NCBI RefSeq assembly: GCF_038025025.1
Contig: NW_027117339.1
Location: forward strand, 186,001 to 250,000
Source: Phyllosticta citribraziliensis
Lineage: Eukaryota
Direction: 5' to 3'
Length of the DNA stretch: 64,000 nucleotides
Shown here: positions 1 through 64,000 of the stretch, piece after piece
Numbering within the stretch: the first letter of the stretch is position 1
Layout of the letters: each line of letters begins with the position of its first letter
Position numbers and translations under genes: made by a program
The notes under the pieces: generated by a model
What the model was told of the DNA's origin: nothing
What the model saw: only the letters and a program-made list of their open reading frames with translations
Database searches by the model: none

Positions 1-1189
1 CCCTCATGGCTGCATCCTGGTCAAGGGGGTAAACTCTCAGGCTTCGGCTGACGTCGAGTGCTTCTCGTAGTGCGGTCCAGGAGGCATACCACAGCGCCCA
101 CGCAGGAATCCGAATCCGAGAACGAGAAACGCGATAGGAAGTAGGTGCGTCATCTGTCCAATCCAAGGGTAACTGCGACAGCCATTTGTCGCGGCACTTC
201 GGAGGTGGATCCTCTCTCCCTCGCTGTGGCAGAGGGGCAGGTGGTTTTCCACCGAGTTGGAAGTACCTAGCAAAGTCCGCGGCCGATCGAGATGTGTCTA
301 CAGACTAATTGCTGCATGACTCCTCCAGTAGGATCCACGTAGAGATGGCTGCCCCAATTGCATCGTGCGTGGGAAAAGCCCTGGCATGGGTCGTGGAGCG
401 CAAAACCACACAGCAGGGGCACCCGCATGAGCCCTGGCAACGTTTTGAACTCGGCTAGACTGTCATCCTTTCAGGCGCTGCGCCGTGTGAATGCACCTCG
501 CAGAAGTTCAAGCGCTCGAGACGAGCGAACCTGGGATGAGAATGATTGGCTGCCACCCGCCGAGCATCAGTGCCAGGCCATCTGAGCTATACAATCTTCT
601 GCACAGCCCTCGGGCCTCCCAGTGCAACGTCTGTTATGCAGTGGATGCATCCAAGCAGACGGAAATCTCAGAGGCTTTGTTCATCAGGACGGTAGTGGCG
701 TTTCCTACGGTTTCTCCGGATTGCTCTGGGAACTACTGAAACAATTAGCAAACCACGCCGAATGCTCACGATGAATGGTCAGGAGAGCGGTTACAATCCC
801 ACAGCTGCCTCTAGAACTGGCTACGCCCAGGGATCTTACTTCTGAACATTCAGTCATGTGACCGGAGCCTCATCCTCCTCCCCGATTCTTGCGTCACGGC
901 TGCTACATAAAAACCCTTGAGCGGCTAAGCTCGGTCCTGTGCGCATTTGCTGTAAGGCAAAAGTGGCTTCCATTCCCAATCTTGCGTCAGCCGCGCGCCC
1001 ACTGTATCCGTCACGTTGCCCAAGGCCAAGTATTTGACATACCTACGGCCACTGTTCGGGCTACCCATCCCTACTGGTGTAGACTCTTCGACTTTTACCT
1101 CCCTGTGGGCCTTGGCCCAAGTTTAAACCGTTCCCTTGGATGGACACATTACTCTGAGTCAGCCCGCCGTGTTAGATTCTCTCTTGGCC

Positions 1190-3443
1190 ATGAGCGCTTT
1201 CCGTCCCATTCACCCTTCTCCCAACTCCCCGTTGTCGCAGCCTGCCATAGCACACGATTCTTCATACTCAGACCGCAACGCCCAACGAGATGGAAGCACC
1301 GATGAACAAGAGACTGGCAGTGTCCACAGAGCCCGGAAACGCCGCGCTCCAGCTCACGTATCTCGAAATGCGTGCACGAACTGCAAAAGTGCCCGTGCAA
1401 AGGTAGGTTGGCCTGTTGGAAGCACGAGACCCAAGGCATCGCTGACGTTTGGTCCCCTTGACTGCAAACAGTGCGATGGACAGGACCCGGATCCTTGTGG
1501 AAGATGCATAGCTCGTGACATGAAGAACCAGTGTCGTTACGAAATGCATGTCAAGCAGGTCAAGGAGGACATGGTCCGGAAGATCAAGAGTCTGGAGCAG
1601 CAGAACGCCAACCTTCAGGGCTCGATGAACGAGAGGGAGGACCAAATCGAAGCCATATTCGATGCCCTGAAGACCAGCGACCGAGGTCCCGAAGCGTTGA
1701 TCCGACTGCGTGCGGGCCAGTCCTGCGAGGAGATGGCTTCGTGGCTGGGTGCCTGCTCAGTGCGAGACGTTGGAAGAGCGTCCCCCGGCTCAGAGACCAG
1801 AATGTCGGACATTGTCGAGAATTACGAGTCGTCGATGCGGCTCAACTCGCCTTGTCAACCGTCCTACAGCGGGAGTATCTTGCAGTGGACGTCGGTCACT
1901 AGCGATCCCGGACTCCTTCAACACCTCACGTCCCTGTTCTTTTCCTGGGTGCACCCGGTCCACATGCTTTTTGATGAAGAATGCTTTCGAGAAAGCTGCG
2001 CCAAGGGCGACACGAGATACTGTTCGCCGGCGTTGGTCAACATCATTTGCGCAATGGGTTGCCTCTACCTCGTGGACCCAGAAGAGAGAGAAGGCCAATC
2101 GAAACAACTCCTGAACCGTTTTCTTGCGCAGGCGCTAGAAGACGTTGGCAAAGAAAGTCCTCAAAACTTGACGTACGCCGTAACCTATTGCATCCTTTTC
2201 TTGGTCGAGGTCGGCAGGAACGAAGCTCGAAAGGCTTCGTCGCATCTACGGCTTGCGGTCGAAAGTCTGAAGAGCCTGGCACGATGGGAGTACTCGTCAG
2301 AGGCTGTTGATGTACTGGTGTGTGGTGCACATTCCCTGAGCGCGTAAGTGTCATCCTCAGCAGCACTTGATTTTTTCTGACATCTTACAAGCATTTGGTC
2401 TGCATTGACCTTTCAACGACTTCCTTTCCCTGGCTCCCAGACCTCGGCATGGCGCAATGACAACACGGAGATCAAGACGGATACGCGATGGACTCCATAT
2501 CGATTCCCTCAGGATGCCTTTGGTCACGTCGCGAGCCACACGTCGATCGTCTCGAAACAATTGTCAAAGCTTAGCAGGATCATCAACGACATTGGGTCAA
2601 CCTATTTCGCCCAAGAGGGCCGTGTGGAAGCTCGCTCGGTCGTAGGCATCTATCAGCGGCTCCGCGAATGGAAGCGTAATTCGCCGGCTCCATTGAGCAT
2701 GGAAAGTGACAGGTCGAGGGACTCTTGTCAGCTGCCCCATGTGTTGTTTGTCAAGTATGACCCCTTGTTGGAGAACTTTTGGCTGGATGCTAAGATGAAG
2801 CAGCATGCTGTATAATGTTTGTCTTTGCCACTTGTTGCATCCAATCTCGGACTTGGACGAGCTCCCAATGGCAACGCGCGACCAAATCAAGAGCATCGTG
2901 GACCAAAGCGCAGTCGAAGGAATCAAACAGCTCGAGCGGTACCGGCACCTCTACACGCTGAGATACCAAAGTCCACTCCTGGCATTTTGTGTCGTGCACA
3001 TCTGCGTGGCGGTCCTTCAAGGAAGAAAGTCGACACCGGAGGATTCGTACCTCACAATAAGATTCGGATTAGAGGCCATGGAGGAAGCGTTGCCTGGTTT
3101 CGAATATGCAGGGCCTCTCGGGCTTTTGTTCTGTAGAGCGGTCGCCGAGCTCGACCTGGCCGCACCAGATGCTCTAAACACTTTGATGAGCACCCTGCCA
3201 GAGTACGGACCCGAGGAACTTCTGGATGCGTGTGAGAGGGTAACGTGTACACAGCCGCGTAGTACGCTGGTTGGGCGAATAGACAAAAGTTTTGGGGATG
3301 AGTTTGTGCAGCTCTGGAGGCAGACGGTTGGTGGATTGGATGGCAAGAATAGGAGGCAACAAGGCAGCGCAGCCAGCACCGGTGCAAGTACGTCGGGAAG
3401 CAGTGCCAGATTGATGCAGATCAAGTCGGTAGTCAACCCTTGA
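1190..3443 (+). CDS. Zn2Cys6 fungal transcription factor with middle homology region (NirA-like)
   Basis: Removing intron 1403-1471 (GTAGGT..CAG) gives CTNCKSARAK|CDGQDPDPCGRCIARDMKNQC, a six-Cys cluster. It is followed by a coiled coil and a Fungal_trans-like region (HLTSLFFSWVHPVH, YCSPALVNIICAMG). Further introns near 2344 and 2756; stop at 3443. Confidence 0.9.
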
Positions 3444-4481
3444 CACTGAAATTTTGACTACACCTGCTTTTCTGAATAGGGTCCTTTTTTGTTTGAATGC
3501 GCTGAATGAGGCTGGCAGGCAGCATTTCAACGAGCCATCGAGGCTTGGTCCAATCGTCGTGGTACTCACGAATCGGAGATGTGTGCATTGAGACGGCAAG
3601 GCTTCGCTCTCTTTGCATCAGACCTTGCACTTTCGCCAAGGCGTAAACAGTCGACTTGTCCTCAATACTGACATCGACCAGGCGATCCTGAGGCAGGATG
3701 TGCTGCCCAGATGAAGGCCAATGGGGACAGCCACAGCCTGCACCTCATTCGATGGCATCGAAAAAGAGCAGGTTTGGTGCGAAGATCGAGTGAGGATCGA
3801 CGAGTCGGTTTTTCGTCAAGGGTCTCTCATGACAGGCAACGGAGCTGTCTTCGTCAGCGTTTGCAAGGTGGGCCGTGTTGTGCGCGCAGGCCGCAGAATT
3901 TGAAGGTACAAAGTAAAGGCTGCTGCAGTGCAGTGAGGTCACAACGTTTTAACAAGTCCCCGGAGCTAGGTCCGATGTTGAGTATGCAAGGTTGATCAGG
4001 ATCGGAGCAGTCCCGGTCTGGCACGGGCCGCTGGCTGTGCACGAAGGCGAGGAGGCTGTCGGCCTGGACATGGAAGGTAACCGTGTGGAGAAGGTAACCG
4101 TGTGGAGAAATGGGAGGCTGAAGTTGTCGGATGTTTTTGTGTTTGAGGCTCAAAAGCTTTGCCTTGGATCCCGAACGGCCCGCTTGATCAGCACCATGGT
4201 CACTCAAATTGTGAAACATTGCAGTGTGCCTCTGTAGCATTGGACAAGTTGCAGGTTGCCCTCGCTTCAAGGGCATTTAATTATTCTCTCCGCCATTGAA
4301 GCAATAATCGTACTGTCATCGCCCACGCACCAAGTTGCTCGTCCACCTCGGGAAGCTTTCTCAAGGTCAGCATCCAAGCGAAGCGACACTGGCGTCTTTC
4401 CCAGTCGTCATTCAGCAGCGGATGGCGTTCGAATCACTTCCAGAATCCAGGCGGCCTAGAGCCAAGTCAATTCTGGACCGC

Positions 4482-6479
4482 TCATAGTGCAGTCACAGGC
4501 TGCATTGCACCGAATCTCTGATCAAGGTGCTCGTAGTCGAGCAGTAGTTCTCTCTGGGAGAGAAACTGTTAGTGGCACGAGACTTTGCGACCTTGTCGGA
4601 GTTGAGCATCATCTTACCCTCTCTCTTCTCCAGTTGTTGACGTCGAAGAAGATGTAACATCCTCGTTCTTGCTTATCGCTAAGACGCTGAGGCTGGGGGA
4701 AGTTTTGATCTTTCATCATCCACTGGCGAAGCTCCTTGTGCCAGCGCCAATCACGGTTCCACCTTGAGCCAAGTCAGTACAACCATTTTCACGGACAGCA
4801 GCGCAAGAACGGCCGAGTTTGCGACTTACAGCTCCTGGGCCGCAACTTCCTGGATGACATCCCTCGGATTCTGGTAGAAGATGGCAAACAGAGTCTCATC
4901 CGTAAAGCTGGGGATCTTGGTGTGGAGCGGCGGGACATTGGTCACGGTGTAAGCCGTGGGTAAAGTGAAATCCGGAACGACTGGTCGGGAGGCAGCATCT
5001 GCGAAAGGAGAGCCGAACGTCGGGTAAAGAGGCGAGTTGTCGGGGCGGTTGAGGTCGAGACCCAATACGGTAAGGTCCTGACCAACAGCAAGACTCGAGT
5101 GATCTTGGCTGTCTGGTGGTATCATTGCCAGCAGGCCGGGAAGGCCGAAGCGGTCGATTTCGTTCATCTGGGAAAGCCGTGGCTGATCGAGATGTTGAAC
5201 CGAGCTGGCCTTGACAGGTGGTTGAACGGGCTGCTGACTGCTGTAAGAAGCAGTGCTTGCCTCTCGTGCTCTCCTCTCCGCTGCAGCCCTCTCATCGCGC
5301 AAGACCGCTCCGCCCAACCTGTCGCCGACCGCATCGTGCTGACCATCCGCAGGACTCGACACTCCATTGCGTCCCTGTTGCACGCTGCCACCAAATCCAC
5401 CTGGGACAGCTCCACCAAAGGCAGCATTTTGAATCATGCCTGTCCTTCGATCTTGACCGACCTCACCAGAGCCGTTGCCTCCCAAGGGAGGAAATTCTTC
5501 AATGTTGACTTGTTGCTGTTGTTGGGGTGCTCCTGACAGTTGGCCCACACCTCCTTGACCACCGTAGAGATAATCATCCAATCCTCCGCCAAATTGAGAA
5601 TGCGCCGAGGACGTGTCGTCCTGGGGTTGTGCTTGATGATCTTGCTGAGACCGAATTGCTTGTGCAGATGGGGGCGCGGGCGTCGCTCCTTGGCCATGCG
5701 GTCGCTGGACGGGAGTGTGTTGGGCGCTGCGTATGCTGGGATTCGACCACAAAGCTTGGGACTGGTTGTTTTGGTGCTGAGTTTGGGGAGTTCCGGAGAG
5801 CGAAGGAAACTCGCTGTGGCCGCGATTAGTACTCCAATTTGGCATTGTTCAAGCCAGTCTTACGAGGGATCCAGTGGGGTGTTGGCCTGGGAGCCACCGC
5901 CTATCGTCTGCGCAAAACTGGAGATTCCTGCTGCGTTGGGTGTCCTCGTCTGCACGGCCGAGAGACCTGGTGCGCCGCCCATGGGCCCGTTGAAGCTCCA
6001 TCCTGACCCATTGCCTATCATGTGCTTGTTAGCGAAGCCATTCGGAAGGAGCAGAGGATGCAGAGCCGAATACCAAGCTTGGCGCCTTGTAGTCGGGAGG
6101 ACTGCATTGGGGTTCCGCGGCCTGCTCCTGTTTGTTGCGTTTGGAACATGGTTCCCGGCATGTTGCGTAGTTGCTGCGGCCCAGCTCCTGTATCTGTAGT
6201 TAGCAAATGTCCGCCGCCAAACATATTCTGAAATTGATCAAGAGGGCTCCGCGTTCACGAGCTTGGTCTGGGGTAACGGGAGACGCCGTCGCGGCTTGGG
6301 GCACAGGCAGAGCCAAGTATTGTCCATCGACAAATTCCCATGCCCCAGACTCAAGGCGCGCTGAGCGATAGGCGACCGGACACCTTGCGGTAGTGTTGCG
6401 TGCAGACACAGGTTGCAAGGCGACGCAGCGTTGAGAGGATGATGTTGGTGAACCAAGGGTACCGACCTGGGCGATTCAT
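4482..6479 (-). CDS. NOT2: CCR4-NOT complex subunit NOT2
   Basis: Multi-exon model: MNRP start, EFPSL/EEFPPL motifs, DRFGLPGLL, GQDLTVLGLDLN, NOT-box DETLFAIFYQNPRDVIQEVAAQEL|WNRDWRWHKELRQW, YIFFDVNNW; TGA at 4482-4484. Confidence 0.93.
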
Positions 6480-6814
6480 GATAGCGAGCGGAGGTGCGAC
6501 TGTGTCGAGGACAGCAAAGCGGTCTGGGACTCTGGAAGCAAACACCGGGAGACGTGCGCGAGGGTGTGTGGGGGTGGATTGTTTGCTTGACGCTGTTGCG
6601 CGATCATGGGCTTGGGTTCTTGGTCTTGGGCTTCGGCTGGAAACGAGTCGTGGCCGCAACGCGTGTGCTTTGGACGCGGAAATGCGGCCAAGACTTTGCC
6701 GTGGGGGACCCTTGCAGCTGCCAGGTCACGGCCGCGAAAATCCGCCGCTGCACTTGCTGCAAGTCAACACCATCGCCGACAGCATCGACCTCCCAATTGA
6801 CGCCCACCGTCGCC

Positions 6815-7830
6815 ATGAATGCCCGCGCCCTCTCGCGAGCATCTCTGAATGCCCGGCACGTCGCCCACCAGCCGCACTCGCCGTCCTTTACTCGATTTCC
6901 TGGCGCCGTTACACCGTGTCCGATCACGCAACAAAGATGGAGAGGAGACGCGAACAAGGACCGGGGAGTCTCTGCCATGAGAAGCACAGGTCTGCGACGC
7001 CGCCAACGACTATCGGTCAAGTTGAAGGACCTGCCCGCTCCTAGATGGAAGATTCCCCGCGCGTCGCACGAAGTCGACGAGGAACACGGACTGTGGCAAT
7101 TCTTCAATTCAGAAAAGCAATTGCTGTCGAAGCCAGAGGAAGATGCCGCTCATGGTGAGCACTACCGTCCGGCTTGAAATCGCGTGCTGATTTCGAGTGC
7201 AGGCCGCTCGTGGACAATGTCCGAACTACGTCAGAAGTCCTGGGAAGATTTGCACCGGTTATGGTGGACATGCGTCAAGGAGCGCAACCGTTTGGCCACT
7301 GAGGCCTACGAGAGGAAACGCATCGAAGCTGGTTACGGCGACTACGAGGCGGACGAGAGAGACAAGACGGTAAGCCCTCTTGCGGCACAACAGCGGAGGA
7401 CATGGCGAAAGTGCCAACTGGTACCGACTACAGTGTTGATTGGCGGGATCTGGTCACGTTGACTGCAAAGATGATCAATGCGCTAATAGCTCTCGTGTCG
7501 CGCAGGTCAAAGACACCATGAAAGCAATCAGGCACACGCTGATCGAACGTTGGTATGCATGGGAAAATGCTAGACAAGCAGCATTGGACGATCCCGAGGT
7601 CAACCTGTCTGGCCACGGCGAGGCATACAATCCCCAGGTTGTTGAGGTGGGTAATGAACCATTCTGTATGGATTTGAGCTGACAAGCGGCAGGACGGCGA
7701 ATATGACGAGCTGGCCGAAGAAGCATTCGAGGAAACAAACCCAACCACAAGTTCTCAGTCTCCCGCAGCAGCAGAAAACGCAAAAGCAGCGCAAAGTAAG
7801 AAGCCAGAGTCGTCGCATCAGACGGCATGA
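6815..7830 (+). CDS. MRPL4: Mitochondrial large-subunit ribosomal protein uL29m (MRPL4/MRP-L47)
   Basis: Basic presequence; HGLWQFF...[34 protein letters not shown] motif; three GT-AG introns; divergent from NOT2. Confidence 0.92.
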
Positions 7831-8261
7831 GGAGGTACATGCAATAAGGGTTACAAAATGATGGTTGCCCGTGCGGAGGCCTAATGAAGTGATCTGCTGG
7901 GAGGGCCAAAAAGGGAAGGCTTCTGGGCCACGGCACCAGACGGGGCTGATGTAGGGTACGGTGTGCATGACGTGTTATTGTATCAAAATATACCAGACGA
8001 GGGAACCGTTGATTGTGAGTTGAGCAGGCGAGCTGTATGCGGCCCCTCCCGGGGACCCGAACGTTGTAGCTACCGTAGGGAGTCTTGGCGGGGCGCGACT
8101 CGTGGCAATCTAAAGGCGGTGGCTCAAGCTTCAGGTCACCGCGCGACCCCCTCCTCAAAACGACCATCCACCTCCGTCCTCTCTCCTATATTTTGCCTAC
8201 GATTCCCTCGTCTTCCTGTCCCAGAACCATAGTCCACCTCTCTACCACTACCGCCGTCATC

Positions 8262-10033
8262 ATGGAAGAAGTCGCCCCCGAGTACGATGTCGTTGTCCTT
8301 GGCACCGGTAACTACCCCGCCGCTCCCTCTCCGCGAGCACTTGTGAGCTAATACGAGCACCCAGGCCTGACCGAATGTGTTCTTTCTGGGTACGCTGAGT
8401 CGGATCCTCTAGCCCACGGCCGCGAGCTAACATTGCCCCAGAGTGTTGAGTGTCAAGGGCAAGAAGGTCCTGCACATGGACAGGAATGACCACTACGGCG
8501 GGTACGCGGCATCCCTGAATTGAAGGCGAGGAGGCTGTTTGCTAACGCTCAGCAGTGAGGCTGCTTCTCTGAACATCGAGGCTGTATGCCAGACCCATTT
8601 CCCGCATTCCCGGCAAACGCTCACACATGGATAGATGTTCAAGAAGTATGGCAACTACAACCAGGGCGAGGAGCCGTGGAAGAAGTACGGCCGCGCGAAC
8701 GACTGGAACATCGACCTCGTCCCCAAGCTCCTCATGTCCAGCGGAGAGCTCACCAACATCCTCGTCTCGACCGACGTCACCCGATACCTCGAGTTCAAGC
8801 AGATTGCTGGCAGCTACGTGCAGCAGGGCAAGGGCACCAAGGCGACTGTCGCTAGGGTGCCTTCTGATGCCGGCGAGGCTCTGAGGTCTCCTCTGATGGG
8901 TCTTTTCGAGAAGAGGCGGGCGAGGAGCTTCCTCGAGTGGGTTGGCTCGTTCAAGGAGAACGACCCGGCCACGCACAAGGGTCAGTTTCAACTCCTATAT
9001 GGCGCATTGACCAGAGTCTGAGACAAGCTTATAGGATTGAACCTGAATGTTTCGACCATGAGGGAGGTCTACGAGAAGTTTGGCCTGGAGCCTTCCACTC
9101 AAGACTTCATCGGCCACTCGATGGCCCTCTACCAGAACGATGAATACATTGGAGTCTCTGGCAGGGCCATTGAGACGATTGAGCGCATCAGGCTGTACGT
9201 CAACTCTGTCGCGCGCTACGGAAAGTCGCCCTACATCTACCCGCTGTACGGCCTCGGCGAGCTTCCCCAGGGTTTCGCTCGTCTGTCCGCCATTTACGGA
9301 GGTACCTACATGCTCAACGCCGACGTTGATGAGATTCTGTACGAGGGAGGCAAGGTCTCTGGCATCAAGGCCACCATGAAGGAGAGGGACGCGCCCGGCG
9401 AGGCCATGAAGTTTACCACCAAGTGCAAGAAGATCTTGGCGGATCCCAGCTACTTTGCCGACAAGGTGAAGCCCACCGGCCACCTTTTGAAGGCCATTTG
9501 CATTCTCAACCACCCCATCCCGGGTACCGACAACTCCGATTCGCTCCAACTCATCATTCCCCAGAGCCAGGTCGGCCGCAAGAATGGTGAGTGACACGTC
9601 CAGCCCAAACTTTCAAACCTAACCGCGTCTAGACATATACATTGCCGTCGTCTCCTCGGCACACAACGTTTGCCCCAAGGGCTACTACATTGCCATTGTC
9701 AGCACAATCGCCGAGGGTGACAGCAACCACCACCTCGAGCTGGAGCCTGGCTTCGAGCGTCTCGGCAAGATTGAGGAGAAGTTCCAGGGTCCTCCCATTC
9801 CCCTGTACGAGCCCATTGAGGACGGCACCAACGACAACATTTTCATCTCCAAGAGCTACGACGCAACCAGCCACTTTGAGACGACGACAGGTGAGTTTTG
9901 TTTGCCAGTGTTATAAACAAGCTGCTAACTCTTCTCCACAGACGACATCAAGGACATTTACCGTCGCGCAGAGGGTCAAGAGCTGAAGGTCGAGGGTCTC
10001 AGGGATGAGCAGAAGCTGGTTGCCGAAGAGTAA
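8262..10033 (+). CDS. GDI1: Rab GDP-dissociation inhibitor
   Basis: EYDVVVLGTG|LTECVLSG, MDRNDHYGG, DWNIDLVPKLLM, RYGKSPYIYPLYGLGELPQGFARLSAIYGGTYML, SKSYDATSHFET; several short 5' exons. Confidence 0.97.
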
Positions 10034-10308
10034 AAGTGCCACGAACGGGGGATTGGTCCGGATAGAAAGGCATTGGGATGGCCATGGAGCAAGGAATTTT
10101 TTCATTTTCTTTCCTAGTTGAACTCACCAAACTTGTCGCATTGTAATAGGCAAGAGAGCAATAACTCACGTGTTTTGGTTCCACAATCTTGACAGGCTGA
10201 TGATCAATCTCGTTTGTAAAGTCCATCTCGGATGGAATTGGAGCGCCATGCGCATGAGGGTCCCACCGCCCCCTTCTCTATTACTGTACATTGCACATGG
10301 ACCCCTTT

Positions 10309-11293
10309 TTACATTTGTTGCGCGATCCACTCCCACCATGCGTCAACCCCTGGACCCTCTTCCCCGCTGACGCTGCCTCCCACCACCTCGACTGGCACAT
10401 TCAGCTCCTCCATTTGCTTAAAGTCAAACTTGCCCTCGCCTCCAAAGCCCAGCCACTCCTTGTCGTCGCCGCCATCACCTTCCTCTTCGTTGTACGCCAC
10501 GTCCATGACGCCCTTTGCCCTGGCCACGCGCACCTTTTCAATCTCCGCCTCCAGCTGCGCGCGCACAAGCTGAGCCGGCAGCGCCGTGAAGAGATCCATC
10601 TTGTTTGCCGCAACGAGGACGGGCGTGGGGCGCGGCGGGCGGCTAGTCTTGTTGCCCGTGTAGCGGCGCTGCAGGACGAGCAGCACGTCGTGCAGGTACT
10701 CTGCGGCGTCGCTGAGGGCCGACCCGGCGCCGCCGCTGTTGGCAATGGCGGCCGCGTCGACCATGTAGACGACGCCGGCCAGGTTGGGCACGGCGCTGTA
10801 GGTGGCGGCGGCCAGCGAACGCGCGCGCAGCTTGCCGTGCCCCGGCGTGTCGTGCAGCGCCAGCCGCCGGTTGCGGTCGTTGGTCGGGTCGTTGGCGCTG
10901 CGGAACCGCGCGCTGAACGGCGTGTAGTCGGGGTGCAGGGCGAGCGTCGTCTTGTGCGGCGTTTGGGTTGGGTGCGTCTCGCGCGGGCGCCCGGTTTCGA
11001 GCTGCGAAGCTGTTAGTTGGCGGAGCTCTCTGATCAGGACGGCTTTCGGTATGAGATCCAATTGCTCTTGGGTCGAAAGAGGGCCGTACCGATGTGACCA
11101 GCGTCGTCTTTCCAGCACCACTTGGCCCGACCAAGACGAACGCCGGCGGACTGGCGGGCGTCCTCTGGCGATAGAGGTACAGGTGGAGCAGGACGGGGAA
11201 GCCCAAGGCGACGACGAGGGTGACGAGGAAGGTGCTGAGGTGGGCGCCAAACAGCTGGGTCACCCAGCTGTCTGGATCGTGCCAGGCCACCAT
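10309..11293 (-). CDS. SRP102: Signal recognition particle receptor beta subunit (GTPase)
   Basis: N-terminal TM segment, P-loop GPSGAGKT, DTPGHGKLR, NKMDLFTA; one intron at about 11012-11089. Confidence 0.9.
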
Positions 11294-12329
11294 TCTGGAC
11301 GTGTTTGGTGGGTGGGTTGGAGTTTTGGTGGTGGTGACGCGACCGAAGTTGTAGCCGCGCTGTCGCAGCAGAAACCTAAACCCTGATGGTCGGCTGGGCC
11401 CTGGGCGGGCGGAAGCTCCCTCTCCGCCTCAGCCCATGCCGGTCGGCGAAGGCGCTGCGGGCCGAAACCGAATCCTTCCACACCATCGTCGTCTTTACAT
11501 CTCACGACCATCGTCTTACTTTGCATCTCGCCAAGAAGCTGGCAATACGGGTGTTATCTCGCGATCTGGCTTGAAGTGCGCTCCCGCCATATCTGATCTC
11601 TCAGCAATGGACAACCAAGTCCTCGATTGCAACGAAAAACACTGCTCGAGGGCTTCTGTCTTCACTTTCTCTCTGTTTGAGTCTTCCCTTTCAACAAAAC
11701 TTTCCCAGTCGGATTTTGGCGTACACCTTGATAAGCAGGCTGAGCATGAAGACAGCTCTGGAGAGCTTGATGTACACAATTTTCCCCGACTGGATGCTCC
11801 AACCCCACCGCTTGAGCGAACGTGATCATCACGAAACCCCAGGCAAATCTCCGTTCTGAATTTGCTTGGCTATAGGATTCATTTAAACTGGTTACGTTAG
11901 GAAATTGACTGACAGTGTATAGATGCTGATCTGACTCGACCGTAAAAAACAAACACGAATGCTCCTAGTGCAACTATCTCATACAAGCAGGCCACTACAG
12001 GACCTGTGTCCTGCCGACAAACCATTGCGCTTCATCACGCAAATGAATGACTTGCTCATCCTCGGAGCATGAAGCAGCCTACCTACCTGACCACGCATTA
12101 GTGCGCAACCGCCGTTCTTCCCGAGAACCCTCCAACCGTCGACAGCCGCCTGAACAGCCCATTGTTCAACCCGATTCCGCCGCCACTGCTCGCAGGCGAG
12201 TCCGTCATGGGCGTGTCTCCGTCGTGCTCTTGCGGCGCAAGCGGGTCGTCCTGAGTCCTGTACATGCCGGACTCGTGTCAGCCGAAACAGCCAGCGACGC
12301 GAGGAGAGGAAGAGCTAGGAAGAAAGACC

Positions 12330-13637
12330 TTACATGAAGAGCATGTCGTCGAAGGGCGGCCGGGGGTCGCTGACGTTGGAGCTGCGAGGCCGGTTACCGC
12401 TGCTGGGCGAGCCGGACGGCGCGCTGGCCGGGTCCGTCGGAGGAGAGAACGTGCGCGGGACGTTTGAAGATGCCGTCACCGTCATTGCTGGCGTGGCCAT
12501 GGACGAAGTGCTGGTGTTGCTGCGGAAGTTGGTGGGGATGGGCGGCACGTCTTCGCCAACGGAGAAGTTTTGGTCGACGCTGGAAGCAGGCCTAGTGCTT
12601 GTTAACTGCGAACCGGGAATAACCGTCATGTCCAAATCGGAGGACATGGCATACCTGCTCAGAGACGTCTCGAAAAGATTGGTGTTGAGCATGGCGGCAG
12701 CAGGAGTTGGGGGAATGGTCGCCATGGGCTCGAACGAGCCGCCGCTGTGTCGAAGCGAGCTCGGCTTGAACAGATTCTTGGGCAGATGCGGAGGCTGGAT
12801 GGAGCCGTGCGGCAGCGATGGTGGCACCATGTTGGGGTTGGTGCTGATGTTGCTGTTGATGTTGCTGCTGCTATTGTTGTTGCTGGCAACGGATAGGACG
12901 GACTGTCTGCGGCCAGGGGCAGAGTTGATGCCGGACGTCATGGCAGTGCTCATCCTCCTCAACATGGACCGCACCGTACCCTCAGTCTGCTCGGAGCGCT
13001 GCTGGGCCTCGCTAGGAGCCTCGGACGGCGCCATGAGGTTGAAGATGCCCTTGATGGCGCCGATGGACGCGCCAACCGCCGCCTGGACCGTCGACCACGA
13101 GTTTTCGAGCCGGATAAAGTCGTCGAGGTAGCATTCGATTTGGTCAATCTGCGCGAGGCAGACTTCCATGGCATCGGCGACAAACGTCGTGCCCCAGATC
13201 CACACATTGGCCGCCTCCTCCTGGGAGTGCATTGGCTGGGCATTGATCATGGTAATGGCCGAATTGATCATCTTGTCGATCGCCTTCTCCGCCTTTTCCT
13301 TTTGTTGCGCCGAGTCGACGTAGTAGATGGCACGGCGGTCTTCGTAGTTGCCATTCTGCTCGCGGACACCCGTCTTGACGCTCTCGTACACGTTCTTGAA
13401 GGCGTCCTCATGCACGTACGCCATGACCGAATTGTAGTTGTCCAACGAGGCAAGCACCTGGTCGGCCGCATCGCCAATGGCATCCGTCAGCGCCGCGAGA
13501 TGGTCGGTCCCCTCCAACAACCGATGCGCCTGCAGCGTCTTGAAAAACGTAAAGTCGCCAGTGCGACTGGCGGCGTGCAGATTGTGCCGGATGAGGGCCA
13601 CGCGCTGGGTCCAGTGCAGCTTCTTCTCGGCAATCAT
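12330..13637 (-). CDS. Hypothetical protein (helical N-terminal domain, Ser/Pro-rich disordered tail)
   Basis: Intronless 435-aa ORF with GC3-rich coding-like codon usage; no family recognised. Confidence 0.75.
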   Translation of the reverse strand: MIAEKKLHWTQRVALIRHNLHAASRTGDFTFFKTLQAHRLLEGTDHLAALTDAIGDAADQVLASLDNYNSVMAYVHEDAFKNVYESVKTGVREQNGNYEDRRAIYYVDSAQQKEKAEKAIDKMINSAITMINAQPMHSQEEAANVWIWGTTFVADAMEVCLAQIDQIECYLDDFIRLENSWSTVQAAVGASIGAIKGIFNLMAPSEAPSEAQQRSEQTEGTVRSMLRRMSTAMTSGINSAPGRRQSVLSVASNNNSSSNINSNISTNPNMVPPSLPHGSIQPPHLPKNLFKPSSLRHSGGSFEPMATIPPTPAAAMLNTNLFETSLSRYAMSSDLDMTVIPGSQLTSTRPASSVDQNFSVGEDVPPIPTNFRSNTSTSSMATPAMTVTASSNVPRTFSPPTDPASAPSGSPSSGNRPRSSNVSDPRPPFDDMLFM

Positions 13638-16270
13638 GGCTGGTATCTTTTTCGCTTTTCTCTTTCTTTACGAACGTGCTGCTTCTCTCAACGACGCGGG
13701 GAGGAAGAAAGTGGTGAAAGGACGATGAGAAGATGCTGTCAAAGCGAGAGGCGCCATAATGCCCTCACTTTAAGGGATGGACAGAGCCTGCGGCTTCGCA
13801 GTAAAACACCCTGATCAAAGCCGGCCTGCTCGAATCCGAACACGCCGTCTCCCGCCCCTCAGAGCAGCGCTCGAGTGGCGCACCGGACGAGTCGTTTGCG
13901 ACGCATACTCGAAAGAGCGCTGGCAGTGCTGTAGCGTCCGGCCGCGCAACATGCGGGGAAAGTGACGGCAATACCGCAATCTGGACGCCTCTGTTGTGTC
14001 AATGTCGTTCTAGAAGGCGGTCGCCGCTCGTCGTGGACCCCGAAGAAGACTCGAAGTCTAGCGCTTGGCAAGCCGCGTGTCTGGGGATTTTGGTGGTGAT
14101 GACAAGGCTCGATGATGCGTGTTTGGTTCGCTCGTTGTTCTTCAGGGTCTACTGTCTTAGACACTGAACGGCTAGAACCTGCGTGTCTGGAGGTCCTGGT
14201 CACTCGTTTAGTCGATTTGAGATCCATACGCGAGGAGCAAGGCAGTCGTCGGACTACGTGGACTCCCTCCTGGCGCCGGACGGAGAGCTGGCGTTCAGAA
14301 GGAAATAGCCTGGAAAGAAGCCAGCGTACACTGACTTGGCCAACTCCAACTCCCCCATCCTCGCTGAGGACATCGCGCGTCCCCAACCCACAACATCAGA
14401 AGCAGCACCAACGGTCCGGTCCCCGAAAGCCCAAAAGTCTCGACCCCAAGCGGCCCGCGATATCCGCAGATTCTCCATCTACCAACAAGCCCTCCTTTCG
14501 TTGGCCAGACGGCGTCTCAACCGCCGAACAAAGCACGTGAGTGCAGCCTTTGTCCAGATCGCACGCCTGGGAGATGCCACGGTGAGACAATCGAAGCGAC
14601 TGGACTTTCCAAACCAACAACGAGATGGCGCGGCGGGTGAGATGGTGTTTGGGAGGCCAGGTTTCCCGAGAGCGAGAGAAAGTCTCTAGGGGAAGTCGTT
14701 CTGGTTTGCTCCCTCGCATTCGCGATGGGAGGACGCGCCGTCTGGCACTGTCATCGCGCTTCTTGCTTTGTTGATCGGTCTTGTGGGGTTCTGTCTGCTT
14801 GACAATTGGAAATCGATTTTCGGCGGGCGTGTTCTGCTCCCTGTCTTCACTCGGCGCAGCAGCCATTTTCCGTCAATTTTCGCACTCAGTCCGCCATGAG
14901 CGAGCCTGGAATCGAGATGCCGACGAATTTCTCTCTGATTCGAGACTGCGAGGAACCAAAGCACATTGGAAGCGCACCAAGCGGCGAATCCATCCCTGGT
15001 TGAAGCGTAACGCACAAGGAAACCTCGCCGACGCCAGTTGGACTTCATCACGATCTTTACAGAGGAAATGCCAGCCGAAGAGACCCTGGTGGCATTTCCT
15101 CGTCGTTGAACCTGAAAGCCAGTTTCGTTGTCGACCAGAATGCCCCCTGAGCCGAAATACGAACAAAATTCTTGGACAAACAGCGATGGATAATGCGTTC
15201 TTGCGAAGTCCGAAGGCATACAAAGGGCTCAATATCCCCTGGAGGTTCTCATAGCAGCTCTTGACCAACGAGAGAAATGACAACGAGGTAAGAACAGGAA
15301 AGACAGGCGACTCTACAGATGTTGCCCTGGCTCGGGGGAGTCAGCCCTGGCGCATCTTTCACAGCCGCCAGGTTCAAGGACCATGCCAATTGTTCAACAT
15401 TCGTTCAAGAACTTTCTTGCTGACAGGCCAACTCAGCATTGCTTGAAACTACGACTGCGCGCGCCGAACCTCTGTACTCCAACGTACTGTAGCACAGAAC
15501 GAGACCCGCAAGATGTTGAACAACATATGGACAACGCTCAGGTCAAGTATCCACGCGTTGCCCTGCGCCGACCGTGATTTTGTAGCGCCGCTCGACGAAT
15601 GTCGCGCTTCTCAGAGGCCTGTAAATGGCTACCAACGCTTGGAGTGCAGTGTTACCGTATGCGGACAAGGCTTCAGTCGCCTGCGGCCTTGACTTCCCTC
15701 GTGCCGAGAGACTGTCTCCATAACCCAGCAAACCGTACAAACCGTAGAAGTCTGAACTTGCAATATTGCCGAATTTGGACGCCGCCCTAAGCGAGTGCTC
15801 CAAGCAAATCTGCCGCCCGGTCATCCAGCCATTTCATTCTACACCAACCCGTCCCTCGTCACCTCTCACACCTTGACCTTCGGCGACCGCTTCCTTGGCT
15901 AACAAGTCATACACCTCAACGCAGCGGTGCTCGTTCTTCTGTCACCTCTTCATCACCATCCTCCGCATCGTCTTAAATTCCGCTTCAGTTTCGCTCCAGC
16001 GCTACAGGGGCTTGCTGCGCTTGCCGCGCTGGCCAAGCTTCGTTCGGGGTTTCTCTGTAAGTGGCCGCCATTTTGGCCGCCAAATCACACTCCGCCGCCG
16101 CAGCACCGCTCGCTTTTCTCCCACCATTCCATCTCTGCCTTCTGAATTTGCTGACCTTTTTCACCCCTGCAGACTCCTCTCAAGCCCTCATATTCCAGGA
16201 CAGCCCCATTCAATTCCCTCCCGTGTCACCATTGGCATTCGCCCTCGACTCCTCGCCGGTAGTCGAAATC

Positions 16271-17423
16271 ATGGCCGACGAACCAGTGATCGAGGACTGG
16301 GCCAATCCTCCCATGCAGTACATCAAGAACCTCAAACGCATGAAGTGCAGTGAGGAGGACGACTGGATGACGCTCACCAAGGACAGAGCTGGTAAATACC
16401 AGCCGTTCTTCTTTCCTGGTGCCACGTCGACACGCCGTCACGTTAAAAACCCGCTTTGCGGCAAAACCCTCGTGCCTTATCTGCAGTTTTTGGACTTGAA
16501 GTTCGTCCGGACCATTGACTCGAGAGACGCTTATGTCGCGTTGCGCGAAATCTGGATCATAATATTTGGTGAGCCGGTCAACAAGGCGATGGCCAACGCC
16601 CAGTCAGCAAGTCCTGACTCTCACACCGCCGCGGCAGACATGCAAGGACAAGCGAGTTTGCCGGAGTCGTCTGCTATGGAAGACCAAGCAGCTGCAGATC
16701 AGGAGGTCACTGCCTCTGCTTCCTCGGACGGAGTTGGCGTTCAGTGTAAGTCGGATTCTGTTCCTGGGGCGATCTCGCTGACTAGTTGATAGACCAAGCT
16801 GGCAGCCAATTGGCTCCCTCCACTCCCAACCTTAGCATCACAAGTTCCAAGACAATTGGTCTTCAAGGTAAGCTTTGATGGCCTCTATCATAGCATATTG
16901 TTGACCTTTGATTTGTTCAGATGTTGCGCCTGGTTCGGGTCTTGGTGCCACCACCCCCACCAGCTTTCCCCCGGACCTCATCATTGTCAAGACCAAAGAT
17001 CGGCCCAAGACGTTGCAGCAATCGGGACTGGACCCGAACACGCGCAGCAGGTCTAAGAGAAAGAGATCAGAGTCCGATGATGGACAGTTGGTCGCCACGT
17101 CGTTGCGGGCCAGTTCTGCATCTTCGTCGTCAAATACGCGCCCCTCTGCTCGCGGTGAGATTGAGAGAAAAGTCAAGGCTGCCAAAGATAAGGTTGTCGT
17201 AAGTCTGCCATCTCCATGTTGTGAATCATTACCGTACTAAGTGAATTTCCAGAGAGAATCGCTTGTTGATCTCGGCAAAGAGGTCATAAAGAATGCTCAG
17301 GATTGGATCGCCAAGGTGGAAACCGCCGAGACTGGCGACGGCAACATCGCCGGCGCACTTCTCAATGTGCAAAACGTCGTGAATGACGGTCAAATGGCTC
17401 TTGAACTCTTGAATATGGACTAG
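16271..17423 (+). CDS. Orphan protein, 332 aa; long member of the tandem paralogue array
   Basis: Exons 16271-16745, 16793-16867, 16921-17198 and 17253-17423 splice to an open 999-nt frame; all introns begin GTAAG and end AG. Basic NLS-like RSKRKR. The C-terminus aligns with the three downstream genes. Confidence 0.75.
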
Positions 17424-18250
17424 GTCCGGCGCGCGAGAGGTTGGAAGAGCTTACCGATGTCGAGGAGTAATCAATCTGCTCGCCAGATGAAGGGGCATAC
17501 TCTTGAAATGGTGGCCACAGCAAAGATCGATCGTGTGGGGATGAAGTGTTTCGGAGTCCTTCTCTTCTCTTGGTCTGGTGGTGGCTGAGGAATGAAATCT
17601 GGTCGCAATGGTGGGAGCGTCAAGTTTTTAACAAGGATGGTCATCGCAAAGTCCAATATGGAGATGGAATGACTAGGGACGCTACCTTCCTTTGTCTGCT
17701 GGGGCTTCATCGACGGACAGCTTTAAGATGAACGAAGAATCAATGCTTCAGGGACGGCCGGCGGGCGGAATTTCGCAAGCACACGGGTAGTCTCTGCACA
17801 ATCAAGGGATCAATCGCCCTTAGGGCTTTTCAACCTTGGAAATCAATCCATAATTTTCATGCAGCCAGGTGGCTTAAGTCGAACGAGTACTGAGCAACTT
17901 CTAGAACCAAAAGTCCAGTCTTTGGACAATCAAGGCTGTCAGGTAAGTCGTTTCTGGCCTTGCTCCATTGTTCACGCTGCTGGCAAGTTTGCTTGTGCAA
18001 AGCAGACATCTCAGATCCAAACCTTCACACTGAGCTTCACACAGCGCTTGCACTGCTTACCGTTTTGGGCCGCCTACCACTTTGTGAAGCTTCACTTCAC
18101 ATGTGAACTCTGGTACCTACTTGCCAAACTCTGCTTGCGGTCCTTGACCAAACTTCAACACCCTCCAGGCTGTCAGCCACATCCGTCCCTCACCATCAGC
18201 ATCGACCACTCTGTACCCTCTCAACCAACCACCTCGGCGAACTTGACACC

Positions 18251-18818
18251 ATGTCGGCTCCCAAGCAGGAGGAAGACCCGGTATCTTACCACGTCTGCAT
18301 GTTTATTTCATGAAAGCTAAGATGTCTCTCCAGATCACAAAAAGATTCCCGGAAGAGTACGATCAAGCTCGCAACTTCATCGAACTGAAGGTTGAAATCG
18401 GCAAACACAAGGAAAACGTAAGCTTACTCGCCACCGCCACTCTCTTGACTGTGGATGCTGACGGATGGGCTCAAAGGGCAAAGGAATCATCGCTCTCATG
18501 GAGCAGATCAAGGAAACCGCTGATGCTACCAAAGCCACGGTCGAACGCATCGAGAACAGACTCACTTCCCTGGTCTCAAAGATGGATCGCGAGGAAAACT
18601 TCATGGACAGCTCCGGTGACATTGTCTCGGAAACCCTCTGGTCGACCTGCGAGAATCTGGACGAAGACTATGACGAGGATGACTTTGACAATGCGACACC
18701 TGGTGGCTACAACGGCATCAAGCAAATTGCGAAGCTTGCCAATCTAGCAGCTCAACTGTTGAAGGAGCAACGATTGGCTCGCAAGAAGATGGCAAATGTG
18801 TCCGGCCTCTACGTCTGA
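18251..18818 (+). CDS. Orphan small helical protein, 151 aa (array member 2)
   Basis: Exons 18251-18280, 18334-18417 and 18477-18818; both introns phase 0 with GCTAAG/GCTGAC branch sites. Confidence 0.8.
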
Positions 18819-19686
18819 TTGGAGAACTCGCAATCGATGATGATCTGAGCTTGGAGGCAGGGAACCAGATGGTTGAGAGCGGAAAAGACAGCTGGAAAGC
18901 AAACAACAAGGGCATCTGGTTTTCCTTGGATCAGGTTAGAGCGCATCAGCAGCAAAAGTGCAGGGCAATCAAGCAGGGCTGCATCAGAATCGGGTGGAAA
19001 TTTGCTGGTACATTCACCTCCTTCGGCACACGGTCAAAAAGCCCGTCAAGGAATCAAAAGTAGTCAATCACACGACTGGACACAAAATTCAAGTTCTAGT
19101 TCTCCAGTTGTCCAGTCCAATGTCTTGAAAAAATGAAGTCGTGACCATGTTGCACTGTACCATATTTTGCGCAGAAGCAAAGCGCGTGAACCAATCTCAG
19201 GGCAGTCCTGCGGTCAACGCCCAAGGTTCTCGCAGGGAAAATGCCAGGCAACCGGCCTTTGATCTTGGCCTCTGTTCCAGAGCTGCTTGTGGGTTTGTTT
19301 GCGCGCCTCGTTCGGCAGTCCGCGTCCTATCTTTTACGTCCACTTTTCCACAACAAACGCCCGACGAGTCTTGATTCCGCCTGACCCATGAGCGACAGAG
19401 GCCTGTGCGGCTCGACCGCCCGCAGTCAGGTGACGTCATTGGGGAGTCGTTCGGTTAGCTGCTGTGAGTAGCTTTAGACGCGTCCTCAGGCGCGTCCCCC
19501 CAGACAAAACAATGCATTTGGCTTGCAGCGCCCTCACTGACCTGCCCTCCACATCGAGTGTTGATCAATTCCGCCCGCGGTGCCTCGCCAAATCTCTACA
19601 TTCTCCACCTCCTACCACGCCCAAGCCTTCTGCGTCGAGACTGCGCCGTCTACGCCTTTCCAACACCCCAATCGCAATCTGGTATC

Positions 19687-20235
19687 ATGGCTTCCCTCGA
19701 GTCGGAAGAAGTCACAGTAAGCTTACCGTATTGATTCACTCCGTTGGTGAAAGCTAAGACACTTGCCCAGTACCCGCAGGAGCATGACGACGAATTTTTC
19801 AAGAGATCTTGTCAGATCAAAGAATTGAAGGCGCAGGTTGCCAAGCTGCAGCAGATGGTAAGCCAGCAACACCTGTCTTATTGATTGAGAGTGGTCCACT
19901 CAGCTGTTGCGCAGGACATCGAGCTCCTTGGACACTTGGAGCGCATCGAATTTAACGTCGCCGAAGCCAAGATCAACCTTCAGCAGCGCAGGGTCGACAT
20001 GGACGGGCTGTCGGAAACCTTGGAAAAAATGTTGCAGGATGGATACCCGCTGCCTAAGGCTGTCGAGGATGCGCTCCGCAACAACGCTGAATACAGTATT
20101 GGCAGGGTGGATATCCCTTGCGGATTCTCAAACGTCTCGCTGGTCTCTCACGATACCCAGGTGGCAATGCATCTTTTCAAAGCCCAGGGTTCGGCTCGTC
20201 GCGAGATGTTGGCGCTGGCCAAAAAGCATGAATAA
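19687..20235 (+). CDS. Orphan small helical protein, 145 aa (array member 3)
   Basis: Exons 19687-19716, 19771-19857 and 19915-20235; both introns phase 0 with GTAAGC donors. Confidence 0.8.
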
Positions 20236-21018
20236 ACATGAATGGTCAGTTGCAAGGGAGGAAGGGCTACGAGGAGATCTCTTCTCACTCAAGGTCGTCG
20301 TTGCAAACTTGGCAGGCCAGGCCGTCATTTCCTGGTCATGGGCAAGACCGGGTGGATGCATTTCCCTCAGGTCAATCGAAATCCAAAGAAGTTCTTCAAG
20401 ACAACTGTTTCAGATGTTATCGTGGTGACCAGTTCCAGAATCCCATGTCCAACCTTCGGCTCCTTTGTGAACAGAATTCCATCATTCATGCCTTGCTCTT
20501 TCTTTCTGCATGATGTCTGAAGTCGTCGAATAGGCCGTGGTACCTGAGGACCTTGCCCGCAAAGTTCTGATAGTTGATGAACAACAGTGTCACTGGTCGA
20601 AGAGAACACTGAGGGATCACTTTGGGTCATCAGTTGGTTGGAGCCGATAGCATGGAAGACTTCCTCTCTTGGTTCTCTAGTAGCGAGATTTCATGAGTAG
20701 AGACTCTGCAGGTCGCCCTCTTCGCACCTCATGATGAGCTGGAATCAACCAGCCTTTGACTTCGCACTCACCACTGAAGGCGCTCGTGGTTTTGGCTGGG
20801 CGGCTCGTTCGGCAATCAATTTCCAATCCTTCACATCCAAGTTTTCACATCAAGCGCCCGCGTCACGGGCGGCCAAATTTCACTCCGCACTGGAGGGGCT
20901 ATAAAGTCCGCTCGCCGCTCTTCGCCAAAGATCTAACAACCCCACCTCCAACCATCGGCTTCGCCCATCACCATCCAACAAGATCGATCCCCTCGGACTG
21001 GCCCACCACCTCTGCAAC

Positions 21019-21560
21019 ATGGAGGAGTTTGAAGTTAGTCCATCACCGCAGCCCTGTTTGCTGACAATCGCTAAGCGCTGTTGCAGATGATGTGGGAAGA
21101 GAAGGCGGAGCACAAGTACGCTTGTCAGAACAAAGATCTGAAGCTTCAGACTGTCATTGCCCAGCATCTGGTAATGTTGACGCCATGGCCCTGTTAATCA
21201 GTTACGAGCAGCTGCTGACCTACCACCCAGGGTACCGAGCTTCTCGCACTCTTCAAGCAGACGAAGGAAAAGCTTGAGCTGGCGACGGCCGCCACTGAAC
21301 ACGACATGGCCGAGTTGGCTAAGCTCAGCACCAACGCGGACAAGAATTTCTACGACAGTCCGAAGCCGCGCGAACTCGTCGTTCACACAGTCCTTGAGAA
21401 GACCGGTGAATACAAGGTGTACCCCAAGAGCTTCAACGACATTTTCGAGATGCTTGAGCATGCCAAGCTGGCCTTTCATTTGGTCGGCAGCCAATGCCGG
21501 GCGCGCGAGAAGATGTTGACGCTGGTCGAGACGGACATCGACGAGAAGGACAGTGAGTGA
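21019..21560 (+). CDS. Orphan small helical protein, 142 aa (array member 4)
   Basis: Exons 21019-21033, 21087-21170 and 21231-21560; both introns phase 0. TATAAA lies about 120 bp upstream. Confidence 0.8.
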
Positions 21561-21983
21561 TCACTTTGGGTCGTCAGCTGGGTTGGAGTTGGACAACACG
21601 GGCGACTTACTCTCTCAGTACTCTGGTAGCCAGATCATGAATGGAAACCTTGGGTCTCACCCTCCTCGTGCCTTGTGATGAGCATCATTGGAAATCAAAA
21701 GAGTAGTCATGAAGTCTGGTTCGCAAGCAAGGCAAATTCAACACCGCTGCGCAAATGCATTGATATATGGGAATACAGCGAAATTCTGCACATCAGCCAC
21801 TTCTGCCTGAGTGCGGCCCCTCTCTCCTAGGAGAGAAAGGGTAGAAAGTAAATGGGAGTCAACATCTTAGCCTCGTGACTCGTGACTCGCCCCGGCTGGG
21901 CAGTCCCCCTCCGTCTTCGAATTCCGCGGTCTTCCTGGACAGCTCTTGCAGGTCACCACCTCCTCGGAGTCAGCGGAGTTGAT

Positions 21984-23293
21984 TTAGGCCTTGAACTTCC
22001 TGGCAACGGTGCCGGAAGACGCAGTAGCGCCAACAGTGACGGTGACCGTGGCGGTCTGGATGTTGGAAACGTAGACAGTCTCGGTGGTAGTCGAGATGTA
22101 GTTACCGCCAGCGGCGGCAGCTGAGGAGGCAACGACGGCCGCGGGAGTGGTCACAGGGGTGCTGGCGGCCGCGCTGGTGGCGGCGACAGCGACGGCGCTC
22201 GAAGTGACCTCGGCCTCGTCCTCGTCATCGCAGTCGTACTCCTCGTCGTCCTCAGCGGTAGCAGAGGCGCTGGGAGTAGCAACAGCAGCCACAGCGCTCG
22301 AGGACTGGACAACGGCGCTGGAAGACTGGACGACAGCGGCAGCAGCCGAGCTGGTAGCAGCAACAGGGGTCGAAGCCGCAGCGCTGGTGGCAGCCACAGA
22401 AGCCGCACCAGTGGCAGAAGCTCCACTGCTAGCGCCGGTCCAGACAGTAGGGCCGGGGATGGGGTAGGTCGAAAAGTCGCCGTACATGTTGAACAGAATA
22501 CCCGCGTCATCCGCCGCGTAGGCGCCGGGAAGAGCCACGCCCTCAGGAAGGCTGGTAGTTCCACTTCCTTTTAAAATTAGCTGGATACACTCCATGTAGA
22601 ACTGCGCTTTAGAGACGTTAATAGAGATGTCCTGAGATCGGAGAAATAGTCCACAAACCTCCTCCCTCGTTCGAAGCCTCATGGAGAGCAATAATCTCAG
22701 GGCGGAGAAGATAGTTGCCAGGAGTAACGTCAGGAATAGTGATACTGTGTTTTCCCTTGTTGGAAATCAAAGTATCAACGGCCCATGTGCCGTCTTGATA
22801 TCCGTCGGCTGCGAGCTTGCTCCAACCGGTTCCGTTTCCGCCCTTGTCGGCCTCCGCCATGTATGTCATGACCTAAAATTGGTCAGCCTGCGTCTACCCA
22901 GGTATCCAAACAGCCAGAAATACCGGGCCCTTGTGAGATGAGGCGATTATATCGTCAGAGGAGTCGCGGGAGTTGTGGTGCCACTCAAAGGTGATTTTGT
23001 CACCAGCCGAAACCTCCAGAGACTTTGCAGTCTCTACATTGTTGACATTGCACGTCATATCGGTAGAGCTACATGTACTACGTTAGAAAGAAGTCCAACG
23101 CGCTAATTTGGGGCCGGGAAACGTACGTGACGTCCTTGACGGGGTCGTTGTTGGGAGGGCTACGAATGTAGCCGCTGTCACTGTTGCCAAGTCCCTGGTC
23201 AACATCGTTGATCCAGACAGCGTAAACAGTGGTGTGGGCGTAGGCCAGCTTCGCCGCAGCTGCCAGAGCAAGGGCACCGTAGGTAGTCTTCAT
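21984..23293 (-). CDS. AA9 lytic polysaccharide monooxygenase with long low-complexity C-terminal extension
   Basis: Signal peptide then His1 ([11 protein letters not shown]), [48 protein letters not shown]; three introns. Confidence 0.95.
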
Positions 23294-24542
23294 TTTGAAA
23301 GAGTGTGGTTGTTTGTAAGGGGTTGAAAGAACGAATGTGGACGCAAATGCGCAGCAGCGTCGAAGAGAATGAAAGCAGGTCTAGCCGGGCTTGTTGGAAC
23401 GATAAACAAGACCAAGATATCCCAAGCTCTTCTTATATACAGCCATCACGCTCGCTCCGCTCGGAAATTGCCAGTCTGGAGTCGGTGGAGTGAGCCAGCG
23501 CTTTCAGCGTCGAGGCTTTTGCCAAGAGCTGTATAGCATTCGCTAACGCTTTTCTATGCTGATGCGGCGCGTGCATTTGGCGATGGGCGAGCTCGAAGGC
23601 TGTCGAGTTTCATATATTTGCAACATTCAACTCCACAGCGCGGTACGATGGCCGAAAAAGGACAAGGCTGAGGGCGTTGGCCAATCGCTTCGCCGTTGAA
23701 ACGCAAGTGCCCATGCGCGTGGTCTTTGCGTGTTACTCCTTCCGCACCTTAACGAGATGATGGAACACCACTTCGCTCCTGCTCAACCGCAGAACAAGCG
23801 GTAAACCAGCAAAAAGGAGTGGCCGCGGTCGCGAAGGCAGACGCCTGCTGTGCCCATGTCTGGAAAAGGCCGTGGCTTGTATTCAACAACAAAGGCTTCG
23901 GTTTGACGGTCCGCCGTCCCCGCCTCTTCTTTTTCCATCTCCCCCACGGCAACGCCAGATTTTGCTGGATGATTCGACTCATTGTTGGTGTTCACGATGC
24001 TCTCCTATCAGCAGGGGCTTTGACGAAAGAGGCGGTCCAGCAGTCTCCACGATCTACGGCAAGGGGTCGAGCAAAGATCCGGAGTACGGTCGGTGCGCCA
24101 TGGATGAGACATGATGTTGAGCATGGATTCGTTGGTCGCCTTTCATGGACGCAGTTTTTCCGTCCAATGCTTCGGCGCAGGATTGCCTCGTTGTCGGCTT
24201 CTCTGTCTTCAAGAACCGAAGAGGCCCGATGTTCTTGAAATGGACCTGTGGAACAGGAATCAAATTTTCTTGGCAGGCAATGCAGTCAGCTCTCCTATTT
24301 GTCGCTTCTTGTTGCTCCTTTCGGCCAAGGGATCTTGACCGAGGATTCACGAGCTTGATTGTGAGGTGTTTAAGCTTATCATGAAGAACAAGCGCCGTGG
24401 CCAGTTGCTGCGCGTCGGCAGATCGTTTTGAAGAGCGCGCAGCGGCTTCTAGGGCCGACCTGGCGCTTCCGGACTATCGTTCCTCCAGTGCGCTATCTTT
24501 TGACAACGGCTGGCCATCTGCTTCCAAATTCTCCAGCGAAAC

Positions 24543-24830
24543 ATGTCTTCTACTCTTCAATCTCGTCTGGAGCACTTTCTTACTCATCGTGCGCATCCGA
24601 AAACGTTCTGCCCTTCTGAGGTCGCTCGTGCTCTCTCCAGCCAAGACCTAACGGCCGAAGGCGCAAAAGAGTGGCGTGAACTCATGCCGAGGATCCGACA
24701 GATACTTTGGGAAATGCGAGACCGTGGAGAAGTTGAAATCCTACAGCGGGGAGAAGTTCTTGGTGATCATGTTGGCATCGACGACGTCAAAGGTCCAATC
24801 CGGGCGCGGAGAATATCTGGTCATGAATGA
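24543..24830 (+). CDS. DUF3253 family small protein
   Basis: KTFCPSEVARAL...WRELMPRIR...GEVEILQRGE...KGPIRAR signature. Confidence 0.85.
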   Translation: MSSTLQSRLEHFLTHRAHPKTFCPSEVARALSSQDLTAEGAKEWRELMPRIRQILWEMRDRGEVEILQRGEVLGDHVGIDDVKGPIRARRISGHE

Positions 24831-24949
24831 GCCGAGCAAACAGCGAGCCGCAACGGGAAGCAAATCTGTGCCTATAGGCAGAAGTCTTTGGGAACTTTGC
24901 GCAAGGCTGGCGATCTGGTGAGTAAGGAGCAGGGCTTGTATTCTGCCTC

Positions 24950-26323
24950 TACCAAATACTCTATCCTGCGTCATGGTCTTGTGGCCTCACTCACCGAAGA
25001 GCAGCTCGTCAATCGCCCTCCCCATATCTTCCAGTACCCTGCCGACGGCTCAGCCGTCCATCAGCTGCCTGCTCTCGTCCACGTGGCCACAATGTTCATC
25101 TCTGGCTCCCAACATCCTTGGAGATCGACGTTTCCAGCTCTTCAGATCACTCATGGACAAAGTGTCGAGTGTTTCGCAGAAATCTTTGTCCATGAATGCT
25201 GTACGACTCTAATCAACCGCCTGGCCCTCTTGGCCTCTTGGAGTGGAGTATCGATCTTCTTGAATTACGGATTCGGTATGTCCTGGATGCGCTGTCCATC
25301 GAAATCGTCATCAGCCAACCGTTCCAGCATGAACGCCTTCGAAGTCGTCGCCAGCATGTCCACATTTTCCTCGTGTTTGGCCTCGTCAATTTCCTCTGAC
25401 TCATCATGGAGGAAAAACTTGCAACAATTAATGACCAGCCACCCATAATAAAGTAGATACCTACCTCGTTAAAGGAGACCACGTCTCCCCAAGGCGCGAC
25501 ATGGAGGAAGTTCATGAGAGCAGCAAGGTTCACCAATTCATCACCGACGGGTGTCGCAGTGCAGGCAACACGCTGATCGCTTTTCAAAGCACAGACTGCG
25601 GCGTTCGTGCTGCTCTCTACGTCGTGTAGAGCATGAGCTTCGTCTACGATGACTCGGCCCCAAGGTGTGGCGAGAACGGCAAGATGAGGGCGCTCTTCGG
25701 TGTAAGTTTCCTTCTGTTGGACCAACCGCCGAAGGTACCTCTCCTGCGCGGAGTACTTGCCCTCGAGGTAAGCGAAGGAACAGACAACCACGTCGAAGCT
25801 CTCGAAAAACTGGATAGTCGGTTGCGGATCGTCTGCTTCGTCTGAAAAAGCTTTAGCGCGAATCAAAGAATGCTCATGGATGGAACGGACTCAAGCGGAG
25901 CACTCTGAACATTGGACTGTGGACGCGAGTCTGAAGCTCAGTCATCCACATGTTGACCAAATCGGCCGGACAAACGATGAGGGTGGGCGTCACCGGGCGT
26001 TCCAGCATAAGTGCAATCAGCTCGATGGTCTTGCCCATACCTTTGGCGTCGCCAAGCACGGCGTAACCTCTCTTGTCTAATTTCTGACAGAGAAAACCCA
26101 CGCCCTCCATTTGGTAATTCTTCAGCTTGGTGGGCAACAACCGTGCGGGCGATTGAGTCAAGGATGCGGCTGTGTGCGTCAAGTGATCAGACTCCTGTAT
26201 TCCTTCCTCGAACAGTTTCTTGGCTTCGTCCAAGAATTCCTGCTTTGAACCCTTGAAGACGTATCGGTTGGTGGCTGCCTAAGCTGTGGCGTCCGAGACG
26301 ACCTCCATAATGTTGAAATCCAT
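24950..26323 (-). pseudogene. SNF2-family (Rad5/16-like) ATPase pseudogene
   Basis: LKNYQMEGVGFL, GDAKGMGKT, TLIVCPADLVNMW, RVIVDEAH, CTATP motifs. In-frame TAG at 26279-26281 and TAA at 25265-25267. No intact helicase-C half; 3' boundary approximate. Confidence 0.75.
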
Positions 26324-26855
26324 CTTGTGCTGCTGCGCGAGCGGCTGGTGGAAGAGTTTGTGTCCAAGGGTGCGAGAAGAGTGGTGAATGGAAAAGGTCC
26401 GTGAATGGATTCGTAAGGGAATGTGTGGAGAAGGTTGGTGTCGAGGCGAAGTGACTGGGCACCGACAGAGTTTTGCACGTTGCGCAAAGACAATGTGGAC
26501 AGCGTTTGCCCTGTGTGCAACCTGTTCGACTTGACGCTGATAAAAATAAAAGACTGAGTGGCTCTTGTGTTGGCTGTAAGTGCTGACTGAAGTGAGATGT
26601 ATCGTCTAATGTGCAGCTAACTGAGTAGACCTGGTTTTGTAGCCCGCGCTTCCTCACTTCCCAAAGCAGTCATCGATACTCAGGTCCAACAACGCCGGCA
26701 CCCACCCGTCCACCGGCCAACACTGTTCGCACCAGCCACAAAGGAGGCAAGCCGCTCAGCGAGCCGCTCAGCACGCAGTCATCAAACAGCCACCATTCCC
26801 TCTTCTGCATCCACACCAACCAAGTCATCACGGACAAAGAGAACTTCGACATCAA

Positions 26856-27752
26856 ATGCCTCGCAATATCGCAGAGGTGAGTGCAATCAAGTGTCCATTC
26901 AATCAATCGAAGCTGACCACAAAAAATGCCCCAGGCACTGGGCCCGACATGAATCACATGGCCAACATACCTCAACTGCCCTTTGATCTCATGAAAGTCA
27001 TCGAGCACGTTCGCGTCCTCCTCATCGACCTTGAGGCAACTCTCAACTTGTCGCAGAAGACGATCAGTGACCTCATCGAGACATGCTCCAAGGCAGATGT
27101 GAACTTGAGCGGCCTCCCAAATACATCTATGGAGGGCACAGAACATGGCGACACGGAAGCGACTCCTCCCATTGACGCATTGCTTGCACAGCACTTGCGC
27201 GATGGTGACGAGAAAGCCGCTTCCGACCGTCTCGCGACAGTAGTCGCGCAGAAAACTTTGAAATCCACCCAAATTCTTAACCAACCGTTGGAAAGGTCGC
27301 TCTCGCACATTCGCGCGACAATCCCGACACTGGTAATCACCACAAACCTCCTCTCGGCCCCCACAAGCGCCAAACGCGGAATTGAATGTCTTCACAGGCT
27401 CAAGCAAGAGATGCTTCCCATTACCCAACACCAACGCAACGTCTTGGAGCCCTTCCTGGCACAAATGAACCAAATCTTGGACGATAACGAGAAGCTTTGC
27501 TGGGATCTCCTTGCGGACGACGAGAGAGCCAGAGTTGCAGAGATCTCCTTGTACAAAATCATCACGGCGTACGGATTCCTGGACCACCACAATTTTTTGG
27601 AAGAGGCGGTTGAGAAGCTTTGTGCATATCATCTTCGACCAAACGTCAAAAAACTTCAGATGGTGAACGACCAGCTCAGCAAATACCGCACTCGGCTCGA
27701 AAACTGGAGGGAGCACATCCCACTGCGCGTCCCAAACGGAGATTCTGAGTAA
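26856..27752 (+). CDS. Orphan alpha-helical protein (start 26856 unspliced, or 26949 if intron 26877-26934 is removed)
   Basis: 298-aa ORF with a Leu-rich amphipathic helical pattern and a canonical intron near the 5' end. Confidence 0.65.
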   Translation: MPRNIAEVSAIKCPFNQSKLTTKNAPGTGPDMNHMANIPQLPFDLMKVIEHVRVLLIDLEATLNLSQKTISDLIETCSKADVNLSGLPNTSMEGTEHGDTEATPPIDALLAQHLRDGDEKAASDRLATVVAQKTLKSTQILNQPLERSLSHIRATIPTLVITTNLLSAPTSAKRGIECLHRLKQEMLPITQHQRNVLEPFLAQMNQILDDNEKLCWDLLADDERARVAEISLYKIITAYGFLDHHNFLEEAVEKLCAYHLRPNVKKLQMVNDQLSKYRTRLENWREHIPLRVPNGDSE

Positions 27753-28450
27753 TTCTCGGGCTGGGCTCGAGGGCGGGCACAACTCAGAAGAGTGATGAGT
27801 CTTAGAGGTTGCAAAGAACAGTCGTGACGTCAGCATGGAGGCATGCTCAATAGGCACTGAGACGGCGTTGGATACTGAGGCAACGGTCTTGGAAGAAAGT
27901 TGCTCGCAAAAGGGCAAGAATTTGGCCAAAAGCTTGTGCATCAATGCTATGGAAGCTTGAAGGGCGACAGTGACAAGCTGGGGGGTAGAGATTAGTCAAA
28001 ATTCGATACAGGGAATGAAAACCACAAGTTTCCAAACCATCCTGAAGTTCAGCCTGTGATATGCACGAGAAGTTCAAATTTTAGGTGGCTGCCAGCTGAA
28101 AGAAGCTGATGAAAGACAATTAAAGCTCCAACAGTGGACTGCTTGTCGACATGGTCGATGACGTGGGGAACGACTTTGTCGCCGCGACGGCTGCAATGTG
28201 AAGTCGTGTGAGAGCCTAAAAACCGCATTGGGTGCTGGAGTCATGTTGAGTTGTGTGAGAAATCCCGACCATCCTCTGGCAACCCTCTTCCGCCTCTCCC
28301 CTTCGCCAACCTCACGTCTTTCCCTCCCCACCACCACTCAGCCAGCTCCACTCAAGTCCACGCACCTACATCCTCGATTCTTTCAATCCGTGAGTACCCA
28401 TTGACCATACGTGAACAATACGCTTACTTTTAATCAGAATCACCTCGACC

Positions 28451-28987
28451 ATGGCCGACAAGGCGAGAACCGTGGAGGAGCTCCAGAAGAAGCTCGCTCA
28501 ACTGCGTCAAGAGTGCAAGGCGGCCGAGGATGAGAATGCCAGACTTCGAGCGGAAAACCTTGAGAAGGACGCAGAGATTGAACGCGAGCTCAAGGCAGCC
28601 AGAGACAAGCTTGCTCCTGCTCTCCGCAGGCTGAAGTCCGAGATATACGACAACCACGAAGATTTGTCAGTCTACATGGAGGCGTGCCAGATGGAGAGCA
28701 TGATTCTTGGAAAAATCACTGAGCTTGAACACATCCTCGACGATCTGAAGATGGAGGAGGAGGAAGGCGCCGACAACAAGAAAATTCAGGCCAGCTTCCA
28801 AGAGATCATCAACGAACTCAGAAAGCTCTGGACCGAGGGCAACGGCAAAGGCGAATCGTTGGAGACATACTGGAAGAGGATGTGTGACATCTGGGCCGAG
28901 GGCAACAAGAAGGTTGAGGAATCGGGCCTGGACCTTGGAGTCACGTTCGGAAAGCCCAGCGCTGAAGATTTCGCGCGCTTTGAATGA
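28451..28987 (+). CDS. Orphan coiled-coil protein, 178 aa
   Basis: Good start context (accATGG), E/K/L heptads, internal repeat LWTEGNGK/IWAEGNKK; probable 5'UTR intron at 28390-28437. Confidence 0.75.
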   Translation: MADKARTVEELQKKLAQLRQECKAAEDENARLRAENLEKDAEIERELKAARDKLAPALRRLKSEIYDNHEDLSVYMEACQMESMILGKITELEHILDDLKMEEEEGADNKKIQASFQEIINELRKLWTEGNGKGESLETYWKRMCDIWAEGNKKVEESGLDLGVTFGKPSAEDFARFE

Positions 28988-29817
28988 TGGATGAACGAAT
29001 CATCAGCCTCGATAACCACTCCCGGCATCAAGGTGACGACGAAGAGGCCTTTTCAACCGGAGTGGGAGGGTGTTGCTGGCAAACTCTGAATGGTTGATCC
29101 TGCACAGGGTGCTGATTGGAAGGAAGCTCTAAGGATCGTGGGTCGATACAGCATCTGCAAGGTGGTCAGGGCATTCTGGGCTCGGTACGGGAAGGTGACA
29201 CAATCAACACGTCTTCGACCATGGAGAGCCTCTGTCTGGCGACGGCAAAAAGGGTGATCGGGCAGGGTGGTCGACTGTACGAGTGGCTCATCAGGAAAGC
29301 CGAGGATTGGGGCTCTTGGTCTCTGCCCTGCTTCTTCCCCCAACTGGATCAGTTTCAAAATTCAAATGGATTTTCCAAAAAGAAGTGTGCCTCATGTGTC
29401 TGCGTAAAAGGTACACAGAGCGGCGTTCGCTACGTCGATGCGCACGAAAAATTTGGAGCCGGCGCCAACCTAGTGCTTGCTAGCCAGCAGAGGAGAGCGA
29501 CATTCGCTCGAGCCTTGCCGGCGGGTCGCTCTAGATGACGAAGGCAAATGGAAGCACAGATGGCTTGGATGAGACAGAGAGAGTTGAACGTGGACAGTGT
29601 TGGAGACGGGATGAAGTTCGTGAGCTGTGAGAGGGGTCCTTTAAACCCGGTCTATTGCCGGCGCTAGCGCTTCCTAGGTCTTCCCGTCGAGCTTCCGTTG
29701 CGACCAACCTTCTACCAACACCATCCAACTCCAACCCCAGCTCCCAAGCCGCTGCAAATCAGAGCCAACAGCTACCCACATCCAACCCAACCTCCAGAAG
29801 CACAGCCAAGCGCCATC

Positions 29818-30462
29818 ATGTCCGACAAAAAGTCCGGGGCCTACGGCACCAACTCCGCATCCGACACGTCCTTCCGCAAGACCTGGGACCGCTCCGAATA
29901 CGCTCAACGAGCCGCCGATCACGATGCCAAAATCAAGGAAGAGGGAAAGGCCCGGTATGAGGCGGCGCTGGCCGGCAAAAAGTACGTGCGGCGCGCGTCG
30001 ACGCCGCCTGACGCAAGGGAAACAGAGGCGCGCAAGAATCGCCTGGATGTGGGCTCGATGGTGGGCAAGACAATGCTAGTGCCGGCGGGCAGTGCGGTCG
30101 GCAAGCGCGGTAGAGGTGCTGGATTCTATTGCGAGGCTTGCGACTTGACATTCAAGGATAACCTGCAGTTTGTGGAGCACTTGAACAGCAAGCAGCACTT
30201 GGTGGCGACGGGGCAGACGGGTGAGGTAAAGCAAGCGACAGTGCAAGAGGTGCGGGATCGGCTGGCGTGGCTCAAGAGGAAGCGAGAGGAAGACAAGAAT
30301 GAGGAGGTCATAGACTTGCAGGCCAGGTTGGAGAGCGCAAAGGAGAAGGAAGACCGCGAGCGCGAAGAGAAGAGGCGGAAGAGAAACGAGAAGAGGAGGA
30401 AGACCAAGGACGGCAAAGGCCATCAACAAGACTATGACCCAAGGTCTGGAATCATCGCATGA
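29818..30462 (+). CDS. SNU23: U4/U6.U5 tri-snRNP zinc-finger protein Snu23/ZMAT2
   Basis: FRKTWDRSEY, GAGFYCEACDLTFKDNLQFVEHLNSKQH (U1-type C2H2), basic tail. Confidence 0.92.
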   Translation: MSDKKSGAYGTNSASDTSFRKTWDRSEYAQRAADHDAKIKEEGKARYEAALAGKKYVRRASTPPDARETEARKNRLDVGSMVGKTMLVPAGSAVGKRGRGAGFYCEACDLTFKDNLQFVEHLNSKQHLVATGQTGEVKQATVQEVRDRLAWLKRKREEDKNEEVIDLQARLESAKEKEDREREEKRRKRNEKRRKTKDGKGHQQDYDPRSGIIA

Positions 30463-31350
30463 GGATGCCAGCCGCAGCGACACACGGCCCAGCCAAAGAC
30501 GAAGATTCACGTCAGGAACCCAGCCAGGCAATTCCACATTACTCCGGAGTCCCGGCAGGAAAATGATGTATATCACTTGTGCAATGAAGCTTCCAAGCTT
30601 TACGAAAATCCTACCAGCACTTCATGCTAACCACGGCCAACGAGGACGCTTACCACGCCACATGCCTCTTGACTGCATCTCAGACTGCACTGCACGGCAT
30701 ACCTTGGTCAATCGGCGGCGGACCTTGCCGTACAAGACACCTCTTCCAAAAACTATTCCCAAACGTAATCCCAGATCCGCGCGCAAATATCTCGAACAGC
30801 CACCAACCGCAGCTACAAATACGCGCCGCGGCAGCAAGGGTCTCGTTTCGACCCCGCCGACGCCGAAGCACGTGGCTTAGCATTTACCCACCGAATTCAC
30901 TCCCCGAAGATGGCAGTGCGGGGCGCCGCACTGGCCGGTGGCGTCGCCGAGATGAAGCAGCGCAGTTTGGCCGGGTCAATAACCGAGAGCGAGGAGAAAT
31001 GAACGATTCAATAATTGCAAGAGAAGCCAAGGATTCCCTCAATGTCCCACTGGATAAATGAGACCCGTGAGACCCTGTCTGCTGTCGCCGTGCGTAGAGG
31101 CAGAAAAAAGGGGTCGAGCGATACAGGTGCCCACGGTCCAAGCACAGCGCCTGCAGCACTTTCGGAGTTCAGTCGAGGAAATAAATACCCCCTTCTTCCT
31201 CCAGGATCACAGCATGCCGAGACACGAGTTCAGGGCGGCCAATTTAGCGAAAAATAAGTCAATGTATGTACAGCCTAGCCTACGGCAGGCAAACTAAAAG
31301 TACTCCTACAAGACCAACCCAGTCTGCCACCCGATTCCTCTCATCCGCGT

Positions 31351-32164
31351 CTACGAGACGGAAACGGTAAACTCGGAGACCGTCAGCACAGCATCGCTGC
31401 CAGTGAAGGGCTCAGTGCCAGCCTGGACAGTCGTGAGGTACTGGCTGGTGCTGAAGCCCTGGTTCTGCTCGAGGTACGAGAAGAAGTCCATGAGATCGGC
31501 GCTGAACTCGGTGGTCTCGCTGTCCGCGACAAAGCTGTAGACAGTGGTGCTGCCGTTGGGGCCGCTGTACAGCTTGAAGCTGACGCCGCCGATGGTGGTG
31601 GTGGCGACGGCGGAGCCGGTCGAGGAGATGGGGCCCGCGCCGCCGAGGGCCGCCAGCCAGATCATGATTTCGTACTCGGAGTCGCCGCTGGCGGACGACG
31701 AGGTGAACAGGTCGTAGGCGACGTCGGCGACGGGGGTGCCGCTGTACGTGTACGAGTACTTCATGGTGGTGGGGATGGACGAGATGCTGCTGAGCTGCTT
31801 GGCGGTGAAGGAGAGGGCAGCGTTGGCGTACGACTTGACCGACGACGAGCTGCCACAACGACTACTGTCAGTACCCACGTCTTGCGAAACAAAAAGAGAA
31901 AGGGGAGTCAACGTACCCGCCGGACCAGCTCCAGTTGGTGTGCCAGGCAACCGTCTCGCCGTCGAGGCTGTCGACGCCGGTGCACTGCGACCCGGAATCC
32001 GCGTTGCCCTGGCCCCACAGGTTGTTGTAGACGGTGTAGCTGCCGGTCTGGATGGTGCCGTACTGCTCGCACGTGTCGGCGCGCTTGACGAGGGTGCGCG
32101 AGGGGGCGGCCGACGCGAGCGACGCGGCGCCAGCAAGCATGGCAGCAGTGGTGGAAAACTTCAT
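31351..32164 (-). CDS. GH12 xyloglucanase/endoglucanase, secreted
   Basis: Signal peptide, [55 protein letters not shown]; one intron. Confidence 0.95.
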
Positions 32165-32221
32165 CTCGAAAGGCGAAAGCGGGCTGCAAGTTTTGGACAG
32201 AAGGAATGGACCTGGATATCG

Positions 32222-32253
32222 AGACTGGACTGGACTGGACTGGACTGGACTGG
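32222..32253. repeat. (GACTG)n pentanucleotide microsatellite
   Basis: About six tandem units in the GH12 5' region. Confidence 0.85.
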
Positions 32254-33569
32254 ATCACAAGAGAGGATCGAAGCTGGCAGACGCGGGTTTATAAGAACCG
32301 AAACGTGGAGGGATGATGGGCTGCCTGCCCCAAAGCACACGCGAACAATGGATAAAACCTTCGGCAGACCAGTCGACGTACGTCCCTACGCCCATCACGT
32401 CCCAAGCGAGCACCCACCCAGCAGTAGCAGCAGCAAAACAAGAGAGATCTCCTTCACACATCTACCGCAGTACGTGGTGATAGGTGGGCCCCCCGCGATG
32501 CCCCCTGTTTGGGGTTTTGGCGACGGCAGCATCCGCCGCGTGCGTGCGTCACAGATTCATGGCTGCTGGCTGGCCTACATTCACATTGCACGCACACCTT
32601 CCGCATCGAGTGTGTGCGGCGGCTGAAAGAGAATGGCTCCGCTGCCGCTTGTAGCACGCGTGCCCCGTGTATGGTGCGAAGTACCTACAGAGCTGCCGTT
32701 CTCGCGCAGCACCTCCCGGATCGGCGTGCCGACGGATGGCCGGCCGGACAAATCTCCACCCACCGCACCGCGCCCGTTTCAGTTCGCTTGCGCCGCTGCG
32801 TTTCATGTCGGTCGAGACTTGATGCTGGCTGGAGCGAGGCCGCGCTTCGAGAAAAGAGCCTCCGCACTGTCGTCGTGGTGCCTTTTTGTTGTGTGTATAT
32901 GTATAGCGCGCGGGCTGCTGGCTCGCTTCGTGAAGGCTGGCTGGCCTGACGGCGACGTGGGTGTGTGATTCAAGCAACGAACCGAACGAACGCGTTGCTC
33001 GCTTGTTTGCGTTGCCGAAATTACTATCATCCTGCTGCTGTTGCTCTTCTCTGTTCCACTATGCTCTGTTCTACTCTGCTCCCCAGAAAGAAAGCGAGAC
33101 AACCCAAGGAAACGCACGCCTAGCAGCATCCACGCAACGCCGATGTACGGACGTTTCGTTTGTCGTTTCAACGCATCGTTCATCTGCGCCTACGCGTTTG
33201 ACGGCGACGGCGGCTCCGACGAGCAGCACGTCCGCAAAGGAGAGTGGGAGACCTGACCGGCATCCTATTTTTATTGTTGTTGTTGTTCGCATCATCGTCA
33301 CTAGCGAGAGACCTGGACAGTGCAGACAGAGCACTGCACGTACATATACATAGGTAGCGGTTTCGCCCTTCCATCACCTCCACCATCTCTTTTCACCCAT
33401 TGCACCGTCACTCTCCCACCCCTCCTCCCACCGCACCATCCCTCAACCTCAACCTCAACCGTTGTGACCTGCCTCAACGAGCACACGGCGCGGTACGGCA
33501 CACAAGAGCGCGATTGTGGGGATCGGGCGAAGTATTGTTGGTCTGTGGAGAACAACACTTATCTACCTA

Positions 33570-33570
33570 G

Positions 33571-33607
<37 letters not shown>
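33570..33607. repeat. (CTGC)n microsatellite
   Basis: Directly visible tandem tetranucleotide. Confidence 0.9.
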
Positions 33608-33608
<1 letters not shown>

Positions 33609-33917
33609 TTTCTGAATAGACCACGCCGCGCCAAGAAATAGAGAGGGTCCAGCGGTGGGGTGGGGGTGGGGATAGCTTTGGCAGCCTGCTACATACAACA
33701 GGTGTACCTAGGAAGTCGGCAGTCAAGCACCCAGGTGCCAGCGCCGCGCTTTTGTATTCGTGGACTGCACTGCTGGACAGGACTGGACTGGACAAACGCT
33801 ACAAGAGGGGACGAGATGAGATGAGCCAGCTTTACCTGATTAGGTCGGTCCCGTCCGTCCCCGTCGGTTGATTCAGTCCTGTTCGATTGATTGGTGGGAC
33901 CTTGCTGTTCCCTCTTC

Positions 33918-33939
33918 CTCTCTCTCTCTCTCTCTCTCT
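33918..33939. repeat. (CT)n microsatellite
   Basis: Directly visible. Confidence 0.9.
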
Positions 33940-34667
33940 CCCTCTCCCTCTCCATTGCACTCTCCACCATCATCACAACGCAAGCTCTACCCACGTGCAA
34001 GCAAACGGCAGCAACTCACATCTACCCACGCACCCACGTGGGTCGGCAGCCAGTCCGTGGCAGTCCAGTTTCCCGTCCGTCCGTCCGTCGAGATAAGCTT
34101 TCTGGTGCGTAGGCAGTAAGGTTGGCGCCGGGCCGCGCGCTAGCGGTACCTAGTACCCTCGTACCCTAGACACCCTGACTTGAATTGGCTAGCTGCCACC
34201 ACACCACCATCCCTTCCAATGCCCGGCTGTGTCGTACGCCACAGATCTTTCACAGCGTACCAAAACATGGCGTCACAGGAGTATCGTTTTCGCAATTCAA
34301 TCGCTGGGAAAGAAGAGGAGCGGGGGTTTACACATTATTACATCCATGTGTATTGCATCCTCGCGCTCGCTCGCTGGCTGGCTAGCTAGTCTAGCTGACT
34401 GGGTATCTTTCTCGCTATTATATATTGCTGCACGTCTCCTATTCGCGCCTTGATCAAAGCCTTGCCAATTCGGCCCTGCCCTGCCCGACTAAGCCCAAAA
34501 CAGTCAAATGATTGATCAAAACGCCGCCCTGTCCTCCATCTGGATGCTGAGATGCTGAGATGTTGAGATGAGATGCGTCTATTCGTCGTTTCTTTCTTGC
34601 TCTCGTTTGCCGAGAATTGTCGGCAAGCATGCTCGCTCGTTGGCATGTCAAAACGCTTGGAAAGATT

Positions 34668-34690
34668 AAAAAAAAAAAAAAAAAAAAAAA
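34668..34690. repeat. Poly(A) tract
   Basis: 23 consecutive A. Confidence 0.9.
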
Positions 34691-35070
34691 GATGGCAAAA
34701 AGGTCGAGAACCGCAAACCGACTCGGGACGTGATCTTCCGGACGGCCGTGTGTGAGATGAGGTGCCCGGTGATGTACGACTGGGGGCGCCGCCGGGCTGG
34801 ATTGCAGGGCGGGCAGGCGGGTGGGAGCACGAGGCCGGGGCGAGCGAGGGAGCGTTTCGACGGGCGCAGGAGCTTGGTGCGTGACCGACTTGACGGCTGC
34901 AAGGAAGCCAGTCGTACGGGTCGAGGTCGGTGTCGCTGTGGGTTGCCCTCTCGTGTCGCTTCCGTCATTTGCGCCCCTCCGACGCAATCCATGCACTCTT
35001 TCGGCCACGTCCAGAAAGAATCGATTGGATACAGCGACAAAAGTTGTTTTCCAAGACGCGTGCAACGGGC

Positions 35071-36922
35071 TCAAGCCGCCCACCACCACTGCGGCGTCGC
35101 CGGCTTCCCGTCGGCTTTGGCGGTATCGGTCGGCGTCGATTCTGGCGTCGGCGACGGAGTCGAAAGAGAAACCGGCGTCGGCTGTGGCTTGGCCGCCTCT
35201 TTTAGTTCAGTCTTGGGCTTTTTTTCATCCGCATCGCTCGACTTGTCCGAGCCCCACAGGAGATAGCTCAAGCCCGAACCAAAGCCACCGCTGCTCTTGC
35301 TCTCTTGCTCGTCCTTCTTCGGCGCCTTGCATTCTTCGCCTCCCTCGATGAAGCCGTGCTCGTTCGAGTGCCCCGTGCGAAACGCATAACGTTCCCAGCT
35401 CATGCCGCGGCGGCGGCGGCCGTCGCCCTTGCGCACCGTCTCGCCCTGCACAACTTCGGTCTGGACCTCACCGTCGTAGTCGTACAAACGCGGCTCGAAA
35501 TCTTGGACAGAGGCCCAGGCGTGAATCAGGCGACGCCAGTAGCAGGCCTCGGCGGCAGGCGTGAGGTAGCGGTCGCGGAAAGTGGCGACAGACTCTGCGG
35601 CAATGGCGCGGGCGTAATCGGGGCGAGCGACGAGGTCGTCCATGACGGCCGGCAGGTCGTGAAAGTCGCGTTCTACGTGGATGTAGTTCTGCAGGGCTGT
35701 CAGTGAGGCGCTTGGCTGCTGGGATGTCGTCACAAACCTGACGCGACCCTTCGGAGCGGAGCAGCGGGTAGTAGTGGGCAACCCAGTCGAGCTCGTGGAT
35801 GACGGGGACGCTGTTGCAGTTGTGGAGATATCGCAGGCGGCCGCTCCAGGTGTTGCCTGCCAACGTCAGTTTCAACACACTCAACATTCGAAACAAACTT
35901 ACCCTCCGTGTGCGCGACAAACTTGTACTTGCAAAAGTCTTGCATGGGGATAACATTGTCGCGCGTCCTCCAGTCAATGGACTTGACGTCAGACCAGGAG
36001 TGATTGTCCGCCGCCTCAACGAGCGCCTTGCGCAGCCCACCGTTGACTCCCAAGCTTCCGCGCCAGGCCAACTGGGGAATCTTGTCGTCAAACGGGACTT
36101 CCATCTCCTTGACGTCATCGCGGAATTGAGGGTACGAGCCAACGGCGTCATCAGGGTAGGCCCACCCGTCAAAGTCCGGGACGACCCACATGTTTTGGTT
36201 CGTCTTGTGCCGAGCCCAGGTCCAGCGAATCTTGTCCGGGGAGCCCGCCTCGCCACGGTCGTGCAGGTCCAGCACGAATTCAATGTTTGGCAGCTCGCGC
36301 GGGTTGGGAATGGCATTCATGGCGCGGTGCAGCGAGGCAAGCGCGGCAAGACCTCGCGAGCGGTCAGGCTCTCCTTTGGTCTCGTTGACGACAATCAGCT
36401 GCGACGTGTTAGTTTGCGCCTGGCTACTAGTAAAGCGTACGGACCTGGCCGTTGTAAATCATGGCGTGGAATTCGCTGCGCGAGTTGGGAATGTCCTCCT
36501 CGCCCGCGCCAATGCGGACATCCTTCTCTTGAATCTTGCGGTCCTTGAAGTTCTCTCTTGCCCGGTCGACTTCTTGAAAGAGGCCTGGAAATGCCGCCTA
36601 CGTACGTTAGCAACGCCTTGAACCAGCCGAAGAAACCTACATCGCACTGGTCGTCCGTGAGGCCATAGTTCAAGGCATCCTTCTCCGGGTCGAAGCGCCA
36701 CCAACTGACGTGTGGTAGTTTGATTTTGCGAAAGCCGGCGCTCTCGAGGTGCGGTTTTGCCTCGTAGGAAGCCAGACCAATCAGAAAGACGGCAGCGGTG
36801 ATGGCGGCGGCAGCAAACAGCATCCGGCGGGGCGGAGCTCGTGCCTTTGGGCCATGGAGGGTGGGCGACCCGAGCGGGGTGTAGCGCGGAGCAGTTGGAG
36901 AGAGCAAGCTTTTCCAACCCAT
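35071..36922 (-). CDS. CAP10 / glycosyltransferase family 90-like type II membrane protein
   Basis: N-terminal TM, LPNIEF, VPDFDGWAYP, LAWRG, DFCKYKFVAHTEG|NTWSGRLRYL, FRDRYLTPAAEACYWRRLI; four introns. Confidence 0.88.
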
Positions 36923-38080
36923 GGTGCAACAAAAGCCAAAAGGTGTGGAAGAACAAACGGGCTGGGGGCGACTTTTAGATGCAGGAAATGTCGGTAGGCA
37001 GCGGGCCAGAAGCAGTGATATCAGGGCGCAAAAACGATAGGGCCACGGCACACGGACAAGCGTCGATCATAGGGTGGCGCAGGACACGGCGACGGCAGCC
37101 CAGGTCAGACCAAAGAGGCCAGAGCATGGTGGAGCGGAACAAAGGGAGCAGTGATAGCGGACGGTTTGTGGCGTGCTCGCAAAGGGTACCCATGGCAGGG
37201 CAGAGTAGCAACAGGCTGTAGCAGGCTCATTTTAGCGATACGGGTCGCGCCTTTCAGCCCTGTCATGGCAAGCCGGCATGTACGGTACTGTACATATTCA
37301 AGCACGGAGCGTAGCTTAGCAGGTGGAGCATATACGATGGGTCCCGGCCTCTTCGGCACGGCGAGTCGAGTCGAGTCGAGTTGGTGGCTGCTGCGATGCG
37401 AGCTGTGTCTCGGTACAACGCGCCCGTGTCAGCAGTCAAGTCAGCCGCGAACCAACCACTCAGCTCGTATCTGCGGCGACGTGAGGGGTACTCAGCGGTG
37501 GGAGGCCAGGTTGGGCCGGTGGTGGTGTTGATGTGAGGTCCAAACAGGCTCTGCTGGAGCCTGCCAGATTGGACGCCGAGCCAAGCCGCTGGATCCGGGT
37601 CTCCCGCCAACTGCCCTCGGATCCATCGCATGTCGACGCGAACAGACGCTCAACACCGACTCTCTCTGCATCGCGACTCCGAAACCACCATGCTGCTCCG
37701 CCGTCTGCGTCCATCTCTGCCGTCGCACAAAGACCTCTGCCGGCCCCCATTGTCCCCCCGACATCCTCTGACGTCACGGGGCTGACTGACTGACACCAAC
37801 ACTGCCCCAGACGCATTCCTCACACCAGCCACTCTGTGTTTAGATCTTGCGCCTCGCCGTTGAAGCAAATATACCCAGTCCTGTCAAATCCTCGATGAAA
37901 TTAGACCTTTTCTTTCCTATATCCCTCGATACTGACCGCACCCTTTGCATGATCCGGTACCTTGCATCACTAGCTTCGGCTCCAAAAACAGGGCCAATCC
38001 ACCGTCCAAGACCTCGAGACTACAGACCTCTACTCTGAATCAAGACACAAAGATCTATACTACCTGGACTCGCAGTCAGC

Positions 38081-38872
38081 ATGCCACAAACATTTGCGAC
38101 AAAGTCTCTCACCCCTTCCTCGAGCAACCGGGCCACAGCCGGCCACCATGTCAACGCCACTACCACGTCGTCGTCCCAGGCCCCAGCGGCAACCCCACAA
38201 ATCCACATAGCCTCCTCCTCGCCAACCCCCTCGCCTTCGCCCGCAACAGCGTCCCAGGCCTCCTCGCGTGCGCCCTCTCCTCGTGTCGCCGGCCCTAGCA
38301 CCTCGCAGCAGCACACCCGCCGGCCCTCGACGTCGCCCTCGCCTTCGCCTTCGTCCACGTCGCGGCACCACCGTGACTTGCCCCCCGATGATGCCGAGCG
38401 CCTCCGCGCCGCCAACGCTGGCTTCGCGCGCGCCATGGCCGGCACCTCGGCCGTGCGCGCCCGCGCAAAGAGCGACACAGGGCCCACGAGCGGCGGCGGG
38501 AGCCCCAAAGCCTCCATATGGGAGCGGCCGGGGAGCTCGCGGCGCAGCGGCGAGGTCGACGACGAGCTGGAGCGGCGGTGGGGCGCGTGGGAGAGGGGCG
38601 AGCTTGCATCCGGGTCAGGGTCGGCGTCGGACCGCGTGGCCAAGCCCAAGAGCACCAAGGCCGAGTCGGGCGGCACCAGGAGGGGCGGCGGCGGGACTGT
38701 CATTCTTCGGGATCAGGAGGGTGATGGTGCTGCTGGGCGCCCGCCGCCCCAGCCGGCGCCCGGCTTGCTCAAACGGCTTCGCAGCAAGATTGTCAAGGAT
38801 AAGGATCGCGTCAAGGAGATGGCGGAGAGGGCAAACGACCCGAGTCCGGATCACAAGTACGGGCCGTACTGA
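38081..38872 (+). CDS. Hypothetical low-complexity S/P/G/R-rich protein
   Basis: 263-aa GC-rich ATG-to-TGA ORF; no recognised domain. Confidence 0.55.
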   Translation: MPQTFATKSLTPSSSNRATAGHHVNATTTSSSQAPAATPQIHIASSSPTPSPSPATASQASSRAPSPRVAGPSTSQQHTRRPSTSPSPSPSSTSRHHRDLPPDDAERLRAANAGFARAMAGTSAVRARAKSDTGPTSGGGSPKASIWERPGSSRRSGEVDDELERRWGAWERGELASGSGSASDRVAKPKSTKAESGGTRRGGGGTVILRDQEGDGAAGRPPPQPAPGLLKRLRSKIVKDKDRVKEMAERANDPSPDHKYGPY

Positions 38873-41414
38873 TGACGAGAGGCGGCGAGTGGCAGAGAAT
38901 AGAAGGGCGCATGAGACACATCACGCGAAAAGAGAAGAGAGGGGATATGAGAGACGAAACGCAACGACGTACAGAGAAACGCGGAACACGATGCTCACGA
39001 CGCCATGTCCAAAACGGGGAAATGCAAAAGGGAACAGGAAAGGGGAGTTCAGTCACATCTGGTCTTTTCACGCACACTCTGCACGCAATCTTATCCAGCT
39101 ATCAAATATCAACCATCCATTCTTTTCTTTATCCAACTACCAAGACTCGATGATCTTCCCGCCATGCCAGGTGCCACGTATCGCGCATACCCTGACAGCC
39201 AGCCAGGCAGGCACGTTCTCGGCTTCTTCACGCGAGGAACGTGCTATTTGAAGCTGGTTTCGCTTGTATTTTCCGCGTCCGCGTCTGCGTCCTCGTACAT
39301 GCACGTAAGACGACCTGCCTGCCTAGGTACTTAGCTGTGTCTCCACCACCGCCGTTTACAGCCGGACGCTACCACCAAAAACACTCCGTCGCCGCGGCCG
39401 CCTCGGCCCCCACATTATCTACGCACGTTTCTCTACCAACATAAAGTAAACGGCGGAAGTTGAGACTGCGGAGAACTAAACGACGAATGAGCGGCCTGTC
39501 TGTGTCCTCCACGTGGTCGAGGCTGTTTTGGGTATGGGCAAGGTATTTGAGACGCACGCATATCCTACTCTGCACTTCCCATTTCCCCTGTCCAACTACC
39601 CTGTCTGTCTAGACGACTGACGGCAGCCCAGTCTTCGGAACACTGGGTGGCCAGACAAGTCGGGTTCACATACACTTGTTTTCCTTCGCGTCGTTCGCGC
39701 ACCCACCTCTCTCTCTTCGCCCCCTCTGCACTGGTATGTGTTGGTGATGCGGGAAGATGGTGATGATGAGCGCTACTCTGGCGCGTTGAACAGTATCTCC
39801 ATTGTCCAACCACGTCGCCCGTTGTTCCCCTCCACATAACGTTCCGCATTCGCCTTCTTGGGCGCGTCTGCCGGCGCTGCGCTCCACCAAACGCGAACGC
39901 CAAAGTGCGGAAGATCCAGCGGACTCGCTCCGCAGCAGTCGGAATTGATCAAAAGTATCTTCCTCTTTGCGGGCCATAGTCGACGTCCCAGCTGCGACTG
40001 CAGCCGCAGAATTGAGTCAAGAGCATGGTATTTATACACAAGGAAGGGAAGAACAACCAGCCCGCTGCTCGTGCCATCGACCGCCTATCACACGGAGGTC
40101 TGGCATGTGGAGCGCTGGAGCTGGCGTCGCATGTGAGTGGCGGCTGGCTTTCAGTATTCAAGTCGCTGCTGTGGCGCTTGGATTCTGTTTAAGTCGCTGC
40201 GGAACTCCTAGATTCTGTTGTCAGACACGGTCTTCCTGCCTTCGGTAGCAGAGAAACGCTCAGTCCGTACTCCTTCTCGCCTCGAACACCCCGTGTACTG
40301 GGTTTTGTTTCTGTTGCGCTTGGTCTCTTAGTTTATTCAGTTTCTCGGGTCCTGCGCGATGAGATGGTGATGGACGGCGCAGAGGTGAGATGATGAGTGG
40401 CACTATTATCACTCAACGGCGTCTCCTACAATAGACAGGCCGTCAACCCCACAGACAGACTTCTCCCAGTCCACGTTGAATCCGTACGCCCGCGCGCAAA
40501 AAAAGTACATGAGAATCGCAATTTTTTATCCAGCCGCGCTTACTGCGGACAGGACTGTGCTGTTGAAATTGATTAGAAGTGGGAAGGATGCAGTTTTTAT
40601 ACAAAACTGCAGAGCGTACGCCCCTTTTCACGGGATGCTTGAGTTGTGATGAGTCGCGACCGTTTGATCCGCGAGGAAGCTGCGGCATGTGAGCGGCGGC
40701 GGGCTTTGAGTATTCAACCCTCTGCTGAAGCTCCTAGACTCCTTCATCTCACACAACCTTCCTACCTTCTTTCTCGGATCGTGGATAACGCGGCGACTCT
40801 GCTCGCTCTTTTTCGAGAGCCTTCGACGACTGGTGTTTGTTTCTGCTGCGCTTGGCCTGTCATGACTGGCGTAGTTTCCCAAGGCCTGCGCGATGGAGTG
40901 ATGCTGATGGTCAGCACGAAGGCAAAGGGGACGCGCGATGGCAGAATCGTAAAATGAAGGTCTGGCTGCTAGTCTCGTCTTACTTGCGGTAGTGGATTTT
41001 CTCGTGCGCTGTTCTGTGCTGCGCTGCTCTGCTCTTGTCTTGCTTGCTGTGTTGGTAGGTAGGTAGGTTGGATCAGAGGACGCTAGGTGTGACGGGACTG
41101 CGGGCCACATGGTCGATCCGTAGACTCGATCGACGCGCACAGAGTCAATGAATGGAAAGGAAAGAGAATGATCGCATTGGCTTGACTGATGAGCTGTCCA
41201 AGACGAACTGCCGCAACCTCCCATAATCCTCCGAACCATCAAACCCGGAGCCCAGGATCCAACCAACTCTCCCAATCAGAACGGAAAACTGAGAACCTCC
41301 ACCCCTGCTCGAAATGCTCCCCCCAAATTGAAGAAACCGCAGCACAAAGAGGTTTGGCGGGCCAGCCAGGGCAATGTGGTGCAAAGGGAAACGAATGAAA
41401 GAGAGACAAACTTA

Positions 41415-43310
41415 CCTGATCATTTTGTCCGGGCCAGTTTGTTGTTGTTTGAATTGCAAGGTCGTTTTTGAAGCGGCCACCTTTGACGCACAAGCAGAGT
41501 GTGCAAGAGCATCTGTCGGAGGCAGCCAGAGTTGATGTCGGAAGCTGTCCTGCCACTGCGGCAGTGAGGGCTGCTGCTTGCTGGACAAGTTCGACGTCGA
41601 TTTGGAGAGATTTGAGAGGATGAAGGGAAGTAAGTGCGCATTTTTTGCAACGACGGCGATAGACGCCGATGCCCAGAGCGCTGAACTGACCCCCCGAAAT
41701 ACTCCAGCAGTGGAAGCTGAAGACGAGGGTAACTTGCTCCGTAGGCCGCAGAGCGGATCCTACTTTTAGCCATGCTATCGCGGGAACTCATATGGCCATT
41801 TTTTTAGTTGCGTAAAGGAAGACGCGAGCGCGTTTTCCCTCTGTGGCTTTCGCACCGGAGACAGGATGTGCGCTGAACACCTCCACAGTAGTCGGGGAAA
41901 GAAACTCGCCTGCCAGGCACTGTTGTACTTCCTGCGTTTGCGATTGCAGGCACTTCGCAGACCTTTTGACGGGTCCGCAACTCGTGGAAAAAGCAGCATT
42001 CCGGAAGAAGGTGATTTCCACATCGTGACATCGGAGGTCCCGAGTCGGCTTGAAGGGAGCCCAAGTGTTGATACCGCCGATGCTCGCATCAGAGTTTGCC
42101 GTGCAGAATGGTCTTGACTCCGGTCAGTTGTATGATCTGAAACAAGGGTGGAAAAAGCACTTGCCTGACCACTTTGTCTGAGTAGATGGATCAAAGCTTG
42201 TTGTTGACACAGGTGTCGCCTGTTTTTGCAGACCCAATCTTGCTGATGCTTCATCGGGTTGTGTTTTGTCGAACATGGGCAAGAGGGTAAGGTTGAGAGG
42301 TAGATGAGTGCGCATTTTGGACCGGCGGGACCACCTGACCCCGGCGGAGTGTGAGCGCTGAACACATTGTTTTTGCGATGTTTGCTGATTTGGAGGCTGG
42401 ACGAAAGTTAGCACAACATGGAGGGCGTTGGAGTTTGACGGTGACCGCTTACCATTTGCAGACACAAGTTTTGCAGTTGTTCCGAATTGCGTGTTGTTAA
42501 GGAAGGCAGAGAAGCCGGAGTTGAATGGTTGATGAGTGCGCATTTTGTACCAGTACCAATAGGCACAGGCTGCTGTGAGCGCTGAACACATGTTGTTTGT
42601 GATGGTTGCTGATGCAGAAGCTGACAGCGAGTTAGCACAACTTAAATGGTGTTAAAGTTTGCGAGCGGCACTTACAATTTGTAGACACAAATTTTGCTGT
42701 CGTTTCGAATTGCGTAGTGTTGAGGAAGGCAGAGAAGCCGGAGTTGAATGGTTGATGAGTGCGCATTTTGTACCGGGATCACCTGGCCCCGGGGGGATTG
42801 TGAGCGCTGAACACATTGTTCTTGCGATTGATTTTTGTGCAGAGGCTGACGAGAGTTAGCACAGCTTGACCAGAGAGGAGGGTCGAGGGTACGTACATTT
42901 TCCAATGTTTTGCAAGCTCTGGAGCGAGAGCCAGGCCTGACACCGGGAGACATGATCATTGTTGACTACACGGGCGCGTTAGCATGCCCGAAGAGCAGAG
43001 AGCGTAAACGACGACGAGTGAAGCGCTGGCCCGCCATGACCTGAAGAAAGGAAGCCTGCAGTCTACTGTCAGCAAAGCGAGTGCTCAAGGTGAGGAGGAA
43101 GGTTGAACGCCGGTTCGGCGACAGAGGCTCCAAAAGCAGGGCGCGGCGGGCGCGGGTCTCAAGGGAAGTACGTCGTCCGAGAGCCAAAGTGTTGCCTGAA
43201 GAGCTGGAGAGAATCCAGTGGGTTGAACGAGACAGGGCGATGGCGAAGCTGTCGAGAGAGAGGGCAGAGCTCAAGTGCGCGTTGCTGTCGGGTCCCGCTC
43301 GCCGCATGGC
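41415..43310 (-). ncRNA. Putative multi-exon transcript, probably non-coding, carrying five conserved hairpin cassettes
   Basis: Chain of canonical minus-strand introns. The reading frame is not conserved between repeat copies. Cassettes at 41633, 41827, 42307, 42535 and 42758. Boundaries approximate. Confidence 0.45.
42225..42896. repeat. Three tandem ~225-bp units, each a minus-strand exon plus intron
   Basis: Units at about 42225-42452, 42453-42675 and 42676-42896. Minus-strand introns 42397-42452, 42621-42675 and 42846-42896, each GTA(A/C)G..GCTAAC..CAG. Confidence 0.9.
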
Positions 43311-43605
43311 TCGCTGGGGAGGAGGGCGAGGGAGGATGATGAAGAGGAGAGGAGCGCGGGCGGAGGGTGGAGGGTTTTTGTACTGTCGCGTGGGCGGTGC
43401 GCAGGCGGAGCCAGCAGGCAGGTGGAGGGAGGAAGGAGCGCCGCCCACCAGGACAAGCAACTCGAGGCAACAGGATCACGGCGAGTCGGGCTTCCTTGGA
43501 GACAAACACGCTTAGACATTACGATAGCATGCTACGTACCGTATCTACTGAATTCCCTTGGAAAATACCTTCAACACGCGCCGCCGCAAATGGAAGATGC
43601 AAACC

Positions 43606-45793
43606 TCACGCCGTGCTGAGGACAACCACACTCCACGCAGGCAGCTCCAGCGTAAAGACACCATCGGCCGCCTCGACGCTGCCCGACACCGGCACGACCG
43701 TGTCCGGCGCCTCCAGCGTGTTCGCGTCCGTCTCACCCCCAGTCAGCGTCGTCGTCGCGGCCGAGCCCGTCGCGCCCTCAATGCTCACACTGACGCTCTG
43801 CACGTCGGCGCCGTAGTTTGCCAGCTTGACGTAGTACGCACCCGACGACGAGTCGGCCGTCGCGCTCCAGTAGACGGGGCCAAACGCCGTGTCGCTGGTG
43901 ACCTCGCGCGTCGTGTCGCCGTGGTTGGCGGCGAAGATCTGCTCGACGTAGTAGCTGGTGCTCTTGACCACGCCAGTCGGCGACGCGTCGTAGCTGACAA
44001 AGTCGGGCACCCACTGCGTGCCGTTGACGTGCTGCAGCGTCGGCGCGTACGCCGCCAGGCGTATCACGTCCGAGTTGCGCTCGACGCCAATCAGGAAGAC
44101 GGCCTCGGACACGGCGCCCGCCAAGTACGGCCACTGCTGCTCGTCGCTGTCGCGGTTGGCGTACTCGCCGACGAAAATGGGAATCGACCGGTTCCAATTG
44201 TCCCACAGGTTGAACTGCCCCACCAGGTCGTCGCGGGCGGAGTACGTGTGATAGTCTTGCCACGCGCCCTCGGGGAACGGCGACGGCAAGCAGTCGGCGT
44301 TGTTGGTGGATGCGATGATGATGATGTCCGGGTACGCGGCTTTGATGGCGTCGTGGAAACGCTGGAAGCGTTCTGGGTATGAGTCGCAGCCTCCGCTCAG
44401 GTTGTCCTCGTTGCCAATCTCGACGTATGGGATTGGAAAGGGTTCAGAGTATCCAAGAGCCACGCGCTGCGCCCCATACGTCGTTGAGCTGTCACCGAGG
44501 AGGAACTGCCGGCTGTTAGGGATGGGCCCACAGAGGATTTACAAATGTCTCACCTCGAGCTCATTGAGGACGTCATCAATGTACGGCTGCAGAGCGTCGC
44601 CGGTAAGCGGCGTGTTTCCACCCGAATTCAGAGCAAGGCCAGCCCAGACTCCCAGGATGTTGAAGAGGTTCATGTCTTCTGCCCACTCGAGGTATTCAAT
44701 AAGACCTACGCAAAGTTAATCATCTACTCGAAGGGCTTGTCCGAAATATCAACATACCAAGCCAGTCAGTGTTTGGGTAGGTCCAATCGCCTGCATTTAT
44801 CAGTGTCTTGTGCTAATTGCAGGGAGCAGACAGGAAATGTACCCTGTCGTCCAGGCCTCTCCTCAACGGGTCCAATCGTCTCGTTCCACTTCCACCGGTT
44901 GTCCTCGCTCTCGCCCTCCCTACAAAAAGTCAGTAAACCATAGTGATAAAGAGGAGAAGTACTCACAAGTTGTTACCACCCGGAAACCGCAAGAAGCCGC
45001 CTCCCAGCTGATCCAAAACTTCCGCAATGCGCGGGTCCAAGCCATTGGGCCTATTCTTAAACGTCGGGGGGTACAGCGCTACAAGGTCAAACCAGACAGT
45101 CTTGCCTGCAACCGCGCTGGCGTCTTCCCACACAACTTCCCAGACATTGTTGCCATCGGGAGCCGTAGCATTGCTCTCCAGGGCCGTCGTCTGCACGTAG
45201 GTCCAGTCGTCTGCGGAGCCGGTAACGTCGACGCTGGCACTGCCAAATACAGTACCGCTGCTGGCACCGACGAGCCGCAGCGTCAGCGCGCCGCTAAAGT
45301 CGCCCTTGAACCAGAAACTCGTGTTGTAAGTCGCCGCGACCACGGGGATGCCCCAGTAGCCTTCGTTGCTGAAGCCGGCCTCGCCTGTCGCGTCTGAGGG
45401 CACCGTCACGGCCAGTGAGTGCGTGATGGCGCTATTGAGCGGCGTCGAGGAGTCGACGGCCAGGCTAGCGCTGCCAATGGCTGCGTACGCCGTCAGGTTC
45501 TGGTCGTCGCCTTGGAAGCCGTTGTTGCGGAGCAGTTGGCCGTGGATACCGCCGTCGCCCGAGTGGTTAATATCCTGTTGGTGCCAGGTGAGCGGGATTT
45601 CTCGCGGGCAGAGGCTCTTTGTCAGATTGTCAAGGAAAGGTCAAGTGCGCACTTCAAACATGATTCCGATTGGCGTCGAACTGGAACTGTTTCCGCCGGA
45701 TGTGGCTACGGTCAGGTTGATGGAGGCGGCATGGCCGATCAACGAAAGAAACGGCACGAGGGCCGCCAGCCCAGATGAACGAGGGACCTTCAT
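43606..45793 (-). CDS. GH51 alpha-L-arabinofuranosidase, secreted
   Basis: Signal peptide, [71 protein letters not shown]. Confidence 0.95.
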
Positions 45794-45970
45794 TAGGAGC
45801 GCTGGGAGGCAATTGTCCAGCAGAGAAAGCTGGGACAACAAAGGGCAGTGATCGAACAACCTCTTGTGCGAGCATAGTGACTTGACGAGTATAAGTACTC
45901 TGGCAGACTAGAGCGAGGTCAACACAAGTGCTTACAAGTTTAAAGTGGGACGGACAGCAAGGAGAATACG

Positions 45971-45979
45971 ATTGGTGGA
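45971..45979 (-). promoter_or_regulatory. GARE (GaaR-type) motif TCCACCAAT upstream of GH51
   Basis: Exact match to the TCCNCCAAT consensus about 180 bp upstream of the ATG; SYGGRG CreA-like sites nearby (46036, 46061). Confidence 0.6.
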
Positions 45980-46560
45980 ATTGGAGCTGTCGAAATGGTA
46001 GCGTGCATTCACGGAAAGGGAGTGTTGTGTGGTTTGCGGGGCAGGTGGTACAATTGAGCTGTGGGGACAATTGGAGTAGACAAAAGTGGAAAGTAGACAG
46101 TCAAAAAGCTTGGTATGCGGACAGACAAGAAAAATTAGACATTGACATGTTTAGGCAGATTTTTGAGCACCAGGAACCGCCCAGTCAGGAGAGCAGAAAG
46201 CAGTATTGGACAGGGTTGGCGTTACCCGAGGTGTTGTCTTGCAGGTCCATCTTGCAGCTGCGCAGGCCAGGTCGCCTGACTGGCCGAGATTTTGTTTCGG
46301 CAGCGAATGAACCGACGCGACCTTGGTCGGAGAGCTTCTTCAACGGGACACAAGACAGGTGCCGAGAGTCGCTGCCATGGATTCGAGCGTGGAAGCGAGG
46401 GGCCCCGCGGGGTAGAGGGTGCGGAGGAAGAAAAGCAGCGCAGGCCAAGATCGAGACTGTCCCCGATGGGATGCCGCAAGAGTAGATCTACCCGCCCGCC
46501 CGCCGCCTTGAGTGGAATAAGCTCCGCCGTCGTATTTCCATGTCGTCTTGTCCAGGTCGG

Positions 46561-47086
46561 TCAGTCCAGTGCGTCCAAATCCCGCACGCCGAGGGTCCAC
46601 CGCGCAAACAGCCCGACCTTGGTCTGCATATCTCGTATCATGTCCGTGGCCCTGTTGTTGATGGCCTGGAGCTGCGTCGTCTTTTGAACCTGCCCTACCT
46701 CGTCCCAGTCGCGGCGCTGCTGTGCTTTGCTCTTCCACCATTCCTCGCGGTCGGTTTCCATCAGCTCGAGCTGCGCCACAATCGTCCGCACGCTGAGAAT
46801 GATTTCTGCCGTCATCTTTGCCAGCGCTTCAGGCGCGACGCGGATCGAAGACTTGCGCCTTTCCTGGGGGTGCCAGTCATGTCCGGACTGCTGCTCATTA
46901 AACAGCTCGACATCGCGGTGGGCCTGGTGGATGGAAGTCTTGAGTTCGGAAACGTGGTGCTCGAGGGGTTTGGGCTGCCCGCGTCAGCTGATGCTCGTCA
47001 CTCGACAGATGCGTCGGGTTGCATATTGCAGAACTTACCCAGCGGTCTCGATCCACAATGGCCAACACACCACACAGCTGGCACAT
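46561..47086 (-). CDS. Hypothetical protein
   Basis: MCQLCGVL exon, GTAAGT intron, then an open helical exon ending ..LFARWTLGVRDLDALD. Confidence 0.6.
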
Positions 47087-47460
47087 GGCGTGAGTATTCA
47101 AGGGCTTGACGATGGCTCGCTTCACTTTGTTCCAAAACACGTGCCGGCGATGGCTCTGTGCAAGACGTGGAAAGGCTGCCCAGGCTCGTGGAGCTGACGT
47201 TTATAGTCCGGGCGATGTCGTGCACTCAGTGGACGCCACATGCAAAAAATGTAAGCATATGCAGGAGGGTAACACCTCATGTACCTGAGGCTCTGTGCTG
47301 CTGCCTTAAGCTGCTTGAACGCCCAACAGTCTAGCAAACCACCTGCGGCTACATCCAGCAAGCCGACGATCTTCTAAGCGGTCCTATCAACACAAAACCC
47401 GTGAGCAAATCACTGCCAAACCAAACCTGTTGGCACAAGCATCTATAACTCTGTGTCGTT

Positions 47461-48555
47461 TCAAACCATGCTCCACAAAGGCTGCGGCAGAGGGCGCCGC
47501 GCCCTGGCTTGGTGACCTGATTTCAGCTTGCCTTCTTTGATGGCAATGTATGCTTCTCGTTTGGCCGGATTGCCTGTCGTGATGGACCAAGTGTCCAAAT
47601 TGTAATAGGTCGCAATCGAATGAACCAACCATCGCCTGCGAGGCTGTTAGACGCAATCTGGCAGCAATCAGACATGATTCACCCAAAAGCGCCGCTGCGA
47701 TCACCAACAAGACTATCAAACACCATCTTGTCGCGCCGCAGCGCTTGCTCGGCTGCCCGCATGTCATTCATTTGGCCGTTCCGCCCAACAAACACAATCT
47801 CTTCGTCATCGGAATCGAGATCGGCCAAGCCATCCTGCTCGTCGCGCCTCTCCTTTTCTTCCCAGTTCTCGATGAACTTGCGCACTTCTTGTTCAATGTC
47901 TTCGAGGAGGTGCTTGGCGGCGCGCTTTTGGCGGAGCCGCTCTCGCAACTGCTTGAGCGCTTTTGCAGCTTCTTCCTCCTCCTTGCTCACAGCTGGCTTG
48001 TTGGCCTTTTGGTTCTTGTTCAGAGACTTGGGTGCGAGCTGTGCGTCCCATAGAGGAGCCAGATAATAGGGGACAGTGTGAACGGGATACGTGGGACGGA
48101 TTTCCCAGTCGCTCGGAAGAGGAGGCTGCGCGTGTGGGTTGTTCAAAAGACGGTCTGCTCATTGCCTTAGCCACGCACTGGACTTGTCAAGGTTTCGTTC
48201 AGCGCGCACCATTCTCCCAGCGGCGCCTCTGGCGACTTCCCTCCTTGCCTTTGAGAAGGGCTTCGCGACGCTTCAAACTGTCCCGGCGGAGCGGCTCTTT
48301 GCGACGAGTATAGGCCGAGCGCACAAGCTTGGACGCCGTGGCTTCGGTAGGCTCTGGCTGGGGAAGAACGTGGTCGTCCAGGGGGATGTCCAAGGTCACA
48401 GAAGTGCCACGGATGGTTGGTTGAGAGGCCGTAGAGATGTTGACCGAAGCCAAAGCGCGCGTCGCCTCCTCCGTCCAAGCCTCGACGTCGATGGCGGCCT
48501 CGACGGCATCGTCCGAAGGCCTGTAAATGTCCGGCACTTCACCGTAGATTGCCAT
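47461..48555 (-). CDS. R3H-associated N-terminal domain protein
   Basis: RRDSLKRREALLKGKEGSRQRRRWEN, NNPHAQPPLPSDW, DSDDEEIVFVGR, RWLVHSIATYYNLDTWS; two introns. Confidence 0.85.
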
Positions 48556-49110
48556 GTTGCGACAGGTGCAGAACGACGGGCGGGATGGTCCGGGTGGAAG
48601 ATAAGGATAGTAGCTGCCCTCCAGACGCTGTGAAGTGAAAGACACAGAGTCTAGATGAGCGAGCAGCAGAGAATAGCGAATGTCAGAGAGGTGGTGAGTT
48701 GGTAGAGGTTAAAGACCGGAGGCGTGGGGGAGCAATCAGACGGGATTGAGCGAGAGGCGCGCCAAGGCGGCAGCCGCGACTCGCGTGCGTCATAGGCCGT
48801 GGGAAAGACGTCCGACTCAGCGGGGACTCCATGTCATCAACGACAGTCACAGTGGGTGACTCCTGTCAGCACCCAAACATCAATTGTCAACCCCGAGAAC
48901 AACCCTCTGTCTACATGTAGACGGAGAGTACGGTGAGATATGGGTGCGTGTGACAGGAAGGCGATTTCTTACCGAAAGGGTTTGCGCCGCCTGCAGGAAC
49001 ACTTCCTTCTTCTTCGCTCGCGACTTGACAGACCCAGAACTCGTTTTATGACCACGAATCCACTGCCCTCACCCTCTTCCCTTCTCCAAATCTCGATCAA
49101 GCGATGAATC

Positions 49111-50856
49111 ATGCCCAAAATTGGTCTGCTATGGGGTGGCAGGGACCCCTGTAACAGCGCCCAGCTGTTTCTCTTCGCACTTGATCCAGTGCCCGGACAG
49201 CCGTCTCCCTACTGCATCCGCCAGCTTGAGAACCGCAGCAATGGCCCGACAGCCCAGATTTCTCTTCTTTCGGCCTGTTCCCAAAAGAGCAAGGGAGATT
49301 CATCAGAGGGCCAAAAATCCAAGATTGAACTTCTCCCTACCGAATTGCTGGACTAGATTTTCACTTACCTCGGAGCGTTCGTCATTCGAGAGGAAAGGCA
49401 CGACGGCCTGCCGCCGAAACTGGGGAAGATCAAGAGCCAAATCTACCCCCTGCATTTCGTGTCGAAGCGTTTCCATGGTGTTGCAAGACGACATTTGTTC
49501 CGCTTCTTCCGAAAAAACCATCACCATAAGAAGCTCAACTACTTTACGCTTTGGCTCCAATGGGACCCTCAATTGGCATCTCGGTTTCGAAAGATAGAGA
49601 TTGTAGATTATGTCCATTGTGATTGGGCTCCTGGTGGTACCGTGATTCAGTCTGTCCGTGGCGAACCAAAACGCCAGCACCGCCCAAAGCCCTGGCTGGG
49701 CCATGGCGTCAAATAGGAATATGGAGATCCGACATGGCACGAAATGGAGCTTGCCGCTCTGTTGCTCGAGACTCCCAGCTTGTCCACCCTGACGTTGCAC
49801 ATAGGTTCGGACTCACAATCCTAACGCACACTCCTCAACCTGATACCCATGCTTGGCCAACCCTCGTCCTATATCCTGGGCAAAACTCCGTACGATCGGG
49901 GTTTTCTAGCTCAACTTCAGGACTTGGAGTTGAAGAATTTTGATGAAAAGCTCACTCCGTGTATAAACCTTCACTCCATCCCTCTGGCCTCGCTACGACG
50001 ACTCGAATTGGACAATGTCAAGGTTGCCGGATTGAAAGAGGGCTGGACACCTCGATCAACCAACATTGAGTCTATCATCCTCAAGTCCTGCCTTCAACTT
50101 CATGATCTCGTCGTTCCGATGATCCACGCTTGCAAGGCGCTCAGGCACTTTTCGTATGTCGCAAGCCCTCCAGCACCGTCAGTGCAACCGCATCAAGCCC
50201 CGATCATCATCGTACTAAGTCCCAACGACTTCGCGCCCCATCACGGCACGCTAGAGACGCTTACAATCGACACTTACGGCCGTCAAGCGCTGCCAAGGCT
50301 CGAATTCTTCGCGGGCTCCTGTTTGACAAACCGGTTCGCCTTGACTCGATTCACCGCGCTCAAGCACGTCGATATTCCTTTCGTCTGGGTCCATGCTGCG
50401 TTACTCGAAGCCATTCCAAGACAGGGTGGTATCACCGGCGTGTCCAAGAATGTGTTCCCATCGTCGCTGCAAACACTGTCCATCAACAGCATGACGTCTG
50501 CGGATCGAGCTTTCCTCGACATCATTCTCGACATCTCCCAATGTGCCAATCACTTTTCCCCGCGTCTGCGCGTCGTCAAGATCGTCGGGAACTGGGGTAA
50601 GTGCCGTGACCAACAGGTGCCCTTGATCCATGTGGCGCGTATTGTGGTGAATGCGGGCCTCGAGATGCACATCGGCTGGTTTAATGGTGTCGTCAGACGC
50701 ACTTGGGTCGCGAGGGAAGCAGGAGGGGAAGGCCAAAGTAAGGGAGCAGAACGCCGCATGGAGGTCGAGGTCGATGGGAGGCCAGTGGAGTCGGAACTGG
50801 ACTGGGTCAATTCGTTGAACCTAGCGCCCAGAGGCTGGAGTTCCAATACGCGATAG
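49111..50856 (+). pseudogene. F-box / LRR-like gene interrupted by three in-frame stops
   Basis: One continuous frame: IELLPTELLD*IFTYL (F-box pattern), then LRR-like segments (LRRLEL, LETLTI, FTALKHVDI, FPSSLQTLSI). Stops TAG 49354, TAG 49714, TAA 49822. Confidence 0.75.
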
Positions 50857-50992
50857 AAGAGCAATAGTCACGACAGGGAAATGACATGAGTGATGCAATG
50901 TCAAAATGTAGAGGTCGAAGAGCCCAGATGTGTTGCACTTCGAACAAACTTCTCACCCTAATGTTTCCCACCTTCGCTCCCATCCTCTCCAT

Positions 50993-52009
50993 CTACGTCC
51001 GGATCTGGTGAACAAAATCATCAAACAGCGTCGTCCAACTGTCCTCCTTCTCCTTGGCCCACTCCTCAACGCGAAGCACCTCCTCCCGATGCCTCGCCAC
51101 ATCAACCACCTTCTCATCATTCAGCACGGGCACCTCCATGGCCATCAACAACGCCAGCAGCGCGCCCGACCTCGAGACCTTTGCAAACTCGGCCAACAAC
51201 GACACCGGCGTCGACGTAATCAAGCTCTGGTTCTTGGGCCCCAGCACGCCGTCGGCCTGGTACACCATGTCGTTGCGGGCACAAAACATGCGCATGGGCA
51301 GCTCCCACTGATTCTTGGGATACAGCGCGCACTGCGCGACGGCGGGCTTGACGTTCGCGTTGCGGTACAGCACGCCGAGGCGCTTGAGCATGCCCCAGTT
51401 GCGCACGCCCAGGTACCGGACCTGCTGCGGCACGTAGGTCTCGAGGGCCTGCCAGGCGGCGTGGATCCAGGCGTCAAAGGTCTCGGGGGTGCCAACCGTC
51501 TCGGGGGCGTACTTGGGGTAGTCGAGGAGCAGGCAATCGACGTAGGCCGACGCGGCGTTGTCCTCTTCATGGCGCAGGTTGTGCAGCGTCTTCTGGACCG
51601 ACGCGTGCACGTACTCTTGGATAAATTCTGGCGTCAATGGTCGAGCCCACAGCTTGTAGCGCGGCCATTTGCAGGCCGCTTGTACCTTGGTGTTGAAATC
51701 TTAGTTTTCCTTGCTCTCTTTCTAACGGCCGAGTGGCCCAACGGAACGGGTCCATACGAAGATTTGCTCGCGCGTCAGGCCTTGTGATTGGAGGGCTTCT
51801 CTGATGCCGTCGCCAACGTTCTCTTCGTTTGCCGGTAGCTTTTCACTGTTGCTAGCGTCGATGGCTGTGAAGCCCGTTTTGAGCCCTTCTTGGACAAAGT
51901 GTGCATGATATGGCCCTTCGCCAGCTTGCCGGACGCTGGAGGTGTAAATGAGAGGAGGGTGGCCAATGACTCGCACCAGACTTGAGCGCTGCGCCGTCAG
52001 AGAGGCCAT
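50993..52009 (-). CDS. Aldo-keto reductase-fold protein with degenerate catalytic residues
   Basis: GFTAIDA, NEENVGDGIREAL, LTREQIF, YVDCLLL, VRYLGVRN, VKPAVAQ; one intron at about 51686-51755. Confidence 0.75.
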
Positions 52010-52089
52010 GTTGCTAATTGTCGATGAATACTGTAATGATCTGGTGCCAGATGTCCGATCAGGTTGTTTGCATATGGTCCGTGCTTAGG

Positions 52090-52250
52090 ATACATTCCTG
52101 TTATATCTTGGCAGTAATGAAAAACCTCTTAACGAGAGGATAGCCTGATTACTAAAAAATAGGACAAACTCCTAAATTTTCTAAGCCTTGTTAGTTTTTA
52201 GAGTGCTAATGTAGCTGATTAGATATGTCTGTTTAGAGCTATAATCCTGG
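52090..52250. other. Short AT/TpA-rich tract (RIP-like relic)
   Basis: Abrupt AT-rich, TAG/TAA/CTA-dense patch in a GC-balanced region. Confidence 0.5.
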
Positions 52251-52396
52251 CCCCCCGGCCTTCGCCTATCCGCAGTAGTCTCCTGCAGGCACAACAATTC
52301 CCGCGGGCGACCCGTCGCTGGCATTGACTTTCTCATCTCTCTTTCGTGTTCGAATGTTGGCGCGTAAATGAACTCTAAACAAACAAGAAGACCTCC

Positions 52397-53848
52397 CTAT
52401 ATTCTCTCGCCTTCGAGGATGGACCGCGCCTCTTCGCTCTTCCACCAACTGACGCCCTCCTTGCCCGGAAACTCAAACCTGTCCATACTCTTCGCCTTCA
52501 TCTCCACGCTATAGCCCGGCTCAGTTGGCGTGACGTAGTAGCCGTCTTTGATCACACTCGGATGGAGAAAGTGCTCGTGCAAGTGGTCCACGTACTCCAG
52601 CACACTGAGCTTGCCGCTCACAGCAACATAGTCAATGGTGCTCAGGTGCTGCGTGTACTCTGGCAGGCCAACACCTCCGGAATGAGGAACAATGGGAACA
52701 TTGAACTTCTTTGCCATGAGCAAGACGGCCAGGACCTCGTTGACGCCACCCATGCGGCACGCGTCTATTTGGCAAATGTCGATGGCGCCCTGTTGCAACA
52801 GCTGCTTGAAAATGACGCGATTTTGACACATTTCACCCGTTGCGACGCCAATGCCGAGAGGCTTGAGCGCCTCGCGAATGGCCTTGTGACCAAAGACGTC
52901 GTCGGGCGATGTGGGCTCCTCGATGAACCAGGGCTTGAACTCGGCGAGCTGCGTCATGTACACAATGGCCTCGGGAACGGACCAGACCTGGTTGGCGTCG
53001 ACCATGAGGATGTTGCCGTTGTCGTAGCCAATGACGGAGCGGGCAATCGAAAGACGCTCCTTGTCTTGCTCGATGGAAGTGCCTACCTTGAGCTTAAAGT
53101 GCCGGTACCCCTTCTCGAGCGTCTCGTGCAATAGCGTCTTCATCTTGTCTTGGTCGTAGCCCAGCCATCCCGCGCTGGTCGTGTAGGCGGGCACGGCCTT
53201 GTCGGCTTCCGCTTCCTTGATTCGCTGCTCTTTGCCAGGCTCGGCCGCCTTGAGCATCTGGATTGCTTCCTCGGGCGTGATGGCGTCGGTGATGTATCGA
53301 AAGTCGATGCAGCGGACAAATTCCTCCGGGCTGAATTCCGATACGATGCGCCAGACAGGCTTCTTCAATACCTTGGCCCAAAGGTCCCAGATTGCGTTTA
53401 CCACGGCACCGAGAGCAAGGTGGATGACTCCCTTCTCGGGGCCGATCCAGCGGAGCTGGCTGTCCGAGACCAAATATCTCCACGTCTTTCCCCAGTCTGC
53501 AACGAGACTTTCCAGAGACTTGCCCTGCAGTCTTTGAGCAAGTTGCTTGATCGCCTGGCAGACGATTTCGTTGCCCCGTCCAATGGTGAAGGTCTGTCGA
53601 CGCCGAGTAAGTAGGTGCTGGGGAGAAGGCAGTGATGATGTGTACCATGCCGTGGCCTGAATATTCCGAATCCGTCTTTAGAATACAATACGCCGCCGAA
53701 TAGTCACCAGCAGCATTCATGGCATCGGAGCCTGTCTTGTCGAGGGAGGTCTACAAAGCATGAGCCCTAGATACTGGCCTCGAACCATGCAAGGATGACA
53801 TACCGGAAAGCGGACATCGCGCGTCTCCGAGCTAGAAATAGTCAACAT
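52397..53848 (-). CDS. lgd1: L-galactonate dehydratase (enolase superfamily; D-galacturonate catabolism)
   Basis: DVRFP|TSLDKTGSDAMN, DSQLRWIGPEKGVIHLA, YTTSAGWLGY, FKLKVG, MVDANQ, FIEEPTSPDD, ATGE, EYVDHLH. Also known as gaaB; L-fuconate dehydratases are close relatives. Confidence 0.9.
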
Positions 53849-53998
53849 GATTGAAGCGAGGACAATTAATCGAAGCACAGGAAAAGTCGCCGACACAACC
53901 TAGTCCCAGTGCCTAACGGCGAGCGAGGGAAGTTAAATGTGTTGATGGTTGACCCCACGGCTACCCCTCGCGGGGTCTCAGTGGGGTGGTCGAGGCTG

Positions 53999-54007
53999 AT
54001 TGGTGGA
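53999..54007 (-). promoter_or_regulatory. GARE (GaaR-type) motif TCCACCAAT upstream of the dehydratase
   Basis: Exact consensus match about 150 bp upstream of the ATG; three SYGGRG CreA-like sites at about 53953-53986. Confidence 0.75.
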
Positions 54008-54722
54008 GAAACTCGGCCCAGGAATATCAAGGCCCGGTGGTTTTTGGCGAATTACTATCTCAGAACCATGCCATCAATTTTCCAGGCCTTCGATTGATCT
54101 TGGATTTCAGAATCCACGACGTGGTCATCCGCTCACGGCTGGTGAGTTTCCTGCGACTAATGGAGGGCGCGGTCTTGACATCGCTTTTAACTCTACCATT
54201 TAGTTGTGAACAACACCATGGCTTCAACTCTACTTCTCGTGTCAACGAGTCCGTTGTGCCAACTTAAATATGTGAATAACCCAGCAAGTCTAGCGCAGCC
54301 CTAATGGCTGAGTAGGACTGGCGATGGAAGTGTAGGTACCGTATATTCTTAACTCGTCATCCTAATATTCTTAGTTTCTCCGCCTGAACTGGTCCAATCG
54401 AGTAGATACATTGTTGCCCTGCTCACCCGTGATAGAATCTAGTACGCTTCTACTAATCCATAATCCACGTGCGGCGAGACAGCAAGTAAGTTGACATGAT
54501 CCTGGCCATCTGATAAAGAGAGACAATATGAAAAAGAGTGAATGGACGATGCAATAGATGCATCAACATCAAAGGGTTCAAAGCAAAGAATCTCCGAGTG
54601 AATAACCGAAACAAAGGAGGAAATGGTCAAAGTGTAACAACTAGACAAACGATCTCGTGCTCCAGCGCATATCTTGACAGTTGAGCATTGAATGAGGGTG
54701 AATGCTTAACTGCCTCCAGCAT

Positions 54723-55313
54723 CTACTGGGACGCCAGTGGCCGTGGGCTCACAGTAAACTGTTTGACGTTGACCTTGTAGCCTCCGGTAGCTTTGGGAGC
54801 ACCATAGACGATATGCCCCCCTGCATCCCCCGCACGCTTGATGACCACGGAAGCTCCATCAGTGACCAACTTGCCGCCCTCCTGTTTGAACCCGGACTTG
54901 ATCGTTCCAGTGATGACGGGGTTCCAAAAACGTTGGCCCCGACCTTCTGTGATTTGGAGGCCTCTCCAGACGAAATTTTTCGTGAGGAATTTCGTGGAGC
55001 CGACTTGTGTCAACGACTTTTCGCCCATAACGAAAAGTCTGGCCGATTCAGCTCCAACCAAGGTTGAACCAGCGACTCCGCTCACGACGGTGGCGGAGCG
55101 GTCAGCATTGACGGCGGCAAAAGTCAATTCTCCTGCAGTGACCTCAGTCATCGCGATTTCTGCTGATGTGGCCACTTCGGCCACGGCGGCCTCTCCGGCG
55201 ATGGTGGATGCGATTTCGAAGATGATTTCGACGGCGAAAATCGTTGCGACAATAAATTGTGCTTGTGCCGCCGAGGTGAAGACAAAGGCGAAGAATATGA
55301 GACTGAAGCGCAT
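54723..55313 (-). CDS. Orphan secreted protein, 196 aa, Cys-free
   Basis: Signal peptide MRFSLIFFAFVFTSAAQA; intronless ORF flanked by AT-rich DNA. Confidence 0.75.
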   Translation of the reverse strand: MRFSLIFFAFVFTSAAQAQFIVATIFAVEIIFEIASTIAGEAAVAEVATSAEIAMTEVTAGELTFAAVNADRSATVVSGVAGSTLVGAESARLFVMGEKSLTQVGSTKFLTKNFVWRGLQITEGRGQRFWNPVITGTIKSGFKQEGGKLVTDGASVVIKRAGDAGGHIVYGAPKATGGYKVNVKQFTVSPRPLASQ

Positions 55314-55319
55314 GTTGTC

Positions 55320-55990
55320 CTGACGATTGAATGAGTCAAAATCTCTTCGATTATTCTCTAAGAAAGTCTTACCAGGTATCTTGTTGAACTTGAGTCTCTA
55401 AAGAATTCTTTCACGGCTAGTGTGTTTGTAAGATTAAGGAGTGTAGAAATTGAAGGGCAGTGCCGAATATTAATCTAGAGCCATAGTGGTGGTCTAACCG
55501 CCTTGTCTTGGAGGGTATATTGAAGATAATAATAGAGAAGCTTAATATCTTGTACCAAGTTCTATGAAGTCCGTATCTTAAACGAAGATGCTATTAAAGA
55601 GCAGGGGTGTTCTCGTAAACCCTCACCATCATAGTAGCAGGAGTAAAAGTTGAGTTTAGAAGTCAAGTTTAAAAGGGTCAACCTTAAGAGCGCTAATAGT
55701 GGAGGATGCGTGAAGATTAGTTATCACGTCATGTACTATAGCATGCAAACCTAATATGGGGATGTCTTACTCTAGTGAATAACAATCTCTGAGCGATTAT
55801 AAATGATACGGCTATCTTAGGTTGTAGTTACTGAAAGGTGTCTATATAAAATTTCATTCGCCTGATATCAAATTGACATGTCTAAGCCACTTCACTTCAA
55901 AGACGACCGACAATGCAACTATCTACTGCCACGGTTAGTACCATGTTAGCTGCCATCTGAATGCCTATTCATTGATCCCTAGCTTCTTAT
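55320..55990. other. AT/TpA-rich ORF-free tract (RIP-like)
   Basis: Visibly AT-rich with dense TA dinucleotides and essentially no ORFs in the track. Confidence 0.5.
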
Positions 55991-58234
55991 CTTTCTTGAG
56001 CTCGCGCTCACCATCGTCTCCACCGCCCTGCCAAATCAATACTGTTGTTTCTCAGAAGAGTCGGAAGCATCCAAGAGAGGGCCATGTTCGCCTTACCAAT
56101 TCGACAGGCACAGAGATGTCGTCAACACCTTTCTTGCTGGCAGCGACTGTGTGAAACGCTCTTGCGGATTCATTCGACTTGATCCTTACCAGATTTTGGT
56201 TTATGCAGAACAATACAACTGCGACAAAGACTTAACGGGAAGCCCTAGACGCGAACTTGGAGATTGCTTCCTCCAGTGCATCCCCGTCCAGCAGTCAGGT
56301 CCTTGTCCGGAATTTTCAGGTACGTGATGCCAAGTCTAGTGCACATCTCTCTAATGGCATCCTAGGAAGTTGTTTCTGAAGGACGAAGCTGCTCCCACAC
56401 ATGCCATGCCAAACGCGTCTTGGTTATTCGTTTATCTCCTTAAAGGTCAAGACAGCAAGCAGCCAGTCGATTCTCTTCCTTTAGTTTTATGTAGACATCT
56501 AGGCCATCGTTGTCTTGCGCGAAAGGAGACGACAATATCAGCCCGCCGTGGTTCGGGAATTTGGCTTGTGTTACATGACAAAGTAAACTTGACTGTCCAC
56601 ACATAGCATCAACTGGCATCATTGTGAAGCTACGCGCGACAAAATCGATAATGCTAAGGAGAGACTTGATCGACATGAATAGACCAGCGCTTCCCAGTGT
56701 ATTTTGGAGAATCGACAGCTTCGACGTGATCATCCTGAGACCGAGAGGGCGCTTCAACGCTGCTAGGTTTTCTTCGACGGCCATCGTGGACAGCTTGTGG
56801 CAAGCAAACTTTGGAGCGTCCAAAGACGAGGCCGAGAGTTGGGGCCCAAAAGCCTAACTGATGTGCGGAGCAGGCGAATAGACCGACCGGGCTTTGTGTA
56901 GTAGGCTGATCGTCGATATTAAGTTTGGTCAACTTGAGCCTTTTCCAAGGTTTCTAACCTGGCAAGATGCGATGCCTCTCGCATCGATCATGAATAATGG
57001 GCTTGAAGTAACCGTTACGACTGGGCTGGCCAATTGTGTGTAGAGAGGGGCTCAGTCTCAAGCGGCGTGTACCATGCTTCTGGTGGAGGATAGGGAGGCT
57101 TGTGCACCACTCCCTGACGTCAGTGTTGATTGGCATGGACAGGTTTAGCACCTGTTAGGCGTGTCTTCGCGCGCGCGCTCTGCTAGAGAACACAACAAAC
57201 GTTCTGCACTCCTTCAACTTCTCGTTTCGTCAGCCCAAATACGACCGTGCGGCTGTTCTCCAAGAATGCCGCATCGTCTCGACTTGGGGTGGGAAGGTTC
57301 TGCTATTTTCTTTCATTTACTCAAAATGCGAGGAAATTGTCGAAGAGAATCGGTTAACAGCCCAATTGTCTTGGTGGCCAGCAGGTCAAGATAATGTGGA
57401 TACGGTAGGTCAACTTCTTTCAGCGGACTGGGGATCTCGTGGCTTCTGGTGGCTTAGATACGGTTGCCGGCGTCGCCTTGGCCACACTCTCGACGCGCAC
57501 AATCCAATAAGCACCCACCGTGGCAAAGCTCTTTGAATAACCGACCGGCTGGTGACCACGCGTTCAGTAGCACAGCAATGTTGGCGGAAAAAGGGTACAT
57601 GGAGCCGATGGATGGTCGAGTTTCTCGATAACCTCGAGAACGTCCAGGTACTCATCCAGATTCCATTACGACTTCGAGGCTTGGACAGGAAATTGACAAG
57701 ACAATGCACTTGGCCACCGCAAAGTGTTCGTGATCTGAATATCGCTGGCGGAAGCGAGCATGTTGAAAGGCGTATGGTAAGGCGGAGCGGTCGAGGCTAG
57801 CCTGTGGCTCGCGGTCTCCAACGGGAAGAGTTCAGGCAGACAGCAGCATCAAAATTGGACGACAAGACGTTGGATGGGCAAGAAGCGGAAGTGGGTTGAC
57901 GATGGACCAATCTGAGGTGGTTCGTGGTCGAAACAAGTGCCCGGCCTAGGCGCCTTCGGCCTCGGCCATGACCCGCGGTGCTGAGTCTTGGTTGACTGGG
58001 CAGGGACCCGCAACCAACGTCTGGCTTCCACCCGCGTCGCCGGTCAGCCATCCGCTTCTCTCTACAGACCATCAACTGCGCGCACGCGACCCCTTGAACA
58101 TCTCCACCATCCAACCCCAAAACCCGTCGCCAGCTGCGCATTCCCAACGGTCGTCCCTCCAATCGCCCGTTTCCGACGACGTCCGCGCCCTCGCGTCCCA
58201 CGCACGCTCACTCCCGCAACTCTTTCCGCGGCCC

Positions 58235-58862
58235 ATGTCTGACGCCTCGAGCACCTTCAACATCCCGCAGCTGATCGTCATTGTCGTCGTCAGCTTCCTG
58301 CTCTTCCGCTGGTACAGCTCCGCCTCTCCGGCCGGCGGCGCCGCCGACAGGTCCAACAACTCGCGCAATGGCGCGCCGCGCGTGAACCCCGCCGCCGTCG
58401 AGCAGGTCGCTCTCATGTTTCCGCAGCTGCAGAGGAGGGACATCATGTGGGACTTGTCCAGAAACGGCAGCAATGTCGCCGCGACTACAGAGCGCATCTT
58501 GAGCGGGCGAGGCCTGGAAGTCGTACGTATTCAACGTGTCCGCTGCTTCAAACCCACTTCTGATATCCGCATCACTTCAGCCTCCACCATCGTACCAGCC
58601 GCAGATGCCGACCCCGCGCACCGCAGCCTCGACGCCCATCATTCCAAAGTCCCAGAACGTCGATTTGATAACGCGATATCACCTGGCAGACAAGATCAAC
58701 GACGAGTCGGCCGCCGCAGAGGAGACGTCTCAGAAGACAACGTGGTCGCAGAACAAGACGGAGAGACAAAGGATTCTACAGAAGCGTCGGCAGGAGATGG
58801 TCCTTGCAGCGCGGAGAAGGATGCTCGAAAAGGACAAGGCGAGCAGTGCGCCTGCATCTTAG
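58235..58862 (+). CDS. CUE-domain ER membrane protein (Cue1/Cue4-like)
   Basis: N-terminal TM, VEQVALMFPQL...WDLSRNGSNVAATTERILSG, DLITRYHL, C-terminal WSQNKTERQRILQKRRQEMVLAARR; one intron. Confidence 0.88.
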
Positions 58863-58990
58863 CATGCCAGAGGAGCGTCGACTTGTTAGCCCAGCATTAG
58901 ATCAAAAATCATCTTGACAGCACAGCGTCCCAATCGGTATATATTCAGCAACTCAGGTGTTCAGATTCCTGCAGGCCCATGGCATCGAAC

Positions 58991-59576
<586 letters not shown>

Positions 59577-60415
59577 GTCTTGCGTTGGAATTGAGGAAAG
59601 GAAAAGGTGGTCTGCGGGCTGGCAGTGACGGTGGGCAGTGCTTCAAGTTGTACTGGCTCCTCTACGCGGTCTTTCAGCCTTACCGACTGCGCCTACTCGA
59701 CTGCGGCGATGTCAGACGTTGTGCCACTGAGAGCGCTTGCGGATGGGACTCGACGTCTTTGGTTTGCTGAGGCGAGTGTTGGGATAAATTGGATCGAAGT
59801 GACTCCAAGACGGCGTAGTCAGCCGCCTGCGCTCCTGATAGGTGGGCACGGGATATTGACGACGGCACAATTCGCCGAAAAAGCCACCACTGCTCGACGA
59901 CGAGACGGATGTTCCCCGGGTAGCGACAAAAAGCAATGGTCTTGATGAAGCTACACAGCACAAAAAAGAAGCAAAAAAGATTCAACCGAATCGAGATATC
60001 GACCAGCACGGGGCTCTGCTTGGATGTTAGATTAGAGTTCAGGAGGTATGAGTGTAGAGAGTACTAACCGAACCCGCAACCTTGCCCTGTTTCCATACGT
60101 TAAAGCGTAGGAGGGGCACGCGCTACCATTGCGCCAACCAGCCGACGTTGTTGCTTTCGAACAATTAAATTAGATTATAACAGTGTATTTTGATTAGTGG
60201 CTGCGACTAAGGCTGTCTGTGTGGTCCCACACCTCAGTCAACGGTGGCTGTGTGTGTACGTTCTGAGCGCGGCACCGGCGAGATTCGGGCCGCTCGGAGT
60301 TAGCACCGAATGCTAATCCCGTCATCGAGCCAGGCGCGGCATCAATGGATCCATGAGGAAACTCTCCACTACAGCGTACCTGCTCTCCCAAAACACATCC
60401 AAATCCTGACCGACC

Positions 60416-61468
60416 ATGCCCTTCTCGCATCACAGCCACTCCGGCCAATTCTGCTCCCATGCCAAGGGCACGCTGGAAGAAATGATCCAGGCAGCCATTG
60501 CAAAAGGCTTCGACACCTTTGCATTGACGGAGCACATGCCGCGAGACGACGAAGACTTGTATCCAGAAGAAGTGCGTGAGTCTGCCCACGCCCACGGTAG
60601 CCAAAAGCTCCACTAACTCTGCCTAGCAAGGCCAAACATCCGCGCAAGGCCTGACGCAGCTCTTCGAAGACTACTACCATGAAGCCCAGTGCCTCCGCGC
60701 AAAGTACCAGTCGCAAATCCACATTCTGATCGGTCTCGAGGCAGAATGGATACGACCGTCGTCGCTGGAACGGATAAAGGCGCTGCTCGAGCAATACCGG
60801 TTCGACCTCTTCATTGGCTCTGTACACCACATGCACACGGTGCCGGTGGACTTTGACCAGCCCATGTACAGCGAGGCGCGGGCAAGGTCGGGCGGCACGG
60901 ATGAGCGCCTGTTTGAGGATTACTACGACGCGCAATACGACATGCTCCAGGCGCTGCGGCCGCCAATCGTCGGGCATTTCGATCTCATCCGGCTGCTGAG
61001 CGACGAGCCGAACCGCGACCCGCGCGCGTGGGGGACAGTTTGGGCAAAGATGCTGCGGAACCTGGAATACATTGCTTCGTATGGCGGGCTGATGGAAATC
61101 AACACTGCTGGGCTGCGCAAAGACATGGCGGAGCCGTACCCTTCGGCGCCAATCTGTCAAGTGGGTATTGACGCGCTTGCGGCACGGTGATGGCTGCTGA
61201 TGGGCGTTTACAGGAATTCCTTCGACTCGGCGGGCGCTTTACCCTGTCGGATGACAGCCACCAGGTTGGCCACGTCGGCACAAACTACCACAAACTCCCC
61301 GAGTTCCTGGGACGCGTGGGCATTCGAGAAGTCTATCGGTTTGTCATAGCTGCCGAGAGTCGCGATGAGCGGTTCCCGGGCATCAGTGTTCAGTCCGTCA
61401 GTGTCAATGACGACGTAGCTACGCACGCGTCGGTCTCGGAAGCTGCCCCAGACAACGGGGCCCCCTGA
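60416..61468 (+). CDS. HIS2: Histidinol-phosphatase (PHP family)
   Basis: MPFSHHSHSGQFCSHA, LTEHMPR, IGLEAEWI, IGSVHH, VGHFDLIRL, EINTAGLRK, FTLSDDSH. Confidence 0.93.
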
Positions 61469-62083
61469 CAAGCTTTGCCGTGCCTCGACTCCCAACAGAT
61501 AGCAAGCAACAAGGGGCCTAAGTGACCAATGACGACACGGAGGAGGGCGGCGGACTCCACGTGAGATGGCGCAAAGGCAGGAGGTTGAGCACTTTGGGCA
61601 TTAGACGGAACGCGGGACAGCCGTAGAGACGATAGCTGGGATGGCCTAGAAGTCAAAAGGGGCGCAGCGTGCATGACGGCAGCGGGCGCAGGTCCAATTG
61701 CGAAGGGCGAGAGGCATGGGAATTGATGCGGATGGATGATCTCGGTCGGATGTGGTGCCTGGTGCGCATATAGAGTTTCGAGACCCCGCCACGTGCGGAA
61801 GCGGCGCCGGCGGGGTAGGAATTGGGCGATGACGACCTGAGCAGCCGCAAGGTACAGCGGTACTGTACTGTACTGTACTGAATTGTCACCTCACAGTCTG
61901 TCCCTATATCAACCCTCCATTCCCTCCGTTCCGCTCGGGCCTCGTCTGTGCTGACCTGACTCCCCGCGCCACTTTTCCCTTGCCTTTGTAGCGTCACCTC
62001 CATCTCGAACCCCTCCATCCCCCCCACCACATCACCACATCACCACACATTCCACCAACAAACGTCACCTTCATTTAGCAATC

Positions 62084-62791
62084 ATGGGTGTCGAGAAGCA
62101 AACCATCAAGCCCGGCGACGGCGTCACCAAGCCCAGCGTCGGCGACACCGTCACCATGGAGTACACTGGCTTCCTGCAGGACCCTTCGGGCAACAAGGGC
62201 AAGCAGTAAGCCGACCCGCGACCTGACTCCACACCTACACAGGAACCCAGATCCGCTGACCCAATCTGCCACAGGTTCGACTCGTCCGTCGGCCGCGGCG
62301 ACTTCCAGACCGCGATTGGCGTTGGTCGCGTCATCAAAGGTACACCCCACCACACGAACACAGCGCTTAGGAAGCTGTCGACAACGCTTGGAACAAGAGG
62401 TGCTGACAGGCGCACTCTGCAGGCTGGGACGAGGGCATCGTCGGCACGGCTTCCAAGCCCGGCATGACGCTCGGCGAGAAGGCGACTCTGACCATCACCG
62501 CGTACGTGGCCAACCAACCCTGACACCCCCCGTCAAATCGTTGCTGGACTTCTTTGCTGACATATTTTGCTGGACAGTGACTACGGATACGGCGCTGCGT
62601 AAGACTCCCCTCCCGTCTATGCTACGGATACACCGATGGTGACGCAACGACATCATTGCGGAATGCGGCGACACAACGGATCTGATGCTGACATGCTTTG
62701 CCCTCACAGCGGCTTCCCCGGCCACATCCCGCCCAACGCGACGCTCATCTTCGACGTCGAGCTCAAGGGCATCAACAACCAGCGGGCTTAA
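62084..62791 (+). CDS. FPR1: FKBP12-type peptidyl-prolyl isomerase
   Basis: Five exons: MGVEKQTIKPGDG, FDSSVGRG, IGVGRVIKGWDEG, a 21-nt microexon (DYGYGA), GFPGHIPPNATLIFDVEL. Confidence 0.95.
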
Positions 62792-64000
62792 GCGGAGAAC
62801 AAGAGGTACGCCGCATGAGCCGCCAACCCACGCACCTCGTCTGACACACCGACAGGAATCCCATTCGTGGATTGTCGCCAGAACGCGGCGCTCCCTTCAC
62901 CAGGGGCCCGCTCTAGAATCTGGCCGTCCTCTTGGCCTCGTCTGCTTTTGGTTTTGGAAAGAGTGAACGAGAAAAACATTTGAGAGATTTCATTTGCTGT
63001 TGATACAGAGCAGAGACGGGCTGTCGTCTCAAAGGGGTTGCCCCTGAATCAATCAAGAATACACACATGATGCATTCACGCTTGGAGACTCTTTACACAG
63101 TGTCGGACACAGTGTCGGGCCTGCGAAGCCTCTCGTCTTGTTGCGCTCTGCTCCGCAGGCTGCATTTTCTATCCCGCATGCGCCCATGTTTCTATCCATC
63201 CTCCCTCCCGGACCTTCTCCCTCGCGCCCCAAGGAACCAAACAGAGTCGACAGACGTGAATGCGTATCTTGGCGATAGATATCGACGTCGACTGGACTGG
63301 CTGGCTGCCGTTTGCGTGTCTTTCACGCCTAGCCGCGCCCCTCCCCGTGCAGTGGACGGGTGTGTGGTTGTCTTCCTGATGTGTCGTGCTAGGCGCGTAA
63401 CCGTCGTTTGCATTGAGAGGGCTCAGTCATTGAAAATCTATCCTTATGCTGCTGTTGATTTCATGTTGCATCGTCTTGAACTGTCCTTTCTTTCCTGTTC
63501 CTGCGCAGCGGCACGACAGCATGCATGCATGCATGCACGGCTGCCGCGGCCGTCTCTGCGTCTGTCTCTGCTTCTGCATTCTTCTTCTGTCCGTTCGGTT
63601 CGGGTCGGCTTTGATGATGTGATGATGGGCAATCGGAAGGAGGAAGGGAAAAAGGTTTTGCTGGCTAGCTGTCTGACTGACTTACTGGGGCGGGCTATGC
63701 AGGTGGTGTTGCTGAGGGGGTTGGAGAGCCCAAGTTTGTAGGCTGGTGGATGTGATGGCAAGGCAAAGTGAAGTGGTGAAGAAGAGGGAGAGGAAGAAGA
63801 AGAAGAGTAAGAGGGACGGTCAGCCAACCAATCAACCAATCAGCAAATCACTCCACGTCCTGGATCAGCACAAGTTACCGCAGCAGCAGCGTCTTCGGGA
63901 AGAGGAGGAGGAGGAAGCCTCTTGACCTCACTGATGGCGTGGCACTGACGTGCTTGATTTGAGGAGATGAAGTTTGCCGTGGAGGTTCATGCTTCTGCTT

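Follow-up and report, generated by a model that had tools for sequence, protein, structure and literature searches.

A co-oriented tandem array of four diverged genes encoding a probably Phyllosticta-restricted family of small helical proteins

A window of 64,000 nucleotides from Phyllosticta citribraziliensis, a fungus living as a citrus endophyte, contains four genes, A to D, all of which are transcribed and spliced (Table 1). The account that we find probable, if well short of certain as a whole, is that they form a co-oriented tandem array encoding small, acidic, soluble and mostly helical proteins restricted to Phyllosticta, with the origin and mechanism set out in the Discussion. This is a modest finding, that of a protein family confined to one genus, its gene models confirmed by RNA. 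It includes gene D, which matched no deposited protein, and the long member A, which had not been linked to B-D before.

Table 1. Positions of the array genes and associated features (window coordinates)
Feature	Position	Strand	Details
Gene A, 332 aa	16271..17423	+	CDS exons 16271-16745, 16793-16867, 16921-17198, 17253-17423
Gene A 5'UTR intron	16057-16172	+	RNA contigs
Family module in A, ~residues 259-332	17145..17420	+	split by phase-0 intron 17199-17252
Gene B, 151 aa	18251..18818	+	exons 18251-18280, 18334-18417, 18477-18818 (10, 28, 113 codons)
B introns, both	18281-18333, 18418-18476	+	one X1 RNA contig spanning 18082-18895
12-mer TGAAAGCTAAGA	18311..18322 (B intron 1); 19748-19759 (C intron 1)	+	just 2 matches in window
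5' flank block of unit C	19249..19363	+	matches 20746-20860 upstream of D; blastn 72%/116 nt, E 6e-15
Second 5' flank block of unit C	19547-19617	+	matches 20883-20954; blastn 69%/72 nt, E 2e-6
Gene C, 145 aa	19687..20235	+	exons 19687-19716, 19771-19857, 19915-20235 (10, 29, 106 codons)
C intron 1	19717-19770	+	X1 and X3
Stretch in unit C, missing from unit D	20219..20597	+	repeat families D5 and D3
3' flank block of unit C	20598..20739	+	matches 21542-21683; blastn 73%/144 nt, E 5e-21; repeat family D3
Gene D, 142 aa	21019..21560	+	exons 21019-21033, 21087-21170, 21231-21560 (5, 28, 109 codons)
D introns	21034-21086 (X1), 21171-21230 (X3)	+	RNA contigs
Antisense transcript intron	21564..21610	-	CT..AC joint, X1 contig covering 21252-21563

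Results

The four genes are all oriented in the same direction, as an earlier note on this DNA had claimed, and the spliced models of B, C and D have the shared layout that it had described for the genes starting at 18251, 19687 and 21019: three exons per gene, with six of six introns bounded by GT..AG and in phase 0. The spliced B model is identical to deposited protein P0005, and that of C to deposited protein P0004, which has the same intron-2 junction. No deposited protein matched the exon-3 product of D (search range 59-191 aa, five candidates). A search for homologous proteins with the exon-3 products of B and C returned for each its own deposited protein and nothing further, and an HMM of B, C and D found no further copy among the 1350 six-frame ORFs of the window.

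Confirmation of the junctions by RNA had been proposed in the earlier note. Contigs from runs X1 and X3 are spliced, so both runs hold RNA, and these contigs skip exactly five of the six B-D introns, which are thus directly visible. The remaining one, intron 2 of C, has loose-end support only, from an X1 contig that begins at 19914 and whose loose letters finish with the final bases of exon 2. All four introns of gene A appear as GT..AG joints in X1 and X3 contigs, and its transcript extends to about 17859. X1 contig depth was 893 for A and 4-40 for B-D, depths that do not rank expression. A spliced antisense transcript was also observed to overlap exon 3 of D; read on the minus strand, its intron is GTAAGT...AG.

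Pairwise Smith-Waterman scores were compared with those of 2000 shuffles, giving z values of 12.6 for C-D and 8.1 for B-D, neither score being reached by any shuffle, and 5.3 for B-C (3/2000). The earlier note had named shuffled coiled-coil controls as a challenge to paralogy; across three kinds of shuffle, including those preserving heptad register or 7-residue blocks, 0-4 of 2000 reached the score for all B/C/D pairs, and paralogy stands. Moreover, intron 2 falls at the same alignment column (43) in the three proteins, and intron 1, always in phase 0, at columns 10, 12 and 10. No gap is needed to align the C-terminal stretches, in which P, A, L, Q, A-R and M are invariant and which define a C-terminal helix motif, P-x-G/S-F/Y ... 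A-x-x-L-x-x-x-Q-x-x-A-R-x-x-M; both this ungapped alignment and the match between the second exons agree with what had been noted before. These sequence comparisons indicate that B, C and D, at 21-29% identity, are real paralogues. The sequence said to be shared by intron 1 of B and C proved to be the 12-mer TGAAAGCTAAGA, found at those two places alone in the window (0.26 matches expected by chance with at most one mismatch; 1 of 100 shuffles gave at least two). Both copies sit 11 nt upstream of the 3' splice site of their intron and include a branch-point-like CTAAG.

Gene A had been counted as a fourth paralogue, a claim that holds for its C-terminal module and last intron and fails for its whole layout, as its CDS introns are in phases 1, 1 and 0. 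The family match is confined to its last ~75-90 residues and the last intron. In local alignment of A with B, 17 of 2000 shuffles reached the score; in an ungapped comparison anchored on the shared phase-0 intron, 13 of 42 residues were identical, a result reached by none of 5000 shuffles and by none of 284 other windows of A. The intron-anchored comparison is weaker for A-D (112/5000 shuffles) and A-C (266/5000 shuffles). Profile methods gave marginal values, with 3 of 1000 shuffles reaching the score of the B/C/D HMM against the A C-terminus and a P of 0.034 in hhalign, and the last exon of A is the best non-family ORF of the 1350 by that HMM. The most similar members are neighbours, A-B and C-D. 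Judged by its sequence, A is part of the array through this module, which the intron splits at the homologous place. The A protein also contains a KRKR stretch resembling an NLS, and its middle part is long and disordered.

Traces of duplication extend beyond the coding sequences of C and D. Neither 5' flank block of unit C is repeated elsewhere in the window, and the 3' flank block is matched by the final codons of D together with its 3' UTR. The stretch missing from unit D, which sits between matching anchors (20204-20218 = 21511-21525, and 20598 = 21542), holds the last five codons and the stop of C, so that the C-terminal tails of C and D differ. These matches point to a segmental duplication of the C/D units with flanking DNA. 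The same DNA in a related organism's contigs is 88-95% identical, above the 72-73% identity of the C/D flanks, which argues that the duplication is old; of the two options in the earlier note, an old or a fast-evolving family, the first fits better, also in view of the selection on B.

Among the differences listed between B and the related organism, 11 are synonymous and 6 non-synonymous (pN/pS ~0.15), and introns carry 10/112 as against 17/456 in exons, suggesting that purifying selection acts on B at least. For C-D, dN/dS is ~0.85 (dN 0.76; dS 0.90, saturated), compatible with long relaxed constraint. Run X5 has no cover over 16000-17939, the region of gene A. Three X5 joints were found, of which 18264>18969 removes B, 20547>21691 removes D, and 19723>21314 joins exon 1 of C to exon 3 of D, in frame by arithmetic; two of these joints rest on just 30-32 letters at one side. 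In addition, a minor X5 genome has a net insertion of 10 nt in a C-like copy. As members have been lost in relatives, none is essential there.

The family proteins have a pI of 4.75-5.65 and are hydrophilic (GRAVY -0.48 to -0.74). An alignment-free AlphaFold2 model of C, whose overall confidence is low (mean pLDDT 66.5), has helices at residues 14-80, 87-96 and 119-143, with 10-residue block means >90 for residues 21-50 and 86 for 51-60. The model of A exon 1 was unusable (mean pLDDT 46.8), and a prediction of a B + C complex, made without control runs, gave no verdict (score 0.04, mark 0.34).

No family had been recognised in the earlier note, nor did the searches yield a relative. Pfam gave no match in B, C, D and three A exon products (6/6 scanned; best 12.9-14.5 bits against cut-offs of 25-30.7), and thus no HET, NACHT, nuclease or kinase domain in these six; no toxin or transmembrane feature was found in the array proteins. 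The best E in a PDB profile search was 0.15, A exon 1 had no PDB match, and Foldseek with the C model against the PDB returned nothing below E 8.5. In the ESM Atlas, the best feature scores for B were 0.77-0.82, under lead level, with TM 0.30-0.52 to unrelated families, and A exon 1 had no usable match. Metagenome scans produced 542 pattern matches with the exon-3 alignment and 87 with A exon 1, none of them confirmed. When 1.84 billion representatives were searched with C by phmmer, the protein itself and two weak matches were obtained, of 899 aa (E 2e-4) and 1734 aa (E 5e-4), both treated as probable low-complexity matches. The proposal of a lineage-specific family is supported, with no recognisable relatives in the databases searched.

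A description of the family was not found in the literature, where the portions covered hold one item bearing on it, an orthogroup listing (PMC9073689). Gene C corresponds to jgi Phcit1 245607, a number identical to the NCBI locus tag. Together with four P. capitalensis proteins it makes up OG0017567 in an OrthoFinder analysis of 116 fungal proteomes (Buijs et al. 2022; PMC9073689). Counts for this group are 4,1,0,0,0,0,0,0 across eight Phyllosticta genomes, with none in six others; it is among 45 groups present in two endophytic Phyllosticta species and absent from pathogens, and all its members are labelled hypothetical or expressed protein (PMC9073689). The rows listed in the supplements of that paper do not include the B protein number, 258988, and the portions covered do not describe the tandem array, the paralogy of C with A, B and D, how the genes are built or any property of the proteins (PMC9073689). 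The zero counts may in part be due to genes left unannotated, given that even in P. citribraziliensis the search with D matched no deposited protein.

Discussion

As it stands, the array is an ordinary orphan tandem family. It clearly illustrates an old tandem duplication after which close relatives have lost different copies. We infer that it grew by serial tandem duplication before the split from close relatives and that it is evolving through gene birth and death, the latter because related genomes carry member deletions or a fusion. The proteins are presumably non-enzymatic. The predicted long helix across exons 2-3 would allow coiled-coil self- or cross-association, and the conserved C-terminal helix may provide a common, putative binding surface; if both hold, the short members would therefore probably be adaptors or modulators, possibly of the gene A product.

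Some of the same data could be read as decay, that is, as genes specific to this lineage that have hardly any function or none, drift neutrally and are transcribed and spliced only because their signals persist. The C-D dN/dS, the deletions of B, C/D or D and the insertion in the C-like copy of related contigs, and the lack of a deposited protein for D would all agree with this, but all three short ORFs and all six splice sites have remained intact despite saturated dS, the C-terminal motif is conserved, B appears to be under purifying selection and P. capitalensis has kept four copies of the C orthogroup, so we regard such decay as unlikely. The strong divergence of the paralogues, the differing member content of related genomes and the patchy orthogroup might instead mark an element of genetic conflict, for which the earlier note had named meiotic drive, allorecognition and defence, copy variation being one compatible feature. 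HET and NACHT domains mark allorecognition proteins, nuclease and kinase domains Spok drivers, and multi-pass membrane topology wtf drivers. No HET, NACHT or nuclease domain and no toxin or transmembrane feature was found among the products scanned, and neither drive nor allorecognition nor defence is indicated by any domain, motif or test; the constraint on B, the age of the duplication and a neighbourhood of housekeeping genes, not a variable island, also speak against conflict, which we consider very improbable.

A different relationship between the long and short members is conceivable, in which B, C and D would be truncated paralogues of A that keep its C-terminal interaction module, bind A and titrate or redirect it, their copy number tuning A. 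The module and intron position common to A and B, the location of A directly upstream in the same orientation and the absence of its N-terminal 250 residues from the short genes would fit; the similarity of A to C and D is weak, though, the middle of the module and the terminal Q..AR..M motif of the family are missing from A, and the reverse direction, a short member fused onto another gene, is equally possible. We therefore think this rather unlikely. A wider proposal, for which we see only a slim chance, is that gain, loss and fusion of such microProtein-like derivatives of the A C-terminal module tune a genus-specific nuclear protein and might contribute to the difference between endophytes and pathogens, a role suggested by the confinement of the gene C orthogroup to two endophytic species. 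Should it be true that the short proteins modulate A, or that array content tracks lifestyle among the Phyllosticta species associated with citrus, the array would offer a tractable system in which partial gene duplication has given rise to regulatory innovation.

MicroProteins, for instance LITTLE ZIPPER and the Id proteins, are small paralogues that retain just the interaction domain of a larger protein. The short array proteins resemble them in architecture only, consisting of a helical module that also ends the larger neighbour A, and differ in that no functional domain is recognised in A. The reading that we prefer, of an old orphan family growing by tandem duplication and turning over, has its counterpart in fungal tandem gene families that are specific to a lineage and evolve through birth and death. 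Unlike these, the array has neither a signal peptide nor a cysteine pattern nor any effector-like feature, and lies amid housekeeping genes and not in repeat-rich or subtelomeric DNA. Like them, it has no homologues beyond a narrow clade, varies in copy content between close relatives, and is tandem, co-oriented and strongly diverged with a conserved exon layout.

Gene models and transcription

Spliced models of the four co-oriented neighbouring genes, A to D, were assembled from coordinates (see table). The exon-3 products of B and C showed 100% identity to the deposited Phyllosticta citribraziliensis hypothetical proteins BC567DRAFT_258988 (151 aa) and BC567DRAFT_245607 (145 aa), respectively, both encoded on one 3.5-Mb contig, and the spliced models were identical to these proteins. 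A homologue search found no deposited protein of 59–191 aa matching the exon-3 product of D, and this gene (21019–21560), though transcribed and spliced, has probably been left out of the deposited annotation. All six introns of B, C and D are GT..AG and in phase 0; the coding introns of A have phases 1, 1 and 0.

Features of the array (window positions)
Feature	Positions	Strand	Detail	Stretches skipped in X1/X3 contigs
Gene A	16271-16745, 16793-16867, 16921-17198, 17253-17423	+	spliced model, 332 aa	16057-16172 (5' UTR), 16746-16792, 16868-16920, 17199-17252
Gene B	18251-18280, 18334-18417, 18477-18818	+	spliced model, 151 aa	18281-18333, 18418-18476
Gene C	19687-19716, 19771-19857, 19915-20235	+	spliced model, 145 aa	19717-19770
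Gene D	21019-21033, 21087-21170, 21231-21560	+	spliced model, 142 aa	21034-21086, 21171-21230
C/D shared noncoding block	19249-19363 = 20746-20860	+	72%, E 6e-15
C/D shared noncoding block	19547-19617 = 20883-20954	+	69%
C/D shared block	20598-20739 = 21542-21683	+	73%, E 5e-21

Contigs from X1 and X3, two sequencing runs under the same organism label, skip GT..AG stretches and therefore contain spliced RNA. Five of the six introns predicted for B to D were skipped in these contigs. At intron 2 of C, an X1 contig starts at 19914 and has loose letters that end in the final bases of exon 2, and the deposited gene C model has the same junction. The 5' UTR intron of A (116 nt) is seen spliced out in both RNA runs.

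Paralogy of B, C and D

With exon-3 products alone, BLASTP similarity was weak for B-C (E 0.002) and C-D (E 4e-6), and no match was found for B-D. For the full spliced proteins, Smith-Waterman scores were compared with 2000 shuffles, giving z 5.3 for B-C (score reached by 3 shuffles), 8.1 for B-D and 12.6 for C-D (reached by none in either case). The coiled-coil control proposed in the earlier note left this result standing, as shuffles keeping the heptad register or 7-residue blocks reached the score in 3–4/2000 cases for B-C and in 0/2000 for both B-D and C-D. In a MAFFT alignment, pairwise identity was 21–29%, intron 2 fell in one common column and intron 1 at most two columns apart, and the invariant residues (P, A, L, Q, A-R, M) were concentrated in the C-terminal helix. 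The note's observation of tandem diverged paralogues is correct and well supported, and the 12-mer that it had seen in intron 1 of both B and C was found, within the window, in those two introns exclusively.

Gene A as a family member

The N-terminal 250 residues of A are unrelated to the family. Local alignment scores of its C-terminal 82 residues were reached by 17/2000 shuffles against B and by 92/2000 against C, with no signal against D. In the A-B alignment, the last intron of A and intron 2 of B lie between the same aligned residues, both in phase 0. Using the intron as an independent anchor, we scored 17 residues upstream and 25 downstream without gaps; A and B shared 13 of 42 identities, a score reached by none of 5000 shuffles and none of 284 other windows of A. 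Over this span the A-B score (40) exceeded those of C-D (38), B-D (32) and B-C (24); A-D and A-C scores were reached by 112 and 266 of 5000 shuffles. Weaker tests were a B/C/D profile, which scored the A C-terminus above 997 of 1000 shuffles, and hhalign (P 0.034). Of the window's 1350 six-frame ORFs, the last exon of A was also the top non-family match to that profile, at an E of only 1.6. On these sequence comparisons we conclude that A carries the family module, nearest to that of its neighbour B, with the middle part and the terminal Q..AR..M motif missing.

Protein properties

No Pfam family reached its threshold for B, C, D or the three A exon products scanned; there was also no PDB sequence relative, no Foldseek match for the model of C and no usable Atlas neighbour for B or exon 1 of A. 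AlphaFold2, run on C without an alignment, gave a model (mean pLDDT 66.5) with a long helix at 14–80 (10-residue block means >90 for residues 21–50 and 86 for 51–60), a short helix at 87–96, then a loop of low confidence and, at 119–143, a C-terminal helix bearing the conserved motif. Family proteins are acidic (pI 4.75–5.65) and hydrophilic, and no signal peptide was seen on reading their sequences; that of A reads as a long Ser/Ala/Thr-rich middle plus a KRKR stretch.

Duplication history and related genomes

The C/D flank blocks, which have no further copy anywhere in the window, bound two tandem units (19249–20745 and 20746 to about 21690). About 380 nt (20219–20597), including the last five codons and stop of C, are confined to unit C, which is why the two C-terminal tails differ. 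Codon alignment gave dS 0.90 and dN 0.76 for C-D and saturated dS for B-C and B-D.

X5, a run under a different organism label, appears to comprise two related genomes differing in depth. In the deeper (about 66–71), B is ~94.5% identical (43 differences and one gap in 800 nt), the B-C spacer ~94% and the 3' part of D 98%; a joint 19723>21314, whose shorter side has only 32 letters, would by arithmetic fuse C exon 1 in frame to D exon 3. In the shallower (about 12.5–14), B is removed by a joint 18264>18969 (shorter side 30 letters) and the D unit by 20547>21691; a C-like copy is ~88% identical, with net +10 nt insertions within exon 3. This shallower genome also carries an additional 3036 letters at 20418–20478, inside the unit-C-specific stretch, which may mark a site prone to insertions. 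Since the C/D flanks (72–73% identical) are far more diverged than orthologous X5 stretches (88–95%), the duplication probably predates the species split, and the array differences between relatives would be secondary losses. Among the differences listed between B and X5, at least 11 were synonymous and at least 6 non-synonymous (pN/pS 0.15), with 10/112 intron and 17/456 exon positions differing.

Several X5 contigs share only 62 nt upstream of C (19398–19459) before diverging from the window, their depths summing to as much as 535. Such a pattern is suggestive of a repeat dispersed through the related organism's genome; the window itself holds no further copy of it. In run X2, labelled as a surface metagenome, 16 contigs of low depth match the locus (16000–21800), each by 99% or more; this species, or a strain very close to it, is present in that environmental sample.

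In the OrthoFinder tables of Buijs et al. 2022 (PMC9073689), C (JGI protein 245607) is placed in OG0017567 alongside four P. capitalensis proteins, of which two have nearby model numbers (gm1.2221 and gm1.2225). This is one of 45 'endophyte-only' groups, every member being labelled hypothetical or expressed; no discussion of it was found in the available portions of the text, and the B number (258988) had no match among the listed supplementary rows. Counts across eight Phyllosticta genomes are 4,1,0,0,0,0,0,0, with no protein of the remaining six listed, and the distribution is therefore patchy, which fits loss or missing annotation. The same paper gives P. citrichinaensis as the closest relative of P. 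citribraziliensis, P. capitalensis being more distant.

Antisense transcript and neighbourhood

One X1 contig, also covering 21252–21563, contains a CT..AC joint (21564–21610), indicating minus-strand spliced RNA over the last exon of D. Its intron is GTAAGT..AG and 47 nt long; contig cover is 21252–21703, and the transcript overlaps the whole last exon of D. In the paralogous block 3' of C the splice donor is absent, the minus strand reading GGAAGT. The transcript could represent an extended 3' UTR of the downstream AA9 gene or a separate antisense RNA. This AA9 (GH61) lytic polysaccharide monooxygenase gene (21984–23380, minus strand, several exons) converges on D and encodes a long Ser/Ala/Thr-rich C-terminal region. 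The neighbourhood is ordinary, with NOT2/3/5, SRP receptor beta, AA9 LPMO, SNF2 and arabinofuranosidase genes around the array.

Discussion

This is a real and expressed family, restricted to the genus and without prior characterisation. Its products would best be read as non-enzymatic helical proteins, whose long helix may mediate association between family members and whose conserved C-terminal helix may be offered to a common partner. The earlier note had suggested genetic conflict or a hetero-oligomeric complex; conflict-type functions are disfavoured by the purifying selection on B, the age of the duplication and the lack of a relevant domain among those searched. The A-B relationship would suit a microProtein-like link of the short members to A, which we consider unlikely.

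A serious rival reading is that the genes are drifting toward loss. Tandem orphan families that are old and have lost members differentially are, in themselves, a familiar phenomenon.

Follow-up and report, generated by a model that had tools for sequence, protein, structure and literature searches.

A lineage-restricted, spliced and most likely non-coding minus-strand RNA with five repeated bipartite modules in Phyllosticta citribraziliensis

Some lncRNAs are built from repeat modules, such as the Xist A-repeat, Drosophila hsr-omega and NORAD, whose short conserved cores are thought to bind multivalently, while ciRS-7/CDR1as is an exonic circular RNA sponge with about seventy sites. A locus with features of both was analysed in the genome of Phyllosticta citribraziliensis, within a stretch of 64 kb of eukaryotic, fungal character referred to as the window, from whose first letter all positions are counted. 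Its five bipartite cassettes lie in the exons of one spliced RNA transcribed from the minus strand. As in the Xist A-repeat, hsr-omega and NORAD, no coding signal was found in this RNA, and copies of strictly conserved short cores stand between freely diverging spacers, which is the arrangement by which a repeat-module lncRNA is recognized. In contrast to them, the locus shares no sequence relation with any of the three, its five modules are bipartite with GCGCWC islands 41–45 nt apart, three of these modules are parted by short spliced introns, and the host is a filamentous fungus. With ciRS-7/CDR1as, the locus has in common the use of canonical sites to connect a downstream donor to an upstream acceptor, as well as repeated conserved short sites in variable surroundings. 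However, it carries five sites where ciRS-7 carries about seventy, a linear form is also present, and the circle is a candidate drawn from assembled contigs. The reading we favour, with moderate confidence, is that of a lineage-restricted, spliced minus-strand RNA, most likely non-coding, whose five bipartite modules would serve as binding sites.

The five cassettes were confirmed at the positions given for them in the earlier note on this DNA, far beyond chance expectation. The motif GCGCTGAAC had a total of eight occurrences in the 64-kb window, compared to 0.94 ± 0.93 expected and a maximum of three in 100 shuffles, and five of them fell on the plus strand at 41678, 41870, 42355, 42579 and 42804, one per cassette. 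The other three (10910, 31499 and 48197) appeared without the partner block. That block could be written as AGYGCGYWTTT for four copies (41633, 42307, 42535 and 42758, vs. 0.31 occurrences expected), while the copy at 41827, AGCGCGTTTT, was one base off. Moreover, a profile built from the five cassettes and searched in the window matched only the same five, with E-values from 3e−16 to 4e−21, the next-best match having an E-value of 0.25. The unequal spacing between the two blocks also held, the GCGC-to-GCGC distances being 43, 41, 45, 42 and 42 nt in the five cassettes. Furthermore, a 223-nt tandem repeat (42350–42863; 2.3 copies, 80% matches) takes in cassettes 3–5, and as each of these sits in its own exon with introns between them, the repeat is a duplicated exon-plus-intron unit. 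RIP was discarded as the source of the differences between the units, of which only about half were transitions. A scan of metagenomes for the bipartite motif returned eight loci with one match each and without further blastn similarity (best alignments of 12–17 nt); since this was about the number expected by chance, as estimated by hand from the information content of the pattern, no relatives of the locus were found in that scan.

The transcript was delineated in the region 40800–43600 using contigs of two public runs coming from two studies (X1 and X2), which skip four minus-strand introns whose ends on the plus strand read CT..AC or CT..GC. As CT..AC on the plus strand corresponds to GT..AG on the minus strand, the RNA was assigned to the latter, its strand being read solely from the polarity of the splice sites; joints of plus polarity were absent from the contig mapping of both runs. 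The two runs, labelled as RNA by a guess, were used as assembled contigs and treated as RNA-derived only because these contigs skip four canonical introns. Read on the minus strand, the introns are 51–56 nt long and have donors of the GTAAGT, GTACGT or GCAAGT type, CTAAC or CTGAC branch sites and AG acceptors. The five exons sum to 1,336 nt, and all five cassettes are exonic.

Along the minus strand, a leader upstream of the first acceptor (42966–43055) carries a branch site and a polypyrimidine stretch, and no upstream donor spliced to 42965 was seen in the contigs of X1 and X2. Exon 1 (42897–42965, 69 nt) is bounded on its 5′ side by the acceptor TAG/ (42965/42966), upstream of which stands GCTAAC, similar to a branch site, and receives the back-joint described below. 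It is followed by intron 1 (42846–42896, 51 nt, GTACGT...GCTAAC...CAG), skipped by one contig in each run. Exon 2 (42676–42845, 170 nt) represents tandem unit A and holds cassette 5 (42754–42816), which consists of island 1 (42799–42816, 18 nt), a 28-nt middle and island 2 (42754–42770, 17 nt). After intron 2 (42621–42675, 55 nt, GTAAGT...GCTAAC...CAG), exon 3 (42453–42620, 168 nt) represents tandem unit B and holds cassette 4 (42531–42591), with island 1 at 42574–42591 and island 2 at 42531–42547. Intron 3 (42397–42452, 56 nt, GTAAGC...GCTAAC...CAG) leads to exon 4 (42165–42396, 232 nt), the 5′ part of which is tandem unit C and which holds cassette 3 (42303–42367), with island 1 at 42350–42367 and island 2 at 42303–42319. 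Intron 4 (42113–42164, 52 nt, GCAAGT...CTGAC...AAG) is of the GC-AG type, its plus-strand ends being CT..GC. Finally, exon 5 (41416–42112, 697 nt) holds two diverged copies, cassette 2 (41827–41878), in which the cores GTTCAGCGC and AAAACGCGC are kept, and cassette 1 (41633–41686), in which GTTCAGCGC and AAAATGCGCAC are kept, and it ends at the donor CAG/GTAAGT (41416/41415) that makes the back-joint. The tail past this last donor (41179–41415, presumably of the same strand) is present unspliced in bridging contigs and would probably form the 3′ portion of a linear transcript.

A plus-strand spliceosomal intron or introner-like element was considered for cassette 1, which reads GTAAGT...CTGAC...CAG on the plus strand. 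It was rejected, as record 3 of X1 covers 41416–42112, the whole of exon 5, without a gap, which means that this intron-like look is not used. Regarding the ends of the transcript, the cover drops beside the acceptor from 68.4 to 4.21 in X1 and from 662 to 40.7 in X2, cover is absent in X1 at 40988–41175 and 43056–43431, and the mean depth apparently increases towards 41179. These are at most weak hints of transcript ends, with depth being a single mean per contig that neither ranks the parts of the gene nor measures a circular share.

Among the three tandem units, islands 1 and 2 were identical in all three pairs (18/18 and 17/17 positions, respectively), whereas the 5′ flank of the exon was 59–69% identical, the middle 50–68%, and the sequence past island 2 57% (unit C vs. 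A or B). The middle had been noted before as the variable part of the cassette. It does differ between copies, but the middles can still be aligned and are no more diverged than the other exon sequence; as their identity is close to that of the flank while the islands reach 100%, it is the islands that are unusual. Judged by this comparison of sequences, the middle is not hypervariable but changes at the pace of the sequence around it. The core of island 1 is GUUCAGCGC and that of island 2 is AAAA(U/C)GCGC, and both cores (as DNA, GTTCAGCGC and AAAA(T/C)GCGC) persist in cassettes 1 and 2, the two copies that are otherwise unalignable. Moreover, each island has one GCGCWC at its centre. GCGC occurs ten times in the 1,336-nt RNA, in every case within a cassette and as GCGCWC, the paired sites being 41–45 nt apart.

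The conservation of the blocks was compared to the rest of the A/B exon alignment, in which about 28% of the positions differ (21 differences in 76 nt). At that rate, the probability of finding 66 block positions without a difference would be of the order of 1e−9 by our own arithmetic, the comparison being one of paralogous copies within a single gene, and this supports that the conserved blocks are under constraint, although gene conversion confined to the islands may also have kept them identical. The same figure bears on the explanation that the locus has no function, being a transcribed region of this lineage that underwent tandem duplication recently, with islands identical by chance or through local gene conversion. 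Such an explanation would agree with a locus without relatives in any of the collections searched, and with the origin of three of the five copies in one duplication. However, it leaves unaccounted for both the difference-free positions and the exact 9-mer core kept in the two unalignable copies, and is considered unlikely.

Constraint could also act on the DNA, in which case a DNA-binding protein would recognize the islands as a homotypic cluster of sites centred on the palindromes AGCGCT and TGCGCA. Each island has a 6-bp palindrome in all of its five copies but one, the confinement of every GCGC to the cassettes and their spacing of 41–45 bp, about four helical turns, would fit such sites, and the RNA structures are weak. 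Nevertheless, the islands are asymmetric and, with 17–18 nt, much longer than the palindromes, and the five cassettes, all of which lie mid-exon in an expressed RNA, run in one direction with the islands in one order. We know of no factor for such palindrome-centred sites, and the explanation appears rather unlikely.

Under the favoured reading of a multi-site minus-strand RNA, constraint would fall on the cassettes, as parts of a repeat module of some 170–190 nt that is located in exons, each module having two invariant islands with freely drifting sequence between them. Three of the modules would have arisen from the tandem duplication of an exon-plus-intron unit, and the two in the last exon would be older. 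The islands are putative repeated sites of primary sequence for a protein or a complementary RNA, and the RNA may thus be seen, by analogy to repeat-bearing lncRNAs, as a five-fold multivalent platform rather than as an array of hairpins. In some of the molecules, back-splicing would connect the last donor (41416) with the first acceptor (42965), giving a candidate circle of 1,336 nt with all five modules. If conservation of the islands as binding sites is borne out, the locus would represent a rare case of a modular lncRNA based on repeats, and possibly circular, among filamentous fungi, and the two invariant 17–18-nt motifs with five copies each provide an experimental handle. If, on the other hand, the islands vary in sister species, the locus would be a lineage-specific transcript of little general interest.

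The earlier note had proposed an array of structured RNAs on the plus strand, each cassette being a hairpin whose base is conserved and whose top compensates. What stood of this proposal were the repeated elements, which are found in an expressed RNA and have constrained blocks, while the hairpins were not supported. Each cassette can fold as claimed, but with energies no better than those of dinucleotide shuffles, the control named in that note: the z-scores of the whole cassettes were −1.49, −0.55, −1.38, −0.15 and −0.83 on the plus strand, and −1.39, +0.03, −0.51, −0.82 and +0.55 on the minus strand (200 shuffles each). For the middles alone, the mean z-scores were −0.20 (plus) and −0.88 (minus), with Stouffer z-scores of −0.45 and −1.97, respectively. 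RNAalifold gave consensus energies of −12.3 kcal/mol (plus) and −11.0 kcal/mol (minus) with several pairs broken, and its covariation terms (+0.68 on the plus strand and +0.12 on the minus strand) were positive, that is, a penalty on both strands. Hence, neither energies clearly below those of the shuffles nor covariation for a consensus helix, as expected from structured hairpins or miRNA-like precursors, were found. The global fold of the 1,336-nt RNA had a z-score of −2.06 (60 shuffles), and the five cassettes folded differently from each other.

Some RNA structure may exist, as a lead only, at a 4-bp stem detected post hoc on the minus strand, which closes the invariant island 1 loop UUCAGCGCU. 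This stem was paired in 20 of 20 cells, compared to at most 70% of the cells in slid controls, both sides were changed in three of its four pairs, and 2 of 500 shuffles were as good, these figures being drawn from three independent sequences only. Its contribution is −0.7 to −1.9 kcal/mol, with pair probabilities of at most 0.009 in context. By eye, a second-island hairpin and a kissing interaction between islands through GCGC were inconsistent between copies.

If each cassette were instead an independent plus-strand structured RNA, a C/D-box-like or guide-like hairpin, three observations would be in its favour: the base stem AGUGC/GCGCU pairs on the plus strand in four of the five copies and has one U-G pair in the fifth, TGATGA...CTGA is present in copies 4 and 5 as previously noticed, and two copies reach plus-strand z-scores of −1.49 and −1.38. 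However, the mean plus-strand z-score is about −0.9 for the cassettes, the covariation term penalizes the plus strand, and the alignable middle that drifts like the flanks gives no sign of selection for diversity or pairing. Moreover, although the G-U pairs of the base stem and the C/D-like boxes lie on the plus strand, the splice junctions place the RNA on the minus strand, and the cassettes are parts of the exons of one spliced transcript instead of separate small-RNA genes. This explanation is the least supported of the rivals and is regarded as highly improbable.

The search of the whole window against Rfam returned no match at the gathering score, in agreement with the previous failure to assign a known family, and at E ≤ 5 the region 41100–43200 gave only a chance-level mir-933 (17.6 bits vs. 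a threshold of 100) and no snoRNA. The likeness to box C/D snoRNAs consists of the TGATGA...CTGA of copies 4 and 5, about 50 nt apart on the plus strand, and of a CTGA in all five copies. In contrast, the C box is absent in three copies, one of which has AGATGA and two nothing similar, and it is the minus strand that is transcribed here. In addition, eukaryotic C/D RNAs are usually longer than the cassettes, which span about 55 nt. A box C/D snoRNA was therefore rejected, since the boxes do not appear in every member, lie on the strand opposite to the RNA and gave no covariance-model match. A telomerase RNA was likewise discarded, no permutation of CCCTAA being found in the RNA.

The coding potential of the spliced RNA was assessed, as one of its frames is open for 324 codons and contains an ORF of 292 aa, identical in 292 of 292 residues to the database entry ‘uncharacterized protein J3D65DRAFT_195586 [Phyllosticta citribraziliensis]’. 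The search of 5.8 billion proteins for homologues gave only the protein itself among 294 candidates, and it was also the sole match among 1.84 billion representative proteins. Furthermore, the protein contained no Pfam family, and in its single-sequence AlphaFold2 model every residue had a pLDDT below 70 (mean 38.1). The codon log-odds score was −0.105 in the frame of the ORF and −0.05 and −0.06 in the other two, compared to +0.11 to +0.27 in the frame of seven ORFs of real genes in the window; the GC3 was 0.47 vs. 0.63–0.86 in four of these seven. The differences between the repeat units were mainly non-synonymous in all three frames (e.g. 1–3 synonymous vs. 4–7 non-synonymous), and the five cassettes do not share one frame within the ORF. 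Thus, the ORF lacked the coding statistics of the genome, and neither homologues nor purifying selection acting on the protein were detected. With no homologue, Pfam family, codon bias or confident fold, the minus-strand RNA is most likely non-coding, and the database protein is probably a mis-called non-coding RNA.

On the other hand, the sense strand is poor in stops, which might indicate a role for translation. A total of 12 stop trinucleotides were found where 27.8 ± 3.9 were expected (43%), with 4, 5 and 3 in the three frames. TAA, TGA and TAG were the first, third and fifth most depleted trinucleotides, while TGG was at expectation. The stop ratio of the locus was the lowest among the samples of the window strands (628 to 1,254 samples), although other segments of the window came near, with 6–7 stops in their worst frame. 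These figures, along with the gene model in the public record and an open frame that only 12 of 1,000 shuffles matched, would speak for a young orphan gene, in which the 292-aa protein or several short ORFs are translated and the cassettes encode repeated peptide segments. The locus resembles orphan (de novo) fungal genes in being annotated as an uncharacterized protein without any homologue found. However, it departs from them in the absence of codon bias, synonymous excess or a predicted fold and in having its repeats in different frames, and the even depletion of stops over the three frames is unlike that of a single coding frame. Translation of this kind is deemed quite improbable. A pheromone or RiPP precursor was also discarded, as the three-frame translation, read by eye, showed neither a CaaX-stop nor a signal peptide, and no peptide recurred within one shared frame.

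Each run has one contig that goes back 1,550 positions, linking 42965 to 41416 exactly at the canonical signals of the donor (CAG/GTAAGT) and the acceptor (GCTAAC..TAG/). A downstream 5′ splice site is thereby joined to an upstream 3′ splice site, as in exonic circRNAs. No forward joints from the donor at 41416 or into the acceptor at 42965 were listed in the contig mapping. This back-joint is the signature of back-splicing and points to a circular or exon-repeated form of the RNA, although the same joint would be expected from exon repetition through trans-splicing or from a source genome in which the locus is duplicated in tandem. Moreover, contigs that run unspliced through the last donor (record 2 of X1, 41179–41445, and record 7 of X2, 40800–41429) indicate that a linear form exists as well. 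No inverted repeats of at least 14 nt able to drive back-splicing were found flanking the locus in 41000–43500.

A bolder version of this reading would have the locus as a dedicated circular-RNA gene of a filamentous fungus, with the 1,336-nt exonic circle and its five bipartite GCGCWC sites as the main stable product, a possibility that we treat as a long shot. In such a gene, the short leader would provide only a branch site and an acceptor, and the last exon a perfect donor without a forward partner. The circle might titrate or scaffold an RNA-binding protein or a small RNA, being the fungal counterpart of ciRS-7, and the scarcity of stops in all frames might reflect ribosomes circling on it, its length being a multiple of 3 plus 1. 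Among the matches listed in the literature on the P. citribraziliensis transcriptome and on circular RNA or back-splicing in filamentous fungi, none concerned this locus. As for its surroundings, the locus lies next to, and downstream of, the ORF of a GH51 alpha-L-arabinofuranosidase (Pfam PF06964, 4.4e−26).

The spliced cassette RNA (minus strand, 41416-42965), which is probably non-coding, contained 12 stop trinucleotides, compared to 27.8 ± 3.9 expected from 1,000 dinucleotide shuffles, among which the lowest count was 17. This depletion affected all three frames, with TAA, TGA and TAG appearing at 0.32, 0.49 and 0.51 of expectation, respectively, unlike TGG, which was found at 0.99. Moreover, the cassette RNA was the most stop-poor among 1,254 window-strand samples, while a near-equal scarcity was detected in segments near 31401 (minus strand) and 38101 (plus strand) of the window.

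Regarding splicing, a 52-nt GC-AG intron of this RNA (GCAAGT...CTGAC...AAG) was located at 42113-42164 on the minus strand and was skipped in contigs of both X1 and X2, two public runs whose contigs were taken as RNA-derived since canonical introns are skipped in them. On the plus strand, the diverged first cassette presented a textbook intron layout at 41621-41708 (GTAAGT...CTGAC...CAG), which is crossed by an open frame of 77 codons (41536-41769) harbouring an ATG-started ORF of about 55 aa. However, the contigs retained this segment, and its interpretation as a spliced plus-strand intron was thus rejected.

An X2 contig of 2,910 nt started at 41429 and extended leftwards past 40800, so that X2 transcription reaches beyond the cassette-RNA tail (41179-41415, presumably minus strand), either running on from it or leading into it. 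The ORFs in the stretch covered by this contig and further left, at 40628-41275 (minus strand) and 38039-38872 (plus strand), had no Pfam match. At the other end, positions 43061-43325 were covered by an X2 contig in which sequencing-adapter letters immediately preceded 43061, suggesting a defined RNA end near this position, just upstream of the leader (42966-43055, minus strand). Furthermore, an X1 contig terminated at 43496, a position preceded by a T run, as expected for the poly(A) site of the minus-strand mRNA of a GH51-type alpha-L-arabinofuranosidase gene (43496-45640; PF06964 and PF22848 on ORF 43606-44538). Other neighbouring minus-strand ORFs showed matches to glycosyltransferase family 90 (35730-36458; PF05686, 9.1e-06) and an R3H-associated N-terminal domain (47679-48158; PF13902, 1.9e-05).

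Follow-up and report, generated by a model that had tools for sequence, protein, structure and literature searches.

The window analysed here is the whole stretch of 64,000 nucleotides from Phyllosticta citribraziliensis (GCF_038025025.1, NW_027117339.1:186001-250000), and all positions below are counted from its first letter. The species is regarded as an endophyte and not as a pathogen. PMC3160796 deals with it alongside endophytic and pathogenic members of Phyllosticta. A gene for a GH51 alpha-L-arabinofuranosidase, with best matches in Phyllosticta citricarpa (92%) and P. capitalensis (87%), occupies positions 43606 to about 45950 on the minus strand. On its 3' side there is a 4.6-kb stretch from which a convincing protein gene is absent, and the locus described here lies inside that stretch, about 530 bases past the poly(A) site of the GH51 gene. 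The public annotation represents it by J3D65DRAFT_195586, an "uncharacterized protein" of 292 aa, referred to below as P0121.

To follow transcripts of the locus, we compared contigs of two public sequencing runs from two studies, X1 and X2, with positions 40000-46000. The records of these runs do not state RNA. That their contigs hold spliced, polyadenylated RNA is deduced from the skipping of the GH51 gene introns, with CT..AC ends, and from a T-run at the loose end of an X2 contig at 43496, which is the 3' end of the GH51 gene. At the locus itself, all internal introns (4/4) were skipped in both X1 and X2, with GT-AG or GC-AG ends on the minus strand. The initial annotation, made from the sequence alone, had staked its proposal of a spliced locus on the intervals 42397-42452, 42621-42675 and 42846-42896, and each of the three was spliced in both runs.

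Read along the minus strand, the locus begins with a leader or a remnant of an upstream intron (42966-43040), which carries a weak donor-like GTCATG at 43040, a branch sequence TGCTAAC at 42984-42978 and an acceptor AG at 42967-42966. This acceptor receives a back-splice, described below, and is listed in no forward joint. Exon 1 (42897-42965, 69 nt) is bounded by the joints 42965->41416 and 42845->42897, and holds the first two AUGs of the spliced RNA. By eye, its 3' part looks like the 3' end of the repeat module that makes up the following exons. The next three introns share one layout, with CT..AC ends in the contigs: 51 nt at 42846-42896 (GTACGT...TGTGCTAAC...CAG), 55 nt at 42621-42675 (GTAAGT...TGTGCTAAC...CAG), and 56 nt at 42397-42452 (GTAAGC...TGTGCTAAC...CAG). 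The exons between them, exon 2 (42676-42845) and exon 3 (42453-42620), have the lengths of 170 and 168 nt that had been read from the sequence. Each of them contains one copy of a cassette of about 80 nt: cassette E at 42743-42825 in exon 2, and cassette D at 42520-42600 in exon 3 (covariance-model matches of 89.3 and 87.8 bits, respectively). Exon 4 (42165-42396, 232 nt), with cassette C at 42292-42376 (85.5 bits), runs on to a GC donor, and is followed by a GC-AG intron of 52 nt (42113-42164; GCAAGT...AACTGAC...AAG), skipped in X1 and X2 with CT..GC ends. Exon 5 (41416-42112, 697 nt), over which an X2 contig is unbroken, holds two old cassettes, B at 41812-41892 and A at 41620-41699, between which stops are clustered in each of the three frames. 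The locus ends with a last donor, GTAAGT at 41415-41410, used only for the back-splice, and an unspliced tail covered by read-through contigs (41179-41415). No CTAAC or CTGAC branch with an acceptor was seen, by eye, downstream of this donor. The transcript is predicted to begin close to 42966-43050 and to end near 41180, and back-splicing should leave a branched by-product made of leader and tail.

Not every intron-like signal proposed earlier turned out to be used. The GC donor near 42165 takes part in splicing of the 42113-42164 intron and the 41415 donor in the back-splice, whereas the signals near 43170 and 43020 (donor-like GTACTT at 43171 and GTCATG at 43040) are present as sequence only. 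Among the joints listed for X1 and X2 contigs there was no forward joint from the 41415 donor, into the 42966 acceptor, or at the 43170 and 43020 signals. The word depth upstream of the locus, at 43015-43416, was 125-176 in X1 and 0 in X2, uncovered or low-depth parts such as this one being no indication of silence.

In both X1 and X2 we found a joint that goes back by 1550 bases, from the donor at 41416|41415 to the acceptor at 42966|42965. Its sites are canonical GT-AG sites of the minus strand (GT at 41415-41414, AG at 42967-42966), as at the junctions of exonic circRNAs: the exon end ...TCAG at 41416, next to which GTAAGT follows, is joined to the exon start at 42965, which is preceded by ...GTGTAG. 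Thus, the guess in the initial annotation that exons of this locus might be circularised is matched by a GT-AG back-splice in two runs. With exons of 69, 170, 168, 232 and 697 nt, the five-exon back-spliced product measures 1336 nt. The sequence common to the two sides of the junction is limited to the 8-nt TGATCATT, which the joint retains in two copies; therefore, neither a misjoin in the 31-mer word graph nor a homology-driven template switch explains the joint. The mean word depth of the back-splice contig was similar to that of the forward-joint contigs (957.5 as compared with 823.6-1252.6 in X1, and 98.9 as compared with 56.4-100 in X2), which, contig depth being a crude measure, does no more than hint that back-splicing here is other than rare. 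Contigs reading through the 41415 donor were deeper than the back-splice contig in both runs (40000-41429 in X1, mean depth 1337.9; 41179-41445 in X2, mean depth 181.5), and they differed from the window by no letter in X1 and by one letter in X2.

The locus is built of repeated units. Three tandem units of about 225 bp, each with a GTA(A/C)G donor, a TGTGCTAAC branch and a CAG acceptor, had been noticed before, and they are confirmed here on the minus strand. In a self-comparison of 38800-43600, the segment 42292-42643 matched 42520-42867 with 76.6% identity over 354 columns (E = 1e-68), and the direct-repeat families at the locus had a spacing of 223-225. All of the young introns (3/3) have retained their splice signals, whereas their interiors have diverged. 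The exons with cassettes E and D share one block of 52 nt without any change, beside regions that are diverged by about 20-40%. According to the unit alignment, unit C has lost the donor homologous to those of D and E, and the GC donor further on is used instead. The placement of a CAG relative to the hairpin, which had been described as the same in old and young copies, was found again by eye: in E, the only young copy counted, as well as in the old copies A and B, the GCGC stem is preceded by a CAG at a distance of 36-39 nt. A sequence past 41415 that resembled, by eye, a relic of a module intron (TTGTGCT...TTTC...CAA) was rejected, as the module profile had no match there.

These relationships suggest how the locus may have arisen. 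It would grow by repeated tandem duplication of a module of about 225 bp, consisting of one exon with its cassette of about 80 nt and one short intron. The three youngest modules still splice. In the two oldest, A and B, the intron signals would have decayed and the exons fused, and the loss of splicing at their former introns accounts for the presence of two cassettes in exon 5. Both of these modules retain CAGs at the homologous position.

The spliced RNA contains an open frame of 326 codons which, from its first AUG, is identical to P0121, and the public annotation of this protein uses exactly the introns supported by RNA. Searches for relatives of P0121 in 5.8 billion clustered proteins (160-511 aa), and with HMMER among 1.84 billion representatives, returned only the protein itself, even though both libraries include other Phyllosticta proteomes; no Pfam family matched it (0 families). 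As had been noticed earlier, the frame stays open across exons and yet reads homologous exon DNA of the units in different frames. The ratio pN/pS between the duplicated exons was 0.61-1.28 in all frame-by-pair tests (9/9), in all three frames, so that neither homologues, nor a domain, nor codon-level constraint in one consistent frame were found for J3D65DRAFT_195586. Additionally, the AUG from which P0121 is read (nt 99) is the third one in the spliced RNA, the two earlier ones in exon 1 opening a frame of 118 codons first. From the self-only matches, the lack of Pfam families, the third AUG, the frame inconsistency and the pN/pS values, we conclude that the locus evolves like non-coding sequence, and that P0121 is probably an artefact, a long open frame in a non-coding RNA having been annotated as a protein. 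Of the two readings left open by the initial annotation, a host lncRNA with one cassette per exon and a de novo or decaying gene, the second is weak on the same grounds. The lncRNA reading is favoured, with the correction that one cassette per exon holds for the young exons, but not for exon 5, which has two.

The spliced RNA is poor in stops. In all frames of its sense strand, 1336 nt contain 12 stop trinucleotides as compared with 27.7 +/- 3.6 in dinucleotide shuffles (0/1000 as low), and exon 5 alone contains 7 as compared with 16.3 +/- 2.8; the reverse complement has 59. The frame of 326 codons is longer than the largest one in each of 1000 shuffles (maximum of 246). Other parts of the window also contain stretches of 230-370 nt that are free of stops in all frames, and therefore the depletion at the locus is an outlier rather than a singularity. 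Its presence in all frames could mean that ribosomes matter for this RNA.

The cassette consists of two conserved boxes that flank a variable hairpin. On the transcribed strand it reads (A)UGUGUUCAGCGCUCACA - variable hairpin - ACAAAAUGCGCACUCAUC, and it is present once in each young exon and twice, as the old copies A and B, in exon 5. Box GTGCGCATTTT has four exact occurrences, all at the locus, and five with at most one mismatch (mean of 1.27 in shuffles); box GCGCTGAACAC also has four exact occurrences, all at the locus. A covariance model of the cassette found five matches in 64 kb, each of them within the locus and on its minus strand, whereas nothing else scored above 9.4 bits. A model made from C, D and E alone ranked A (21.5 bits, E = 0.0037) and B (13.2 bits, E = 0.69) right behind its training copies, although B was only a marginal match to this model. 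With a profile of the whole module, nothing but the cassette could be recovered in A (E = 0.0014) and in B (E = 0.029), from which it follows that no other part of the module changes as slowly as the cassette.

The predicted fold comprises a GCGC:GCGC stem, an internal loop and a hairpin of 7-9 bp. The same architecture appears when A, C, D and E are folded on the minus strand, and also within the folds of the whole exons carrying E and D. In the consensus fold of the five copies, which has 14 pairs, 88.6% of cells are paired, as compared with 21-54% when the partners are slid, and the pair 39-50 is found as GC, UA and CG. By our own count, the fold pairs 62/70 cells on the minus strand, eight of them as G-U, and 56/70 in its plus-strand version. 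The folding energies were less telling: the minus-strand z-score was -3.43 for A, but it was not significant for the remaining four of the five copies (-0.48 for E, -1.33 for D, -1.27 for C, -1.00 for B), and the whole exons carrying E and D scored -0.47 and -0.43. The covariation score was reached by 46/500 shuffles, and the number of pairs changed on both sides by 258/500, with five related sequences only entering both counts. Accordingly graded, the hairpin proposed in the initial annotation has modest rather than strong support from these models. We regard the cassette as a candidate RNA element in which the boxes GUUCAGCGC and AAAAUGCGCAC would close a GCGC:GCGC stem under a variable hairpin.

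Known RNA families did not account for the cassette. A scan of the whole window with Rfam at gathering thresholds gave no match (0), permissive scans of 40800-44000 and 38800-41450 gave chance-level matches only (E of at least 1.4), and the best sub-threshold match on a cassette was mir-933, with 17.6 bits where the gathering score is 100. A strict cassette pattern had no match (0) in metagenomes, the fungal genomes of sister species lying outside these DNA collections. A loose pattern matched 72 loci there, once each, of which 52 had E of 1 or less and none exceeded 21.8 bits; as this is the score of the 20 preset bases, the 72 loci were rejected as chance matches. Several other candidates were discarded as well. 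The variable parts of the hairpins had no complement or copy longer than 11 nt elsewhere in the window, which speaks against a reading as guides; core positions of hammerhead, k-turn and H/ACA readings of the boxes misfit, by eye, in some copies; and a mini-cassette look-alike noticed by eye on the plus strand at about 39765-39795 had no match to the cassette model.

Splicing, strand, the back-splice junction and the absence of protein-level conservation are shown for this locus. Taken together, the data lead us to favour, with moderate confidence, the reading of the locus as a lineage-restricted, minus-strand, non-coding RNA gene that has grown by serial duplication, and in which the unpartnered end sites are joined to each other, so that exons 1-5 are circularised. 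Complementarity of the flanks as a driver of the back-splice was not above chance, 6/60 shuffles pairing at least as well. We infer instead that the arrangement of unpartnered sites drives circularisation. The first acceptor (42966) would have upstream of it only the weak donor GTCATG, and the last donor (41415) would lack a usable branch and acceptor downstream; left without partners, they would splice to each other and yield a 1336-nt circle of exons 1-5 with no need for flank pairing. The duplication history of the locus thus appears to have created the conditions for circularisation.

A junction in contigs looks alike whether it stems from a circle, from trans-spliced exon repetition or from tandem copies that the assembly merged into one, and the topology of the product is not visible in contigs. 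The junction 41416->42965 could thus belong to a linear RNA, through a collapsed tandem duplication of 1.55 kb or through trans-splicing between two precursors, and the proven history of tandem duplication at the locus fits the former. The T-run in X2 points in the same direction, as it marks poly(A)-tailed reads, and poly(A) selection, if used, should deplete circles. Nevertheless, we consider a linear origin improbable. The junction coincides to the base with GT and AG; past the donor, the read-through contigs agree with the window almost letter for letter; and the self-comparison of 38800-43600 reported no second copy of exon 1. Crude as the measure is, the similar depth of back-splice and forward-joint contigs would require many tandem copies, not two. 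Moreover, P0121 sits on an assembly contig of 2.78 Mb, and assemblies as contiguous as this one rarely collapse 1.5-kb repeats. The back-spliced product is most likely a covalent circle. Still less probable, in our view, is that the locus is a young, de novo protein gene as annotated, translated from the AUG at nt 99 to the stop in exon 5. Its annotation as a protein, the position of its stop in the last exon, the depletion of stops, and an open frame that surpasses all shuffles (1000/1000) would suit such a gene. However, the depletion extends to three frames instead of one and has counterparts in stop-free runs elsewhere, two upstream AUGs open another frame first, homologous exons are read in different frames with pN/pS of about 1 in each of them, and no relative came from either protein library and no domain from Pfam.

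The strand on which the cassettes act is a further point on which the non-coding, minus-strand reading had to be weighed. The plus-strand sequence of C, D and E contains (A/U)GAUGA ... CUGA, as if these copies were box C/D-like small RNAs to which the spliced minus-strand RNA was merely antisense, and a separate, better box C/D candidate does lie on the plus strand at 40646-40728. Even so, such an identity is very improbable: the boxes occur only in C, D and E, the C box being absent from A and B, the span from C to D measures only about 56 nt and a common D' box is lacking, none of the cassettes (0/5) was found by a box C/D scan with the terminal-stem rule, and no Rfam family fits, while the G-U pairs favour the minus strand and all splice evidence is on it. 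A more serious contender, though we still hold it to be unlikely, accepts the same anatomy and denies it a function. The locus would then be a young, fast-evolving transcript with leftover splice sites, possibly fed by read-through from the GH51 gene, which is strongly expressed, its back-splice a by-product and its boxes alike through recency or gene conversion. The fact that neither protein libraries nor metagenome searches contained a detectable relative is consistent with this, as are the fold z-scores that were not significant for 4/5 cassettes, and the unchanged 52-nt block shared by E and D beside regions diverged by about 20-40% looks like gene conversion. On the other hand, the cassette alone, and not the rest of the module, is still recognisable in the old copies A and B, the splice signals are kept in three young introns despite their diverged interiors, the word depth of the RNA is sizeable in X1 as well as in X2, and drift does not predict a depletion of stops on the sense strand.

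If the locus is indeed a circularised non-coding RNA gene, a more specific role may be proposed, which we put forward tentatively and consider rather doubtful as a whole. The circle would be the main product of the locus and a stable multivalent RNA, with five candidate stem-loops that titrate or scaffold an RNA-binding factor; its units would have been added by module duplication, and circularisation would be the default outcome of the unpartnered sites. The weakest step in this scheme is the one in which the RNA, circular or linear, would present the five cassette copies to a partner as putative binding sites. In a bolder variant, the stop depletion in three frames, together with a circle length of 1 modulo 3, might reflect ribosomes running round the circle through successive frames.

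Should the circle be confirmed, the locus would provide a clean single-locus model in which nearly an entire non-coding transcript is back-spliced, as opposed to lists of rare isoforms of protein genes. A history in which modules are duplicated, old introns decay and unpartnered sites are left over offers a directly testable mechanism of circularisation without intron pairing. Additionally, P0121 gives a concrete example of a probably artefactual "uncharacterized protein" in a public database, and the cassette is a candidate for a new RNA motif. We found no paper in the literature that mentions J3D65DRAFT_195586, a circular RNA of Phyllosticta, or a circRNA locus of a Dothideomycetes fungus.

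Several known systems resemble this locus in part. Multi-site decoy RNAs, such as CDR1as/ciRS-7 and the meiRNA of fission yeast, carry several copies of a short conserved element, and the repetition of a short element in one RNA is what our locus has in common with them; it has only five copies, and the analogy is one of design only. Host genes of snoRNAs of the UHG/GAS5 type produce spliced, non-coding, modular transcripts with one small element per module. Unlike in these hosts, the elements described here are exonic, the introns measure only 51-56 nt, and neither a snoRNA family nor snoRNA boxes were found on the transcribed strand. Introner-like elements are intron copies that multiply within Dothideomycete genomes, but in our case the intron was copied locally, in tandem with its exon, rather than inserted into unrelated genes, and within the window the cassette is confined to this locus.

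The closest relatives are circRNAs of other fungi, known to arise by back-splicing. They are known mainly from catalogues of isoforms of protein genes, such as that of Magnaporthe oryzae (PMC5928111), and a circRNA catalogue also exists for Trichophyton rubrum (PMC8725419). As in exonic circRNAs in general, a downstream GT donor is joined at our locus to an upstream AG acceptor, and the internal introns are removed. Unlike in the catalogued fungal cases, the parent is not a protein gene but a transcript of duplicated modules that matches nothing else, and nearly the whole of it is back-spliced, in a contig about as deep, by a crude measure, as those of the forward joints, rather than as a rare isoform. 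In Schizosaccharomyces pombe, circularisation can proceed via an exon-containing lariat (Barrett et al. 2015, PMC4479058). That case and ours share a fungal host, short introns and a lack of notable inverted repeats in the flanks (here, the 6/60 shuffles that pair as well). The lariat route needs an exon-skipping forward splice, whereas none of the joints listed for our locus links the region upstream of 42966 with the one past 41415, and no downstream branch and acceptor are evident. Back-spliced fungal circRNAs as such are thus already known; what is new here is a modular, non-coding, back-spliced locus that matches nothing else and carries a previously undescribed repeated element.

The sense strand of the spliced RNA, the minus-strand RNA with five exons within 41416-42965, is strongly depleted of stop trinucleotides in all three frames. 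It contains 12 of them, compared with 27.7 +/- 3.6 in dinucleotide shuffles, and the TA dinucleotide is also strongly depleted, with just 24 occurrences. Spliced nucleotides 945-989 form a cluster of stops for all three frames.

We also compared the region 38520-41429 in the contigs of two public sequencing runs, X1 and X2, by their mean word depth, which is a crude measure. In X1, a single contig of 2910 nt spans 40000-41429 and continues below 40000; judged by its size, and provided that contig and window are colinear, it would extend to about 38520. Its depth is similar to that of the putative circle, the spliced RNA joined by the back-splice 41416->42965. In X2 the depth over this region is 4-12 times below that of the circle, with the exception of 41179-41445. 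These depths suggest that the RNA of this region represents separate transcripts, or else a polyadenylated tail remaining after back-splicing.

The neighbouring GH51 arabinofuranosidase gene (43496-45960, minus strand), whose poly(A) site is at 43496, has five introns that the contigs of X1 and X2 alike skip. The joint at its 5'-most intron differs by run, being 45880->45936 in X1 and 45907->45956 in X2. Moreover, one contig per run departs from the window sequence at 45467, and the diverging letters of these contigs were not found in the window.

Self-comparison of the sequence revealed a second local repeat family on the plus strand (40129-40373 and 40685-40910), in which 40129-40171 matches 40685-40727 at 86%, and 40297-40373 matches 40829-40910 at 73%. 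In each run, one contig agrees with the window from 40830 onward only; the letters ahead of this position have no match anywhere in the window, suggesting that a paralogue or variant may be located elsewhere.

A scan of 38800-43600 on both strands for box C/D snoRNAs gave a sole match, an 83-nt candidate at 40646-40728 on the plus strand (GTGATGA ... CTGA, closed by a terminal stem of 5 bp). The candidate folds with a z-score of 0.21, and no matching family was found for it in the Rfam search. It lies on the strand opposite to that of the spliced RNA. Further along, 40891-40985 (plus strand) bears a weak likeness to the snoRNA family snoR30/Z108 (18.5 bits at an E-value of 1.4-1.6, where the gathering score is 60); the stretch GGCAGAAUCG is common to both. 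The likeness probably arose by chance, although it is found next to the box C/D candidate.
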